From contig OX597817.1 of assembly GCA_951406725.2 (NCBI GenBank), positions 28,706,001 through 28,770,000 on the forward strand: a DNA stretch of 64,000 nucleotides, read 5' to 3'. Below are positions 1 through 64,000 of the stretch, one piece after another (position 1 is the first letter of the stretch; each line of letters opens with the position of its first letter). Under the pieces are notes generated by a model. The model searched no databases, had not been told where the DNA came from, and worked only from the letters and a program-made list of their open reading frames with translations. The position numbers were made by a program, and so were the translations under genes. Source of the stretch: Octopus vulgaris. Its lineage: Eukaryota.

Positions 1-94
1 TAGTGAAAAATTTGTCCGTGAATGAAAGAAAACGGAAAGGACCAGCAAACGTTGCTGTTAACAGCAGTTTACCAACATCGTCGCACACAAAAAT
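1..94 (+). CDS. Candidate 3' part of a coding exon truncated by the window edge; product unknown
   Basis: Frame starting at 3 is open (VKNLSVNERKRKGPANVAVNSSLPTSSHTK + AT) and ends at a consensus donor AT|GTGAGT (95-100, phase 2). More CpG-rich than the following unique DNA. No partner exon found. Confidence 0.4.
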
Positions 95-419
95 GTGAGT
101 TTAAGAGGTAAAGCTTCCTTCAACGCAGAGTTAGAAATGCAATTATCAATTAGGTAACAGGTTTTAAACAGCAGCGATATATTCAAAATTGGTAAAACTA
201 GAAATTGTCGAGAATAAATTAAATTTATTATTGTTACTGAATATGTTAGTGTTATTTAATTTCCGAACAGTTTTGCTGCCATTTGTTTATATAGTTTGGT
301 TATGTAGTTTGATTTCTTTATCCATCAGTTTCTACTAAGATAGAGATGCGAGTAAAATTGATAAACGAAAATAAAACTTTGGAAACAGCAATGCCACCAT
401 AACTTATGTAGAAACCATA

Positions 420-596
420 GGCGCAGGAGTGGCTGTGTGGTAAGTAGCTTGCTAACCAACCACATGGTTCCGGGTTCAGTCCCACTGCGTGGCATCTTGG
501 GCAAGTGTCTTCTGCTCTGGCCCCGAGCCGACCAATGCCTTGTGAGTGGATTTGGTAGATGGAAACTGAAAGAAGCCTGTCGTATATATGTATATA

Positions 597-629
<33 letters not shown>

Positions 630-840
630 CTGTGTTTGTCCCCCTAGTATTGCTTGACAACCGATGCTGGTGTGTTTACGTCCCCCGTTACTTAGCGGTT
701 CGGCAAAAGAGACCGATAGAATAAGTACTGGGCTTACAAAAGAATAAGTCCCGGGGTCGAGTTGCTCGATTAAAGTCGTTGCTCCAGCATGGCCACAGTC
801 AAATGACTGAAACAAGTAAAAGAGTAAAAGAGTAAAGAGT
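420..840 (+). mobile_element. tRNA-derived SINE, family A, full length with internal (TA)/(TG)n
   Basis: A-box-like TGGCTGTGTGG, B-box-like GGTTCAGTCCC, CCTTGGGCAAGT-type core, 3' stem CAGTC-AAAT-GACTG and (AAAGAGT)n tail; near-identical copies at 31405, 46122 and 49954. Confidence 0.95.
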
Positions 841-904
841 ATGCTTTCAAGGGAAAGACTTGAAAGTGAACGTCAGATTGTAATACTTCATGTAAAGTAA
901 ATAT

Positions 905-1097
905 AACAAATAATCCAGAATCCTTGTCCAGCACTGGATCAATACCAAAATCTGATCAGCTCATGCCAGTCATGAGGCCAAACATCTCTGTATGTTTCAT
1001 CCGAATCCATCCAGTGGTTCTTGAGATATCTTGTCCACAGACAAACAAACAAACACAACTGAAAATAATACCTCCGCTTTTGCTGTGGCAGAGGTCA
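905..1097 (+). mobile_element. Helentron-associated (DINE/HINE-like) non-autonomous element, 3' part
   Basis: GTTTCATCCGAATCCATCCAGTGGTTCTTGAGATATC core, (ACAA)n microsatellite, then subterminal hairpin ACCTCCGC...GCAGAGGT (1070-1095); this order matches the HINE architecture. Confidence 0.6.
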
Positions 1098-1500
1098 TAA
1101 TAATAATAAATTCTCTGATGCACTACCAAGCACTGGCTCTCATGGCTTCTGATCTTAACTGAGTGGAAGTGTTATCTTGTACATGTCTTGTCTTGGTATG
1201 AAAGATGGATTACAGTAAATATTCCACTCAATGCCACAGAGTTAAAAGTCCCACATTCCAGAACTTTTATCTAATGACATATTTCCCTGATTATTGTGAA
1301 ACTAATACTCATATACTAAAATTCATCACTTTATTTCTTTCTGTGCCTGTATTATCATCTTTTCTCAATTGTACGTTGAAGTTTTAAGTTTCAGTCTGCA
1401 TTTGCCAGAAGGCCATGCCTCTCATTGCCAAGAGACCTATGTCGTCTTCACTGGCTCTATTCTGTGCGGAAAAATTTCCTAATTATATTAAGATTCTCTC

Positions 1501-1616
1501 TGTTTATCTCTCTCTGTTTATCTCTGTCCGTCTGTCTGTCTGTCCGTCTGTCTGTCCGTCTGTCCATCTGTCTGTCTGTCCATCTGTCTGTCTGTCTCTC
1601 TCTCTCCCCCCCCCCC
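1501..1616. repeat. (TCTG/TGTC)n microsatellite ending in a C run
   Basis: Directly visible. Confidence 0.9.
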
Positions 1617-1978
1617 ATTGTATTTACAATTCTATATTCCTCCTCACATTCAAAAAAGTTCTAATTTTCTTCAAAATTTCATTTTTTGAAACTATCATAA
1701 ATTTGGCTACGTGGTTACTTCATTTTACACTTTCTGATGACTTTTAAAATATCATAAAGTTGTGAACATCAAAAGTCATCAAAAGCTTCTGCCTGTTAAT
1801 TATCATTTGTTATCAGATAATATACTAGTGCTGATTTACTTCAGCAGCTCAGGGAATTATCCTAACATTGTTATTAAGATTTGAGGTCTTAAAATACTTA
1901 TTTGTTTAAGAAGTTAATTTCCCAGCCTTATAATCAGAGTTTGGGAGAATATTTTCTTCTACAACCTTAGTTTCCATC

Positions 1979-2410
1979 TCCATCATCAGCATCATCATTG
2001 ACATCATCATTTAATGTCTGTTTTCAATGCTGGCATGGGTTGGCTGGTTAGACTGGAGCTGGCAAGCCAGAAAGCTGCATGAGGTTCCAGTTTGATTTGG
2101 TTTGGTTTCTATAGCTGGATGCCTTTCCTAATGCCAGCCACTTTACAGTGTGTGCTTGGTGCTTTTAACGTGCTACTAGCATGAGTGCTCTCTATGTGGC
2201 ATTGGCAAGAGTGCTTTTTACATGGCACTGGCACATGCAGGTCAATCCTCTTCACCAGGGTATGTGACCTTAACACTTCTGCTGTGGAGGATGGGTCTTC
2301 CTGAGTACAGAAAGGCACCAGGTATCTCAGTCTTTTGTTATCTCATCCAAAAGGTTCAGCATTCTGAGGTCATCCTTCAGTACTTTCTCCCATGTCTTTT
2401 TGAGGCTCCC
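1979..2410 (-). mobile_element. RTE-type 3' UTR/3' end fragment (family C)
   Basis: (CAT)n tail, ATGCTGGCATGGGTTGG and GGATGCCTTTCCTAATGCCA motifs shared with the 3' UTR of the RTE relic at 54355-55310. Confidence 0.8.
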
Positions 2411-2711
2411 TCTTCCATGAGTTCTATCCCATATACCAAATTCCACCTAAAAGGTAGAATTCGGTATATGAAAACTAGGAATTATATATGGTATATATGG
2501 TACTTGCCACACAGTTGATATTCTTCTAATGTTGCTTCCTCACTCTGAATATTCCTTCCCATTCTTTCCCTTTGTATGCATGTCCACATATATATAGTGG
2601 TAGCCATAAACCCTGTATTTGCTTCTGTATATGCAAGCTTGGGCAATGGTCTTTGTTGAAGTCTAGCACTTGCCCATTCATGTAAGTCTTCCCTTTTTAC
2701 ACTTATCTTTA

Positions 2712-2895
2712 TTTTTTTCTTGTTTCTGTCATGGTCTGCTGTCATGCTGGCACACTACCTTGAAGTGTTTAGTCAAACAAACCTCCTCCAAAACTTAGTT
2801 TTCCTTTTGTAGTCTAGTACTTATTTTGTCAGTGTCTTTTGCCAGACAAAGTTATGGGGTGATAAACATGCAAACACTGGTTGTCCAGTGGTGGC
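2712..2895 (-). mobile_element. Degenerate 3' half of family A SINE
   Basis: Reverse-complement similarity to 640-820 (TCTAGTACTTATT, TCTTTTGCC, CATGCTGG). Confidence 0.7.
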
Positions 2896-5024
2896 AGGGG
2901 AAAGAAAGCATTGTGTGAAAAGAAAGCATTGTGGTACAGGATACTCAAAACAACATAATATTTATTTGAACAAATGGGCAGTGACAAGTTGTAATAATTT
3001 GAGAATTTAAATAAGAATGGGCAATATAGATGTCAAAAAGTTATTACAATATTGTACCTCCCCATTAGGACTGAGTATTTTGTTCTATCTTTACTTATCT
3101 CCATATGATACAATAAAATATTCAACCTATAGTGTCCAAATATAAAAGAAAGGGGGTTTTGAAGTTATTCATGAAATTTAAGAGTTATGAGCATAATTAA
3201 ATGATTGCATAGTACAATTACTTGTCAAGAAGTATATTTTGGAGCCAAAACTTACCTCAGTTGATGTATTTACTTTTATTTGTTTATATACTTTTGTCTT
3301 TTAATCAGTGGGGAAGATAGTGCCTATTACCCTTTACAGGGCCTCTAAGCTTTATGAGGGAAAGAGGGGAAGGTATCCTCAAACAAGTGACCTGTCCTAG
3401 TTTGTGGATACCAAATATTTGCATCACAGTGGACTCTGCTAAAAGCACCCAAAGACCAAGTGAGTGATAGATCCAGTCTGTCACTCAAAATCAGCATTCC
3501 ACCCCAATTCAGTCTAGCACCTAAGTTTAGTCTAATTTAAATGAAAAAGAAAGAACGTTTTGTAGCTATTCTTTTACTATTTATACTTTGGTAATATTTT
3601 AAAAATTGTTTTTGTTAATGAGCTTCCTTTTCTGACTTTGAAAGAAATATTTATAAAATATAATTAGAGGTATTGGTATCTTCATTATTGATATTATTAG
3701 TTTATAAATTCACAAGGTATTTTTTGTTTTCGCTGCATTTTTCTTTCATTTAATTTGTTTGGAAGCAACTGTTTATTTTGCTAAGCACTTTTTTCTGTTT
3801 CTACTTTCTACACTTCATTTTAATAACTAGATTGTGGTATTGTCATGAACATATGGTATGAAATATAAACTTGTGAAATGACAAGCATATCTTTAAAAAA
3901 ATAAACATTTAGCTCCAACATTAATCAAAGAAAGTAATTACTATTTATTTTTTAATCATATTTTTATTAATTATATTTTCAATTATTTTTGTTGCTCTTA
4001 CATCTTAATGTTTTTACCATGGTACTATTTTATCTTAGTTCTCATTGCCTTTTTGAGATTATATATGTTTTTCATTTATTTATCATACTTTGTTTACTAT
4101 TTGATGTTATTCCCTTGTTGATATTTTATTTATATTTGCAGTTGTATACATGAATATATATATATATATAACTAAAATATATAATCACATCTAGTTTTTT
4201 TTTTTCTGTTTTATGTGCAAATTCAAAATAATTTTTTAAGAGTTTTATTTTATTTATTTCATGCTCAAAATTAGCTAAATATGGTAGTTGAGGATGTAGG
4301 TGAATAAAAGCTGCATTACTGCATAACTTTGTGACTCAAGATATTCATGTAAGCAAAATACTGACTCCCACACTGTCTTCAATTTTATGCTTCAGTTGTT
4401 GATTTTATCAAGAGATCTATGTATAAATTCTCTAACATTTTAAATATATTTCAAATTCTCAGAAACTATGAACCCATACTTCCATATCAAAATAGTCCAT
4501 ACATATAAAAATCAATAATCTGACTCGAAAGTTTTCTTAAGAGCACTTAATGTCTACATCAGTCAGACCATCCATAAGCACTCATATCTATTGCAAACCT
4601 CCTTGGCACACTTTTAAGACAAACAAAAATGTACATAACTTCCTTGTCAGTGATATTTTAGCATCCACAGATGCATAACCTGAAGCACTGAAATATTCTT
4701 ATGCATGTATCTTAACATTTGTCCTACATTGCTAACACTGTCAATGTAGCTGATGTGAAGAACACTTTTATAATCAGTGACCACCTGAACTAAATTTCCA
4801 ACAATATTTTATTGTACATTGTAATATACCATATATTGGTGAAACTAGTTGAAGGCAAAATCATCTTTGTGGCATGTACCTAAGAAACAACAATTATGAT
4901 GTTTCAAAGCCTCTAGCCAGACGTGTTTAACCTGCCAGGTCATTCCATAAATGCCATTACCATCTGTAAATTGAATATAGTTTATGCAGATAATATAGAT
5001 ACAAGTAACTAAGTATTTACAAGT

Positions 5025-5138
5025 AAAACTTAACTCTATCTGGAATTATATACTTATTTTAGAAACCTTAAAGCCATCTGGAATGATATATTTATTTTGG
5101 AAACCTTAAAGTTACCTGGAATGATATTTTTATTTTGC
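5025..5138. repeat. 38-bp minisatellite, 3 copies
   Basis: Units like AAACCTTAAAGCCATCTGGAATGATATATTTATTTTGG at 5025, 5063 and 5101. Confidence 0.85.
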
Positions 5139-5854
5139 TTAACACAGCTGACTGGTTCCCAAATCATGTTTGCATTATTTGCAATCTATTCCTTGTTTTG
5201 GGAAGAGATATTAGTTTAGATTTTGTTGATGATTTTACAGGCTTCTTGTTAATCCAAACCTCTACCTGAGATTCTTTCACACTTTGTCTACCCTCTACAC
5301 TTATTACGTTTTTCTCTCATATCTTTCTCAATGCATCTATTTCAGTAATACTTTTTTATGATCCTAGTTCTCTACTTCCCAACATTTTCATTACCAAGGC
5401 CTCTTTTATCTAAGTGAATCTTCCAGTGAAATTCAGGCTTCTGAAATATCTTCAGACTAATTTTTATAGTTTCATCCTCCAGTTGAAATACATATTGAAC
5501 CAAATAATATGAAACTACATAATTGTATATTCTAGTGTGCAGCCTTTTAAAATTTTGAATGCAGTTCGTTTTCCATTCACTCCCATTGTATATTGGCAGA
5601 TATCTTTGAGAGTGTATGGGCGTTTGTGCTTATTTCTGTCTGTGCATTTATAAATACTGTAAATATAAATGCATGCATTTCTTTTCCACATACCATCATC
5701 CTTCTCCACCCCTCATTCTCTCCATATTTTATATCTATGGTTGAATCCTTATTCTTTTAGCTTTTCCAATCTTTTCTTGATTCATGATTTTTTTCTGGAA
5801 CCCCACAGTCTGCTTATCTCTCTTTGCAGGTTCTGGTGTTGTTGTTGTTATTAT

Positions 5855-6150
5855 TCATCATCATCATCATCATTTAGCATCTGCTTTTCATGCTATCATG
5901 GGTTGGACGGTTCAATTGGGGTCTGGGAAGCCAGAAGGCTGCACCAGGCCCAGTCTGATCTGGCAATGTTTCTACGGCTGGATGCCCTTCCTAATGCCAA
6001 CCACTCCGTGAGTGTAGTGGGTGCTTTTTATGTGCCACCAGCACAGGTGCCAGACGGAGCTGGCAAGCGGCCACAGTCGGATGGTGCTTTTTACGTACCA
6101 CCGGCATGGGGGCCAGCCGAGGCTGGCAACGGCCACGATCGGGTGGTGCT
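5855..6150 (-). mobile_element. RTE-tail element (family C) with internal tandem units
   Basis: (CAT)n tail, CTACGGCTGGATGCCCTTCCTAATGCCAACCAC, repeated GTGCTTTTTA(T/C)GT..CACC. Confidence 0.85.
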
Positions 6151-6777
6151 AGCTTATTTTACTAGGTAAGATGGAAAGTGTCAGCTTGCACAATTTCTGC
6201 AATAACTGTTTCTATCTCTCTACATGTGCAAGTTCTGCTTATCTTGCACACACTTTCACATGTGCATTTCCCATGTGACATTGGAATACTGTTAACTTAT
6301 CATTTTACATCTGATTTTCTATGCTGGCATGGGTTTGATGGCTCTCACAGCATTTCAACACTTGCCATCCAGGCTGGACATACTGTATTGCAGTTGAGAA
6401 TTCATCTACAATAAGATTGTTGAAACCTCACATATTAGATGTCATACCTAAATGTTTCTTCCTTAATTTTTTTTACTACTGGATAGTTTTCTTATCACAA
6501 ACTATCACATACTGAGCACATTTTTCCATGTCCCTGGTTCCAGAGAGAGAGGCTCTTTATAAAGAACACTTAAGAATAACATCTAACCACTTTATAATAT
6601 AGATTGGATGCATTTTATTGCATAGCGTCAATGCTAGAGAGATTGCCCCTAGAAGGACCAAAAAGTCCCATCTATCATGTTTATTATTTATTGCTCTGTG
6701 CATGTAAGCAAAAGCAGAGTATTGTAATCACTCGTTTTATTTATTTTGAGTTCTATGGATAAGAGTTGTTTCATATA

Positions 6778-7008
6778 TATTTCTTTACTACCCACAAGGG
6801 GCTAAACACAGAGGGGTCAAACAAGGACAGACAAACGGATTAAGTCGATTACATCGACCCCAGTGCGTAACTGGTACTTGATTTATCGACCCCGAAAGGA
6901 TGAAAGGTAAAGTCGACCTCGGCGGAATTTGAACTTAGAATGTAACGACTGACGAAATACGGCTACGCATTTCGCCCGGTATGCTAACGTTTCTGCCAGC
7001 TCGCTGCC
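6778..7008 (-). mobile_element. tRNA-derived SINE, family B, young copy
   Basis: Reverse complement of the copy at 25961-26188; central CCTTTCATCCTTTCGGGGTCGATAAA block (resembles the Meta/MESC-type domain, from memory); TSD TTTCATATATAT at 6769 and 7011. Confidence 0.9.
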
Positions 7009-7329
7009 TTTTTCATATATATGAGTGTTTGTTTGTGTGTGTGTGTAGAAAGGGATAGATAGGTTGATAAACAGAGGGAGTGCTAATGTTGGGTCTGTAG
7101 AGACAAGACTAGTAGAGGAGGTGGGGGCCCGGTTACACTGGACAGTGACTGAAGTAGTCACTGTGACACAGAAGTATGCAGTGCATCAGAAAATTTAGAA
7201 GCATGATTATTTTAATTTTCCTGCTTTATTATGGAAAGAATTACTATTACATGCAATCTAAAAGGTCAAAGGACATGCCACAACCACTAATTCACAGATG
7301 CTTTGGTTCTTCTTTCAATCTCCTTTTCT

Positions 7330-7590
7330 AATAGTAATTTATGTTTTTCTGAACCTACCAAATGTATGACCTCTCTTCTGACCTGCTGGATGCATCCAAT
7401 TCTCTTTGCATCATCCTACAGTTTTCCATTCCTCCTCTTGGAATCTGCACTAAGCACTTTGCTCAAGTATTCCTCCCCAGAGATGCAGCTGTTCAGAACT
7501 GCCCTCATTTCCATGACTTTTAAGCTGGCATTAACCCACAAGAGTTCAAACTGTATATTAATCACATTGATCTCAACAGTCTAGGTGCTG
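7330..7590 (+). mobile_element. Decayed 3' end of a CR1/Jockey-group LINE ORF2
   Basis: Translates as CTKHFAQVFLPRDAAVQNCP, resembling the RT...SFFPRT...WNSLP C-terminal motif; similar to 18830-18950. Confidence 0.45.
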
Positions 7591-7955
7591 CCCTTCTTCC
7601 TCTAATTAATTAATTATGTAATAAATATACACTTGTATCAAAAGAAGGATGAAAATTAATCTAAAAGATGTAAAAACAAAAATTGCTCAGGAACAAAATA
7701 AAATCATTTAGCTTAGTAACCTCTTCTATATTTATTATTTAATAACTATTTAAAACAAGCTATTAATTATTTTCTTTGTTCAATATTGATAATTTTTATC
7801 CAGTTGTTAACTGTATATTTCTTTGAATATATTTTTAGGTCAGCTCAACTTTTCAAAGTTTGGTGCATATTTTATTGAGTTGCTTTCTGCTATCAAAAAT
7901 ATTATAATAGAAACATTATTAGCACATACACACACACACACATGCACGCTTCTGA

Positions 7956-7989
<34 letters not shown>

Positions 7990-9819
7990 TAGAAGAAAAT
8001 GTTACAATTCCTGTTGAAATAGTTTTACAATGTTTTTCTGACAACTTTTATTCATTTTTTTTCTTTTTTTTTGGAATGGCTAGAATGAAGGTTTATAAAA
8101 TGTAGATTTATTCCAAATTCATCTTTGGTGTATTTTTGAAAAGTAAATGCATCAAATATATTTAATAAAATGAAGAAAAAAAAAAGAGAGTGAGAAAATA
8201 ATTGAAAGAAATTGTTTGCCTGAATGATTTATGATTTTCTTCTCTATTCTTTCTCACCTCCGAATTTTTATGTTAGAAATAACCTTCTTTTGAAAATGAT
8301 TTATAGTTGATAATCTACATTCTGATGTTTCCTTTTCAATCTTTATTATTTATAATTATATGTTGAAGGGATATGCCTGTGTTTGTGTATGTGCTCATGT
8401 GTCACTTTGTGTGTCTATGCACACATAAGCACACACGTAGACATATTGAAAACTTTGATTAAAAATTGCTCTTACCCCACTTTCTTTTTCTATTACTTTT
8501 TTTCTCTATTTATTGATAGGTACCTATTTTCTTGCTTTATCTTATCAACATCAATTATATTGTTGCTTTGGATATATTTGTTTTTGTTTTCGTATTGGAT
8601 TGTATGTATGTATCTAAGTATATATGTACTTGTGTGTCAATGTTTAAAATAAAAATTTATGTTGAATGCTTTTTTTTAAATTCTCATGGAAGAAATACAC
8701 TATTATATATATATGTATATATATATATATATAAGCATTATTGAAGGCAGCACCTGATAATAATGGTTTATATATTTATGCGTTTTTCAATTCTTTCACT
8801 TATTCTTCATACATGTGTATATGAACATGCACAATGATATTACTGCTGCTTTTGAAATGGTTGACGTTTGGGAGGAAACAATTTCAGGATTTAAGAGATT
8901 TTGCAATCTTTACGAAAAAAACAGAAAATGTATATATCTTATATATTTACAAAAGACCTTTACACTCTAAATTAAAAATGACTGGCAGATGATTGAGTTA
9001 GAAATTTACATGGAATAAAACATTTCCATAAATTCATTGCATACATTTTGTTTAAGTTATAAGCTTACCATGATACTCTACTATTATTGCTTGTCACAAG
9101 ACTAGCCATCATTACTCTTTTACTTTTCTTTTTTTTTTGTACACTGGATTCCTTTGTAGATAGGTAAAATCTGGAAAAGTAGTTTTGACCATAATTAGTC
9201 TGTAAAAGAATGTGTTTAATTTTATCCACTATGAGGAATATGTATCATTTCAAGCAAGAACTAGATAACTGTTTTCTATTACATACACACACACACACAT
9301 GTGCACGGGTGTACAGATGCTAGGAATTCATTTGAAATTAAATCAGTATTACATTTGTGATGGACAAAATGAACTATAGATAGACATTCCACTCTGTAAA
9401 TTTGACTTTCAACTACAAACACTAAATCATTTCTAAATGTTTGGTTACTCAAGATTAAAAGAAAATTTGATAAAAATCAAATTGCACAAAACCATTGTAG
9501 GAAATCACAAAAAACAACAACAAAAATAATGACTCCAAAGCTGTCCTCATCAAATAATCTCTAAAAAAAATCAATATAAAATAATGATTATTTTTGTAGA
9601 CTTCTTTTGCAGGTATGCATTATTTTATATATATACTTACTCATGCATGCATACACACATTCACACAAGATTACCTTAATACAGGGATCTAGAAGATTCT
9701 TTCTTCACTCAATGATGAAGTCAATATATTAAAATCTTGAGTAGAGTATTTATTTAGTTGAATACACCTAAAGATTGCATGAAAATTTCAAACCATTTGG
9801 CAACTTTATAGAAACCTAT

Positions 9820-10035
9820 AGTGTGTGTGTATGTGCGTGTGCACATGCACTTTACTTTTCTCACTGTCTGCAACCACTGCTGGTTTGTTTGCATTCCTGT
9901 TTGTGGTTTAGCAAAAGAATACTGATAGAATAAATATCAAGTTTAATATTAGTACTTGAAGTGATTTGATTGGTTACACCTTTTAAAGTAGTGTCTCAGC
10001 TTGGCCACAGTCCAATGACTGAAGCAAGTGAAAGG
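9820..10035 (+). mobile_element. Degenerate 3' half of family A SINE
   Basis: (TG)n then GCAAAAGA..TGATAGAATAAATA and CAGCTTGGCCACAGTCCAATGACTGAAGCAAG. Confidence 0.75.
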
Positions 10036-10791
10036 ATATATATAGAAAAAAAAGGGGGTTAGAGTGGATATATTTAATGTGTGGAACATTGAAGTACTGA
10101 CAACATGAATGTTCTACATCTAATGTCTGTGTGTTTCACCATGTGTGAAACTGAAAAAAAAAAAAACCCAAAAAACATTAGTTAAGTTTTCAGGTGGTGA
10201 AGTGATCTTTAGAAAAAATTACTAATTATGAGTTATTGACAAATATCATTTTTCTTTATCGGTTGTCACATTTTTGTGGACAAAATGTCTTTCAGTATTT
10301 TGTTTCATCCCTTATATTCTGAGCTGGAAATTCACCAAGGCTGAATTTGCCTTGCATTCTTTTGAGGCCAATAAACCACTGTATTGGTCAAATATTGCAG
10401 TTGGTTTATTAACTAATACTGGTGTCCACCAGGCTTCTTGAAGCTAGTAACAATACCTGCTAATGATGAGCAAATTTTCTTGGAGCTCCTTGCACTTTAA
10501 GGGCAAATGGGAGAGTACAATCCAACAATCATAATATTCACGTGAGGAACAGCAACACCAGATATTATTGGCTTTGGGAAATAGTTTGTCAGATGTAAAT
10601 CAACAGAAGCAGCAGCTACAAATCTCTAAGGGGTCACTCACTAATTCAGTGCATTTACAATGGTCACACTGACAAGGGAACATGTAATACAACTTGTGTG
10701 AAATAGATAACATGGAGTGTTTTTGTTTGAGTGCATTGGTTTATTGGTTTTCTTATCAATGTTTACATCTTTTGCCGATGTATAATTTATA

Positions 10792-11048
10792 CAGTTTCCT
10801 TTTACCAAAATCACTCACAAAGCATCAATTGGCTGGAGGCTATAGTGGAAGACATTTGCCCAAGTTGTTTTGAAGTAGCTCTGAAACTGAGACTATGTGA
10901 TTGCAAAGTGAAATTCTTAACCTCCACTACCATTCCTGCACTTTACATACATACATACATACATACATACAATGTGTGTATTTATTTATCTATTTATCTA
11001 TCTATCTGTATGTCTGTCTGTCTATCTTTCTATCTACCTATTTATCTT

Positions 11049-11081
<33 letters not shown>

Positions 11082-11096
11082 ACACACATACACACA
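10792..11096 (-). mobile_element. Family A SINE head relic plus adjacent (TACA)n/(TATC)n microsatellite
   Basis: CAGTTTCC..TACCAAAATCACTCACAAAGC..GAGGCTATAGTGGAAGACATTTGCCCAAG is the reverse complement of the family A head. Confidence 0.75.
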
Positions 11097-11102
11097 TAAA
11101 AC

Positions 11103-11420
11103 CTTGGTGCCACATAAAACATGCTGGTGCTATCTAAAAAGTACTGGTGCCTTGTAAAAAAAAAAGGTGCTGGTGCCATGTAAAGATATTGGTGCTGGTA
11201 CCATCTAAAAAGTACTGGTACTGGAGTTGCATAGAAAGCACTGGTGCTGGTAACATCTAAAAAACATTGTACACTCAGTAAAATAGTTGGCTTTAGGAAA
11301 AGCATCTGGCTTTAGTACTTGAAGACAGACTACAGAATCTAGTGTGGCCCCTGGCCTTGCCAGCTCCTGTCAAGCCATCCAACCCATGTGAGCATGGAAA
11401 AGGGACATTCAATGATGATG
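11103..11420 (+). mobile_element. RTE-tail element (family C) with ~20-26-bp tandem units
   Basis: Repeated CTGGTGC...TAAAAAG(T/C)A units followed by CCATCCAACCCATG.GAGCATGGAAA and (GAT)n tail. Confidence 0.8.
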
Positions 11421-11662
11421 AATATTTTCCTGGTGAGCATTATATGAAATTGAAAACTTGGAATAATGATGTATCTCAACTTTGATTTAAAATAATGAAT
11501 GAACCATAGTCTCCTTTCTTGTTTACAAAGCCCATTATACACACATGCGCATGCATACAAACACCCAATAGACACACATACAACATATCTGTATGTGTGC
11601 GAATGTAGATTTGTCTTTGTGATACTATCTGTACATGTAAATACTTATGAACAAGAGGAGTA

Positions 11663-11825
11663 AAAACCCCTCTTCGGTCATGAATGACCATAAGATTGTA
11701 CCTATAAAGTTCCCTTCTGAGGCACAAGTCTGGGCAAGGTTGTTTTATGGAAGACCAGCAGTCACCCATGTATACCGGCCTCCCTTCTCCATGCCACCAA
11801 TGTTATCCAAGGGAAAAGTAAAGGC
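11663..11825 (-). mobile_element. 3' fragment of SINE family E
   Basis: Reverse complement of ~50950-51105 (GGTCATGAATGAC, TCTGAGGCACAAGTCTGGGCA). Confidence 0.8.
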
Positions 11826-12484
11826 TGGTACATTTTGGCCTTGTGCCAAAATTCTAAAACAATAATTTCTAATATTTATTTATTTTATTTTCTCTTCCTT
11901 TACTGAGAAATTTGTCAGACATTTCGTTAATAATCTTAACTTTCCTCCGTTGTTTCCTCTATCAATGTATTTTTATTCTCACCCACTTTCTCTCTCCCTC
12001 ACTCCCTCTAACCTTTTTTATCTCTCCTATGTTACCCTCTTTTATTCTGTTGTGTTCCCTTTCTCCTTCTATATACTTATTCTTTTCTTTTGTATTATTT
12101 CTCCTCTCTTATTTTTATAATCATCTTTTCTCTCAAATTTATTTTGATCTCTTTCACTTATTTTTGATACTTACTGTAGTATATTTTATCAATTTAGGTC
12201 CATTTGTTTCCTTTCTTTTCTTCCAATTTTCCCCTCAGCACTTCTTTTTGTTTAGTTTTAGGGTATGTATTGTTGTCTGGCTAGTCTCTACTTGTCATAA
12301 GTGCTTTAGAATTGACTCTATATCTAATGGTGACATACTTGAACATACAATATCACCATACACTCACACTCACAAGTTCTGCTATATGCATACATATATG
12401 TTTGCAAAATAGATTCAGTTTATATCATACATTCATGTGTTCAGATGTTAAGATTTAAGCACATATAGTTTCTCTAAGCCCTAT

Positions 12485-12731
12485 AAAAGAAATCAGAAAG
12501 TTGGTCCTCCAGCCAGGCCTTCCATGATACCCTTAAAGCCAGGAACTTTTCAACACTCCCTCATATATGTATGTATATATCGCCATCATCATCGATGATG
12601 TTAATTTTATGTATATAGCAACAAGTTAATTTTATGTATATAGCAACCAAGTAGCAACACCAAATGGCGGTGCCCCAGCATGGCCACAGCTCATGAGCTG
12701 AAACTAGAATCAATCAATCAATCAATCAATC
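12485..12731 (+). mobile_element. 3' end of a non-LTR element whose tail resembles the family A SINE tail
   Basis: GGCGGTGCCCCAGCATGGCCACAG + stem-loop + (AATC)n tail; includes a 25-bp tandem duplication at ~12600-12650. The 5' boundary is uncertain. Confidence 0.55.
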
Positions 12732-14334
12732 ATATGTGTGTGTGTGTGTGTTTGCATATATATATTTAAACACAGGCACACACACACACATTAACGTATT
12801 TCAATAAATTAAACACCCATTGGCACTTGAATATACTACTTTGTACATGCATACAGGCTTTTTAAAGTATACAATGATGTGTACATACTTATGATCATAT
12901 GAACACTTTAACCTCTTATCCAAACAATTCATGCTCCTTTTTATTCCCATATTTCCATTTTAATTTCCATCTCAACTCCATAAGAGATCTGGTAAAATTC
13001 ATACAAAATAGAAAGTTAAAGTTAAGAAGACTACAGTAACATAATGGCCTGGTCACAAAATTTAAATAGCAAAATATTAAACTAGTGATTTGTGGCTTCG
13101 TGAGTTCAAACTTCATTAGATGCAATAAGTTTTTATTAGTCATGACAGAGTCTTCTTTTGTACTATAGGGTATTAACTATGGAAGTCATCTGCATGTTCC
13201 TAAACATTAAGTTTAATACAGATCAAAAAGTACGTTTAACTGGAATTGACAAAAAAAAAACACTACAATCTTTATCACCACCAGTAAATTTACATCCTTT
13301 TCTGATATTATCAAATTAAGAATTTTACATGTATCTATAATACAGAAGTTGCTAATCATTCTTTTCAAACAAATGAATTTCATAATATTTACATCCAGAT
13401 TTGAACCTGAAATTGATATTACTAAACATAAAATTCAAGAAAAAAACCTGTGTATAGGACCTTACTATAAAATAAAACATTGCACTTATCTGGTGAAAAA
13501 AAATTGTTTATATGATCAACCACAAAAGCAGAATCTAATTTTCTTGTCAAATTTGAAGATAAAAATTTATGTTCAATTGGAGGTTAATGATTTAAGAAAC
13601 AACTTATTGACAATGTTATCTTTCTGAGCAATTGATAAATGTGTCTGCAAATTCATGGCTGAAAAATCTTGAAACAGTTAATTTTTATACTATATCATTA
13701 AAGAATGTTCTTGTTACTGAGAATATTATGTTAACACTGAATAAAAAATTAATAAGTAGATAGATAAAATGTAAAAATGGAATGAAAAATGACCTTAAAA
13801 ATATATAAGTTATGATATTAACACCATCTCATGGTTATGTAGTTTTTTGGCTAAGTAGCACTGTTTCTTTTTAAAATAAAGTACTGCATAATATGTTTTA
13901 TTTATGCGATTTTTAGAAAATTGTAGGTCAAGTGTTTAAAAAATAAAGGCACCACTTAAACACGACTTATTTCTTTTATTTAACTCACCATGTAGGTTTT
14001 ATTTATATATATTATTTCTCTCCATTTTATGTTAACTTACATTTGAATGTGTTCTCATATTATACTTAATAAAAGTTTCTCTATCAAGAAGAGAACTTAC
14101 TTTACTGCCTTTTTGCTATATGTGTAATGTTCTTTGTGAATGTAAAGAAATACTAATAATGAGTTCTTTACCACATGAATATAATTTTACTTCTGTATAA
14201 AAATTAAAATCTATAATTTGTGTATGTCGTTCTGAATTACTGCTAATAACTATTCACACACACACATAGATGTGTAGATATTTTTATTTATATATGTGCA
14301 CATATATATGTAAAAATATATGTGCACATCTTTT

Positions 14335-14975
14335 ATTTTTTACGTGTTTCTGTCATTTGACTGTAGGCATACGGGGGCACAGCCTTGAAGGATTTAGTCA
14401 AGCAAATCAACCCCAGAACTTTTTTCTGTTTTTTTCTTTGTTTGTTTTGAAGTCTAGTACTTATTCTGTTGGTCTCTTTTGCTGAACTACTAAGTTAGAT
14501 GTAAACTCACCAACACCAGTTGACAAGCAGTAGTGGGAATAAAACAAGAACAGACAGACACAAATAAATAAATATACAATGGGCTTTGATGTGCCCAAGG
14601 CTATAGTAGAAGACACTAGCCCAAAGTGCCACTAAACCCAGAACAATATGGTTGAGAAACAAACTTCTTTATTTTTATTAAATTTGCCACAAGGGCAGCA
14701 AACAGAGAGAAGCTTGCGGGCTGGACACAGACATTAATGGGATGAATGATAATGATACAAGGATGATAAGGATGGGAGAAGACGAAAAGCGCCCGCCGAC
14801 TTTCGCTTCTCTAAAACATTGTTCTTTTTTTCTTTTTTAAACACAGTGAGGCAATAAACCTCTTACATAGTTCAGAATTTAAAAAAAACACACATGCGAG
14901 GCAATAATCCTCTAACTTTTTACATTTTGCAGACGCTTTTTGAGGTAATACACCTCTTACACAATACCACACAGC
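14335..14975 (-). mobile_element. Old family A SINE interrupted by an insertion at ~14671-14955
   Basis: Tail to head similarity over 14335-14670 (CCCAAGGCTATAGTAGAAGACAC); head appears to resume at CTTACACAATACCACACAGC ~14955. Confidence 0.7.
14671..14955 (-). mobile_element. 3' end of an unclassified (L1/Tx1-like?) retroelement nested in a SINE
   Basis: Minus strand ends in CCCTTGTGGCAAATTTAATAAAAAATAAA, like the family B tail; three internal repeats of GAGG(C/T)AATA..CCTCT.AC. Confidence 0.45.
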
Positions 14976-16329
14976 TTTCTTTGCTTGCATATATGTGTGA
15001 TTGTAGCAATATGTGTATTTGTATAAGTAATATAGAGCAACACTTGGTAAAATGTTGCATTATTGCATCCACCTAGGTCTCATACTTCATTTTTTTTAAT
15101 GTTTGTGTCCTTATATCAGTTTCCACTTCCCATGGAAAATATCTTTCAGAATGTCATAGCAGAAAGCTGACGAGTTAAAACTATCTATGCCTTATGATTC
15201 ACTTGCATTGTACATCAGGTGTCAAAAGAATTAGTGAACTATTAATGCAAACCTTTTAATTCAATATTCTTCAGTTGAATTTTGCTTAAAAGTCTAATAA
15301 GATGTTTTTTTGTAGGAGATCATTCTACTAAATCTTATTATTTTGTCATGACAAGCCATTTACTCAATTCTAATATTTGTGACTTGTTTTTAAGAGTAAA
15401 GGCATCATAGAAAGGCTTGAATTTTACTGCAGCACTGTTTTTATATTGCATTACGCTTTGCCTAGACAAGTTAAGTTTTCTTTTATATTTTTGAAAGGAA
15501 GTACTATAACTTTTGGGGCTATGAAGAAACACAGAGTATTTTACATTTGTTGATACTGAAAGATCTCCATAGATTTCCTTCTACAGTGGTCTTGTAGAAT
15601 CTAAACAAAATTGTTTGTGAGTGCTGTTCAGTCTACATAGGAGATTTAGAATCCTGAAGATTTTGTGAAAAAAGACATGTATTAAGGAATAGTCCACTTT
15701 TGGTTTAGATTCCCTTTTTAGACATATTAGTTCTTAAAATAATAACACGAAAGTTCCAAACTGGATGTCCCTGGGAATTTCATATACTGGTCTGAATTGC
15801 ATTTCCATTTCAAAGAAATGAAGAGAAAATTTCAAACCTTAAATGGTAATACAGGGTTTAAAGGGCAGTGTACCAGTTAGTATTATAAAACAAAGTCTTT
15901 ATGTAACTAGACTTTTATATATTCATAACTGTTGGTTATAATTTGGTCTTTATTCTTGCTGGATAGTTATTCTATTATTCCATCTTCATGAAATCTAAGA
16001 AAGCTTTTTTAAAAAACAAAAAAGTGATTAAATCGAATTATGTGGTAAACTTATGATAATCTTGTGACATTATTGGAATACTTCAGCTGCAAAATGCATG
16101 TTAATATCTAAATAAAAAAATTGAAATGCTGGATGAGATGTAAGTAAGCATTCCTCATAGAAGCAGTAAAAATGGTATTTTCTGATTCCTGTCACTTTGT
16201 ATTTAAGAATCTGTAAACTACATTATTTAGATTGGAAACTACTCAGAGAATTATTGTTATCTATGAACTACATGTCTTTTAAGATAAAACGTGAACTGCT
16301 GGACGAAAATATAAAAGCATTATTTCTTC

Positions 16330-16510
16330 AGTAAAATGTCCGCAATCAATTGGTATTGTTAAATTCCTTGTATTAGAGATTTTTGTTAAAAGCATTGAGC
16401 ATGCTTCCACTGAGATCAGAGCATGTCAGATATCAAAAGATTTACTTGATTTTCATGAAAGCTGGACGAATTTCTTCAAAAATTGCTGAATGCTGCAGCC
16501 ACCCATATTT
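16330..16510 (-). mobile_element. Possible relic of a Mutator-like transposase
   Basis: Minus frame AIFEEIRPAFMKIK*IF*YLTCSDLSGSMLNAFNKNL*YKEFNNTN*LR loosely resembles the IKPIF.DL..DLL.KCL.G.TQN.NESFN..IW motif; several stops. Confidence 0.25.
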
Positions 16511-17689
16511 TCACATTGAGGATTTTTAAAAACATGTATTAACTACAAATATAGAAGTGCAGTTGATTGATGTTGATGTCACAATGCACTACTGATGCTA
16601 TAAACATATAAATATAACATATTTAGTTGTTTTTGTTTTACATATATATATATATTGAACTGAAAAATGACATCAATAATGGCAAATTCTAAGATGTAGT
16701 TATTTTCTGCATATTCTTTACATGTAGTGAGGTTGTGAAGTAAATCAATATGTGCCATAGAAAATATAAAAGAACAGGTCATTTCTTTAGTACTACACAT
16801 ACACACATGGAATAACATTGTATAACACACTATACTATATTACACACTATACTACACCACACTACACATTATTTCAATTCAGTTTTACATTAAAAAAAAA
16901 TATTGGATTTCATCATTTCTTTTGTTCCTGTTTTTTTTTTTCATCGCATGAGATGTACACCGCCTTATTAGTAAATATCTGAGATTGTAGAGTTCTATTT
17001 CCAATTTTATGTTGGTAATTTTCTTCAAAGTAAGTTGTGGGATGTTTATCTGAGATGAGGCTGGTATATTTATAAGGTTGTTACAGTGATTAATTCATGT
17101 TAGAATGAAGTAATGATAACAAATATAATTGTGAATGAATTCAAATAGTTAACAACTGCTTGTTGAATGAAATGTAGTTGTGTCATTAATAGTTGTTACT
17201 CTAGTACAGTAAATAATCCATGAAGCGAAGAGTAAATCATCGCTAAAATGAAATGTTGGAAAACGAAAGGAGTAAATTTTTTACAGTTGTATTAACAAAG
17301 AGCAGTTTCAAGTTCCTGATTAAAACAAATTGAAAAACAAAATAGATATCAAGCAATATCATAGATTGTAAGAAATTTTATTATGAAAATTTGTACAGTT
17401 CTTGTTTGTTAATAAAAGCTATTTTGTTATTGGGTTGTTTAATTAGGTATTCCCTTTTGCATATCTGAATACTGCATTTCAAATATTTAAAAAAAATATT
17501 TAAGTAACTCTTCAATCATGTCTATGCTATTATATCTGGCAGCATATGTGCTACACACCTGATTTGTTAGAAACAGAAGTTGATGACAGAAATAAATCTT
17601 TTACATTGTGAACCAGCACCAGTTATCATTGGCCATGATGGTTATAACCATAGAGTTAGGCCTTACCTTTTCCAAACTTTTCAGTTTTT

Positions 17690-19020
17690 CTTTCTACAAA
17701 AATATATTCTGATCTTTAGAAATATGTTATAGTTTGGCCTATTCCCAAGAAGAGTAACAACTCATCTTTATCCTGTCAACTACCTTCCTATTACACTCAC
17801 TCTTAACATCTCAACCACTAACTATAATCTCCTCTAAAGAATTAAATATTTCATGCTTTTTAAGGATTACTTGCAAAGATTTCATAAAACCAAATCTACT
17901 GGAAACATTCTTTATTACATCATCCGTGAGCTATCATCCTCAAACATTTTGATGAAAACAACATCAGCAAAGCACTTGACTGTTTCTGGCTTATACAGCT
18001 CCGGGATAAATTTCCTGCCTATCTGCACTCTCTTCACTTGCATTTGTGACTTCCTGTCAGATCATACCATTACTGTATTCACTAATGATGGATCTCTTCT
18101 TCTGTCCCCCTCATTATAAACTCAGATGGAGTTTCATTCCCATACACTCCCTCATGTTCGTCATCTCCAATGATTTCCACTGCTACACAAATAATGTAAC
18201 TTATAATCCTCTTTAAACCACCATACCCAAACATTGTCCACATTCAACCTTGGCACCACGCATTAAATCTATGCTGATGTCATGTAGAGAAACCTTGAAT
18301 TCATCCTCCAAAAGAGTAATGACAATTTTGTCTCCTTAACAGTGCAATGACTCAATCAATAAAACTTTACCATCCACTCCTTAAAACACACAACAAGCAA
18401 TTTGAACCCCTCAAGTATTATACCACAAATGCTAGGACTTACTATTGTTGAGGTTCTTTGTTGGCAAGTGCACATCCTCATCATAGCAAAGACTGCTTCA
18501 TTAACATAGCCATAATTTTTAGAACTAGAAAACATTACTGTGCCTAACAGTTGTTAACTTTATATCTGAGAGAGTAATGTATATAATCACACTGTACCTT
18601 AGACCACATCTAAAAAAAAACCCACTTGACTGATTGGCATAAACTTGTTCACCAGTGTACTTTAATCTCTGACTCACAGACATGTGCTCTCTCTTTCTCT
18701 CTTTCTCTCTTCATTTTCTAACTTTTGTACGGCTACTACAATTGCATCTGCATTTTTCATGTCTGCTTACATGTCCCTTCCACTCGTACTCCTGTACTCA
18801 CTCATATTTCCTCCTTTTATTATGCAATGCCTCACACTAACCCCTACACTCAATCTTTCTCTCCAGAATGTTGTTCCTCTAGAATTCTCTCTTTACACAG
18901 TTTTTCCTGCTAGAACTAACTTTCAACTGTCCAAGAGGAATATAAACGAAGTGCATAGTGTCTGCCATGGACTTTCCAGGCCTTGGTACAGCCCCTTTCT
19001 TCATAACTAGAAAGAAAAAA
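17690..19020 (+). mobile_element. Decayed CR1/Jockey-group LINE, RT domain to 3' end
   Basis: Frameshifted motifs ISKALDCFW (DISKAFD.VW), ICDFLSDHTITV (WISSFLS.R) and PHTNPYTQSFSP near the 3' end. Confidence 0.7.
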
Positions 19021-20219
19021 TCTTGGCTATACAAGCAAGGATAGTAAGTCCACTGTGTGTATTTAATGATTTCATATATGCTGTATCTTCTACCATGTAA
19101 TAGTGGACTCCAATGTACTGCCATAATTTTATTTTGAGAGGTAATTATATTAAGTATAATTGGTTGTATCATGTTTATATTAACACTTGCAAAAGTTGTA
19201 ATGGTGTTTCTAATTACTGACAGCTAATGAAGTTTTCATTAATTTATTAAAAAATTACATACTCATGCATAATGCACAAATTAAAAAATATATGATGACA
19301 GTAAACTAAAAATTCTCCTTATTGCTTTAATTTACATAGGCAGTAATATCTGCATTGCTGTGTCTGACCCATTTTAAGTACTTAAATTATGTTCAGGAAC
19401 ATGTTTCATAAATCTTTGGAGACAAATTTACTAAATAATGACCCTGTAGAGTCCTATTATCTGAATCTTCTATTTATAAGCTCCTCAAAACGAGGTGATA
19501 TTTGTAAATTTTTTCTTTTGTAATGATAAGAATTTAATTGGCATCTAGATGTTTCCCCACTTTCAAAAATCTGCTATCACAGAAATGGGTGGTATTTTTT
19601 CAGAAAAAAGGTGATGTTTTATATATGTTGTATAGCTGTTAATTATATCTGCTATAAAGTAATTTTGATCATGAATATCTATTAGAAATATTGATTTCAG
19701 GATTAATTTAGAATATGTTTACTGCAATATACATTCCTTTACAAGGTATTTGCATGCTATATAAAGATATAAAATGAAAAATAAATTAAATCATTTTGTA
19801 ATATCATAAAGATATATTAAACTCTGTGTATTGTTAATTGTCTTCTTTTGTAATAATTACCATTATGCATTCTTTGGAGACATACAAATATTGATTTGAT
19901 ATCTCTAGAAAAGCACCTAATTGAATGCCTGAAAATACAATATAGATATTATTTGGTGACAATTGGGTTTACTTTCTCAGACAGTTAAGAAGCAAAGTTA
20001 CTTATAAAAAATTGACAATAAAAATTCTATTAATTATTATTTCATTTCATCTGGAGTATTCTTAATATATTTAGATATTTTCTATGAATATCTAGTGTCA
20101 TTTGTTATAATTACACCTATAATTTGATATTTAGTAGAGTGTCAGAATTGAAAATAAAAGTAGTAGTAGTAGTAGTAGTAGTAGTACCACTACTACTACT
20201 AGTACTACTACAGCAGCAA

Positions 20220-20505
20220 GGATGCATGGCCTTGTGGTTAAGGTGTTGCACTTACAATCATGAGATTGTGCTTTCAAATCCTAGGCCAGGTGATGCATTG
20301 TATCCTTGAGCAAAGCACTTCATTTTGCATTGTGCTGTGATCACTTCGACACATGATGTGTGGTACATCTTGTCCCTGTTCAGGCAACATTGATTTGATG
20401 GAGGGAGTACAGCCCATGTATTTGATTATTATAAACAAATCATTTGTGCAGGTCGTTTGGCAAAAGCTGAACACTTATGTGTCATCTTTAATGAGCGAGT
20501 CCATC
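20220..20505 (+). mobile_element. tRNA-derived SINE (family D) inserted in an (AGT)n tract
   Basis: TGGCCTTGTGGTTAAGG A-box, TTTCAAATCC B-box-like, TCCTTGAGCAAAGCACTT core. Confidence 0.75.
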
Positions 20506-20519
20506 AGTAGTAGTAGTTG

Positions 20520-21350
20520 TAATTTTTATTATAGGTACAAAGCCTAAAATTTTATGAGGAGGGGGCTATTGATTACATTAACCCTAGTATTCAACTGGTA
20601 CTTTTCTCATTTACCCCAAACCGATGAAAAGCAGAAGCAGTCTCAGCAACATCTGAACTCAGAATGTGAAGCTGGACAAAATGTCAGGTGTGTTGACAAT
20701 TGTACCTGTTGACTTCCTTTAGTAGTAGTAGCAGCAGTAGTTGTAGTGGTGGTGGTGGAGGTGGTGATAGTAGCAGCAGCTGCAGCAATCCTTTCTACTA
20801 TAGAAACAAGGCCTGAAATTTTGGGGAAAGAGACAAGTCAATTACATTGACTCCAGTGCTTGACTAATAGTTATTTTATCAACCTTGAAAAGATGAAAGA
20901 CAAAGTTGACCCTGGTGGAATTTGAACTGAGATTGTAAGAAGTTGGAAGAAATGTCGCTAATCATTTTGTCTGATGTGATAATGATTCTGCCAGCTTGCC
21001 ACCTTAATAATAATAAACAATAACAACAATAATGACTTCAAGTTTGAGCACAAGGCCAAGGGGTCAGTCAATTACATCATTCCCAGAGCTCTGCCTGGAA
21101 CATTTTTTCATCAGCCTCGAAAGTCTACCTTGGTGGGATTTAAACTTAGAAGGTAAGGAGTTGAAAGAAACGCCACTAAGTATTTTGTGCAACATGATAA
21201 TTATTCTACCTGCTTGCTGGCTGTATAATTGTTTCAGATTTTGGCACAAAGCCAGAGATTTTAGGAGGTATGGGTAGTTGATTACATTGGCCCTATATAT
21301 TATTTTAACAACCCCAAAAAATGAATCGTGAGGTCAACCTTGGCAAAAGT
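20520..21350 (-). mobile_element. Head-to-tail cluster of four old family B SINEs
   Basis: GATTACATT / GATGAAA / GAATTTGAACT type motifs recur in units at ~20520-20720, 20790-21005, 21035-21220 and 21228-21350, separated by (AGT)n/(AAT)n. Confidence 0.75.
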
Positions 21351-21959
21351 AATCATGAATAACACTTGTTTTGATTCAGCTCACTTTATGGCTCTCCTAT
21401 AAATTTTTGGTCTTAACTGCATATGATGCAAGACCACAGATTTACAGGTGAAGAGATGAGTAGATAGCTAAATCAGCACTAGTAGATATCATTTAAAGAG
21501 GAATCCTTAGAGTTGTCATCGCTTGAGGAGAAATACATAACACACCATAAAACAGGCACATCAAACTGCAGAGTTTCTATAGGTTGCATTGCTCATATAC
21601 ATGTTGTGTGGGCCCACATATTTTTAAACATACATTTACAACAAAGGTTTCCATCATATCCTTTATTATTAAGTAAAAATCATTTAAAATATTTTCCAAT
21701 ACATGTATGATGAAACATGCTACATTTGTTTTCTTTTCTACAAAATTACTGGAAAAAGAAGGGTGAGATGTGTGTGCGTGTATATGTATATGCGTGTGTG
21801 TGTGTGTATGTGTATGTGTGTGAAGCAGAAACTATGGCTGTAAGCACATGGGTGTGCTACCACACCCACTGATATCCTCACGCACTTAACTTTATCACAG
21901 TAATTCAGCTTTTTACATGTTTTTTTTTTTAATATTTTCTTCAGTTTATATTTATTTTT

Positions 21960-22700
21960 TTCTCTCTCATCTGTTTTACTTTGATCCTCTCCTACCATTA
22001 ACTGAGAGTTATCATAAATTGCTGTAGAGATTCGTATGGATGATTGAAGCACAAATCTCTCAGTGCAATGCTCAAATACATAATACAATTGAGTAAATTC
22101 CAAAATCTGAGGAATCTGATGAGATCTGTATCAACAACAATACATCAAAGGGAAAGTTCAATGAATGCCAAATGAGTATGATTGCAGTGAGGTGTAGAAA
22201 GTCCAATGTTTTAGGATCTTGCTCTTCTGCATAGCGTAGAGAAATACAAAAGATTTATTTGCTTAGCTGGTGGTACAGGAAGTGACAAGAGTGCTCTAAC
22301 ATTGGAATCAGTGATGTATTGTAGAATTCAATCCTAAAGAAACTAACAGTAAATGCGTATGTATAACTACAATGACATATGTAAGAGTGTGAAGAAATAT
22401 ATGCAACAACAATTATATACACACCACTGTACATGCATATATAACTCCACAAGTGAAGCCACATAAAGTACAAAAAGAATGGTAAGAATAATGGTGGTAA
22501 ACTATAGGCAGGATCAAAGAAAGTTCAGGTAAATATTCATATAAAAAGAGAGATGTGAGTGTAACTGTGATTGGAAATGTGTTGTTGAACTTCCCTACCC
22601 AAATAGTGTTCAAAAGATGGTTGGGCATGGCATGCCCTGGTGAATTTAAGTTGCTGGCAATAGGTTTGAGGACACCCAAGACATTGCTTTGGATATTATA
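21960..22700 (-). mobile_element. Highly decayed CR1-like RT fragment
   Basis: YEYLPELSLILPIVY (cf. C.PELSPIL..LF) in the 22413-22679 ORF and GLSTPHCN...CIVVD further along. Confidence 0.35.
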
Positions 22701-22984
22701 GTAATCACCTAAACAGTGGCTACCTATTAAAAATTACAGAATTGGCATCCTATAGATGTATAATATATGTAGCAAAAATTGTTATTCTTTAAATACTGTA
22801 GATATTATCATGCATGCTACCAACTTATATGAGCAGGGTGCACAGACATATGTGGTGTAGGAGATAAAGGAGCATCAGGTATGAAAGCAAGCAGAGGTTC
22901 CATGTTAGGTGTGACATTATGCAATGTTTGCTTACTGTCTTATCAGTACTGAGCATGGATGCATAGTTGTGGCATAGGTACATC

Positions 22985-23400
22985 ATGGCTGTATGGTTAA
23001 GAAGTTTGCTTCTCAAACCACATGGTTTCAGGGTCAATATGATTGTGTGGAACTTTGAACAAGTTTCTTCTACTATAAGTCCTCTGTAACAACCCTGATC
23101 TGACTAAAAGTTTTTACATGAATTTGATAGATGGAAACTAAAAGAAGCCCATTTTATAAGTATGTGTGTGTGTGTGTGTATGCACATATGTGTATTACTG
23201 TCTCTTTGTTGTAAACTATCGCCACCATCATACTTCATCCTTTATTCCCAATCTTCTGTTCCTGGCCATGGAAAAACATTATCTTATTTGGAAATGGATG
23301 AGGGCTGGCAACAGGAAGTTGATAGAAAATCTGCTTCAACAAATTCTGTCTGATCCATACTGGCATAGAAAAGTGGATGTTAAAACGAAGATGTTGATGT
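22985..23400 (+). mobile_element. Chimeric SINE: family A head + (TG)n + RTE-like tail
   Basis: ATGGCTGTATGGTTAAGAAGTTTGC...GATGGAAACTAAAAGAAGCCC head; 3' part ends GGCATAGAAAAGTGGATGTTAAAACGAAGATG, also seen at ~35930-36160. Confidence 0.7.
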
Positions 23401-24011
23401 TCCATGTCTTTGAAATATTGAATTTTACTTTAGTATAAATGTACTCTCCATGACTCCACTCCTACTTTTATATTCACTCAAACTAAAATGCATGCATTTT
23501 AACACAAATTTTTGTAAGTCTATTTTGATTTTGTTTTCAGGGGAACATGATTTCCGATTCAGATGTTAACAATTATAGAGCATTTTTTATGATTGAATAT
23601 CACTCTTAACACTCGAAACCAAACAGTTTATTATACTGCACATATATATATTCAGTAAAGCAGAAAGCAGAGTATGTATAATAAAGCCAATAATGATAGT
23701 CAAGGAAACAAAAATAGAATTAAATTAAAACATGACAGCATATGACCTCCATCATCACCTTCACCACCATACAACCACATAAATTTACACCAACCCACAC
23801 ATCTCGCCACTTCCACTACCAAAAGACTTCTATTACTGATTAGATTTTAGCTATTGCACTGGTGTGTTAGCAACTTTTTTAATTATATTCTATTAATTAC
23901 TATTTTAACACAAGAAAATAAAATAAAATTGCGTACTTAGGTCTATAAAATATGTTTATCGGTTGATGCTTAGAGGATATCAAAGTGTCAGAGTTTACTA
24001 GATCAGTGTGT

Positions 24012-24042
<31 letters not shown>

Positions 24043-24329
24043 TATATTAGGACCAAACACATAATTACATTCACACAGGACAATCAATATGATATACTTG
24101 CTTCAGTCACCAATATCTGTGGTAACGATTTTTAATTTCTTTACAAATTCAGTGTTTTAGTTCACCATCAAATCATTGTTATATAGATTTTCTTATATGT
24201 ACACATTTTTATAAATATTGTATGTACACACACACACACTACACCATATGGTGTTGGTTTATTTATGTACTTGTGTGTGTTCATATACATATATATATAG
24301 ATTATATATATATGTATGTATGTATATGT

Positions 24330-24832
24330 AATTATTAATATTAGGGAATTTATTTCCGAGTCCACAGGGGAGAGAAATTCAATATAGTGGTACTAAAACG
24401 AATTTGCCACTGTATTTTAAATATATATATAGATAGGTTTAATAGACAGAACCAGCTTCAAGCAACTCAATCAACATTGAACGACATTATCTATGATACA
24501 GATATATAAGATTAAATATTATCAACATAATACCTGCAATTACTAATCTGATTCATATACATTATATAGACTACGCGCATTTCATGACAATAAATCTATC
24601 AATATTGCTAAAGTTGAAAGTCTCGAAATTCAATACTATATCGATATGACTATACTGCCAATCATCAGGTCTGGATTATATAAAACTAGTCTATATAATG
24701 TATATGAATCAGATTAGTAATTGCAGGTATTATGTTGATAATATTTAATCTTATATATCTCTATCATAGATAATGTCGTTCAATGTTGATTGAGTTGCTT
24801 GAAGGTGGTTCTGTCTCTTAAACTTATCTATC
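24330..24832 (-). mobile_element. Penelope-like element relic with inverted partial repeat
   Basis: Arms 24429-24573 and 24687-24831 are reverse complements (about 4 mismatches by eye); hammerhead motif in the spacer; flanked by TA-rich microsatellites. Confidence 0.75.
24562..24681 (-). ncRNA. Type I hammerhead ribozyme-like motif with long stem II
   Basis: Minus strand AGAC-CTGATGA-(T TGGCAGTA...TATTGTCA T)-GAAA-TGCGCG-TA|GTCT: stem I AGAC/GTCT, core boxes at 24662-24668 and 24580-24583, near-palindromic minimal stem III. Confidence 0.7.
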
Positions 24833-24846
24833 TATCTATCTATCTA

Positions 24847-24879
<33 letters not shown>

Positions 24880-25960
24880 TTGTGCATATATTTATGTCCA
24901 TATATATATGTATTTGTGTATGTATACAAAATATTTCCAAGTAATTACTCAAAGATTTCACATAGCTCACCTTGTACTGCTCTTGTACTGACCATTTTGA
25001 TGGCAGAAGTAACAAATAGTTGATGATGTTCTGATATTCTAAATAAAATCTTGAATACATTTTAACCTGCTATCACAGATCCAAATTTTTTCTCAGGAAC
25101 AGTCAAGAAGGCTCTTTTCATCCATGAAATATAATGAATATTACTTGACATGTCATCAAAAAATGATGGCTAATTATTGTATTTTATATATATATATAAA
25201 TAAGGTACAAAATAATCACACATACAAACACTCACATTCTTCTCTTGCACACATATACTTATACGAAGTTGAAACACTATTTGATTTTCTTCTTTTCAGC
25301 ATTGTATGTTCACCATCTATTGCACACATACAAACACACACACCCATTCCCCCCTTCTACATATACACATATATACTCAGAGTTGAAATGCTGTTTGATT
25401 TTTGTTTTTTCACCGTAGTATTTCCATCATCCCACAACCACTTTGCCATCACCTCCTCCTTCTTTATTCATTTATCACTCTTTTCTTTCTCATTCATATG
25501 TTATGATGGAGAAAAACACAGGAGTATTATTATAGTAGATATTAAGAGCAATTCTACCCAGTTTATTATGTCAAGTGCTATTCAGTACTTCCAACCACTG
25601 TTTTACCTTTCAACTCAACAATGAGTAAAACTACAGCTAGGTTATCGTGCATGCATACATACATTGATTCTATGTAAGCACATGAAGCACTTTTATAGAT
25701 TGTTTACAATAAAGAATAAACATATACTTTGAGTTATATATTCAGTAACACATGTATGCTTGCATCAATAAATGTATTAAGTTCAAGTAGATAAGGCATT
25801 TTATTATAAGTTTTTTTTTTGTATCCATATTGTATATACAAAAAAAAATAAATAAACAGAGTCTCATGTGAGCGAGGGAGCTTCCACTGTCTTTTGGCAC
25901 ATGAGGAAAAGCAACGAAGCTTCTTTTGGATTACTCCCTGCACTGGACATTGTAGTTACT

Positions 25961-26188
25961 GGTGAGCTGGCAGAAACGTTAGCGCGCTGGGCGAAATGCT
26001 TAGCGATATTTCATCTGTCGTTACGTTCTGAGTTCAAATTCCACCGAGGTCGACTTTGCCTTTCATCTTTTCGGGGTCCGTTAATAAAGTACCAGTTTCG
26101 CACTGGGGTCGATGTAATTGACTTAATACCTTTGTCTGTCCTTGTTTGTCCCCTCTATGTTTAGCCCCTTGTGGGCAATAAAGAAATA
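25961..26188 (+). mobile_element. tRNA-derived SINE, family B, young copy
   Basis: GAGCTGGCAGAAACGTTAGC head, GAGTTCAAATTCC B-box, tail CCCCTTGTGGGCAATAAAGAAA; TSD ATTGTAG(T/C)TACT at 25949 and 26192. Confidence 0.9.
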
Positions 26189-28532
26189 TATATTGTAGCT
26201 ACTGTTATATAAAATATTAAAGTTCTTAAGCAGAATTGTAACAAGAGGAGAAATGAAGAAGCAGTTGGGTGCTCCTTCTCCTGAGTGCAATATGAAGGTG
26301 TGCAAAATTTCCTCTCATTTAGCATGTCTATTAATTAAGGTAAGGGCATCAAACTATCTTTTTCTCCTGGGTGAGAGCCCTTGTTACACTACTGTGTTTG
26401 ATCATAAGTTGGTTTGATTGGACCTGACTTAGGGTTAAATAATCACATCAATTTCTAATAGACTCTGAACTCACTATTTTGTGTTTCTACTCTAAACAGA
26501 TGTATATTTCCTTGTATGTACAAGAGAAGTTAACTTTCCAAACACAATATGTGCCAGGTGTATTTAAAGATCAAATGCAACAAACAGATCTAAAAGTTGT
26601 AATTGAAGAACATAAGATAATAATTGTGTGAGAAATGGAATGCAAATTTACTCAGATTATATCGTCTGTGGGCTCTAAGTTGAGTCTTTTCAGTAAAACA
26701 TCTTGATTCATGGCTTCTGATTTTTCACTTTTATGAGATTTATGTAACCAGAACAATAGCAAATACACTAAACATTAATTTGAATAATTTGTAAAACAAA
26801 TTCATCCTGCATCTTATTGATATGTTTTCATTACTTTTTGCTTCACTAAAAATGATTCTCGAGTTTTCTTTTTCTGCATTGCTAAATATCTCCTAAGTCT
26901 TACTCTCTCTCTCTTTTCCCATATCTTTTATTTATTTCCCTGATTCTTAGTCAACATTCCTTCTTTTAAATAATTTCACTCTATCTTTCTCACTAGCAGT
27001 CTAAAATCCTGGTTCACTTTTACTACACTTGTTTGAGATGATTTCTTAAAAACTGAATTGAAACTAATAATTTATCTCTCATCTTTGTACCAAACAAGTT
27101 ACTTCTCATCTCCCACTTTCTGCTTTAATGTAACTGCATCTTTTTTTCTTCTTCCAATTATTCCCTTTATCAATAAACTTTATGTTCCTTCATAAATGAA
27201 CAATTATTGCAACAGGTTGCACTTTCTTCTAGCAGCTCCTTCTTACACACATTCAAATTTTTTTTTCTCCTAATGTTTTTCCTGTCTCACAGAATGACAG
27301 TGTTCATTTCCATCTTTAGCCAGTCCTTTCTTTCTCTCTTTTCCCAATCAGTTACTGTTTTTGTTGCCCCAAATCAATTATCCACTTTTTTTTTTAAAGA
27401 TAATGATATAGAAGAATTACTAATCCTTGTTTTCATTCCCTCCACATTTTCCTCATGCACAATAATGATGATCTGTCTTTCATTGCATAAAGAACCATGT
27501 CACTAAGCTTTAGGCTTTCCACTGCCAAATACCATACTAAATAACTGGTTTCTATAAACTGAAATATAATTAAAGCAAAACTACTTTGGCAAAATCCTCA
27601 GTGCTCAAAATCAGTAACAAATGACTTAACACAGAATCTTTCATGAAAATCTTTATTGAAAATTAAATCTTCTTAGAAATAAGAAAAATAAATCAAGTTT
27701 CAACAAATATTTGTTAATAACCTAGGCTATGTTATTTATTTTTTTTCTTAATCAAAGGTATTTTCCATTTATTTAAGCCTCCATGATTCAGATAGGAATT
27801 AGAGTAATAATAGTTTAAGACAAATTATGTATGCATTGTCACCTTTTGCTGACTGTGCTTGGAGTTATTTTGTGTGTGCATTTTTTCTTCTTCTCTTTAT
27901 CATTTTCCTTAGCATATGTTCGTGGGTACATAGTTGCACACACACACACACACACACCAACGATACACATTCTCACGTCTTTTACGATATTACTGAGAAG
28001 TTTCTGGATTGATATGATAGGAATTTAACTTAATACTGCAAGCTAATGAAATACTTGTCAAATCCACTGCATTGCTTTTGCACACAGTAATGAATTATCC
28101 TTCTCATGTGGAAACTGTTAGCATTCAGTTGACTGAGCCATTGAAAACTAAAGGTCTTTGACACAGCCATATAACAGTGCTGATGACAGTATATATATAT
28201 GAATCTTTTAACTACTTTTTCAATGACATATGGCATTCAGATATACACATAGTGTCCAGCAAATCAGTGTTATACTTCACCATTTAAACAATGGTGAAAC
28301 TATTGTGTTGACTTGTTTTGTAAAAACGTAGAATTTGTAGATGTAGAACCTGTTTCAAATATGCTTGAGAGTTTGTTATGAAAGCTTTGCTTGCAATATC
28401 AACATAGCGTATTCTATAATAAATTTGACTATGAGAAGATTATAGGTAAAATCATAATGAATAGAATGAGAATGGGTTATCGGAAGGCCAGTGATGTATA
28501 ATGATCATTTAAAAATGTTTCATTAATATATA

Positions 28533-28675
28533 TCATCATCATCATCTTAATGTCCATTTTCCATGTTGACACAGGTTGGACAGTTTTACTAGATCCTGCA
28601 AACCCCCAGGGCTGTATTGAGCTCTAATGCCAACCACTTTACAGTGTGTCCTGGATGCATTTTGTGTGCCACTAA
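28533..28675 (-). mobile_element. Short family C (RTE tail) fragment
   Basis: (CAT)n, TGTCCATTTTCCATG, CTAATGCCAACCACTTTACAG. Confidence 0.75.
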
Positions 28676-28749
28676 CATATATATATAATTATCTAATGCT
28701 GCTGGAACTTAATACTAGAATAAAGCATTTACTGTTTGAATACCAACTA

Positions 28750-28938
28750 CAGTAATCCCTTGCCATATTGTGGTTCACCTATTATACACTCAGTACATCT
28801 CTGATTTTTCTGACTAATGTATGTAAATTTATATCACAGATTCCTCAGCATATCACAGGTTTTCTGCAGGTGATAGGTATTTATATTTTTTTAGATTGTA
28901 ATTATTTCTGTGGGAGGTTTTGAGTCAAGGGATTATTG
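28750..28938. mobile_element. pogo/Tigger-like MITE
   Basis: TA|CAGTAATCCCTTG ... CAAGGGATTATTG|TA: 13-bp TIRs with one mismatch, CAGT terminus, TA target duplication. Confidence 0.75.
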
Positions 28939-30869
28939 TATTAGAGTTATTATGATAAGATTATTTCTGGTGAAATACCTCTCACAAACCATTGTTTCTA
29001 GAGGAAAGCTAGATAAATTAAGGTGGTTCAAAAAGTTTGATTCATCGAAAATTTATTTGAATACCTACCATAAATTGGTACAAAAAGCACATGTAAATAT
29101 ATATAAACATGTAAAGTTAGATAACAATAACTGACAATATAAAATACTGTGATAGAATTTTCATAAAATACCATAAAATGTGAACTATGTTGTTTCTTCA
29201 AAATTCTATAGTTTTCTTCTGATTCTGTTTAATCTTTCACTCAGCAAAGATGGAAAAGAATCTTAAAAGAAAGAAAAAAAACAGTATAGAAGATGTCTTT
29301 TAATTGGGTGGGTAACCAATGTAGTATCCAGCTTTGTCTTTGATTTGGTCACGTTTGCCTTATTGCAATTACAGTTTTTGTAATCCAGCTTTGGAGGTGG
29401 GTGTATAGATCAACTGATCATGAATTCTTGCTTAGCTCTTCAATAGATTAGCCTTAGAATTATCTTTGAAAATTAGATCAGCTACTCCTGAAGCAATTAT
29501 TACTTATCTCATATTCTATGTATTTTACTTTAGGATAAGGAAAGTATATATGTGTGGGTGTGAGAAAGAGAAAGTGGGGCAGTTTAATGTATAGATAGAC
29601 AGTAGTATATCTGTATAAATCCCTCAGAATAATTTTATATACTGTATTCCTTTAAAGCATAGCACTCGACATGTCAATTAAGATTGCATTATTACTAATA
29701 AAATTATACTTGCAAAACACAGATAAGTGAAATACTTATAAGTTAATGGTTATAACACATTTGTCATCAAACAAATTTTCTGATCATTGGTTTCAGTTTG
29801 GGAGTTTCAAAGTGCAGTCAGTTGAGTTTGTTAATTTGATTCATTATTATAACGAATTCCTATTCTTCAACCCAAACTATCAGTCCGAAGTAAAGGAAAT
29901 AGAATTGCTTAAGATCACAAGAATTGAACCTAACTTCATTTAAACACCTCACTGACCATAATGGCTCAGCTATGTAGTAGACGCACTATGATTGAAACAT
30001 TGATAATACTAATTACATTAATGTTGGCAAAGCTAATATTATCATTAGTATTGTGGAAAATATTAATTAAAAGAAGAATGCTAATAACATCTACAATATT
30101 GGTAATGTGAAATTAATATCAATTAGATTAATGATGTCATTGACAATATTAATTATATAAGAATGATTAATTGGTGAGATCAAATTTATTGATTTTGTTG
30201 CAGCAGGAATACAGCTGTTTTTACATTGTTCTGCAACATATTATCTGTTTCTGTGAATGTTAACCTCTAGTGACACCACAGCGGAATTGTGAGATGTATA
30301 TATATTTCATGTCTGTTTCATGACTTCTTCTTGTTAGTTGTTGATACAATACTTTCCAGACATCAAGACTTACTTTTAACTGCTGGCATTAATTTTCTAA
30401 ATTACAAATACGTATCATTACAGCTGTTTATGTGGTATGTCTTTATCTAAATACATATTGGTGTCCGCATGCAGGATTGACCTTGATGAACAAGATATGT
30501 TCCTAACTTTGATTTAATTAATTAAAAAATGTTATTTGCATTGTTCTATTGAAAATCAAGATAGTCATCTGACTGCCTGTCTACCTTACTGAAGAAAATC
30601 TTTATTCTATGTTTTTTTCTCCACTTACTGTAAACATGTTCTTAACATTGGCTGCATCATTCTCCATTCTGTTTTTTCACTCGTGTTTACTTACTTTTTA
30701 GACTTCGCTTGTTTTATAGATTAAAAAATATTTTCTGTGTCTATCTATTAGTACCTTCCTTCCTTAAAGTTCACCCTCTTGTGATCTTCAAAAAACTGTA
30801 TCTGAGTGCATGTAGGCACACCTGCACATGTGCACATACACACATACATGAGAGACAAAAATCATATAA

Positions 30870-31280
30870 AGTTTCTACTGTTTGTGGACTTACAATAAAC
30901 CTGATGAAGAGTAAGGTGATATTTACACTTTCTCCAGGAGGGACCTATGTGGAAACAAATAAACTTGTGTAAGGGACCAGGTTTTCTGTTATGGATTCTT
31001 TCATGTATTTGGTAGAAATAGAATGGATCCTTAGATACTACAATGAATTTGAGGATTAATATAGCACTATTTCCATTTGAGACTGAAGAAATTATTCTGA
31101 TCATACAGAGGTTTAACACTGTCCCATAAGCTTTGCATCTATAGTGCTGTCATCATCACATCCCTGTTATATCTGCACATCAAAATACTGGAGAGATTCA
31201 TCAAGTGCAGAAAAAGGCATGTTGTCTCAGCATGCAAGCTCATTCCATCATATGCGATAGGCTGGTTAAGTCATGTCTAG
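30870..31280 (+). mobile_element. Decayed RTE (BovB-like) ORF fragment
   Basis: YSAVIITSLLY and HIKILERF resemble VY.A.V...LLYG and HI..LERFH of the RTE C-terminal region. Confidence 0.5.
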
Positions 31281-31404
31281 CACTTCTCTTATTTATTTTT
31301 ATTTATAACTTTTCTGTTTTTATTTATTTGTTCAGTGTCCTTCACTTTTCTCTTTCTTTGTCTTTTTAAATCTACAAAATTTTGAAAAATTTCACCGACA
31401 TATA

Positions 31405-31809
31405 GGCGCAGGAGTGGCTGTGTGGTAAGTAGCTTGTTTACCAACCACGTGGTTCCGGGTTCAGTCCCACTGCGTGGCACCTTAGGCAAGTGTCTTCTAC
31501 TGTAGCCTCGGGCCGACCAATGCCTTGTGAGTGGATTTGGTAGACGGAAACTGAAAGAAGCCTGTCATATATATGTATATATATATATATGTGTGTGTGT
31601 GTTTGTGTGTCTGTGTTTGTCCCCCTAGCATTGCTTGACAACCGATGCTGGTGTGTGTATGTCCCCGTTACTTAGCAGTTCGGCAAAAGAGACTGATAGA
31701 ATAAGTACTGGGCTTACAATAGAATAAGTCCTGGGGTCGAGTTGTCCTGGTGCTCCAGCATGGCCGCAGTCAAATGACTGAAACAAGTAAAAGTGTAAGA
31801 AAAAGAGTA
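31405..31809 (+). mobile_element. tRNA-derived SINE, family A, full length
   Basis: Near-identical to 420-840. Confidence 0.95.
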
Positions 31810-33719
31810 TATTGATTACTACTAAATTTCTGGGTAGATTTTCCAGCCAATGTAATGGGATGCATGCATAAATATTAGGGACCCTCAAAATATCCCAAAC
31901 CCCATTGCTTTGGGGGATGAAGAGGAACCAGTAAGTAAAGTGCAGTAAAATTCAGTCTTCCTGTACTGTAGAAGATACATTTGCTCAATGCAAACAACAA
32001 CAACAATAATAAACTGACACATACCTACATACAGTTATGCACACATGTATTATGTTCACACACAGATACTGATTTTATTTTGAAAAATCATACATTCTTC
32101 TCTTTATATCTTAGTTTTATATTTCAGTTGTGTTTGGTTTCTTTTTAACCAAAGACACACAAAATGATATCTGAAAACTATTTCCAACATGAACAAATAT
32201 TCTTGGTTACTGTATTTCTTTCTTTCTTTAAATTCTGCATAATCATGCGGTGGGTAAAAATCTTCTTTTAACTGAAGTGAAGATGACTAAGAAGAAGGTA
32301 AAAAAAAAAACAAAAAAAAACAAGTCATTCAATGAAATATTTATATCATCTCTCAAGGAATCTTATCTTATTTTTTAATTTTTTTTATTTTTACACTTTT
32401 GTTATTTTATTCTTCTTCATTTTCTTCCACCCAAATTTTCTGTTTTCTTCCTTTTCTTACCTTTTTTTTTATTTGTATTGTTAATATTGCTAGTTTGGTG
32501 AAAATGGAATAATGAAGACAATTGCATTTCTTTGAAATTGATAATACACTTGCAAATCTTCTGAAAGTAACAATAAATATCTTGTCGGGTTTATACGGGA
32601 GGCAGTGTAATCAATTGGATCGTATGAAAATGTATCATTATTTAGAAAGAAAAGGAATTTAATACTCTATAATTTCATTATATTTGAAACATAGATCTGA
32701 AAAATATTTTACATTTTATGATAGTAAATTTATTTAATGTTTTCCTATTGCATTTTGCAGATTTATCTCTATTTTTTACATTGTTCTTTTTTCTTTTTTT
32801 GTTTTACTTCCTTACTTTCTTGTTATTTTGTTGTTATTTTTTCCTTCCTTCCTCTCTTATAAATATTCTTTCTTTTTCTTTTGAAATGTGTTTATTGAAA
32901 GGAAATGTTGTCTTGTAGCAGGGGAAAAAATTTTTTTTAAGAAATAGAAAAAGAAAATTGAAGAGAAAGGTATTATAAAATAATGGATAAAAATAAAATG
33001 AGAAAAATATAGAAACAAATTCAATAAAGGCAAACAAATCTTCCACAATTAATCTACTTTTATTTTTATATTTGTTGCACATACACACACACAAAGAAAA
33101 GGACTTAAAATAAATTTTAAAATAATAGATAAATGCATACCATGAGACATGAACTGAAAATCACTAACGAAGCAGGAGAAAAAAAAAGTCAAACTAGAGG
33201 GGAGAAAAAAACCGGAGAAAGTGCTTTGGATTAAAATCTTCTGATTCATTAGCTTAATTTATCACATTACCCCCTGCCATAGCCTTTCTTCCTGTTCCTC
33301 CATTATCTTATTCAATATGTTATTCTTCAACAGCTTCGATCATTTTTCATTCTAAATACAATATTTCATTTCATTTTCTTCATTATTTACTTATTTCCTA
33401 ATGTTAAGTTTCGTAACTTCTTTAAATAGTTTGATTACAAAGCAAAACAAAATATCTTTATTGGAAGCACATCTGTAAAAAACAAATGCACAAACAAAAT
33501 ACTCACTCTTCCCTAATCAATCAAATTAAGTAGTCTTAAGAATTGTTATTTACTATGTGATTCTCCTATAATGTGTGCGTAGATATCAATGTATATTTAT
33601 ATATTTGCATGCATATGTACATGTACACATGAACATATATGTACCGGTGCACACACACACACACTCTCTCAATCAAATATGCATGCATGCAGATACATAT
33701 ATATATACAAAGAAGGTCT

Positions 33720-34450
33720 TGATATGAAATACTCAGCCTACCACAAGGAGATGATTCATCGGTATGTTTCCTGAAGACTTGATGATGAAGTGTGGTCTTT
33801 GATGAACTCGTAACTGCATTACATCACACTTTGACGTTTATGCATTCACTGTCCATTAGCAAGAGATTGCTACAAAATACCCGAGACGCAATAATAGACA
33901 GTGGGGTCCTTGGAGGCCCAAGGTGCAACTGGAAATGTCAAACATATCACATTTCTGTGGATGACTTCACACATATGATCAGCAGCCACCCAGAAATGTT
34001 ATGAAGGTACAACAACCCAATGCAACTTGCTAAAACAATATACAATGCCATCAGAAAAAGGACTGTCCTTGGGAAAATAAAATGAATTCCCTTGCTATTC
34101 AATACATACATGCACACACACACATACACACATCAGTGAAAAAGATATTGCTGAACATTCTTATTAAAACTGTTGCTAAGTGTAAATATAACAGACCAGT
34201 GTCATTTGGTACCATCATAGAGTTCAGTTGCTTTGCTAAATTGAACATCTCTTTTATTTTCATAGAGAAAGAGAATACCTATGGACAACTGCTTTGAAAC
34301 CTTCAGTTTCTATAATCATATTATAAATTCACATTTATACCAGTAATAATTGGTGCACTTGGAATTGTTAGGAAATGACAATCAGGAATTGTTTGGAAAT
34401 GTCAATCAGGAAAAGCTAAGACTTTCGGAAAACAAAATAAACTAAGCTAA
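33720..34450 (+). mobile_element. R4/Dong-like (RLE-clade) non-LTR retrotransposon 3' fragment: CCHC finger and restriction-like endonuclease
   Basis: HISVDDFTHMISSHPEM (CCHC relic), AKTIYNAIRK, KCKYNRP (RPD motif), IIEFSC, EKENTYGQLL, FIPVIIGALGIV. Confidence 0.8.
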
Positions 34451-34748
34451 CATGCACATTACAAACATAATGTGAAAATATGCAAGACTTTTCTCAAATT
34501 CATAGTGTCACACACACATGCACACATCTTTGTTTCCAAATGTTCTGCAGTTTGGGGTCTATCATCAAATGTGTCTATCTGTTTTTTATGAGGCAATAGT
34601 ATGTAATGTGAGGGAAATTTGGTTGCTATTTCAACCAAATTAAGCAACCTGTTACCATTTTATCTGATGAAATTTTATTGCTAAGCGTTCTGAGTGGATA
34701 TGGTAAATGGAAACTGAAAGGTGTGTGTGTGTGTGTGTATTATATATA

Positions 34749-34957
34749 GGGTGGGAAGCTAGCATAATTGTTGGCATGTCAAGTAAAATACTTAGTACAT
34801 TTTGTGTCTTTATTTTCTGAGTTCAGATTCCACTGAGGTCAATTTTGGCTTTCATCCTATTGGGATTGATGAAACTGATGCCAATTGAACATTGGGGTTG
34901 ATGTAATTGACTTACCCCTCCCCCAAAATTTCAAGCCTTGTGTTATACTAGAAAGAT
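34749..34957 (+). mobile_element. Old family B SINE
   Basis: TTCTGAGTTCAGATTCCACTGAGGTCAA..CTTTCATCC; tail AAATTTCAAGCCTTGTG. Confidence 0.75.
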
Positions 34958-34986
34958 ACATAGATATATATATATATATATATATG

Positions 34987-35745
34987 TAAGGTCATCCATA
35001 TATAATGTGATTTTTCTATACTACTTTTATTTTTCAAAATTAAGATAAACAAAGTTCTTTTTTAATCTGAAATACACTCTCCTTCATTTTCTACAATGCT
35101 CTTCCATCTATCTAGTATACTTGCAAGGCCCCTCTTCCAAAATTCACTTGTCTGTGACAAAAAATACTTCCCCAGTACTGTTCTGACCTAATGTCATCCA
35201 TGCTGTATGTGGTTGAGCATTACCCTGATGAAAGAACACATTTCGCCTTGAAACCAAAGATGATCATTTTTCTTCTTGAGCTGACTTAAGCCACTCAATC
35301 TATTTGCAGTAGATATCCTTTGTTATTGTTTGGCTTGGATTTAAAAGTCAAAAGTGGACTAAACCGTTTGTATCCCACCAAACAAATAACAACACCTTAT
35401 GTGAGTGAAGACCTTCTTTAGCCTTGAGCACCTGTGTTTCTCCTTTGAAGGTTACCTACATCCTTGTCAAGCTCTACAGGTTTTCCAGAACAAAGCCCAT
35501 CTTCTAGGATGTAGTTTGGAATTTCTGGAAACACTGTTGACACTGGCTTACACTTATTGTCCGATCTCCATATACGGCATCAATATTCCTCGCACTTTCT
35601 GTTGCATTGTTTCCTTTATTGAACTCTGAAAGCAAAATCTGCTGAATAGGCCCCTTTGCCACTTCCATTATTGCTTTGAAACATAGCTGTTAAAATCGAA
35701 CTGCACTAAGAATAAGGACAAGGTAAAATTACTACCTGCTTTTAT
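34987..35745 (-). mobile_element. Internally deleted mariner transposon
   Basis: Minus strand from 35668: MEVAKGPIQQILLSEFNKGNNATESARNIDAVYGDRTISVSQCQQCFQKF (HTH); VFFHQGNAQPH (HDNARPH motif); RWKSIVENEGECI C-terminus. Much shorter than a full mariner. Confidence 0.85.
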
Positions 35746-36274
35746 TAGCAAGTTGATGCAGGTAGTTTATCCCATCCTCCTCCAACTTTTAGTACACGCA
35801 ATTGAAACAAATCACATTATTTATGGAATGACTCAATATGTATGCATGTATGTATGTATGTATGTATGTATGTATGCATGTACATATACATTCATGTATG
35901 TATGTGTCTGTGTGTGTATGTTTCTGTTTCCTTGCCTAGACTTCATGTAATTGTTGTAGCTGAATGTTACTGTCATACAAGCGGTGTCCTTCATTTCAAA
36001 ACTTACATGAAAGCATGTCTGGTATAGGATGAGATTAACTTAATTGGAAACCGGTGAGTGTTGAAAACAAGAGGGATATCAGGCTATAGAAAATCCTCCC
36101 CCCTCACACCTTGCAAGCATGGAAAAGTGGATGTTAAAATGACAATGTTGATAACGAGATAAGAATGACAATTTTGCCTTAAAAATTACTTGTGTTATAT
36201 ATGTATTTGTATGTTTTTCCATTGTTTTTTAAGTAATCTTAGTATACTTATTTTGCTGTATCAAAAAGTTGTTG

Positions 36275-36670
36275 GTGTCGCAGTGAGTTGGCAGAATTGT
36301 TAGTGCACTGAAAGAAATGCCTTGTGGCATTTGTTCTGGCTCTTTGAAATTTTAAGTTCAAATCTCACCATAGTCAATTTTTCCCTTCACCTTTTTGGGG
36401 TTGTTAAAATAAAGTACCAATTTCTACAGCTGGATGTTCTTCCTAATGCCAACCACACTGAGAGTGTAGCAGGTGCTTTTATGTGCCACCAGCACGAGGG
36501 CCAGTCAGGCAGTTCTGGCAACGACCATGCTCAAAAGGTGTTTTTTTATGTGCTACCTGCATGGGAGCCAGTCTGGCAACGACCATGCTCGAATGTTGTT
36601 TTTCACGTGCCACTGGCACATGTGTCAGCACGATGATGCTGGCAACGATCATACTTAAATGGTGCTTTAT
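36275..36670. mobile_element. Family B SINE head (+) fused to a family C fragment (-)
   Basis: GTGAGTTGGCAGAATTGTTAG...AAAGTACCAA abuts TTTCTACAGCTGGATGTTCTTCCTAATGCCAACCAC at ~36420, followed by three CTGGCAACGA(C/T)CAT units. Confidence 0.75.
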
Positions 36671-36679
36671 TGTTTAACC

Positions 36680-36870
36680 CCAGCTCAGTCAGGATTAAGT
36701 AGACTTAAGAGCTTTGGCATGCCAGCCAAAATCACTGTCATTTTTAGATAGGCACAGTCTATTTGGATAATCATATTCTGTTGTCCCTTTCCTTTTAAAT
36801 ACAGTAGGTTGTAATTTGAGGAGATTTGATGACTAGTTCTAGCAAGTCAAATGCTCCTTTGTTGGCTTGT
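36680..36870 (-). mobile_element. Old interspersed repeat (also at ~39420-39590 and ~42690-42810)
   Basis: Shared TAATTTGAG.AGATTTG.(C)TG.TA.TTCTAGCA block in three co-oriented copies; strand is inferred. Confidence 0.55.
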
Positions 36871-37682
36871 CTGTTATTTCCCTAAGGTAAAAACAGCTAG
36901 TTACTGAAGGAAGATTGATGACCTGCATCCACAAATATATCATTACATTGCCACTGTTTTTATCACTTTTGTTTGCTCAGTTGAATCTTTGCTAATGAAG
37001 GTTGGAAGACTAAATTTTGTATATATTGTAAATTATTACCAAAAGATTGATATCTTTATTCTTTAAGATATTTTTCTTAGTTACTTAGATAACAAGTATG
37101 AAGCTTGCTTCTTATCAATAGGTGTCATATGTTGGGTATGCCACAACCTATCCAAAAAAAAAAAGGAAAGGAAGAAAAACAAGCAAAAACAAGCATCCCA
37201 AAACGATTATTTGTGTGCAAAATGAAATGCAAGTAAAAATACACTCCCTCATATCAGAGCAATATAATTTAATTCAGAAGTTGACAGCTATGATAGTTAT
37301 TAGTGGAAGTAAAATATTTCTTTTTGTTTCATTTTATGACTGTTTCATCAATATTGGGTCATAATGTTTCCTAATTATGTAACAGAATGAGAAGGAGGTG
37401 GTGTACATTGTACATTGCCCTGCTTGTACATATAATTATTGTTGTGTTTAGTGTTGTTATTATAGTGATAATAGCTTTCATATTTGCCTTGTTTCTCTTT
37501 CAAAGGCCTGGTGTATGTATCTGTGTCAGTATTGCATGTTTTTGTGTATGTGTGAGAGCGAAAGTGTGTGTACAGTTTTGTGAAAAATCTCTATGTATGC
37601 AGTCATTGATTGTATAGTACTCTTGATATGACTCTTGATTTTGTTTTTGTTTTTTCATATCTATTGTTGTGTTAATAATATC

Positions 37683-37696
37683 TATTATTATTATTA

Positions 37697-37739
<43 letters not shown>

Positions 37740-37740
37740 C
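37683..37740. repeat. (ATT)n microsatellite
   Basis: Directly visible. Confidence 0.95.
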
Positions 37741-40620
37741 ATGAAACTATATTTATAATGAAAAATACCTCCTGAAGTGCAATATTTTATTATCTTTTGT
37801 ATATTCCTTCTTGTTTTATTTTTAATATACTCCCACCACATCTTTATTATTCATTATGCATGTTTTATTATTAGTAAGCACTCAATTTTTATTGTGTGTA
37901 TATATATATGTCTGCATGTGTGTACACATGTGTATGTTTGTACATGCATATAATAATAGTGACATAACGGCATTTGTACTACTAATAGCTGTTTTGATGA
38001 CTATGCTGATAATCATTGAAACAAAACTTGTAATAATAGTTGCCAGAGTACCCATGGAAATTCCATGGTTATGTTGAAAGTTTATGGAAACCCATGAAAT
38101 ATATACTTACGTGTATGTATGTGCATACAGATGTATCGAAACGCATACACACATACCAACATATATAAAGTGTACATACATTACGTAGACAGATTTTGGT
38201 AATCATTGCATTGCATTTGTGTATTGAATTAATACTTTCAAACTAATCATACTGTTATTTTATTTAGTACTTCAAAAATATTTTGAACAAATTCAGTGAG
38301 AGAATTTTATAACTAAAGACACAGTGATATCGGAAACTTTGCTACATTTTCATATTTTTTTTTTACTTCTCCGCCATCTCCATATCACTTTCTGCTCTGT
38401 CTCTTGCATATTTCTTTCTGCACTGCCTGTTGCATATTTACTTCAACTCCCATTCTTGCTTTACCCTCTCACACCTTAGAATTCTCTGTCTCCCTCTCTA
38501 CCTCAGCCTCTCACTTTTTGAATCCTCGGTCTTCCCCTTCCTCTCCTTCTCTATCACACACAGAAACTTCTTTTCCTATTATGACTCCATGCTATCTTTC
38601 CTTCTCCCTCTCTCTCTTTTTCTCTCTACATGCAGTTTCCCTATAAAGCACCTTCACCAGCATTTACCATTATAATCTCTTTCTCTAAATATATATTCTA
38701 CTACTCTCTGCATTCAATGTTCTCAATACCAACACCACCATTGCCATCTCCACCACCACCACCACCACCACCACTACCATAGCTATCATCTATTTTTGTT
38801 GTTGTTTTTGTGTTACTTTCTTTAACACAATGCATAAAATAGCAGAGTAAGAACATATAATTGTATTAATGAGTAGATCATTGTGTCTATAGTGGAGGTA
38901 CGGTAGTAACAATTGAGATAATAATATTCATAAAGACTGCACTAAATGTATGTATTTGTGAGTGACTTAAATGATAAGGCATATTGTGTTGATGAATCTA
39001 AGGAATAAGGACAGTCTTAAGAGACTAGGACTACTTTTATTCCTGTTGACTCAGTTAATGTTCAATAAAAACATTTACAAATGAGGATTTCAAGAAAAAT
39101 ACAGGTAGGGAAATATTATCAGTAAGTTGTAGCTCTTGGAAGAATTTGTAGGGCAATTTGTATAGAAAAGTCAATTCAAGTAAATAAGGTTGACTGGGAT
39201 GCATGTACACAAATTGTGAGCTTAAAGGGGTGAGTGGTAGAATAAAGAAAATGAGGAAATAGAGATGTCTGGTGACTGTAAATTGTTGGTGAATGAAAAT
39301 ATGCCAATCAGTTGGATGACATTTTGCTTGAATTTGACTTATAACAGCTGCTCTGTGAGGAAAAAATTGATGGTAAAATGGTCAGTGATATTCCAGTAGT
39401 CATAGCTGTCTGAATGCAAGCCTTCTCTGACCAAGTAAACCTATGGTCAAAGGCATTCCAGCTGTCACCATCTTATGTTTATTTAACTTGTCTTTCTAAT
39501 TTTTAAGATGGTGGGTGTGATTTGAAACAGATTTGGCTGCTATTTCTAGCATGCTGGTTAGTCACATAAAATTTCCTTCATTGGGTGTTTATCATGGCAG
39601 TAGATATAATTGGCAATATTTCTGATTGTGTCAATGTTAGGATACTTATAACAAATAATCTTGGAATATATCATTGCAGTCGTGATTAATTTGAATTCAA
39701 TAGGATTTAAAATTCATCATTATTAAGTAAATATTTGAAACAATTGCATTTATAGAATTACCAAGATTTCTGAATATTTCATTCTATCTTATAATTTCCA
39801 AATGTTTCATTCTATCTCATAATTTCCAAATATTGCACAAAATTTCCAAATGCTTGATTGCATCATCAATTGATGTTCAAAGCAACTCTCCATAGATTTT
39901 ACATAATTATCTTAGTCTTTAAATAATATTCCAGCTGTTGCCCACTCTTTCAAGACACATCAATTACCATTCTCTGACAATATATTAGCCCTTTAACTTT
40001 CACACATTTTATGTGTGCGTGTTGGAAGGGGTATGCTTGTGTGTGTGTGTCTTTTCGTTATTGAATGTGAATCTTTAGTGACAGATGTAAGTAACCTGTG
40101 ATTAATGGACACATTTTGGTCATTTCAATCACTGTTCTTTATTTAAGAGATTACTCATTTTCTTTCTTTCCTCTCCCTCTTTCTTTACTTTCTTTGTATT
40201 TTCCCTTTCTCTGCAGCAGTCTAGTTTATTAGCATATGATAAACATGATATATAGATTTTTAATATTCTTATAGATGCTAAAACTATTGAAAATATCCTT
40301 TTATGACATATAAGTGAAGCTTAAACGATGTTCATGTCTGCTTTTCTGTATGGATATTTCATTTGTTGTGCACAAATTTAAGCATTTTTGTTCTTGAGGC
40401 AGATGTTTTTATAACTGTCTACCTTTCCTGGAACCAATTACTTTAACATAAAATAGAACTGGCAACTAATTTACAGTTTGCCTAAATACAAGGAAAACTC
40501 AGTTAAAGTTAGGTGGATAAAAATTAGAATTTATCTCCATTGTAAATTGATTAGATTGTATCTGGTTACTCTTAATGATTAGGAGGCATGCATCAATATT
40601 TAATGCTACATTTAATGTTA

Positions 40621-41018
40621 TCTTTATATATAAAAGAGAAGTTGTGTGTCTGTCTCCTACGATTTAGATTCCTAACTACTCCCACATTTTGCGGTGCAGT
40701 TTAACCAAAACCGGGTATCTTATAGTCGTGATTCATATCGAGCCCTTCTGGGTATTAGCACGTGTCTACGATGAGTCTACGATTTAAAAAAAAATTACCA
40801 TCATTTTTTTCCATTTTAATGCATTTTTTCGCTATTATATAAGGGAAGTAACTCTCTAAAAATGTCTACGATGAGTCAACGATTTAAAAAAAAATTTACC
40901 ATAATTTTTTTTCCATTTTTAATGCATTTTTTTTGCTATTTTTTGGCTATAACTCTCTAAAAATGCTTATATAGTTATTTCTCTTACAAACCTGAGCAAC
41001 GCCGGGCGATACTGCTAG
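40621..41018 (+). mobile_element. Complete non-autonomous Helitron
   Basis: Inserted between A and T; 5' TCTTTATATATAAAAG, 3' CTAG preceded by GC-rich hairpin CCTGAGCAACGCCGGG (40991-41006); CpGs retained; internal ~100-bp tandem duplication. Confidence 0.9.
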
Positions 41019-44000
41019 TTTTTTATTAAAATATTTACATGCATTATGGTATGTGAAAAACACTTGCTCTTAGATATTTCAAATTTTATAGTTCTTCCCA
41101 AATGATATCATAATTTTCAAAATCTTTATTTAAGATACTGCATATGTTTTGCTACCATGCTACTAACATAGAGTTTTCAGTCACTTTTCATTTTATCGCA
41201 TTCCTCAAAATTATAGTCATTTGCAATTTCATTTGCATTTTAAGATTTTGAGATAGCATGAATTAGCGACTATCACATCTATTCATTTCATTTTAATCAA
41301 CTACCTTTAGTTTAATGTATATTGCTGTGTATGTGATTACTATTATCTCTCCTTGTGAGATAGTCATACAATAATATAGTTTAAAATGACAGCATCAATT
41401 CATGCTCTATGAACCAATTTAATATCCATTTCCTTATATAAAGTGTGTTTCAAAATATATTCAATGTACTTCTAGTCACTTAAGGTTTAACACTTAATTT
41501 GTTCACCTTTTCTGTTAATGATTTTTAACTTTTGAAATTGAGTTGTGTCATTATGCTGATGACACTATTCTATTTACCCAAATAACATCAGCAGATGAGA
41601 ATGACTTTACAACAGTTAGCTTGAAAACAGATATTGGCAGATGCCTGAACAATGACTTTTAAGCTAAAAATACAAGACAGGGTTTATCAAGGAAAAAAAT
41701 TCCAATTCGGTAAGAATTGTAAGCTCACTAGGAATGTATTAAAATATCAAATGTTATTCTGTGTAAGATCATGCAGTCATTAAAAAATCTCTAACATCAG
41801 TAGCAGAGTTTTATAAAAAGCATATAGAACTACATAAAATTGCAGACAAGTTGCATAAAGAAGAAGAAAAATTAAAAGAGAACACTTTAACTCTTAAGCT
41901 TCAAACCTCATGAGGTGCCTTTAGATATTTTTGATAACTGTCTCACTTATTATTGTCTTGAATCTCCCCCAAACTAGCTGTTGAAACTGAAACTTAAAAG
42001 ATAACACATCAGTGAGTTATTGTTCATGAATATATGCTTGTTTAACAACAGCAAAAAGTAATATTGTCTTTTTCATATTTTAGTTTGATCTTACAAGATT
42101 CTCAGAAATACATAGCAAATGTAAACACAAGTTTTTGTGAAAAAAAAAAAAAATTTGAGGTGGAGGGGAAGAAGATGATGAAATTAAACTTACAAGTGAG
42201 AGGTGTCAACCTCATCAAGCAACTGATGTCAATCGGTTTTATGTTTGTTGTTTTAATTTAGGGCATGTCTCCTCTGAAATTAGTGAATTCAAGAATCTTT
42301 CTCTAACTTCCATCTGTAGGAAAGTATGAATAATGTTTATTTTATTCAATCCTTGTAAACCTATCTAGTTATATTCCAACCACACCCTCTGTCCTAAATA
42401 TTTTACTTGTTCTCTCTTTGCTGAAACTGCTTCTTTTGGCCATCTCAAAAATACATGATTTCAGTTTTGTGACTTTTATTGTGATCTTAACCCGTGCTAG
42501 CACAGAAAACAGATGCTAAACGATGATGATGATGTTCTTTCTAGGATTATATTCATATGACCTCTTCTTACATATATTCAATATTAGTCTATGAATTCAG
42601 ACACATTCTAAGTAATTTACTAATTTAATTTACTTAAATATCATGACTAGGTTTGGTTGTTTGGTATATTTTTTCCAACTGTAATACATTGGCAACTACA
42701 TCATCTAATGTCTTATTCCTCTTTTAAATCAAAATGGAGATAATTTCAGGATGTTTAGCTGTTATTTCTTGCAGGTTGAGTAACTGCAAGGAGAATCTCT
42801 AGCTTGTTGCATAATAATTGCATAAGTTGAGGCTCTGTCCATCTCTACTTTAAATATAGATTCTATGATTGTATGAATAAGTTATCTGAAGATGATTGAA
42901 ATGAACCCATTAAAATGTTATGTGACATGAGGTTGAAATAATAACTATAGAAAAATTGATATTTGGCTCGCAAAGGGCCAGTTTGGTGGAACTGGCAATG
43001 GCCACGCCCAAATGGTGCGTTTTATGTGCCACCTACACCTTAAATGAAATTTATTTATTCAGACTGAAATGAGTAATTTTGTAATAGATCTCAGTTTTTC
43101 AATAAATTCTTCCAAGTTAATGACATCTTAGCTAGAAAGAGTTTTGTGTTTACAGAAATAGTAAAAATATTTGTTAGAGTTTTTAAAAGCAAATCATGAC
43201 TCTTTTTATGATCTGTTATCAAATAAATGGAGTTTGTTTTTTTTTTTTTTGTTTCTGACAGTTCAAAGACCATTAAGGTTATATACACCGGCGAATTTTT
43301 AATATGCAATGGATATAATCTGCTTCAGTTCCTACTGCTTATTAAACTGATATAATGAAAAGTTATGGTCCAATGAAATCAATATTAACATAGATCACAT
43401 ATGACGAACATTACTAGATAATTTATGGAGATTTGTTGAAGCAGAGATTACACTGATTTACCTTGTTACTGTTATTAGTTGGAAAGTTGAGATAAATTTA
43501 AACTGTGTGCTAGAATGGACTGATATGCTTTCAATGTTGCAGTAGAAAAACTAATAGCAACACACTTGATCTATTTGATGTATACAAATGACATATTACT
43601 TCCACCATTGTGCATAAAACTTGGGATCATTGAGCAATTTATGAAGGCCTAAGACAAAAGAACCAGCATTAGATGCTTGTGCATAAAGTTCCTTCTGTTT
43701 ATAAAGAATAACTGAAAAAAGATTTTATGGCCCTTATATTAACCTGCAGATTAAAATCAGCATATTGTAAATGTGAGGGAAAATATATGGTAAAAGGTAT
43801 ATTTCTACAGGTGTGCAAATTTATATGGCATTATTTGAGTTAATGGGATATCAAAGTATATACATATATAATATGGCTGATTATTGTTAGTCCTTATAGG
43901 GACATTGTGCTAATAAACTTCACCTGAATGTACACACATATATATATATATATAGCACCATCTGATCGAGCTTGTTTGAACATTTTAACCTGCACATATC

Positions 44001-44844
44001 ATCTATCTTGGTTCTGCATTAGTTGTGGGAGTTGTTCAGGGAGACATTCAGTCTCTGGTGAGCTGATCTACAAATGTTGTGTTCAGGCAACCTGCTCAAG
44101 TACACCCATGTTTTGGCATCCATAGCAGCAGCTCACTTTCTAGCTCTTGTTTAGCCTGCCAACAATGTCCCACAAAGCACAAGTGCCTTTCCCTTATGAT
44201 GGTGGAAACAGAAAAGAGGTTTCCATACAGCTGTTTCTTGGTGGGATGAGTTCTCCAAGCTGCTCTTGACATTAGTATGTAAGCTCCATATATCTTGGAT
44301 TCCAGTATTTTGATAACATCTGTGCTGTTGCTCTATATAACAGGACTGAGTCTACTTTTGCATAAAAAATTCCTCTTAAAATTATCTGACAGGGTTGATT
44401 TCGAAACAATATCCAATTTGTTTAGGGCCAAACCATACTTTAGCTGTCTGAATTTTTACATGCTTTTTAGTTGAGGCTATCCCAGAACTTGATTGATGGG
44501 ATCTCTGCTGATGTCAGTGATGGATCTTTGTTGATTGTGAGCAATGAACTTGGTTTTACTAAGATTAACAAGCAGTCCAACATTATGTGCAACTAATTCT
44601 AGACTAAGAAGCTGATGATTGGTATATTACATTGGTTTCTCTGAAGAGCAGTCTATGATTTACTAGTTTGTGGTTCTATGTTAATAATGATATTTTTCAT
44701 TCTGGTATTATTGCTATAATATTCTAACTATAAGCTGCTTGTTAGTGGGGTGTACAGGCTGTTTTGTCTTACGAGATTTTTTAATGATCTATTGATATAT
44801 TTTATAACCAGAATGAATCTGGTTTTTACAATATGTATGGTCTG

Positions 44845-45053
44845 CAAAGGTGGTGAGTTGGCAGTAACATTAGCACACCAGGAAAAATGCTTAGCAGTAT
44901 TTCATGTCTTTACATTCTGAGTTCAAATTCCACTGAGGTTGACATTGCCTTTCATCCTTTCAGGGTCGATAAATTAAGTACCAGCTGCATACTAGGGTTG
45001 ATTTAATCGACTCCTCCCACTAAATTTCAGGCTTTGTGCATAGAGTAGAAAGG
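44845..45053 (+). mobile_element. Family B SINE nested in the RTE relic
   Basis: GCCTTTCATCCTTTCAGGGTCGATAAATTAAGTACCAG core; 15-bp TSD AATATGTATG(G/A)TCTG at 44830 and 45054. Confidence 0.9.
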
Positions 45054-45204
45054 AATATGTATGATCTGTGTGTTTTTTAATGAATGTCACTGTGGGTGAA
45101 TTTGTTTTTATATTGTTGTATTGCTTTGTATGCTGATGTTTAAGGTTATCTATAATTAACTAGTGTCTGTAAGATTTTATTTAGTGCTTCACTACACACA
45201 TAGT

Positions 45205-45590
<386 letters not shown>

Positions 45591-46121
45591 TTTTACACAT
45601 ATCTACATTGTTTAGAAATTCACCTCACATCATTACTGGTTTTGTTCTAGTGTAGTATGACACTTTGGATAAGAGCATTCTTTTACAACCTGAGCTAAAC
45701 TCTGTTTTGTGAGTAATTTTGGTTGATAGAGAGTATGTGGAAAAGCATTGTACATGTAGGTACACAAATGATTTTGTAGCATCCTTGATTCTACAGCCTT
45801 GGCAGATTAAGCAATTTGCTGGAAGATCTATTGCCGTGTAATAATGATTCAACACACACCTAACTTACTAATTATATACTTCCCATGTGGCTTAGGTATC
45901 ACGAATTGGTAGAAACTGAAATTAAATAAATACGGGGTATTGAATATGAATTTGATAGATGAAATACAGGTAGTTGTGCATATTTGACTCTACCACTGAT
46001 GCTGTCATTTCTTTTATCTATAGTAGCCATAGTTAAGGGTAACTTTAAGCTAAATTAGCAGAATCTCTCTCAAAATTTTGCTAATGGTGGAAATAATGCA
46101 TATAAAAATATGATATACACA

Positions 46122-46530
46122 GCAGGCGTGGCTGTGTGGTAAGTAGCTTGTTTACCAACCACATGGTTCCGGGTTCAGTCCCACTGCGTGGCACCTTGGG
46201 CAAGTGTCTTCTACTATAGCCTCGAGCTGACCAAAGCCTTGTGAGTGGATTTGTTAGACAGAAACTGAAAGAAGCCTGTCGTATATATGTATATATATAT
46301 ATATGTGTGTGTGTGTGCATGTATGTTTGTGTGTCTGTGTTTGTACCCCTAGCATTGCTTGACAACCGATGCTGGTGTGTTTATGTCCCCATTACTTAGC
46401 GGTTCGGCAAAAGAGACCGATAGAATAAGTACTGAGCTTACAAAAGAATAAGTCCCGGGGTCGATTTGCTCGACTAAAGGCGGTGCTCCAGCATGGCCAC
46501 AGTCAACTGACTGAATCAAATAAAAGAGTA
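46122..46530 (+). mobile_element. tRNA-derived SINE, family A, near full length
   Basis: Near-identical to 420-840. Confidence 0.95.
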
Positions 46531-47929
46531 TAGCACTATTTGTGATTGCTTCCTCTTGTAATTTATCCAGATTAAAGAAGGTGCCGGATAGTGCACTACT
46601 GGAAAATCAGTGGTGTGCCTCTGTGTTGGGTTTGTCTCTCTTTACCTGACAATTGATGTTTGTTTACATTATGTACCTTAGCATTTTAGTAAAAAGAGAC
46701 TCATAGAATAAGTACTGGGGTCAGTTCTACATATTTTTGTCCACATTTATTTGTGTCTGTTTTTCTGTATGTTTGTTAGCGTGTGTGTAATCATGTGTAT
46801 ATATATTACCTCCATAACAATAAAGGATTATATTTAACCCATCAGGGCTTGATCCCTGTAAAACAAAGTAACTTACTTAAATATTGAGTTAAACGTCTAT
46901 ACCACTTCGGCCAACTTCAGTGGTATTAGTGTAAACTTTTTTTTTTTTGTTCGATTTCATTGTTTCTCTAAGAGGGCTACAAATTAGAAAATACATACAT
47001 GCAGTCAGTCGCTGCTTTGATGTTGTATTGCAATCCAGTGGTGTTGCTTACTTTATGTTGTTGGTTTAAGAGATCAAAGATGAAAGGGATTTCAATGCGG
47101 CACCAAACAACAATCTTGTCAGCTTATACAACTGAACTCTTTTGATAACAAACATCTAAATTTCATGCTGACATAGAACAACTTTTTCAATTGAGTATTT
47201 CATTTGACTTGTGTAAACTAAACGTATTTTTTCCACACTCCACACTCTGTCCTTTCACTTCCTTTTGTTTCTGTGTTTTCCATATTGATCTTTTACCTCC
47301 TGGTTTATTCCTCTCTTTCTCTCTTTTACAATATATTTTTGAAATAATCCTTTCTTTTTTCTTACTTTCCCTTTATCACTGTCTTGTTATTTTCTTTCTG
47401 TCTTCTCCCTCATTTTGTTTTATATCATCTCTTTTTTTCTCAACTCTTCAGCTTTCTCTCTTTTCTATCAGCTTTTTAATTTCTTCATCTCTTCATAAGT
47501 TTTATAGTCAGTATTTCTTCCTTATGCTACTATATATTTTTCTATTCATTTCTCCCATTTTTAGTCCTTTCTTTTTTATAATTAGTTTTAAATATACAGT
47601 TCTAATTTTTGCTAAAATCCTTACACATACAGTTGTCAAATGATAACTTTTGCTGTCATCATCTCTCATCATCATTTATAATGCAATCATTTTGTCACTG
47701 TCAGACTAGTGTTTTAAGAAAAATAATAAATTCGGAGTGAACCAAGTTTACGCATAAGGCCCATCAATGTTTAGAAGTTAGTTTATTCAGTACTTATTGC
47801 CTTTGCAGAAAACATTAGAATTGAAATATATGTTCTCACCTAAAACATCATCATTCTTCTTACTCTTTTACTGGTTCAAACTACTGGGAGTTGCTGTGCT
47901 GAAATATTACCATCATGGATTTAATTCTC

Positions 47930-48308
47930 CTGCAAATAGGCCTGGGCTAAGTGAATTAATTTTAGCTTGAGTGAATGGGTCTTTTCCTTACTGAATGGAC
48001 ATTAACTGAAATGAGTAGGCCTGCTTTTAGTATGTGCCTGGAGACTAGGGAATACTGTTAGGATTGGGTACTTAACCTTGGTAGTTGTGCAATCCGGAAT
48101 CTGTGGTACCCTTGAGTGGCCCTAGGTGATTCTTGTTATCCTGTACTTCAGGGAACCATTATCTATTGATATTGTAATGTTAGCTGTTGTTGTCTTCCTT
48201 TTTACTTAAGCAAACCTCTTATTCTTTTGTATTTTCTGTCCTTGAACTGTCCCTCTACATCCTTGGTCCCTTGTGATCACTAAAGAGATTATTATTATTA
48301 TTATTATT
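47930..48308 (+). mobile_element. Old retroelement 3' end sharing the family B tail
   Basis: TCTGTCCTTG..CTGTCCCTCTA..CCCTTGTGATCACTAAAGAG + (ATT)n matches 26135-26188; upstream sequence is not SINE-like. 5' boundary uncertain. Confidence 0.45.
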
Positions 48309-48514
48309 TACTATTTTGTTATGTTGCATCCATCAATGTTTAATAAATGTCTTGTCACTTTGATCTTTGATCCGATTATGTTTCCTACTTCTAAATTAGT
48401 TACCTCCTTCACATTGAGAGTTTGTCTTTAGGATTAATTCACAAAGTCATAAAATATATCAAAGGGTTTTGCTATGACAGCTTAAGATCTATTTATCTTC
48501 TATTTTCTTTGTTA

Positions 48515-48680
48515 GTCTTTCACTTGATTTAGTCATTGGACTATAGTTGTGATGGGACAACATCTTCAGTTGTTTAACTTGATCAACCCACGCCCAGTAC
48601 TTGCTTCCGTCTGGTGCTTATGTTACCTATTTCTTATTTGTTAAACCACTAATTTACTGAAAGGGACGGGACACTACATA
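48515..48680 (-). mobile_element. Highly degenerate 3' half of family A SINE
   Basis: CACTTGATTTAGTCATTGGACT, CCCAGTACTT, similar to the reverse complement of the family A tail. Confidence 0.5.
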
Positions 48681-49339
48681 AGTAAACATTCATTTTTAAG
48701 TTATAAACACAAATAAATATTTATGTATGCACACACACAGGCACGTGTATGTGTATTACAATGTACATACTGAGCCTCATGAATGAAATTACTAAGGGTC
48801 ACAATGACAGGCAATATATGGTTGACTTGTCCACTCATTCAAGCTTTGAGAAATGACCATTGAAATGGTGGTAGTGAAGTAAGTTTGGAGCTGGGTGTGG
48901 GCACGTGTTTGGGTATCTCACTTAACATTTCCGTTAAACTTCTGTCTGTTGTTTCATCTTACCATTCGTCTCCTCATCTCTCATATTTCCCTCTCTCTCT
49001 TACTCATTATACTATGATGTCTTTGCAATGAAGGGTAGAATTGGACCTGTCCAAATCCTTGCATGCCTTATGACTCTACCTCTTTCCCATCATGTATTCA
49101 ACCTGTTCATACCTTCCTGCCAAAGCTCTCTTGTCTATTTTTTTCCTCCAGCACTGTCACTATACCATTACTTCCTTTTCTATCACTTCTTACTCAATCA
49201 TTCTGTCTCTCACATCATACTCTTGCTCCCCTTACTCATCCCCCTGGTTCATTATTCTCTCTCCCTCTTTCTCTCTCTCCCTCTTTCTCCCTCTCTCTCC
49301 CTCTCTCTCTTTCCCTTCCTCCTTGTATTCAACCACTTG

Positions 49340-49860
49340 CACATGTTGATTTGAAAGACAGGTGACATTGTAGAATAGTGAAGGCTCTCTAGTTTTGGGG
49401 GCACATGAAGACCTCAGTAATGATGGTACCATGGTAACATGCACCTAGTGTACTTTGAAGAGTTGTTGGCAAATGAGTAGAGAAAATATCAGATCAAGAA
49501 GAGCCTTTAGTCTCTTCAAGCATAACATCTTTTCATATGTTGGTGCTAAAATAACATGCATCAAGCACATTTTGTAAAATGTTTTGCATTTAGAAGAGCA
49601 TCCTGACAAAGAAACCATGCAAAAATTTGGAATGTATGAAGGAGACATAATCTGCCAATTCCTTCAGGATGACGGTATTTCTAAATATTGACTTGACCTT
49701 GATGACCTCTCTAACACATGCAAACATGAAAAGTGACCAAAAGACTTGATGAGTTGACCTTCTTATGAGTAGTTTCCTCTCTAACAAATTCTATTAACAA
49801 GGTTTTGGTAAACTTACAGCCCTTAACTTGGGATTATAAAGTGAATACAGCTATACTAAC
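49340..49860 (-). mobile_element. Possible decayed CR1-like RT N-terminal fragment
   Basis: VREVIKVK...TVILKELADYVSFIHSKF loosely resembles IP..VLK.C...L...L.KLF; weak. Confidence 0.3.
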
Positions 49861-49953
49861 ACCTCCTTTCTTAAATTATATTTTTAAATTTTGTTTTATC
49901 TTTTTAACTATACTTGTGACATAATTTTATCTTAAGAAATGTGTATAGTTTTA

Positions 49954-50122
49954 GGCGCAGGATTGGCTGTGTGGTAAGTAACTTGCTTACCAACCACATG
50001 GTTCCGGGTTCAGTCCCACTGCGTGGCACCTTGGGCAAGTGTTTTCTACTATAGCCTTGGGCCGACCAAAGCCTTGTGAGTGGATTTGGTAGGCAGAAAC
50101 TGAAAGAAGCCCATTGAATATA

Positions 50123-50183
<61 letters not shown>

Positions 50184-50413
50184 ATGTTTGTGTGTCTGTG
50201 TTTGCCCCCCCCCCCCAAACATCCCCGATGCTGGTGTGTTTACGTCCCCCGTAACTTAGTGGTTCAGCATAAGAGAATGATAGAATAAGTACTAGGCTTA
50301 CAAAAAATAAGTCCTGAGGTCGATTTGCTCGACTAAAAGGCAGTGCTCCACTATGGCCACAGTCAAATGACTGAAACAAGTAAAAGAGTAAAAAAAAAAA
50401 AGAGTAAAAGAGT
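49954..50413 (+). mobile_element. tRNA-derived SINE, family A, full length
   Basis: Highly similar to 420-840 with a longer internal microsatellite. Confidence 0.95.
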
Positions 50414-50782
50414 TATTGCTGGGTTTCATTTTCTCTCTCTGTTTTCTTTTTTTTTAATTCTTATAGAAATACTCATTAAATGATAAAATAAAACTGCTTT
50501 TGCAAGCACAAACATGGTTGAAATTGCTTAAGGATATTTACAACATATTTTCCTGAACATTTTCTGTTTCCTGACCTATCTTCAGCATGTTTGTTGAAAA
50601 TGTTAAGCATTGAAATTATAGTTAGACAGAATGTCATTAACTCAAGTTATCTTGCCTCAATACTCTTTGCTATATTCCCACTGTGATTCATTATACTCCA
50701 ATTGGTGAAATTTAAAAAAAATGTATTTCTTAATATTTATTAAAATACACTCAACAGAAGCACATATTGCCTCACTTATAAT

Positions 50783-51105
50783 GTATGATTCAGTGGTTAC
50801 AGCATCAGGCTCACAATCAAGAGGTAGTGAGTTCGGTTCCTGGACTGGGCTATGTATTGTGTTTTTGAGCAAGACACTTTATTCACATTACTCCAGTTCA
50901 CTCAGCTGCAGAAATGAGTTGCTACTTGTGCTAAGCTGTACTGGCCTTTGGCTTTACCTTGGACAACATCAGTGGCATCAAGAGAGGAGGCTGGTGCGTA
51001 TGGGCAACCACTGGTCTCCCATAAACAACTCTGCCCAGACTTGTGCCTCAGAGGGGATCTTTCTAGGTGCAATCCTACAGTCATTCATGACCGAGGAGGA
51101 TTTCG
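50783..51105 (+). mobile_element. tRNA-derived SINE, family E
   Basis: TGATTCAGTGGTTA A-box, GAGTTCGGTTCC B-box, TTGAGCAAGACACTT core; 3' part repeated at 11663-11825. Confidence 0.8.
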
Positions 51106-53821
51106 GTTTAGTAATACACACCTATAATATCTGTAAAAATTTATAAGTTCTGTGTACATGTGTGCATAGGTACACAAGCTCCATGTCATCTAAAAATCCA
51201 TGAGTTAGTATAAAATTTGATTGATTTAGAGAAGTATGTGTCTAATAGTAATGGTGAAGCAATGCTAACATGGTAAACGTGTTGGATTGCTATCTCTGGT
51301 ATTAAATTCAACAGAGAACGCATATTATTCTTATAGAAAAGTTGCATACTTTTATCTGAAACCTTTTGAAATTTGAGGATGCTACTTTTTCTCACTTAAT
51401 CATTAGCACTATTAATATGCAATATAGCATTAGAAATCAATATCAATCGTATAAATTTAAGCACAAGAAAATACCTATGTAGGTGAATCAGCTACAAAAC
51501 ATTATCATTTTAAGTTTATGCTATTATGTAAAAGATACCTGCGGAGTTTAAATATACTTGTGCTTAAACTTAAGTTAACATGGGGATAACTAATGTTAAA
51601 TTTTACTGTTCCTTAATTTGCTAGAGGTTACAAATAATTTTATTTTATCACTATCCAATTGCTTTTTACCAATTCTTCAGAAATTGGTTGCTTTAAATAT
51701 AATCAGAATAAGTAGCTGTCATGTATTATCTTAATATTTTAATAAATGCAGAAATCTAAAATTATTTAAGCTTTGTTGCTCAGCAATGCAGAACAGTCAC
51801 CAGCAATAAATCTGATATTCAAAGTTTTAACTCTCAATACACTTGCCTCTTAACATTTTAATACCTGCAGACAAGTTCAAACTATTAAAGCGTTGGTTAA
51901 TCTGACTAAATTCAAGAATATGGAATATACATGAGCATTAAAGTTACTGCACTATTTAGCAAGATGTTTCTAAGCTACTTAATCCTACTTATGATAAACT
52001 ATGATCACTCAGCTTTAAAGGTTAAAGCTAGCAAGATATAAATCATTTAATGTTTTTGATAGGTTTGCATTTAGTAGCTTATATTTCTGAATGTGCAGTT
52101 GTTTGATAAATTACAGTTAATGACTGTTGGATAATTAGTTTCCATCAACATATTTAAATCATTACTGTTAGTTTAAATTAGTATGAAACAATCTTTTTTA
52201 GAATCGAGCTTCCTTTGGGTTTGCAGAAATCAGAATAATAGACTTTTTTAAGTACACTAGGAGTAACCTTCAAGAACAGCATCCAACCATTTTTAAGTTG
52301 GGTAAATAGATAGATCTGCGAATTTTAGTGAAACCTTGACAAGCTGAAATACTTAAAATATTTGCTATTGCTGAGTTTCAGGTTGTGTGACAATACTGTT
52401 TGACAGAGCACTCGAGAAGACTGGGGAAAGTGATCAGAAGGGCTCTTGTATTACAGAAGTAATCTATTATATCTCCATATCATTTGACTTAGTAAGAAAC
52501 ATCATCATCCTCATCATCATTTATTTTTTTTCTCTATTATTATTTACCATTGTTATCACAGTGTCACAGTTGTTCACCTAATATGTATTGGCAGGGCTAG
52601 TAGACTTTGATTCCTGTAAATTATTTCAGAAGGTATTTCCTGGAGAGATTATGTCAGAAATGATTAAGTATCTTCACTTCTGTAGTTTTTTCCCCTTTAT
52701 TTTTGCAAAATACATTTCATAAACAAATATTTTTAAACTGACAAGAGAACAATAGAGGTGGACAATGCCAAGCAGACACTGCATAGTTGTAACTAAAATG
52801 GTGACCAAGAAAGATCACAGCTATCGCTCATCAAAAACAAAAGAATGGAGGATTGAGTGTTAAACAAACTGAGAAAAACTTTTCATTAAATCATTTTTTT
52901 TTTCTTTCCTATTTTCTTTCTTTCTTGAATAAATCTGACAAGTAAATTAGAATATGTCTGAAATAATTTTAGTTTTGAGGCTAAAGAATAAAACAATACA
53001 AAAAGGTGATATTTAACAAAAAGGAGGGAAATGTAAATGATTAGAAAAAATATTAGAATGGATAGACATTAAATGAACATTTAATGAAGAGTTGTTTCCA
53101 ATGTGTGTTGAACGGACAATGTCCTCAGAACTGTAAAATATTCCCTTCCCTAATATTTGAAGACGGGAGCCAGTGTAAATGTATGAATTTAGTTCTATTG
53201 CTCATTGTAGCTCTGCCAAAGCAATTGTAGAAATGGACAAAAATTGACTTGTGCGAATGCAGAGATCTATGCTTGAGGTTTCCTTATTCTAAAACATCTC
53301 TATCTCTCTCTTTCTCTCTCTCTCTCTCACACACAAACACAGAGTACAATTAAAATATAAATAGCATGAATGATATTTAGAACATCATGCACATCCTTAC
53401 TTATCAAAAAACCAAACTAAAGAGAATCATGCAAGATTCCTCGTATTTAGATTCTTTTCACAGGTCTCCGAAGTTAAAAAGATCATAGAATGCATATGGT
53501 AAAAAAGAAAAATAGTGAGTTTGTTCATTAAATATTTAGTTACATCATTTTACATGTATTTCATTAACAATAATATCATATAATAAAGAACCTAATAAGC
53601 AGATTATATATATTATTAAATCTACAGAGATTTCATCACAGATGTAAATAATATCTTAAGATTTATAATGGACATCAGATAGAATTATAGTATCAGCAGC
53701 CATAACTTTAGTGCTAAAATGGGTTAAAGAATTTACTTGAATATACATATTTACATGTGTGTCTGTGTTTGTGTCTGCATGCATATATATGTACGTGTGT
53801 ATAAGTATGTATGTATATATC

Positions 53822-54040
53822 ATGGAGGCGAAATAGCGTCATTGGATTTTGGTGTTGATTCCCAGACCAAGCATTGTGGGTGTTTATTGAGCAAAAGCAC
53901 TTAAAAGCTCCACGCAGCTCTGGCAGAGGGTTGTGGCAAGCCCTGCTGTACTTTTCCACCACAACTTTCTCTTACTCTTTCTTCCTGCTTCTGTTGTACC
54001 TGTACTTCAAAGGGGCAGCTGTGTCATGCTGAATCTCCCT
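53822..54040 (+). mobile_element. Degenerate SINE-like element
   Basis: GTTGATTCCCAGACC then TTGAGCAAAAGCACTT, similar to the heads of families D and E. Confidence 0.5.
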
Positions 54041-54044
54041 GTGT

Positions 54045-54312
54045 TGTTCAAACGATGAATAGCTTCGCATAAACCATGGTCCGTTTTGTTCTCTTACTTT
54101 ATTATCATCTTATAATCATCTCATAATAATGACTTTTATGACTTGTATTACTACCTCAGTCAATCTAAACGTATATATTTGTCGTTACCTGTCATAAATA
54201 GCCTTTTTTTATTTGCAATGTGCATTTTCTTTGATTTTTCATATTTTACCCTTACACGTCCACGTGTATTTTATATTTTCTTTTCGTAACATATTTCTAC
54301 TATATATATATA
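54045..54312 (+). mobile_element. Probable Penelope-like repeat relic
   Basis: ACGATGAATAGCTTCGCATAAAC and ACACGTCCACGTG resemble the minus strand of 59144-59380; ends in (TA)n. Confidence 0.4.
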
Positions 54313-54354
54313 TGTATTGGATAGGTTAAGAGAGTTTATTTGTTTAAATTCATA

Positions 54355-55310
54355 TTCATCATCGTTTTATGTCCATTTTCCATGCTGGCATGGGTTGGCT
54401 GGTTTGGCATGGAGCTGAGGAGCTGTCCAGACTCCAAGTTGTCTGTTGTGGCATGGTTTTTACGGTTGGATGCCCTTCCTAATGCCAACCACTTTATAGA
54501 GTTTGCTAGGTGCTTCTATCACATGCCACCAGCATGGACGCATTTTAGCAGCATTGGCATGGGTGCATTTTATGTGACACCAGCACTTTGCAAAGGACAT
54601 GAATGGAAGACAAAGATTTTGCTTAACCTGACATGCCTTTTAAAGTACAGAAAATTGCCATAATTCCTGGTCCTTTGTCATTTCCTCAACATCTGAAGAT
54701 CCTTTCTCACCACTTCATCCCACATCTTCATGAGTCTACGCTTTCCACTGGTTCCCTCTACAATTAGAGCTTGGCACTTCTTTACATAGATGTTCTCATC
54801 CATATGCATCACATGACCAAACCAGCACGGTCTCCTCTCTTGCACACAACATCTGATGCCTCTTATACCCAGTTTTTCTCTTAAATCATTTACACTGTTG
54901 TGCATGCACAGTGACATTACCCATCTAAAAGAGCATGCTAGCTTCATTTCTTTCAAGCCTTCAAAAGTCCTCTGTAGTCAAAGCCCACATGTCACTGCTG
55001 TGTAACAAAGTTGTGCATACACAGGCATCATACAATCTGTCTTACATTCTGAGGGAGAGGCCTTAATTACCAACAGAGGTAGAAGCTGTCTGAACTTTGC
55101 CCAGCCCATTCTTATTCTAGCAACTACACTTTCAGAACTTCCTTCACCATGGCTAACTTGGTCTCTTAGGTAACAAAATCTGTCTACTACTTCTAATAAT
55201 GATGCCCCAAGCATTTGAGGGAGTCTATTATCTGCATACTTCTAGTGTTTATTGTACCCACACATTTGCCTCACACAAAGACTATTTTTTCCATTAACCC
55301 ACCTGTGATA
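54355..55310 (-). mobile_element. RTE-clade LINE 3' fragment (ORF C-terminus plus 3' UTR)
   Basis: LEVVDRFCYL...ARIRMGWAKFRQLLPLL and LREKLGIRGIRCCVQERRPCWFGHVMHMDEN...WDEVVRKDL; the UTR is family C. Confidence 0.9.
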
Positions 55311-55319
55311 CTGCTAAGT

Positions 55320-55569
55320 AGTTTGATAACTTTATTGTGAATAAGATAACAAAAATATTTACATTTTTATCAAAATATGCTACCTGTTTTTTAATCAATT
55401 TTACAATCATTTAATCATGTTATAAGAGAAGGGAAAACACATATATTCTTATTTTCCCTCTTTTCTACAGCATGACTAAATCATTTTTAAAATGTTTGAA
55501 ACCAGTAACATATATTGATAAAAATGTAAATATTTCCTTTCTTATATTCATAACGAATTTTGCTGAGCT
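55320..55569. repeat. ~250-bp imperfect foldback (old MITE-like palindrome)
   Basis: AAATATTTACATTTTTATCAA / TTGATAAAAATGTAAATATTT are a perfect 21-bp inverted pair; inner arms ATTTAATCATGTTATAAGAGAAGGGAAAA / TTTTCCCTCTTTTCTACAGCATGACTAAAT. Confidence 0.8.
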
Positions 55570-55635
55570 TTTTCTTTGTACTTTTTAATATATGTACATA
55601 TCTATGAAAAAGAATACTTGTTATTTTCTACTCAC

Positions 55636-55707
55636 CAAATCCAAATAAAAAAAATATGTTAGAATGTCCTTGGGAGCTTTGAAAGCTGGTACTCACCGTT
55701 ATCTCAG
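55636..55707 (-). other. Candidate small exon with two alternative donors (11 nt or 72 nt)
   Basis: Minus strand ACTAAC branch point, pyrimidine tract, TAG acceptor, then GTGAGT after 11 nt and again after 72 nt; the 72-nt form is open in phase 1-1. Confidence 0.3.
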
Positions 55708-58700
55708 CTAATTAACACAGACATAAAGAGACAAAAAAATAGTTAGTCCTTTCTTTACCATGATAAGGACTGATTTCAATAAGATTATAAGCTTACTCCA
55801 AACCCTATTTACTAAGTTCAAGGTTAAAGGAGACAAAGGGAAAACCTCAAAGAGGCTTTATTAATTTTATGCGGTCATTTCTTTGTAAATTATCTCACGA
55901 ATTAGTATTCGTGTATGTAAAGCACACATATTTTACCCATCAGTCTAAGATTTGAAATAGTTTAAAACTTTTTGTCTAAGCATTGGTTAGACTATATTTT
56001 ACTGATGTGTAATTGTGAAAGTGAATCACATGTCTGTTGTTGTCAACGTACCACTAAAGATCAGACTCACACTTCACTGCATTACATTTTTAATTAATTT
56101 ATATTAATTAAAATTCTGGGTTGTCTCATCTGATTTTCTCAACAAGATAATGAATTTTTCTCATTGCTAAGGCTGTAATCTTAATTAATTAAAATTCTTG
56201 GCTCCCTATATCAAATATTTAAGTATTCACTTTACTATTAAATATAGATTTGAAGCTATATTAGTAAAGATGTGATGGGATGACCAAATGGAAGGTGTCC
56301 TGAACTTTCAGCTCAAGGATTACTAAAAATTTCTAATCCAATGCTGATGTCTTCAACGGTATTTTCTGCAGAAGATTATTCAGTATGTATCATTTTTGTC
56401 ACCTGTGGGGAGTTGGCTCTAGAATTTTGGAAGAGTTATTTGTAATAGATCAAATTTCTGTCTCATGAAATTATCTCATCTGCTTCAGAAATTGAACCAC
56501 AATATCAGAAGGATTAAAGTTTTGTCAACAGCTCTATGACAAAATGTCTTTGAAACCTGATACTTTGACAAGACAGAGTTATTTCAAACTCTGCAAAGAA
56601 CACAATAACTTTTTCAACTATTGAGATGCAATAAAATAAATTCTAGTAAAAAGTGAGGTGTCAAAACTGAAAGAAATAGTAAGTCACATGACCAAAATTT
56701 TTATTCAATTCTTTGTTGTCATTTGTCTGCTTCTTGCTTTTATTATATTAATATATTAAAAAGCAACAGATTGTTCTAAATTTTGTAAATTTCCATTCAG
56801 AATCCTTCTGAGAATAAATTTTCTTTTCAATTCAATAAAATTTCAGTTAAACTCATGAGCCTTGAAAATAGTTTTATTTTAGTCTTGGTATTTTAAGCCA
56901 AAGTTATCAAGATATATATATTAAATGCAAACTCTCCACTTTTAGAAAGATAATATATAAGTTTTGTTAAGTCTAATAACACATTTTCTAGTGCCATAAA
57001 ACTTATAGTATTCTGTTTAATTAGAATGCCTTTAAATATTACATAATATTGAGACTGTATTGTTCAAGAAGCTCATTTTTAACAAACATGTACATATACA
57101 AATAAATAATTGTGTGGGTCTTTCCACTACAAGATGGTTTTTAACCAAAATAGTTTTTTTTTTCTTTTTTCTAAAATCATTAGAGATATTTTTAACACCT
57201 TGAAAGAAATTTCTTCAATTTTGAACTCTACATACGATTACATAATTACTTGACATTGAAATTTTTAATTTTATTTCCTTTATGATAGATATTTTGGCAA
57301 TATTATTTCCAAATTTCATGTGTGTAAAAATATAATTCCTTTATTTTCCTTTGAATGTTTATTCTTTTAGCACTGATACGTACAAGTAGCATAAGATAAG
57401 TCAGAAATACTTTAAGTTGAAGATTAGTTTAGCATCGTAATATTTTGGAATGAAAATAATCATTTTAGCTTGTTACATAAAGCAAAATATGAAATAGACC
57501 AGTGTAAATGATAAAAGCTATATAAGAAGTCATTGGAGCATGAAAACCTGAAATTGATAATGATTATTTTTGTGAGATTTAAACATTAATTGACCTGAAA
57601 AGTATATATAAAATATGTTGTATTTTGATAAAGATGATTCAAAATATAGATATGAAAAAAGTAGCTGTTCAGTTTTTGATTTACCATTAACTGTAACAAT
57701 TACATGTACCTATCGTTCAGTATTATCAATGTGATCATGTTATCAGTTCATCAGAATTTGAAAGACAAGAACAACTCACAGAAGACATTCTGGCACTCAA
57801 AGAATAAAGAATATATTTAATGTAACTAATCAAGCTTTTTAGAATGTTTAACATGTTTTTATTTATTTATTTATTTATTTGGTGCTTTTCATATTTTTCA
57901 AAGCCATTATTCACAGATTGTAATTTTTTCCCCTGACAACAAAGAATTTTTATCTCTTCATTAATCTTCTTTTTCTTTTTTATGGTGTCAGAGATAAAAT
58001 TGCTGTACTGCTTTCTTATACTCTGTTACCAATAAACTTAAATTGAAAGGAGTATTAACCAAATGATGATAATAACAGTAATAATAATTATCATCATCAT
58101 ACATATCTTTCAGCATCATCATTATGACGGTGGTCATAGTCATAAAAATATGTATGAGGATGATAATTATCACACAGAAACAATTAAGTAGAAACATTTA
58201 TGATTATACTGACAATAATGCTAATAAGGTTTTGCTGCAGGAAACAAAAATGGATCAGAGTCCAACAGTTAATTTTTTTAATTATTTGTTAATAATTTTC
58301 GAGCAAAGGTCACATTTGTCCTCTTTTTATATCATATATTTCAATAATTTTATGACAAATAATTTTCATATAATTATGCAGAGCTCATCCATATTGCATT
58401 GCTTTTATTTATATAATGCTGTTCATTTGTGCAAAACACTCAGTTTTGAAGTAGTTATATTGCTGTAAAGCATGTTTAATGAATAAATAATAGAAACTTT
58501 AAAGAATCCTACAAGTCTACTTAGAACTTCATGGAAGACATCGATATATTTGAATTTATCCTTATTTAATAAAGACCATCAGAGGATAATTTTCTTTTGT
58601 CTTTTTCAAAGTCAGATTAGAGAATTTATATTTTAAGCAAAAATGTATTATCATTAACATCGTTTTATATTGTTAAAGATCACGGTAAGATACTTTTATA

Positions 58701-59143
58701 TTTTTTAACCCCAAGAATTGCTTTGAAACACTTGTAACATGTATCATTATCTATAATTAATTAGGATTTATTAACAATTTCATGCATTGCTCTCTGTGAC
58801 AGATGTGATTATTATGAAATATTAATTGGATGTTGCTTAGAATGTAGTAGTTGTTAATAATGTGTTTACTTTTCAGGTATTTTTACTAAACACGAGGAAA
58901 ATAGAAACTAAATCAAATGACAGTATTAGGCCTTAATTTTTTTAATTCTGGGTTAGACTAATGAGGAAGCATAGCATACATCACCCTTTCTCAGAGCCAG
59001 CATGAAGAAAAGCAGAAATTACCCTCTGACATGTGACCTAGCCTGAATGCTTCCAATTGATTGTTACTGATGGCAATACCTGTAATAGTCACTATATAGT
59101 TGTATTATTATAATAGGAAAAAAAGTTAAGAAATCCTACTTAG

Positions 59144-59380
59144 ATATATATAAAGTTAATCTAAACAAGAAAACACAAAAAAAACACAGCAACGCGAGGA
59201 CGTGGAACAAATAAAGTATTATTGGACGCTCAGGAAAGAAGGGAAGGAGGGTTTGACGTTTCGAGCGGAGCTCTTCGTCGTAAACAAAGGAGAAGGAAAA
59301 ATCCCGAGAAGGGAAGACAGAGGAAAAAGAAATTGCTGGCGGTGCTCACGAGGTCACATGTTAGATATATATATATATAA
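59144..59380 (-). mobile_element. Short Penelope-like repeat carrying a minimal hammerhead relic
   Basis: CpG-rich segment bounded by (TA)n on both sides; minus strand GTTT-ACGACGA-A-GAGC TCC GCTC-GAAA-CG-TC-AAAC at 59251-59285. Confidence 0.7.
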
Positions 59381-60539
59381 AAGGATGAATTAATATTGTA
59401 ATGAATTATTAGACAGTCAATAGTTTATTCCTATATTGAATTTATCTTTATAATTGAATTATATCAATATCTATAAGGTATCCAACTGATGTACCAGTTA
59501 ATTGGATGTTTAACACACCCCTTTGAAGGATTTCTTTTCCTCAGTTTGTTACTTTATATATACATACATAATGTCACATATTACAAAAGTTTCAAAGTGA
59601 TTCTGCTATTAAAGGTACCCAAGGACTAGGAGAACTTAAACTTTTTACTTATTCATTATTTTGGTAGGGGTATGTACTTGAAAATAGGTGTTTCTTGTAT
59701 GCATTTACAAAAACTGGCTCTGTTATACAATTTATGAATAATGTTTTTGAAACATCAAGCTTAAAAGCCTCATAATAAAACCATCTACATAGAACTATAC
59801 TACCTGGCAAATTTCCAAAGAAAAATGATTTATTGTAATTTATGATATTGACTTTGTTAGCAGAGGCTACATATGACATTCACATATGTCGCAAGAGAAA
59901 ACTACAATAACTTTAGAAGTATCATTATACATTAAATTCTACTTAATTATTTAAAAGTGGTTTCTCTAAGACAATTGGTACCTAGCAATATGTAATCTTC
60001 AAATTCAATTTTGTCAGCACATTTGACTATTCTTAATGCATTAAGTTTAAGGTCCTTAGAATAAAATACATTTCTGTGAAGATAAAGTACTTAAGTGCTT
60101 TGTAACCATGGTATCAGAATAAAGGTCCACTAAATTTGGAATGTAAAAGGAATGTTTGAGATTAATGTGATCAAATCCAAGTTACACAGGAAAAGAAATG
60201 GTTTTCTATCATAGAAATTGAAGAAATAATGCATGCGATGTTGTGAGAAGACTTGCAAGATCTGGATTTTCTTTTTATGAGCTTTTGGAAGAAAGTAGTA
60301 CTGAAAAAGTTGTTTTGCTGAGCATGAGAGCACAAAAAAGGATGTACTGAGTGAGATAGGTGAAAACAATGGTAGCCAGAATAGTGATTACATGTACAAT
60401 AGGGATATGCTCAGAGAGATATAGTACCCCAAGCAGAGTTACCCTCTGATCTAGAGGATTATGCACAGGAAATATTCAACAGAATGACTGAATTGATAGT
60501 GTGTGCTAAATCAACAAGATTATGTCACCCTATGATTTG

Positions 60540-61720
60540 TGATGTAGAAAAACTCTATGGTGAAACCATGAAGGTAGATAGTGTTATATATTATGTACAG
60601 ATGGAATACAAGCAAAGACTGCTTCAAAAGTGATAGCCCGAAAGAAATTTTTTCAAATTGCGATGGACCAAATTAAGCTGCTGATCTCCAATAAAGTTGT
60701 GAAAGTCAGGAGGTACTTGAAACGAATTGCTCAGTATGTATAAAATAAGCTCTTTTATTCAACCCAACTCCAATTTTATAGATGTTTCAGTGGTAAGATC
60801 AAAAATCATGTGCTTCTGACCTGGAAAAAAGGAACATACATTTCGTCAGACCTGTAGTATCAGTCAGTAGAACATTACAAGGATACAAACTGGTTGGCAT
60901 CAGTGAAAAGGAACAAATAACCAAGACTGTGGATGAACAAAATCCAGTCAGAATAATACTTGAGGAGGAAGACATGTTTCTACCAAACTGGAAATTGCTA
61001 GGGTTGGCTGGAATCCATGGCTTTTTGGAGAAAGGATTCATGAGTATACAAAGGACACTGGCTTTTCTTCTGGATTACGGCACTTTTGATTGTGTGGTAT
61101 TGACCTGGATAGTTGGAGGACGAATGATCCTTATGAAACCATTTACAGGGTTCAAAAGATCACCTCACAGTTGACAAAATAGTTCTGAGGATCTGCAAAA
61201 AAAACCCTGAAAACCAATTTATTGATGGCCTGGATAGATTTCCAGAAAGCTTGTGATCGAGTACCGCACTCATAGATTTCAGGGTCCTTCAAAATGTTTA
61301 GATCTCTGAGAATATACAAAATCTAATGAGTGAAAGCATGAAAAAATGGAGTATCACACTGTTTTCTAGTGGCTAAGAGTTTGGCATCCTTCAAGGTGAC
61401 TCATTTTGTCCCTTCTCTTATTGCTCTGATGTATCTGAACATGGTGCTTCAGAAGACGGGTAGGTTATTATCTGGGGAAAAAAATGGGACAGGACCTTAA
61501 TCATCTCCTTTTTATAGATGTGTTTTAGCTGTATAAAAATACACCAAATATATTGGACACACTGTTTAGATAGTGAGTACAGACATACAGATAGAGATGG
61601 CATCACAAAATATGTGATAGTCACAATACACTGGGTAAAATAATAGAAGTGAATTAATATTACTCAATGGAAAAAAGAGCGAAAGACCCTGAGGTGAAGT
61701 TAGGTGTGTTAAGATATAGA
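60540..61720 (+). mobile_element. R4/Dong-like (RLE-clade) RT fragment, decayed
   Basis: PNWKLLGLAGIHGF (PNWK.PG.DG..GFW), TWIVGGRMILMK, AWIDFQKACDRVPHS, GILQGDS, NHLL; many frameshifts. Confidence 0.8.
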
Positions 61721-62034
61721 ATTTTGGTGACACAAATCAGTTTCTACAAGATTGTTCATCATGCTAGTAATAGCAGTCAGGTTTTTTTCAAATTGCACCC
61801 AACTATAATAAAGAATAAATTGATCAATGTATTATGGATATACAATAAATTTGGATTGATCATGGCTAGAATGCTTTTGATGAAAAATCTGCTAAATCAT
61901 TGTAGAACTGGGGCTAAACAATAACAACAACAACAAAATGTTTCTCTTTCTCTCAGAAAGACAGATTCTCTGACACATGTATAATAGGCTTGATGATGCA
62001 TAATAGTGAGACATGACCATTGATTTCAGTTCAT

Positions 62035-62395
62035 TGGCAGAGACTAGAGGGAAATGAGTCAAATATGAATTGTTTGATGTGCAGTGTTAACCTAATGAAA
62101 CTCAGAGAGCATATGTGATTTAAGAGAGTGATTAGAAATTATAGTTTTCAGCTAATGTATGCAGGAAAATTAACTGCTCGGTGAGACAAATGGACAGTGA
62201 ATGCTGTGTGAAAAGGTGCAAAATATTAACAGCTGAAAATAACCAATGTAAAGAAGACCTGAGAAAGGCATAGGATGAAGTGGTGAGTCTTATGGAGAAA
62301 ATGATAATGGATTGTTACAAGTTTTGTATGCTTAAGGCTGATTATTTTGTGCAGGCCAGCATGATAAAATGCATTCTAAATGAAAACTAATAATG
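62035..62395 (+). mobile_element. Decayed RTE 3' end
   Basis: CVKRCKILTAE...LRKA*DEVV resembles the C-terminus in 54678-54956; ends GGCCAGCATGATAAAATG. Confidence 0.55.
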
Positions 62396-64000
62396 ACTAT
62401 CATACTTTGTTAGTAGGTTGATTTACTGATAAACACTTGTGGAATTATGCATGCTAAGATATTGAATAACAGTAAACTGATGGAAAATAAATATCATCCT
62501 ACATCTGAAAACACAAGTTAAAATAATATGAATCTATAGATTCTTAAAACTAAAAACTGAGACAAGAATCTACATTACCTGTCTATTGTTTACTTTGTCT
62601 GGGGTCATTCTAAACTTTCTATAATTGTAAGCTTATCAAATATCGTTTTCATTCTTTCAAATAAAATTGACAATGTGTAGTGGTAATCTGTCTCTTTCTA
62701 ATTGAAATCTTTCAGAACATAAATAAATAAAATAAATACAAATGCTAAAAAAAATTAGCAGTTAGGTATAAAAGAAAATAATTTATAAAACAAATTCTAC
62801 AAGGAGATACAAATAGATGGTGATTTATTTGATGTTTGCTAAATTTATAGCATCTTCACTTCTGTAATGACAGAATTATAATCACTCTGAATAGAAAAAA
62901 GTAGAAACCATAGTATTGTTAATGAATCATTTTCTTCACAAATCAATACAATTACCTGCTACATTCAACACTGGCAAACAAAAATGGAATATGGATAAAC
63001 TATGGCTCATCGAATTAATACATGCTCACATTGGAAATGTTTGCTATTTTAATTCTCATCTGAAGAACAATTATGATTAGGAAATCTCAGTCAGCAAATG
63101 AAGACGAATAGTAGAATAAATAATTTGAAATTCTTTCTTGATATCTTATTGATATGTCTAAAAATGCAAAATTATTTACACTTTTAAAAGTACTTGAATA
63201 TTTACATGTCCCATGTCACAAATTTTAGCATTGCATTCTTTGGTCACCAAATATTTAATATTGTTATTCTTGAAATAGATATTTGGGAATGAGTTACATG
63301 CTAAAAAAGAAGGATATATCTCTTTAATTGTATTTTTCTTCTACTTTGTAGTATTTGTTGCCCTGCTTGGCATCTTCCTTCTTATCTTTCTTAGCTGTGC
63401 TATCATATTGCAAATTAGTATATTTTAATATGGTATTTGCAAGTTCTGAAAATACTTCACATTTAATCAGTTGCTAAAATCTATGCCTGACATGAGAGCA
63501 CTGAAAGTTCACAATTATAAGTTGTTGATAGATAAGATTTTTACCCACTGCATTAAACTGTTAACCCTCTGTCAATCCTATTTTTCTTTGTTTTTATGCT
63601 GGAACATACATTATCTACCTACAAATATGCCAAATATACTTCTAACATAATGTTCTTCTGTTATGCATCTTGCTTCATTCAAGCATCCTTTCTCTTTCTC
63701 ATAATTTTTTGTGTGTACTTTGAAACTCCTTTACTTGCATTTTTTCTTCCAGCCAGAAGTTGCTGTTCCATACTCAATCATCACTGTCTATCAGTTTTGG
63801 CAGATTTTAAAGTGCTGTGGGGTCTGCTTCCCCATATCAGAGTAATAAAAAAAAATTGTAAATGAAAAGCTGTGTTAACTGCAGTAGGATGTAAACTACA
63901 AAAAGCAGTAACTCTTTATCTAACTAATTAGTATAGTAACTGCATAACATGAGTGATTGAGGTGAACCATTTCAGACAGCATTCTTTCAAAATCTGCTTA

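What the first reader, a model, noticed from the sequence alone, without database searches (positions are those of the whole stretch)
24330..24832. Hammerhead ribozyme with extended stem II inside ~145-bp inverted arms that start at the predicted cleavage site
Seen: arms 24429-24573 and 24687-24831 differ at about 4 positions. The spacer on the minus strand holds CTGATGA...GAAA-TGCGCG-TA|GTCT with stem I AGAC/GTCT. About 78 nt lie between the core boxes and can fold as a long hairpin (TGGCAGTA/TATTGTCA, TATCGATAT/ATATTGATA, TTGAA/TTCAA). The inverted copy begins within 2 nt of the predicted cleavage site (24572/24571). Established: Penelope-like elements carry minimal type I hammerheads with palindromic stem III in their pseudo-LTRs and often show inverted partial repeats. 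Inference: this is a non-autonomous PLE whose RNA end was set by self-cleavage; the long stem II may mark a lineage-specific variant. Deviations (U-U at 10.1/11.1, U-G in stem III) suggest this copy may be impaired.
Basis: partly seen in the sequence, partly recalled or inferred. Interest (0 to 1): 0.75.

Follow-up and report, generated by a model that had tools for sequence, protein, structure and literature searches.

The report
Long-armed hammerhead in Penelope retrotransposon end
This is a clipped, back-to-back insertion of a known kind of jumping gene whose predicted self-cutting RNA has an unusually long, conserved arm; many copies begin near the predicted cut, but the pattern likely reflects the copying enzyme stopping at the folded, uncut RNA rather than at a cut end.

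Summary
In detail: 145-bp inverted arms with 4 mismatches, and a type I hammerhead with 78 nt between the core boxes. It is the 5'-truncated end repeat, plus an inverted copy and tail, of a Hydra-clade Penelope-like retrotransposon; longer copies run into a GIY-YIG endonuclease ORF, so non-autonomy is not shown. The long stem II is real: spacers of 16-103 nt across sister families, with the basal 12 bp paired in 116 of 144 cells and two-sided changes. U-U at its base is the Hydra norm, not damage. Copy starts are enriched at the cut site (10 vs 3.0-3.9 expected, window copy excluded), and 31 of 86 copies of sister family D start within +14..-4. But 11 of 16 starts at 0..-5 lie 2-5 nt past the scissile bond, and the window's TA overlap matches the usual junction microhomology. 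That favours a reverse-transcriptase stop on uncleaved RNA; some run-off from cleaved RNA is not excluded. Cleavage is untested. In a short-stem sister family, 35 of 58 copies derive from spliced, uncut RNA. The scan noted long-stem Hydra hammerheads and this kind of splice site before on other DNA.

The parts
24330..24420 (-). Optional 'tail' of the PLE end, present on this arm only; likely the product of the more distal of two reverse-transcription start sites
   Evidence: Found in 95 of 228 anchored copies. The two-start explanation is by analogy with Poseidon_Ac (PMC11167929). In tandem sister copies the equivalent stretch runs on into the next ORF start.
24421..24435 (-). TATC/TA microsatellite between element end and tail
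   Evidence: Sequence; 216 of 228 copies are followed by such a repeat
24436..24688 (-). Forward 5'-truncated copy of the PLE end repeat, subfamily A, starting at -117 from the predicted cut
   Evidence: 24688-24429 matches the subfamily A majority at 245 of 260; break position
24669..24672 (-). Hammerhead stem I, 5' strand
   Evidence: first pair varies A-U / U-A / C-G across families
24662..24668 (-). Core box CUGANGA (N7 = U here, A in the family majority)
24584..24661 (-). 78-nt stem II domain: U-U at the base, then a long hairpin
   Evidence: First 8 pairs have probability 0.91-1.0 in the isolated motif; covariation across families; 16-103 nt in relatives
24573..24583 (-). GAAA box and palindromic stem III (perfect 8-nt palindrome in the majority; C15.2>U in this copy)
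24568..24572 (-). A17, predicted scissile bond 24572|24571, and stem I 3' strand
   Evidence: cleavage is predicted only
24687..24688 (.). 2-nt TA microhomology at the head-to-head junction
   Evidence: 14 of 16 direct inverted junctions overlap by at least 1 nt, 12 of 16 by at least 2 nt
24687..24831 (+). Inverted 5'-truncated copy starting at -2..0 from the predicted cut; no ribozyme core, no tail
   Evidence: 141 of 145 to the subfamily A majority; shares two derived changes with the forward copy
24825..24880 (+). (TATC)n(TA)n microsatellite at the other end of the insertion
   Evidence: Sequence

Best explanation
The locus is a head-to-head pair of short copies of the end repeat of a Penelope-like retrotransposon, likely of the Hydra clade, set in a TA microsatellite, and one copy carries a predicted type I hammerhead whose 78-nt stem II is conserved among sister families. 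Shown: the arrangement; hundreds of genomic copies; linkage of subfamily B and C copies to a GIY-YIG ORF; conservation and covariation of the ribozyme fold; an excess of copy starts at the ribozyme's 3' edge. Inferred: the element's RT/endonuclease nicked both strands of a (TA)n target and primed two cDNAs from internal start sites downstream of the ribozyme, one including the tail. One cDNA read through the whole ribozyme to -117. The other stopped at -2, just past the scissile bond, where it would meet the folded core and GC-rich stem III. The two ends were joined through a shared TA. The template was therefore most likely uncut. The ribozyme is predicted to cut only as a dimer or with protein help, and this inserted copy is probably inactive because its arms would pair over the cut site.
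For: 458 candidates for the 271-nt stretch. ORF linkage; GIY-YIG E 0.0012, below Pfam's cut-off. Hydra motifs in the intact 828-aa sister ORF L116. 159 of 166 A/B/C copies that reach the cut site read through it. 11 of 16 starts at 0..-5 lie at -2 or beyond, against a 0.15 chance extension rate (p about 2e-6). 12 of 16 direct inverted junctions have at least 2 nt overlap. In the short-stem sister family only 1 of 65 copies at risk starts at -2..0, and 35 of 58 are spliced with the ribozyme read through. In the full inverted-repeat context stem I pairing probability is 0.0, vs 0.66-0.74 for the isolated motif. In Poseidon_Ac, uncut RNA is the dominant insertion substrate in vitro and cleavage needs the protein (PMC11167929).
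Against: The top 3-nt window by count in A/B/C is exactly -2..0 (7 starts; three other non-overlapping windows reach 6), and 5 pooled starts lie at 0 or -1, as run-off would give. The skew to +1..+14 in family D also fits cleavage followed by trimming. Break positions come from an alignment script on AT-rich, 5-15% diverged copies; one call was hand-corrected, and flanks next to junctions may be richer in TA than the 0.15 used. The short-stem family also has starts at +7..+12 in a T run, so local sequence alone can cluster starts. No tree was built for clade placement. Nothing was tested biochemically.
Confidence: 0.6

Rival explanations
1. Same element, but the inverted arm was copied from the 3' product of ribozyme self-cleavage: RT ran off at the cut, the join was blunt, and the TA match is chance.
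For: Starts at -2..0 are enriched: A/B/C 6 of 165 without the window copy vs 1.8-2.1 expected (p 0.01-0.02); family D 4 of 41 (p 0.02-0.07); pooled 10 vs 3.0-3.9 (p 0.001-0.007). The start rate falls just upstream (pooled 0.0088/nt at +1..+20, 0.0024/nt at -22..-3). The core is conserved, so cleavage is plausible.
Against: Run-off predicts most apparent starts at 0 or -1; observed 5 there and 11 at -2..-5. Blunt inverted joins are 2 of 16. Frangieh et al. found no RNA-seq reads ending at the PAc cut site.
Confidence: 0.2
2. Same element, but the closeness of the arm start to the cut site is a coincidence of ordinary 5' truncation at a TA dinucleotide prone to microhomology joining.
For: Other windows hold 6 starts, and windows at -329 and -264 have a higher rate per copy at risk. 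TA-rich positions attract starts. The expected background is about a third of the observed count.
Against: The excess at a position named in advance replicates in an independent family, where 31 of 86 starts lie in 19 nt and 10 in the next 112 nt.
Confidence: 0.15
3. It is a dedicated non-autonomous element (retrozyme or MITE-like hairpin) mobilised in trans.
For: No ORF in the window. No ORF-linked subfamily A copy among the 40 scored hits. The longest A copy ran to the end of the reference (-377) and then into a TA repeat.
Against: 5' ends are staggered; no tandem unit; A is 89/100 identical to B upstream of the ribozyme, and B and C copies run into the endonuclease ORF.
Confidence: 0.05

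Closest known systems
Hydra clade of C-terminal EN+ Penelope-like elements, incl. Hydra-1_Obim (Craig et al. 2021, PMC8557442; passages, section 11, supplement parts 1, 2 and 52 of 59 read)
   Same: DKT, CxCX5C linker, CxxC and CxH in the EN, (TA)n targets, inverted 5'-truncated copies, optional tail; hammerhead with U-U flanking stem II and palindromic stem III.
   Different: Stem-loop II is about 11-24 nt in all Hydra rows of File S2 (longest row of the table, a non-Hydra element, about 53 nt) vs 78 nt here and up to 103 nt in relatives. The tail is about 90 nt rather than 30-40. KWK stands for RWK. The hammerhead sequence differs from that of Hydra-1_Obim.
Minimal type I hammerheads of metazoan PLEs (Cervera and de la Pena 2014, PMC4209133; parts 1-2 of 4 read)
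   Same: Core boxes, short helix I, palindromic helix III implying dimer cleavage, location in the pLTR.
   Different: Their helix II is 6-8 bp with a conserved G10.1-C11.1. Here the basal helix is about 10 bp and more follows, and the first pair is U-U, G-U or G-C.
Poseidon_Ac of the green anole (Frangieh et al. 2024, PMC11167929; parts 1-2 of 4 read)
   Same: Internal RT starts giving an optional tail, both strands extended, AT-rich target, uncut RNA as the main template.
   Different: Different clade; its ribozyme overlaps the start codon; no pile-up of copy starts at the ribozyme is described in the parts read.
Metazoan non-LTR retrozymes (bioRxiv 10.64898/2026.07.22.740005, part 1 of 5 read; PMC7229834, search listing only)
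   Same: Type I hammerhead in a PLE-related repeat.
   Different: No tandem non-coding unit; longer copies are coding.

Membership tests
Type I hammerhead ribozyme | Core CUGANGA, GAAA, UH in order | tested here: met
   Both boxes intact in 90 of 129 copies spanning the motif, which were not selected on the core.
Type I hammerhead ribozyme | Stems I and II pair, with covariation | tested here: met
   116 of 144 cells paired in 12 long groups, slid controls 41-68, 0 of 2000 column shuffles reach it, 4 of 12 pairs with two-sided changes. Groups are related and 6 of the 12 are single copies, so this is not a probability.
Type I hammerhead ribozyme | Match to an Rfam hammerhead model | tested here: not met
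   no hammerhead among 19 matches at E<=10. The long insert is a likely reason (inference).
Type I hammerhead ribozyme | Site-specific self-cleavage | not testable with these tools
   Needs an in vitro assay or raw RNA ends; only contig runs were offered.
EN+ Penelope-like element | RT plus C-terminal GIY-YIG ORF upstream of the repeat | tested here: met
   EN fragments continuous with subfamily B and C copies (weak Pfam hit). An intact RT+EN ORF was seen only in a sister family (L116); the EN pieces are 42-80% identical to it. Not shown for subfamily A.
EN+ Penelope-like element | 5'-truncated, tandem or inverted copies with an optional tail | tested here: met
   39 inverted pairs; tail in 95 of 228; tandem pLTR-ORF in sister copies.
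Hydra clade | CxCX5C linker; CxxC and CxH around the conserved E and N | tested here: met
   L034, L053, L054 (long-stem family) and L116 against the definition.
Hydra clade | DKT and RWK motifs in the RT | tested here: inconclusive
   DKT and KWK in sister ORF L116; that region was not recovered for the long-stem family.
Hydra clade | Insertion into (TA)n | tested here: met
   216 of 228 copies are followed by a TA/TATC/TC repeat.
Hydra clade | Phylogenetic placement with published Hydra ORFs; absence of CCHH | not tested
   No tree or alignment with published consensus sequences was made.
Non-LTR retrozyme | At least two tandem non-coding units each with a hammerhead | tested here: not met
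   One hammerhead at the locus; longer copies run into an ORF.

The most novel reading that the evidence does not exclude
The 5' ends of these copies are a fossil footprint of the ribozyme inside the transposition complex. In long-stem-II families RT halts at the 3' edge of the folded, mostly uncut hammerhead (with a minority of true run-off from cleaved RNA), while short-stem families read through to the capped end of a spliced mRNA. Stem II length (16-103 nt) would then tune how far copies extend, giving a natural series to test what PLE hammerheads do in vivo.
Probability: 0.3. Interest if true: 0.65.

Novelty: new variant of a known kind. Interest (0 to 1): 0.4.

Why it matters
The role of hammerheads in endonuclease-bearing Penelope elements is stated to be unclear (PMC8557442), and the one in vitro study found cleavage dispensable (PMC11167929). 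Here one genome holds sister families whose stem II runs from 16 to 103 nt around an unchanged core, and the copy ends can be mapped against the cut site. That gives a ready series for cleavage and RT-pausing assays, and shows that motifs this long escape Rfam. The locus itself is one aged, probably inactive insertion.

Tried and rejected
Rfam E-value scan: no hammerhead. Whole-motif folding z-score: uninformative. Pfam on EN fragments and full ORFs: one sub-threshold GIY-YIG hit only. Homolog search with a short EN fragment found nothing; the 828-aa ORF gave 515 hits, almost all unnamed. Neptune clade was my first guess from memory and was dropped after reading the Hydra definition. Expression: no RNA holder listed; the four runs laid were contigs and cannot show RNA ends. 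The first break-point run over-extended in AT-rich DNA and gave a false cluster at +3; it was redone with stricter scoring, and one remaining fold-back artefact (L194-960) was moved by hand from 0 to +23 before counting. The upstream background rate was not relied on because loci were chosen for holding the ribozyme or upstream DNA. The MAFFT alignment of diverse long stems misaligned the basal helix, so pairs were counted gap-free from the core outward. No recurrent spliced exon was seen in families A-D. Lunse et al. 2017 (PMC5785218) is not held and is known only as cited in PMC6765202; it may describe longer stem II variants.

Full report
1. Observation. The two arms (24429-24573, 24687-24831) are 145 nt with 4 mismatches. 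The minus strand carries a type I hammerhead: stem I 24672-24669 with 24571-24568, core 24668-24662, a 78-nt spacer, GAAA 24583-24580, a palindromic stem III and a predicted cut at 24572|24571. Rfam does not detect it, and the isolated sequence folds no better than shuffles, so the evidence had to come from relatives.

2. What the element is. The 2.8-Gb animal genome (octopus-like by recall of its repeats and by earlier scan notes; not tested) holds 458 candidates for the ribozyme plus arm. Two 30-nt anchors downstream of the cut gave 135 and 190 matches, partly overlapping, with 0 for the reversed controls. From the loci fetched I recovered 228 distinct anchored copies in three subfamilies; the window is subfamily A (245 of 260 and 141 of 145 to its majority). 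Copies share a fixed 3' end, followed by a TA/TATC/TC repeat in 216 of 228 and a ~90-nt tail in 95 of 228; 5' ends are staggered. Long B and C copies continue about 0.8 kb upstream of the ribozyme into the C-terminus of a GIY-YIG ORF. A protein search found 2,985 candidates and sister families with intact RT+EN frames of up to 828 aa. Their motifs (KWK, DKT, CxCX5C, CxxC, CxH) match the published Hydra clade (PMC8557442 section 11); no tree was built. The window is thus a 5'-truncated end repeat with an inverted copy on one side and the tail on the other, the standard PLE insertion shape. Both arms share two derived changes against the majority, as expected from one source template.

3. The long stem II. 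A motif scan of the loci then held found 221 hammerheads with spacers from 16 to 103 nt (the pattern selects for the core). Length varies at the apex while the base stays. The larger long groups fold as hairpins (z -2.6, -3.7, -4.4, -6.6, -7.3); some single aged copies do not (L098, z +0.5). Between majorities, core plus stems I/III are 27/27 (A, B, C) and 25/27 (against D), the basal stem 16-21 of 22-24, the flanks 54-89%. Counting gap-free from the core in 12 long groups, 116 of 144 cells pair, against 41-68 when slid and 0 of 2000 column shuffles; 4 of 12 pairs show two-sided changes, and one alternates G-U and A-C. In File S2 of PMC8557442 all Hydra stem-loops II are about 11-24 nt, and U-U at the base is the common state, so that mismatch is not damage. 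I found no paper on long stem II in PLE hammerheads, but Lunse et al. 2017 is not held, and the supplements of PMC4209133 and of the bioRxiv preprint were not read. The scan noted long-stem Hydra hammerheads before (e1-8669291, e1-9545524, e1-9560118).

4. Is this copy active? It has C15.2>U, which weakens the dimer helix from -13.3 to -9.7 kcal/mol. In a read-through transcript the arms would pair over the cut site: stem I probability is 0.0, vs 0.66-0.74 alone. It is predicted to be inactive, for a reason other than the one first given.

5. Does cleavage set the 5' end? For the reading: in A/B/C, 7 of 166 copies at risk start at -2..0, the top 3-nt window by count among 146, vs 1.8-2.1 expected from the downstream rate. 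Without the window copy it is 6 of 165 (p 0.01-0.02). In independent family D (86 copies) 4 of 41 start there, and 31 start within +14..-4 against 10 in the next 112 nt. Pooled, 10 vs 3.0-3.9 (p 0.001-0.007). Against it: 159 of 166 read through; three other windows reach 6, and two have a higher rate per copy at risk. If RNA were cut at 0, letters -1 and -2 would be absent from the template and could match only by chance (TA 0.15, GTA 0.015 in flanks). Yet 11 of 16 pooled starts at 0..-5 lie at -2 or beyond, 5 of them at -3 or beyond (p about 2e-6; counts entered by hand). Of 39 inverted pairs, 16 join directly, and 14 of these overlap by at least 1 nt, 12 by at least 2, so the window's TA looks like ordinary joining microhomology and places the cDNA end past the scissile bond. 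I read this as RT stopping at the 3' edge of a folded or protein-bound, uncut ribozyme, with a possible minority of run-off. Caveats: script-derived break points in AT-rich aged copies, one hand correction, and samples that are parts of each family (100 of 135 and about 100 of 190 anchor hits; for D, loci from 84 and 36 pattern hits plus 25 chosen for holding the ribozyme). I found no paper mapping PLE copy ends to the hammerhead cut.

6. A control family. A young short-stem sister family has 2,943 exact anchor matches. Among 90 copies from the first 120 Mb of one contig, 1 of 65 at risk starts at -2..0. Instead, 35 of the 58 that reach a splice acceptor 9 nt upstream of stem I carry a short spliced first exon; 21 keep the intron and 2 are neither (about two of the 35 rest on few letters). 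Matching GT donors exist in long copies, and alternative donors give the matching alternative junctions. These copies came from spliced RNA read through the ribozyme. PLEs are described as intron-retaining (PMC8557442; PMC2377424 passages); one search found no report of such spliced copies. The scan noted a PLE splice acceptor before (e1-8670049), which I saw.

7. Mechanism. Inferred steps, by analogy with Poseidon_Ac (PMC11167929): nicks on both strands of a (TA)n target; two cDNAs from internal starts, one with the tail; one stops at -117 and one at -2; joining through TA. Cleavage, if it occurs, would need dimers through the palindrome or protein help (PMC4209133; PMC6765202 passages) and would act at another stage.

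8. Verdict. A real and conserved structural variant of a known ribozyme in a known element class. New variant of a known kind; interest 0.4.

Noticed in passing
L321-L398 (short-stem sister family, contig C1); donors in L116, L122, L133: 35 of 58 copies reaching the acceptor are spliced (short first exon joined 9 nt upstream of stem I); many form head-to-head pairs about 230-260 nt apart. These are retrotransposed 5' ends of spliced PLE mRNA, against the usual picture of intron retention.
   Followed up: partly
L296-L320, L405-L484 (family D): 31 of 86 copies start within +14..-4 of the predicted cut, a much stronger pile-up than in the window's family; stem II occurs as 67, 79, 89 and 103-nt forms.
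   Followed up: partly
L116:2485-4968, L117, L118, L119: Near-intact 695-828-aa RT+GIY-YIG ORFs with a long Asn-rich linker; local Pfam finds neither domain.
   Followed up: partly
L165:950-1700: Inverted pair in which both arms begin near the cut site and are preceded by degenerate sequence resembling the region upstream of stem I, as if the ribozyme body had been skipped.
   Followed up: no
A/B/C copies, positions -329..-327 and -264..-263 from the cut: Two further clusters of 5' ends (6 of 50 and 5 of 66 at risk) with no shared upstream sequence; cause unknown.
   Followed up: no
window 417-635, 31402-31620, 46116-46334, 49951-50169; 6773-7002 / 25964-26193: Dispersed 82-91% identical repeats, and a 230-nt inverted pair 19 kb apart; probably ordinary SINE copies (identity recalled, not tested).
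   Followed up: no
window 45200-45650: Long compound TA/CA/TATG microsatellite.
   Followed up: no
Subfamily C copies such as L053, L207, L223: A variant lacks part of the 3' strand of stem I and has a short duplication downstream; 14 motifs group this way.
   Followed up: no
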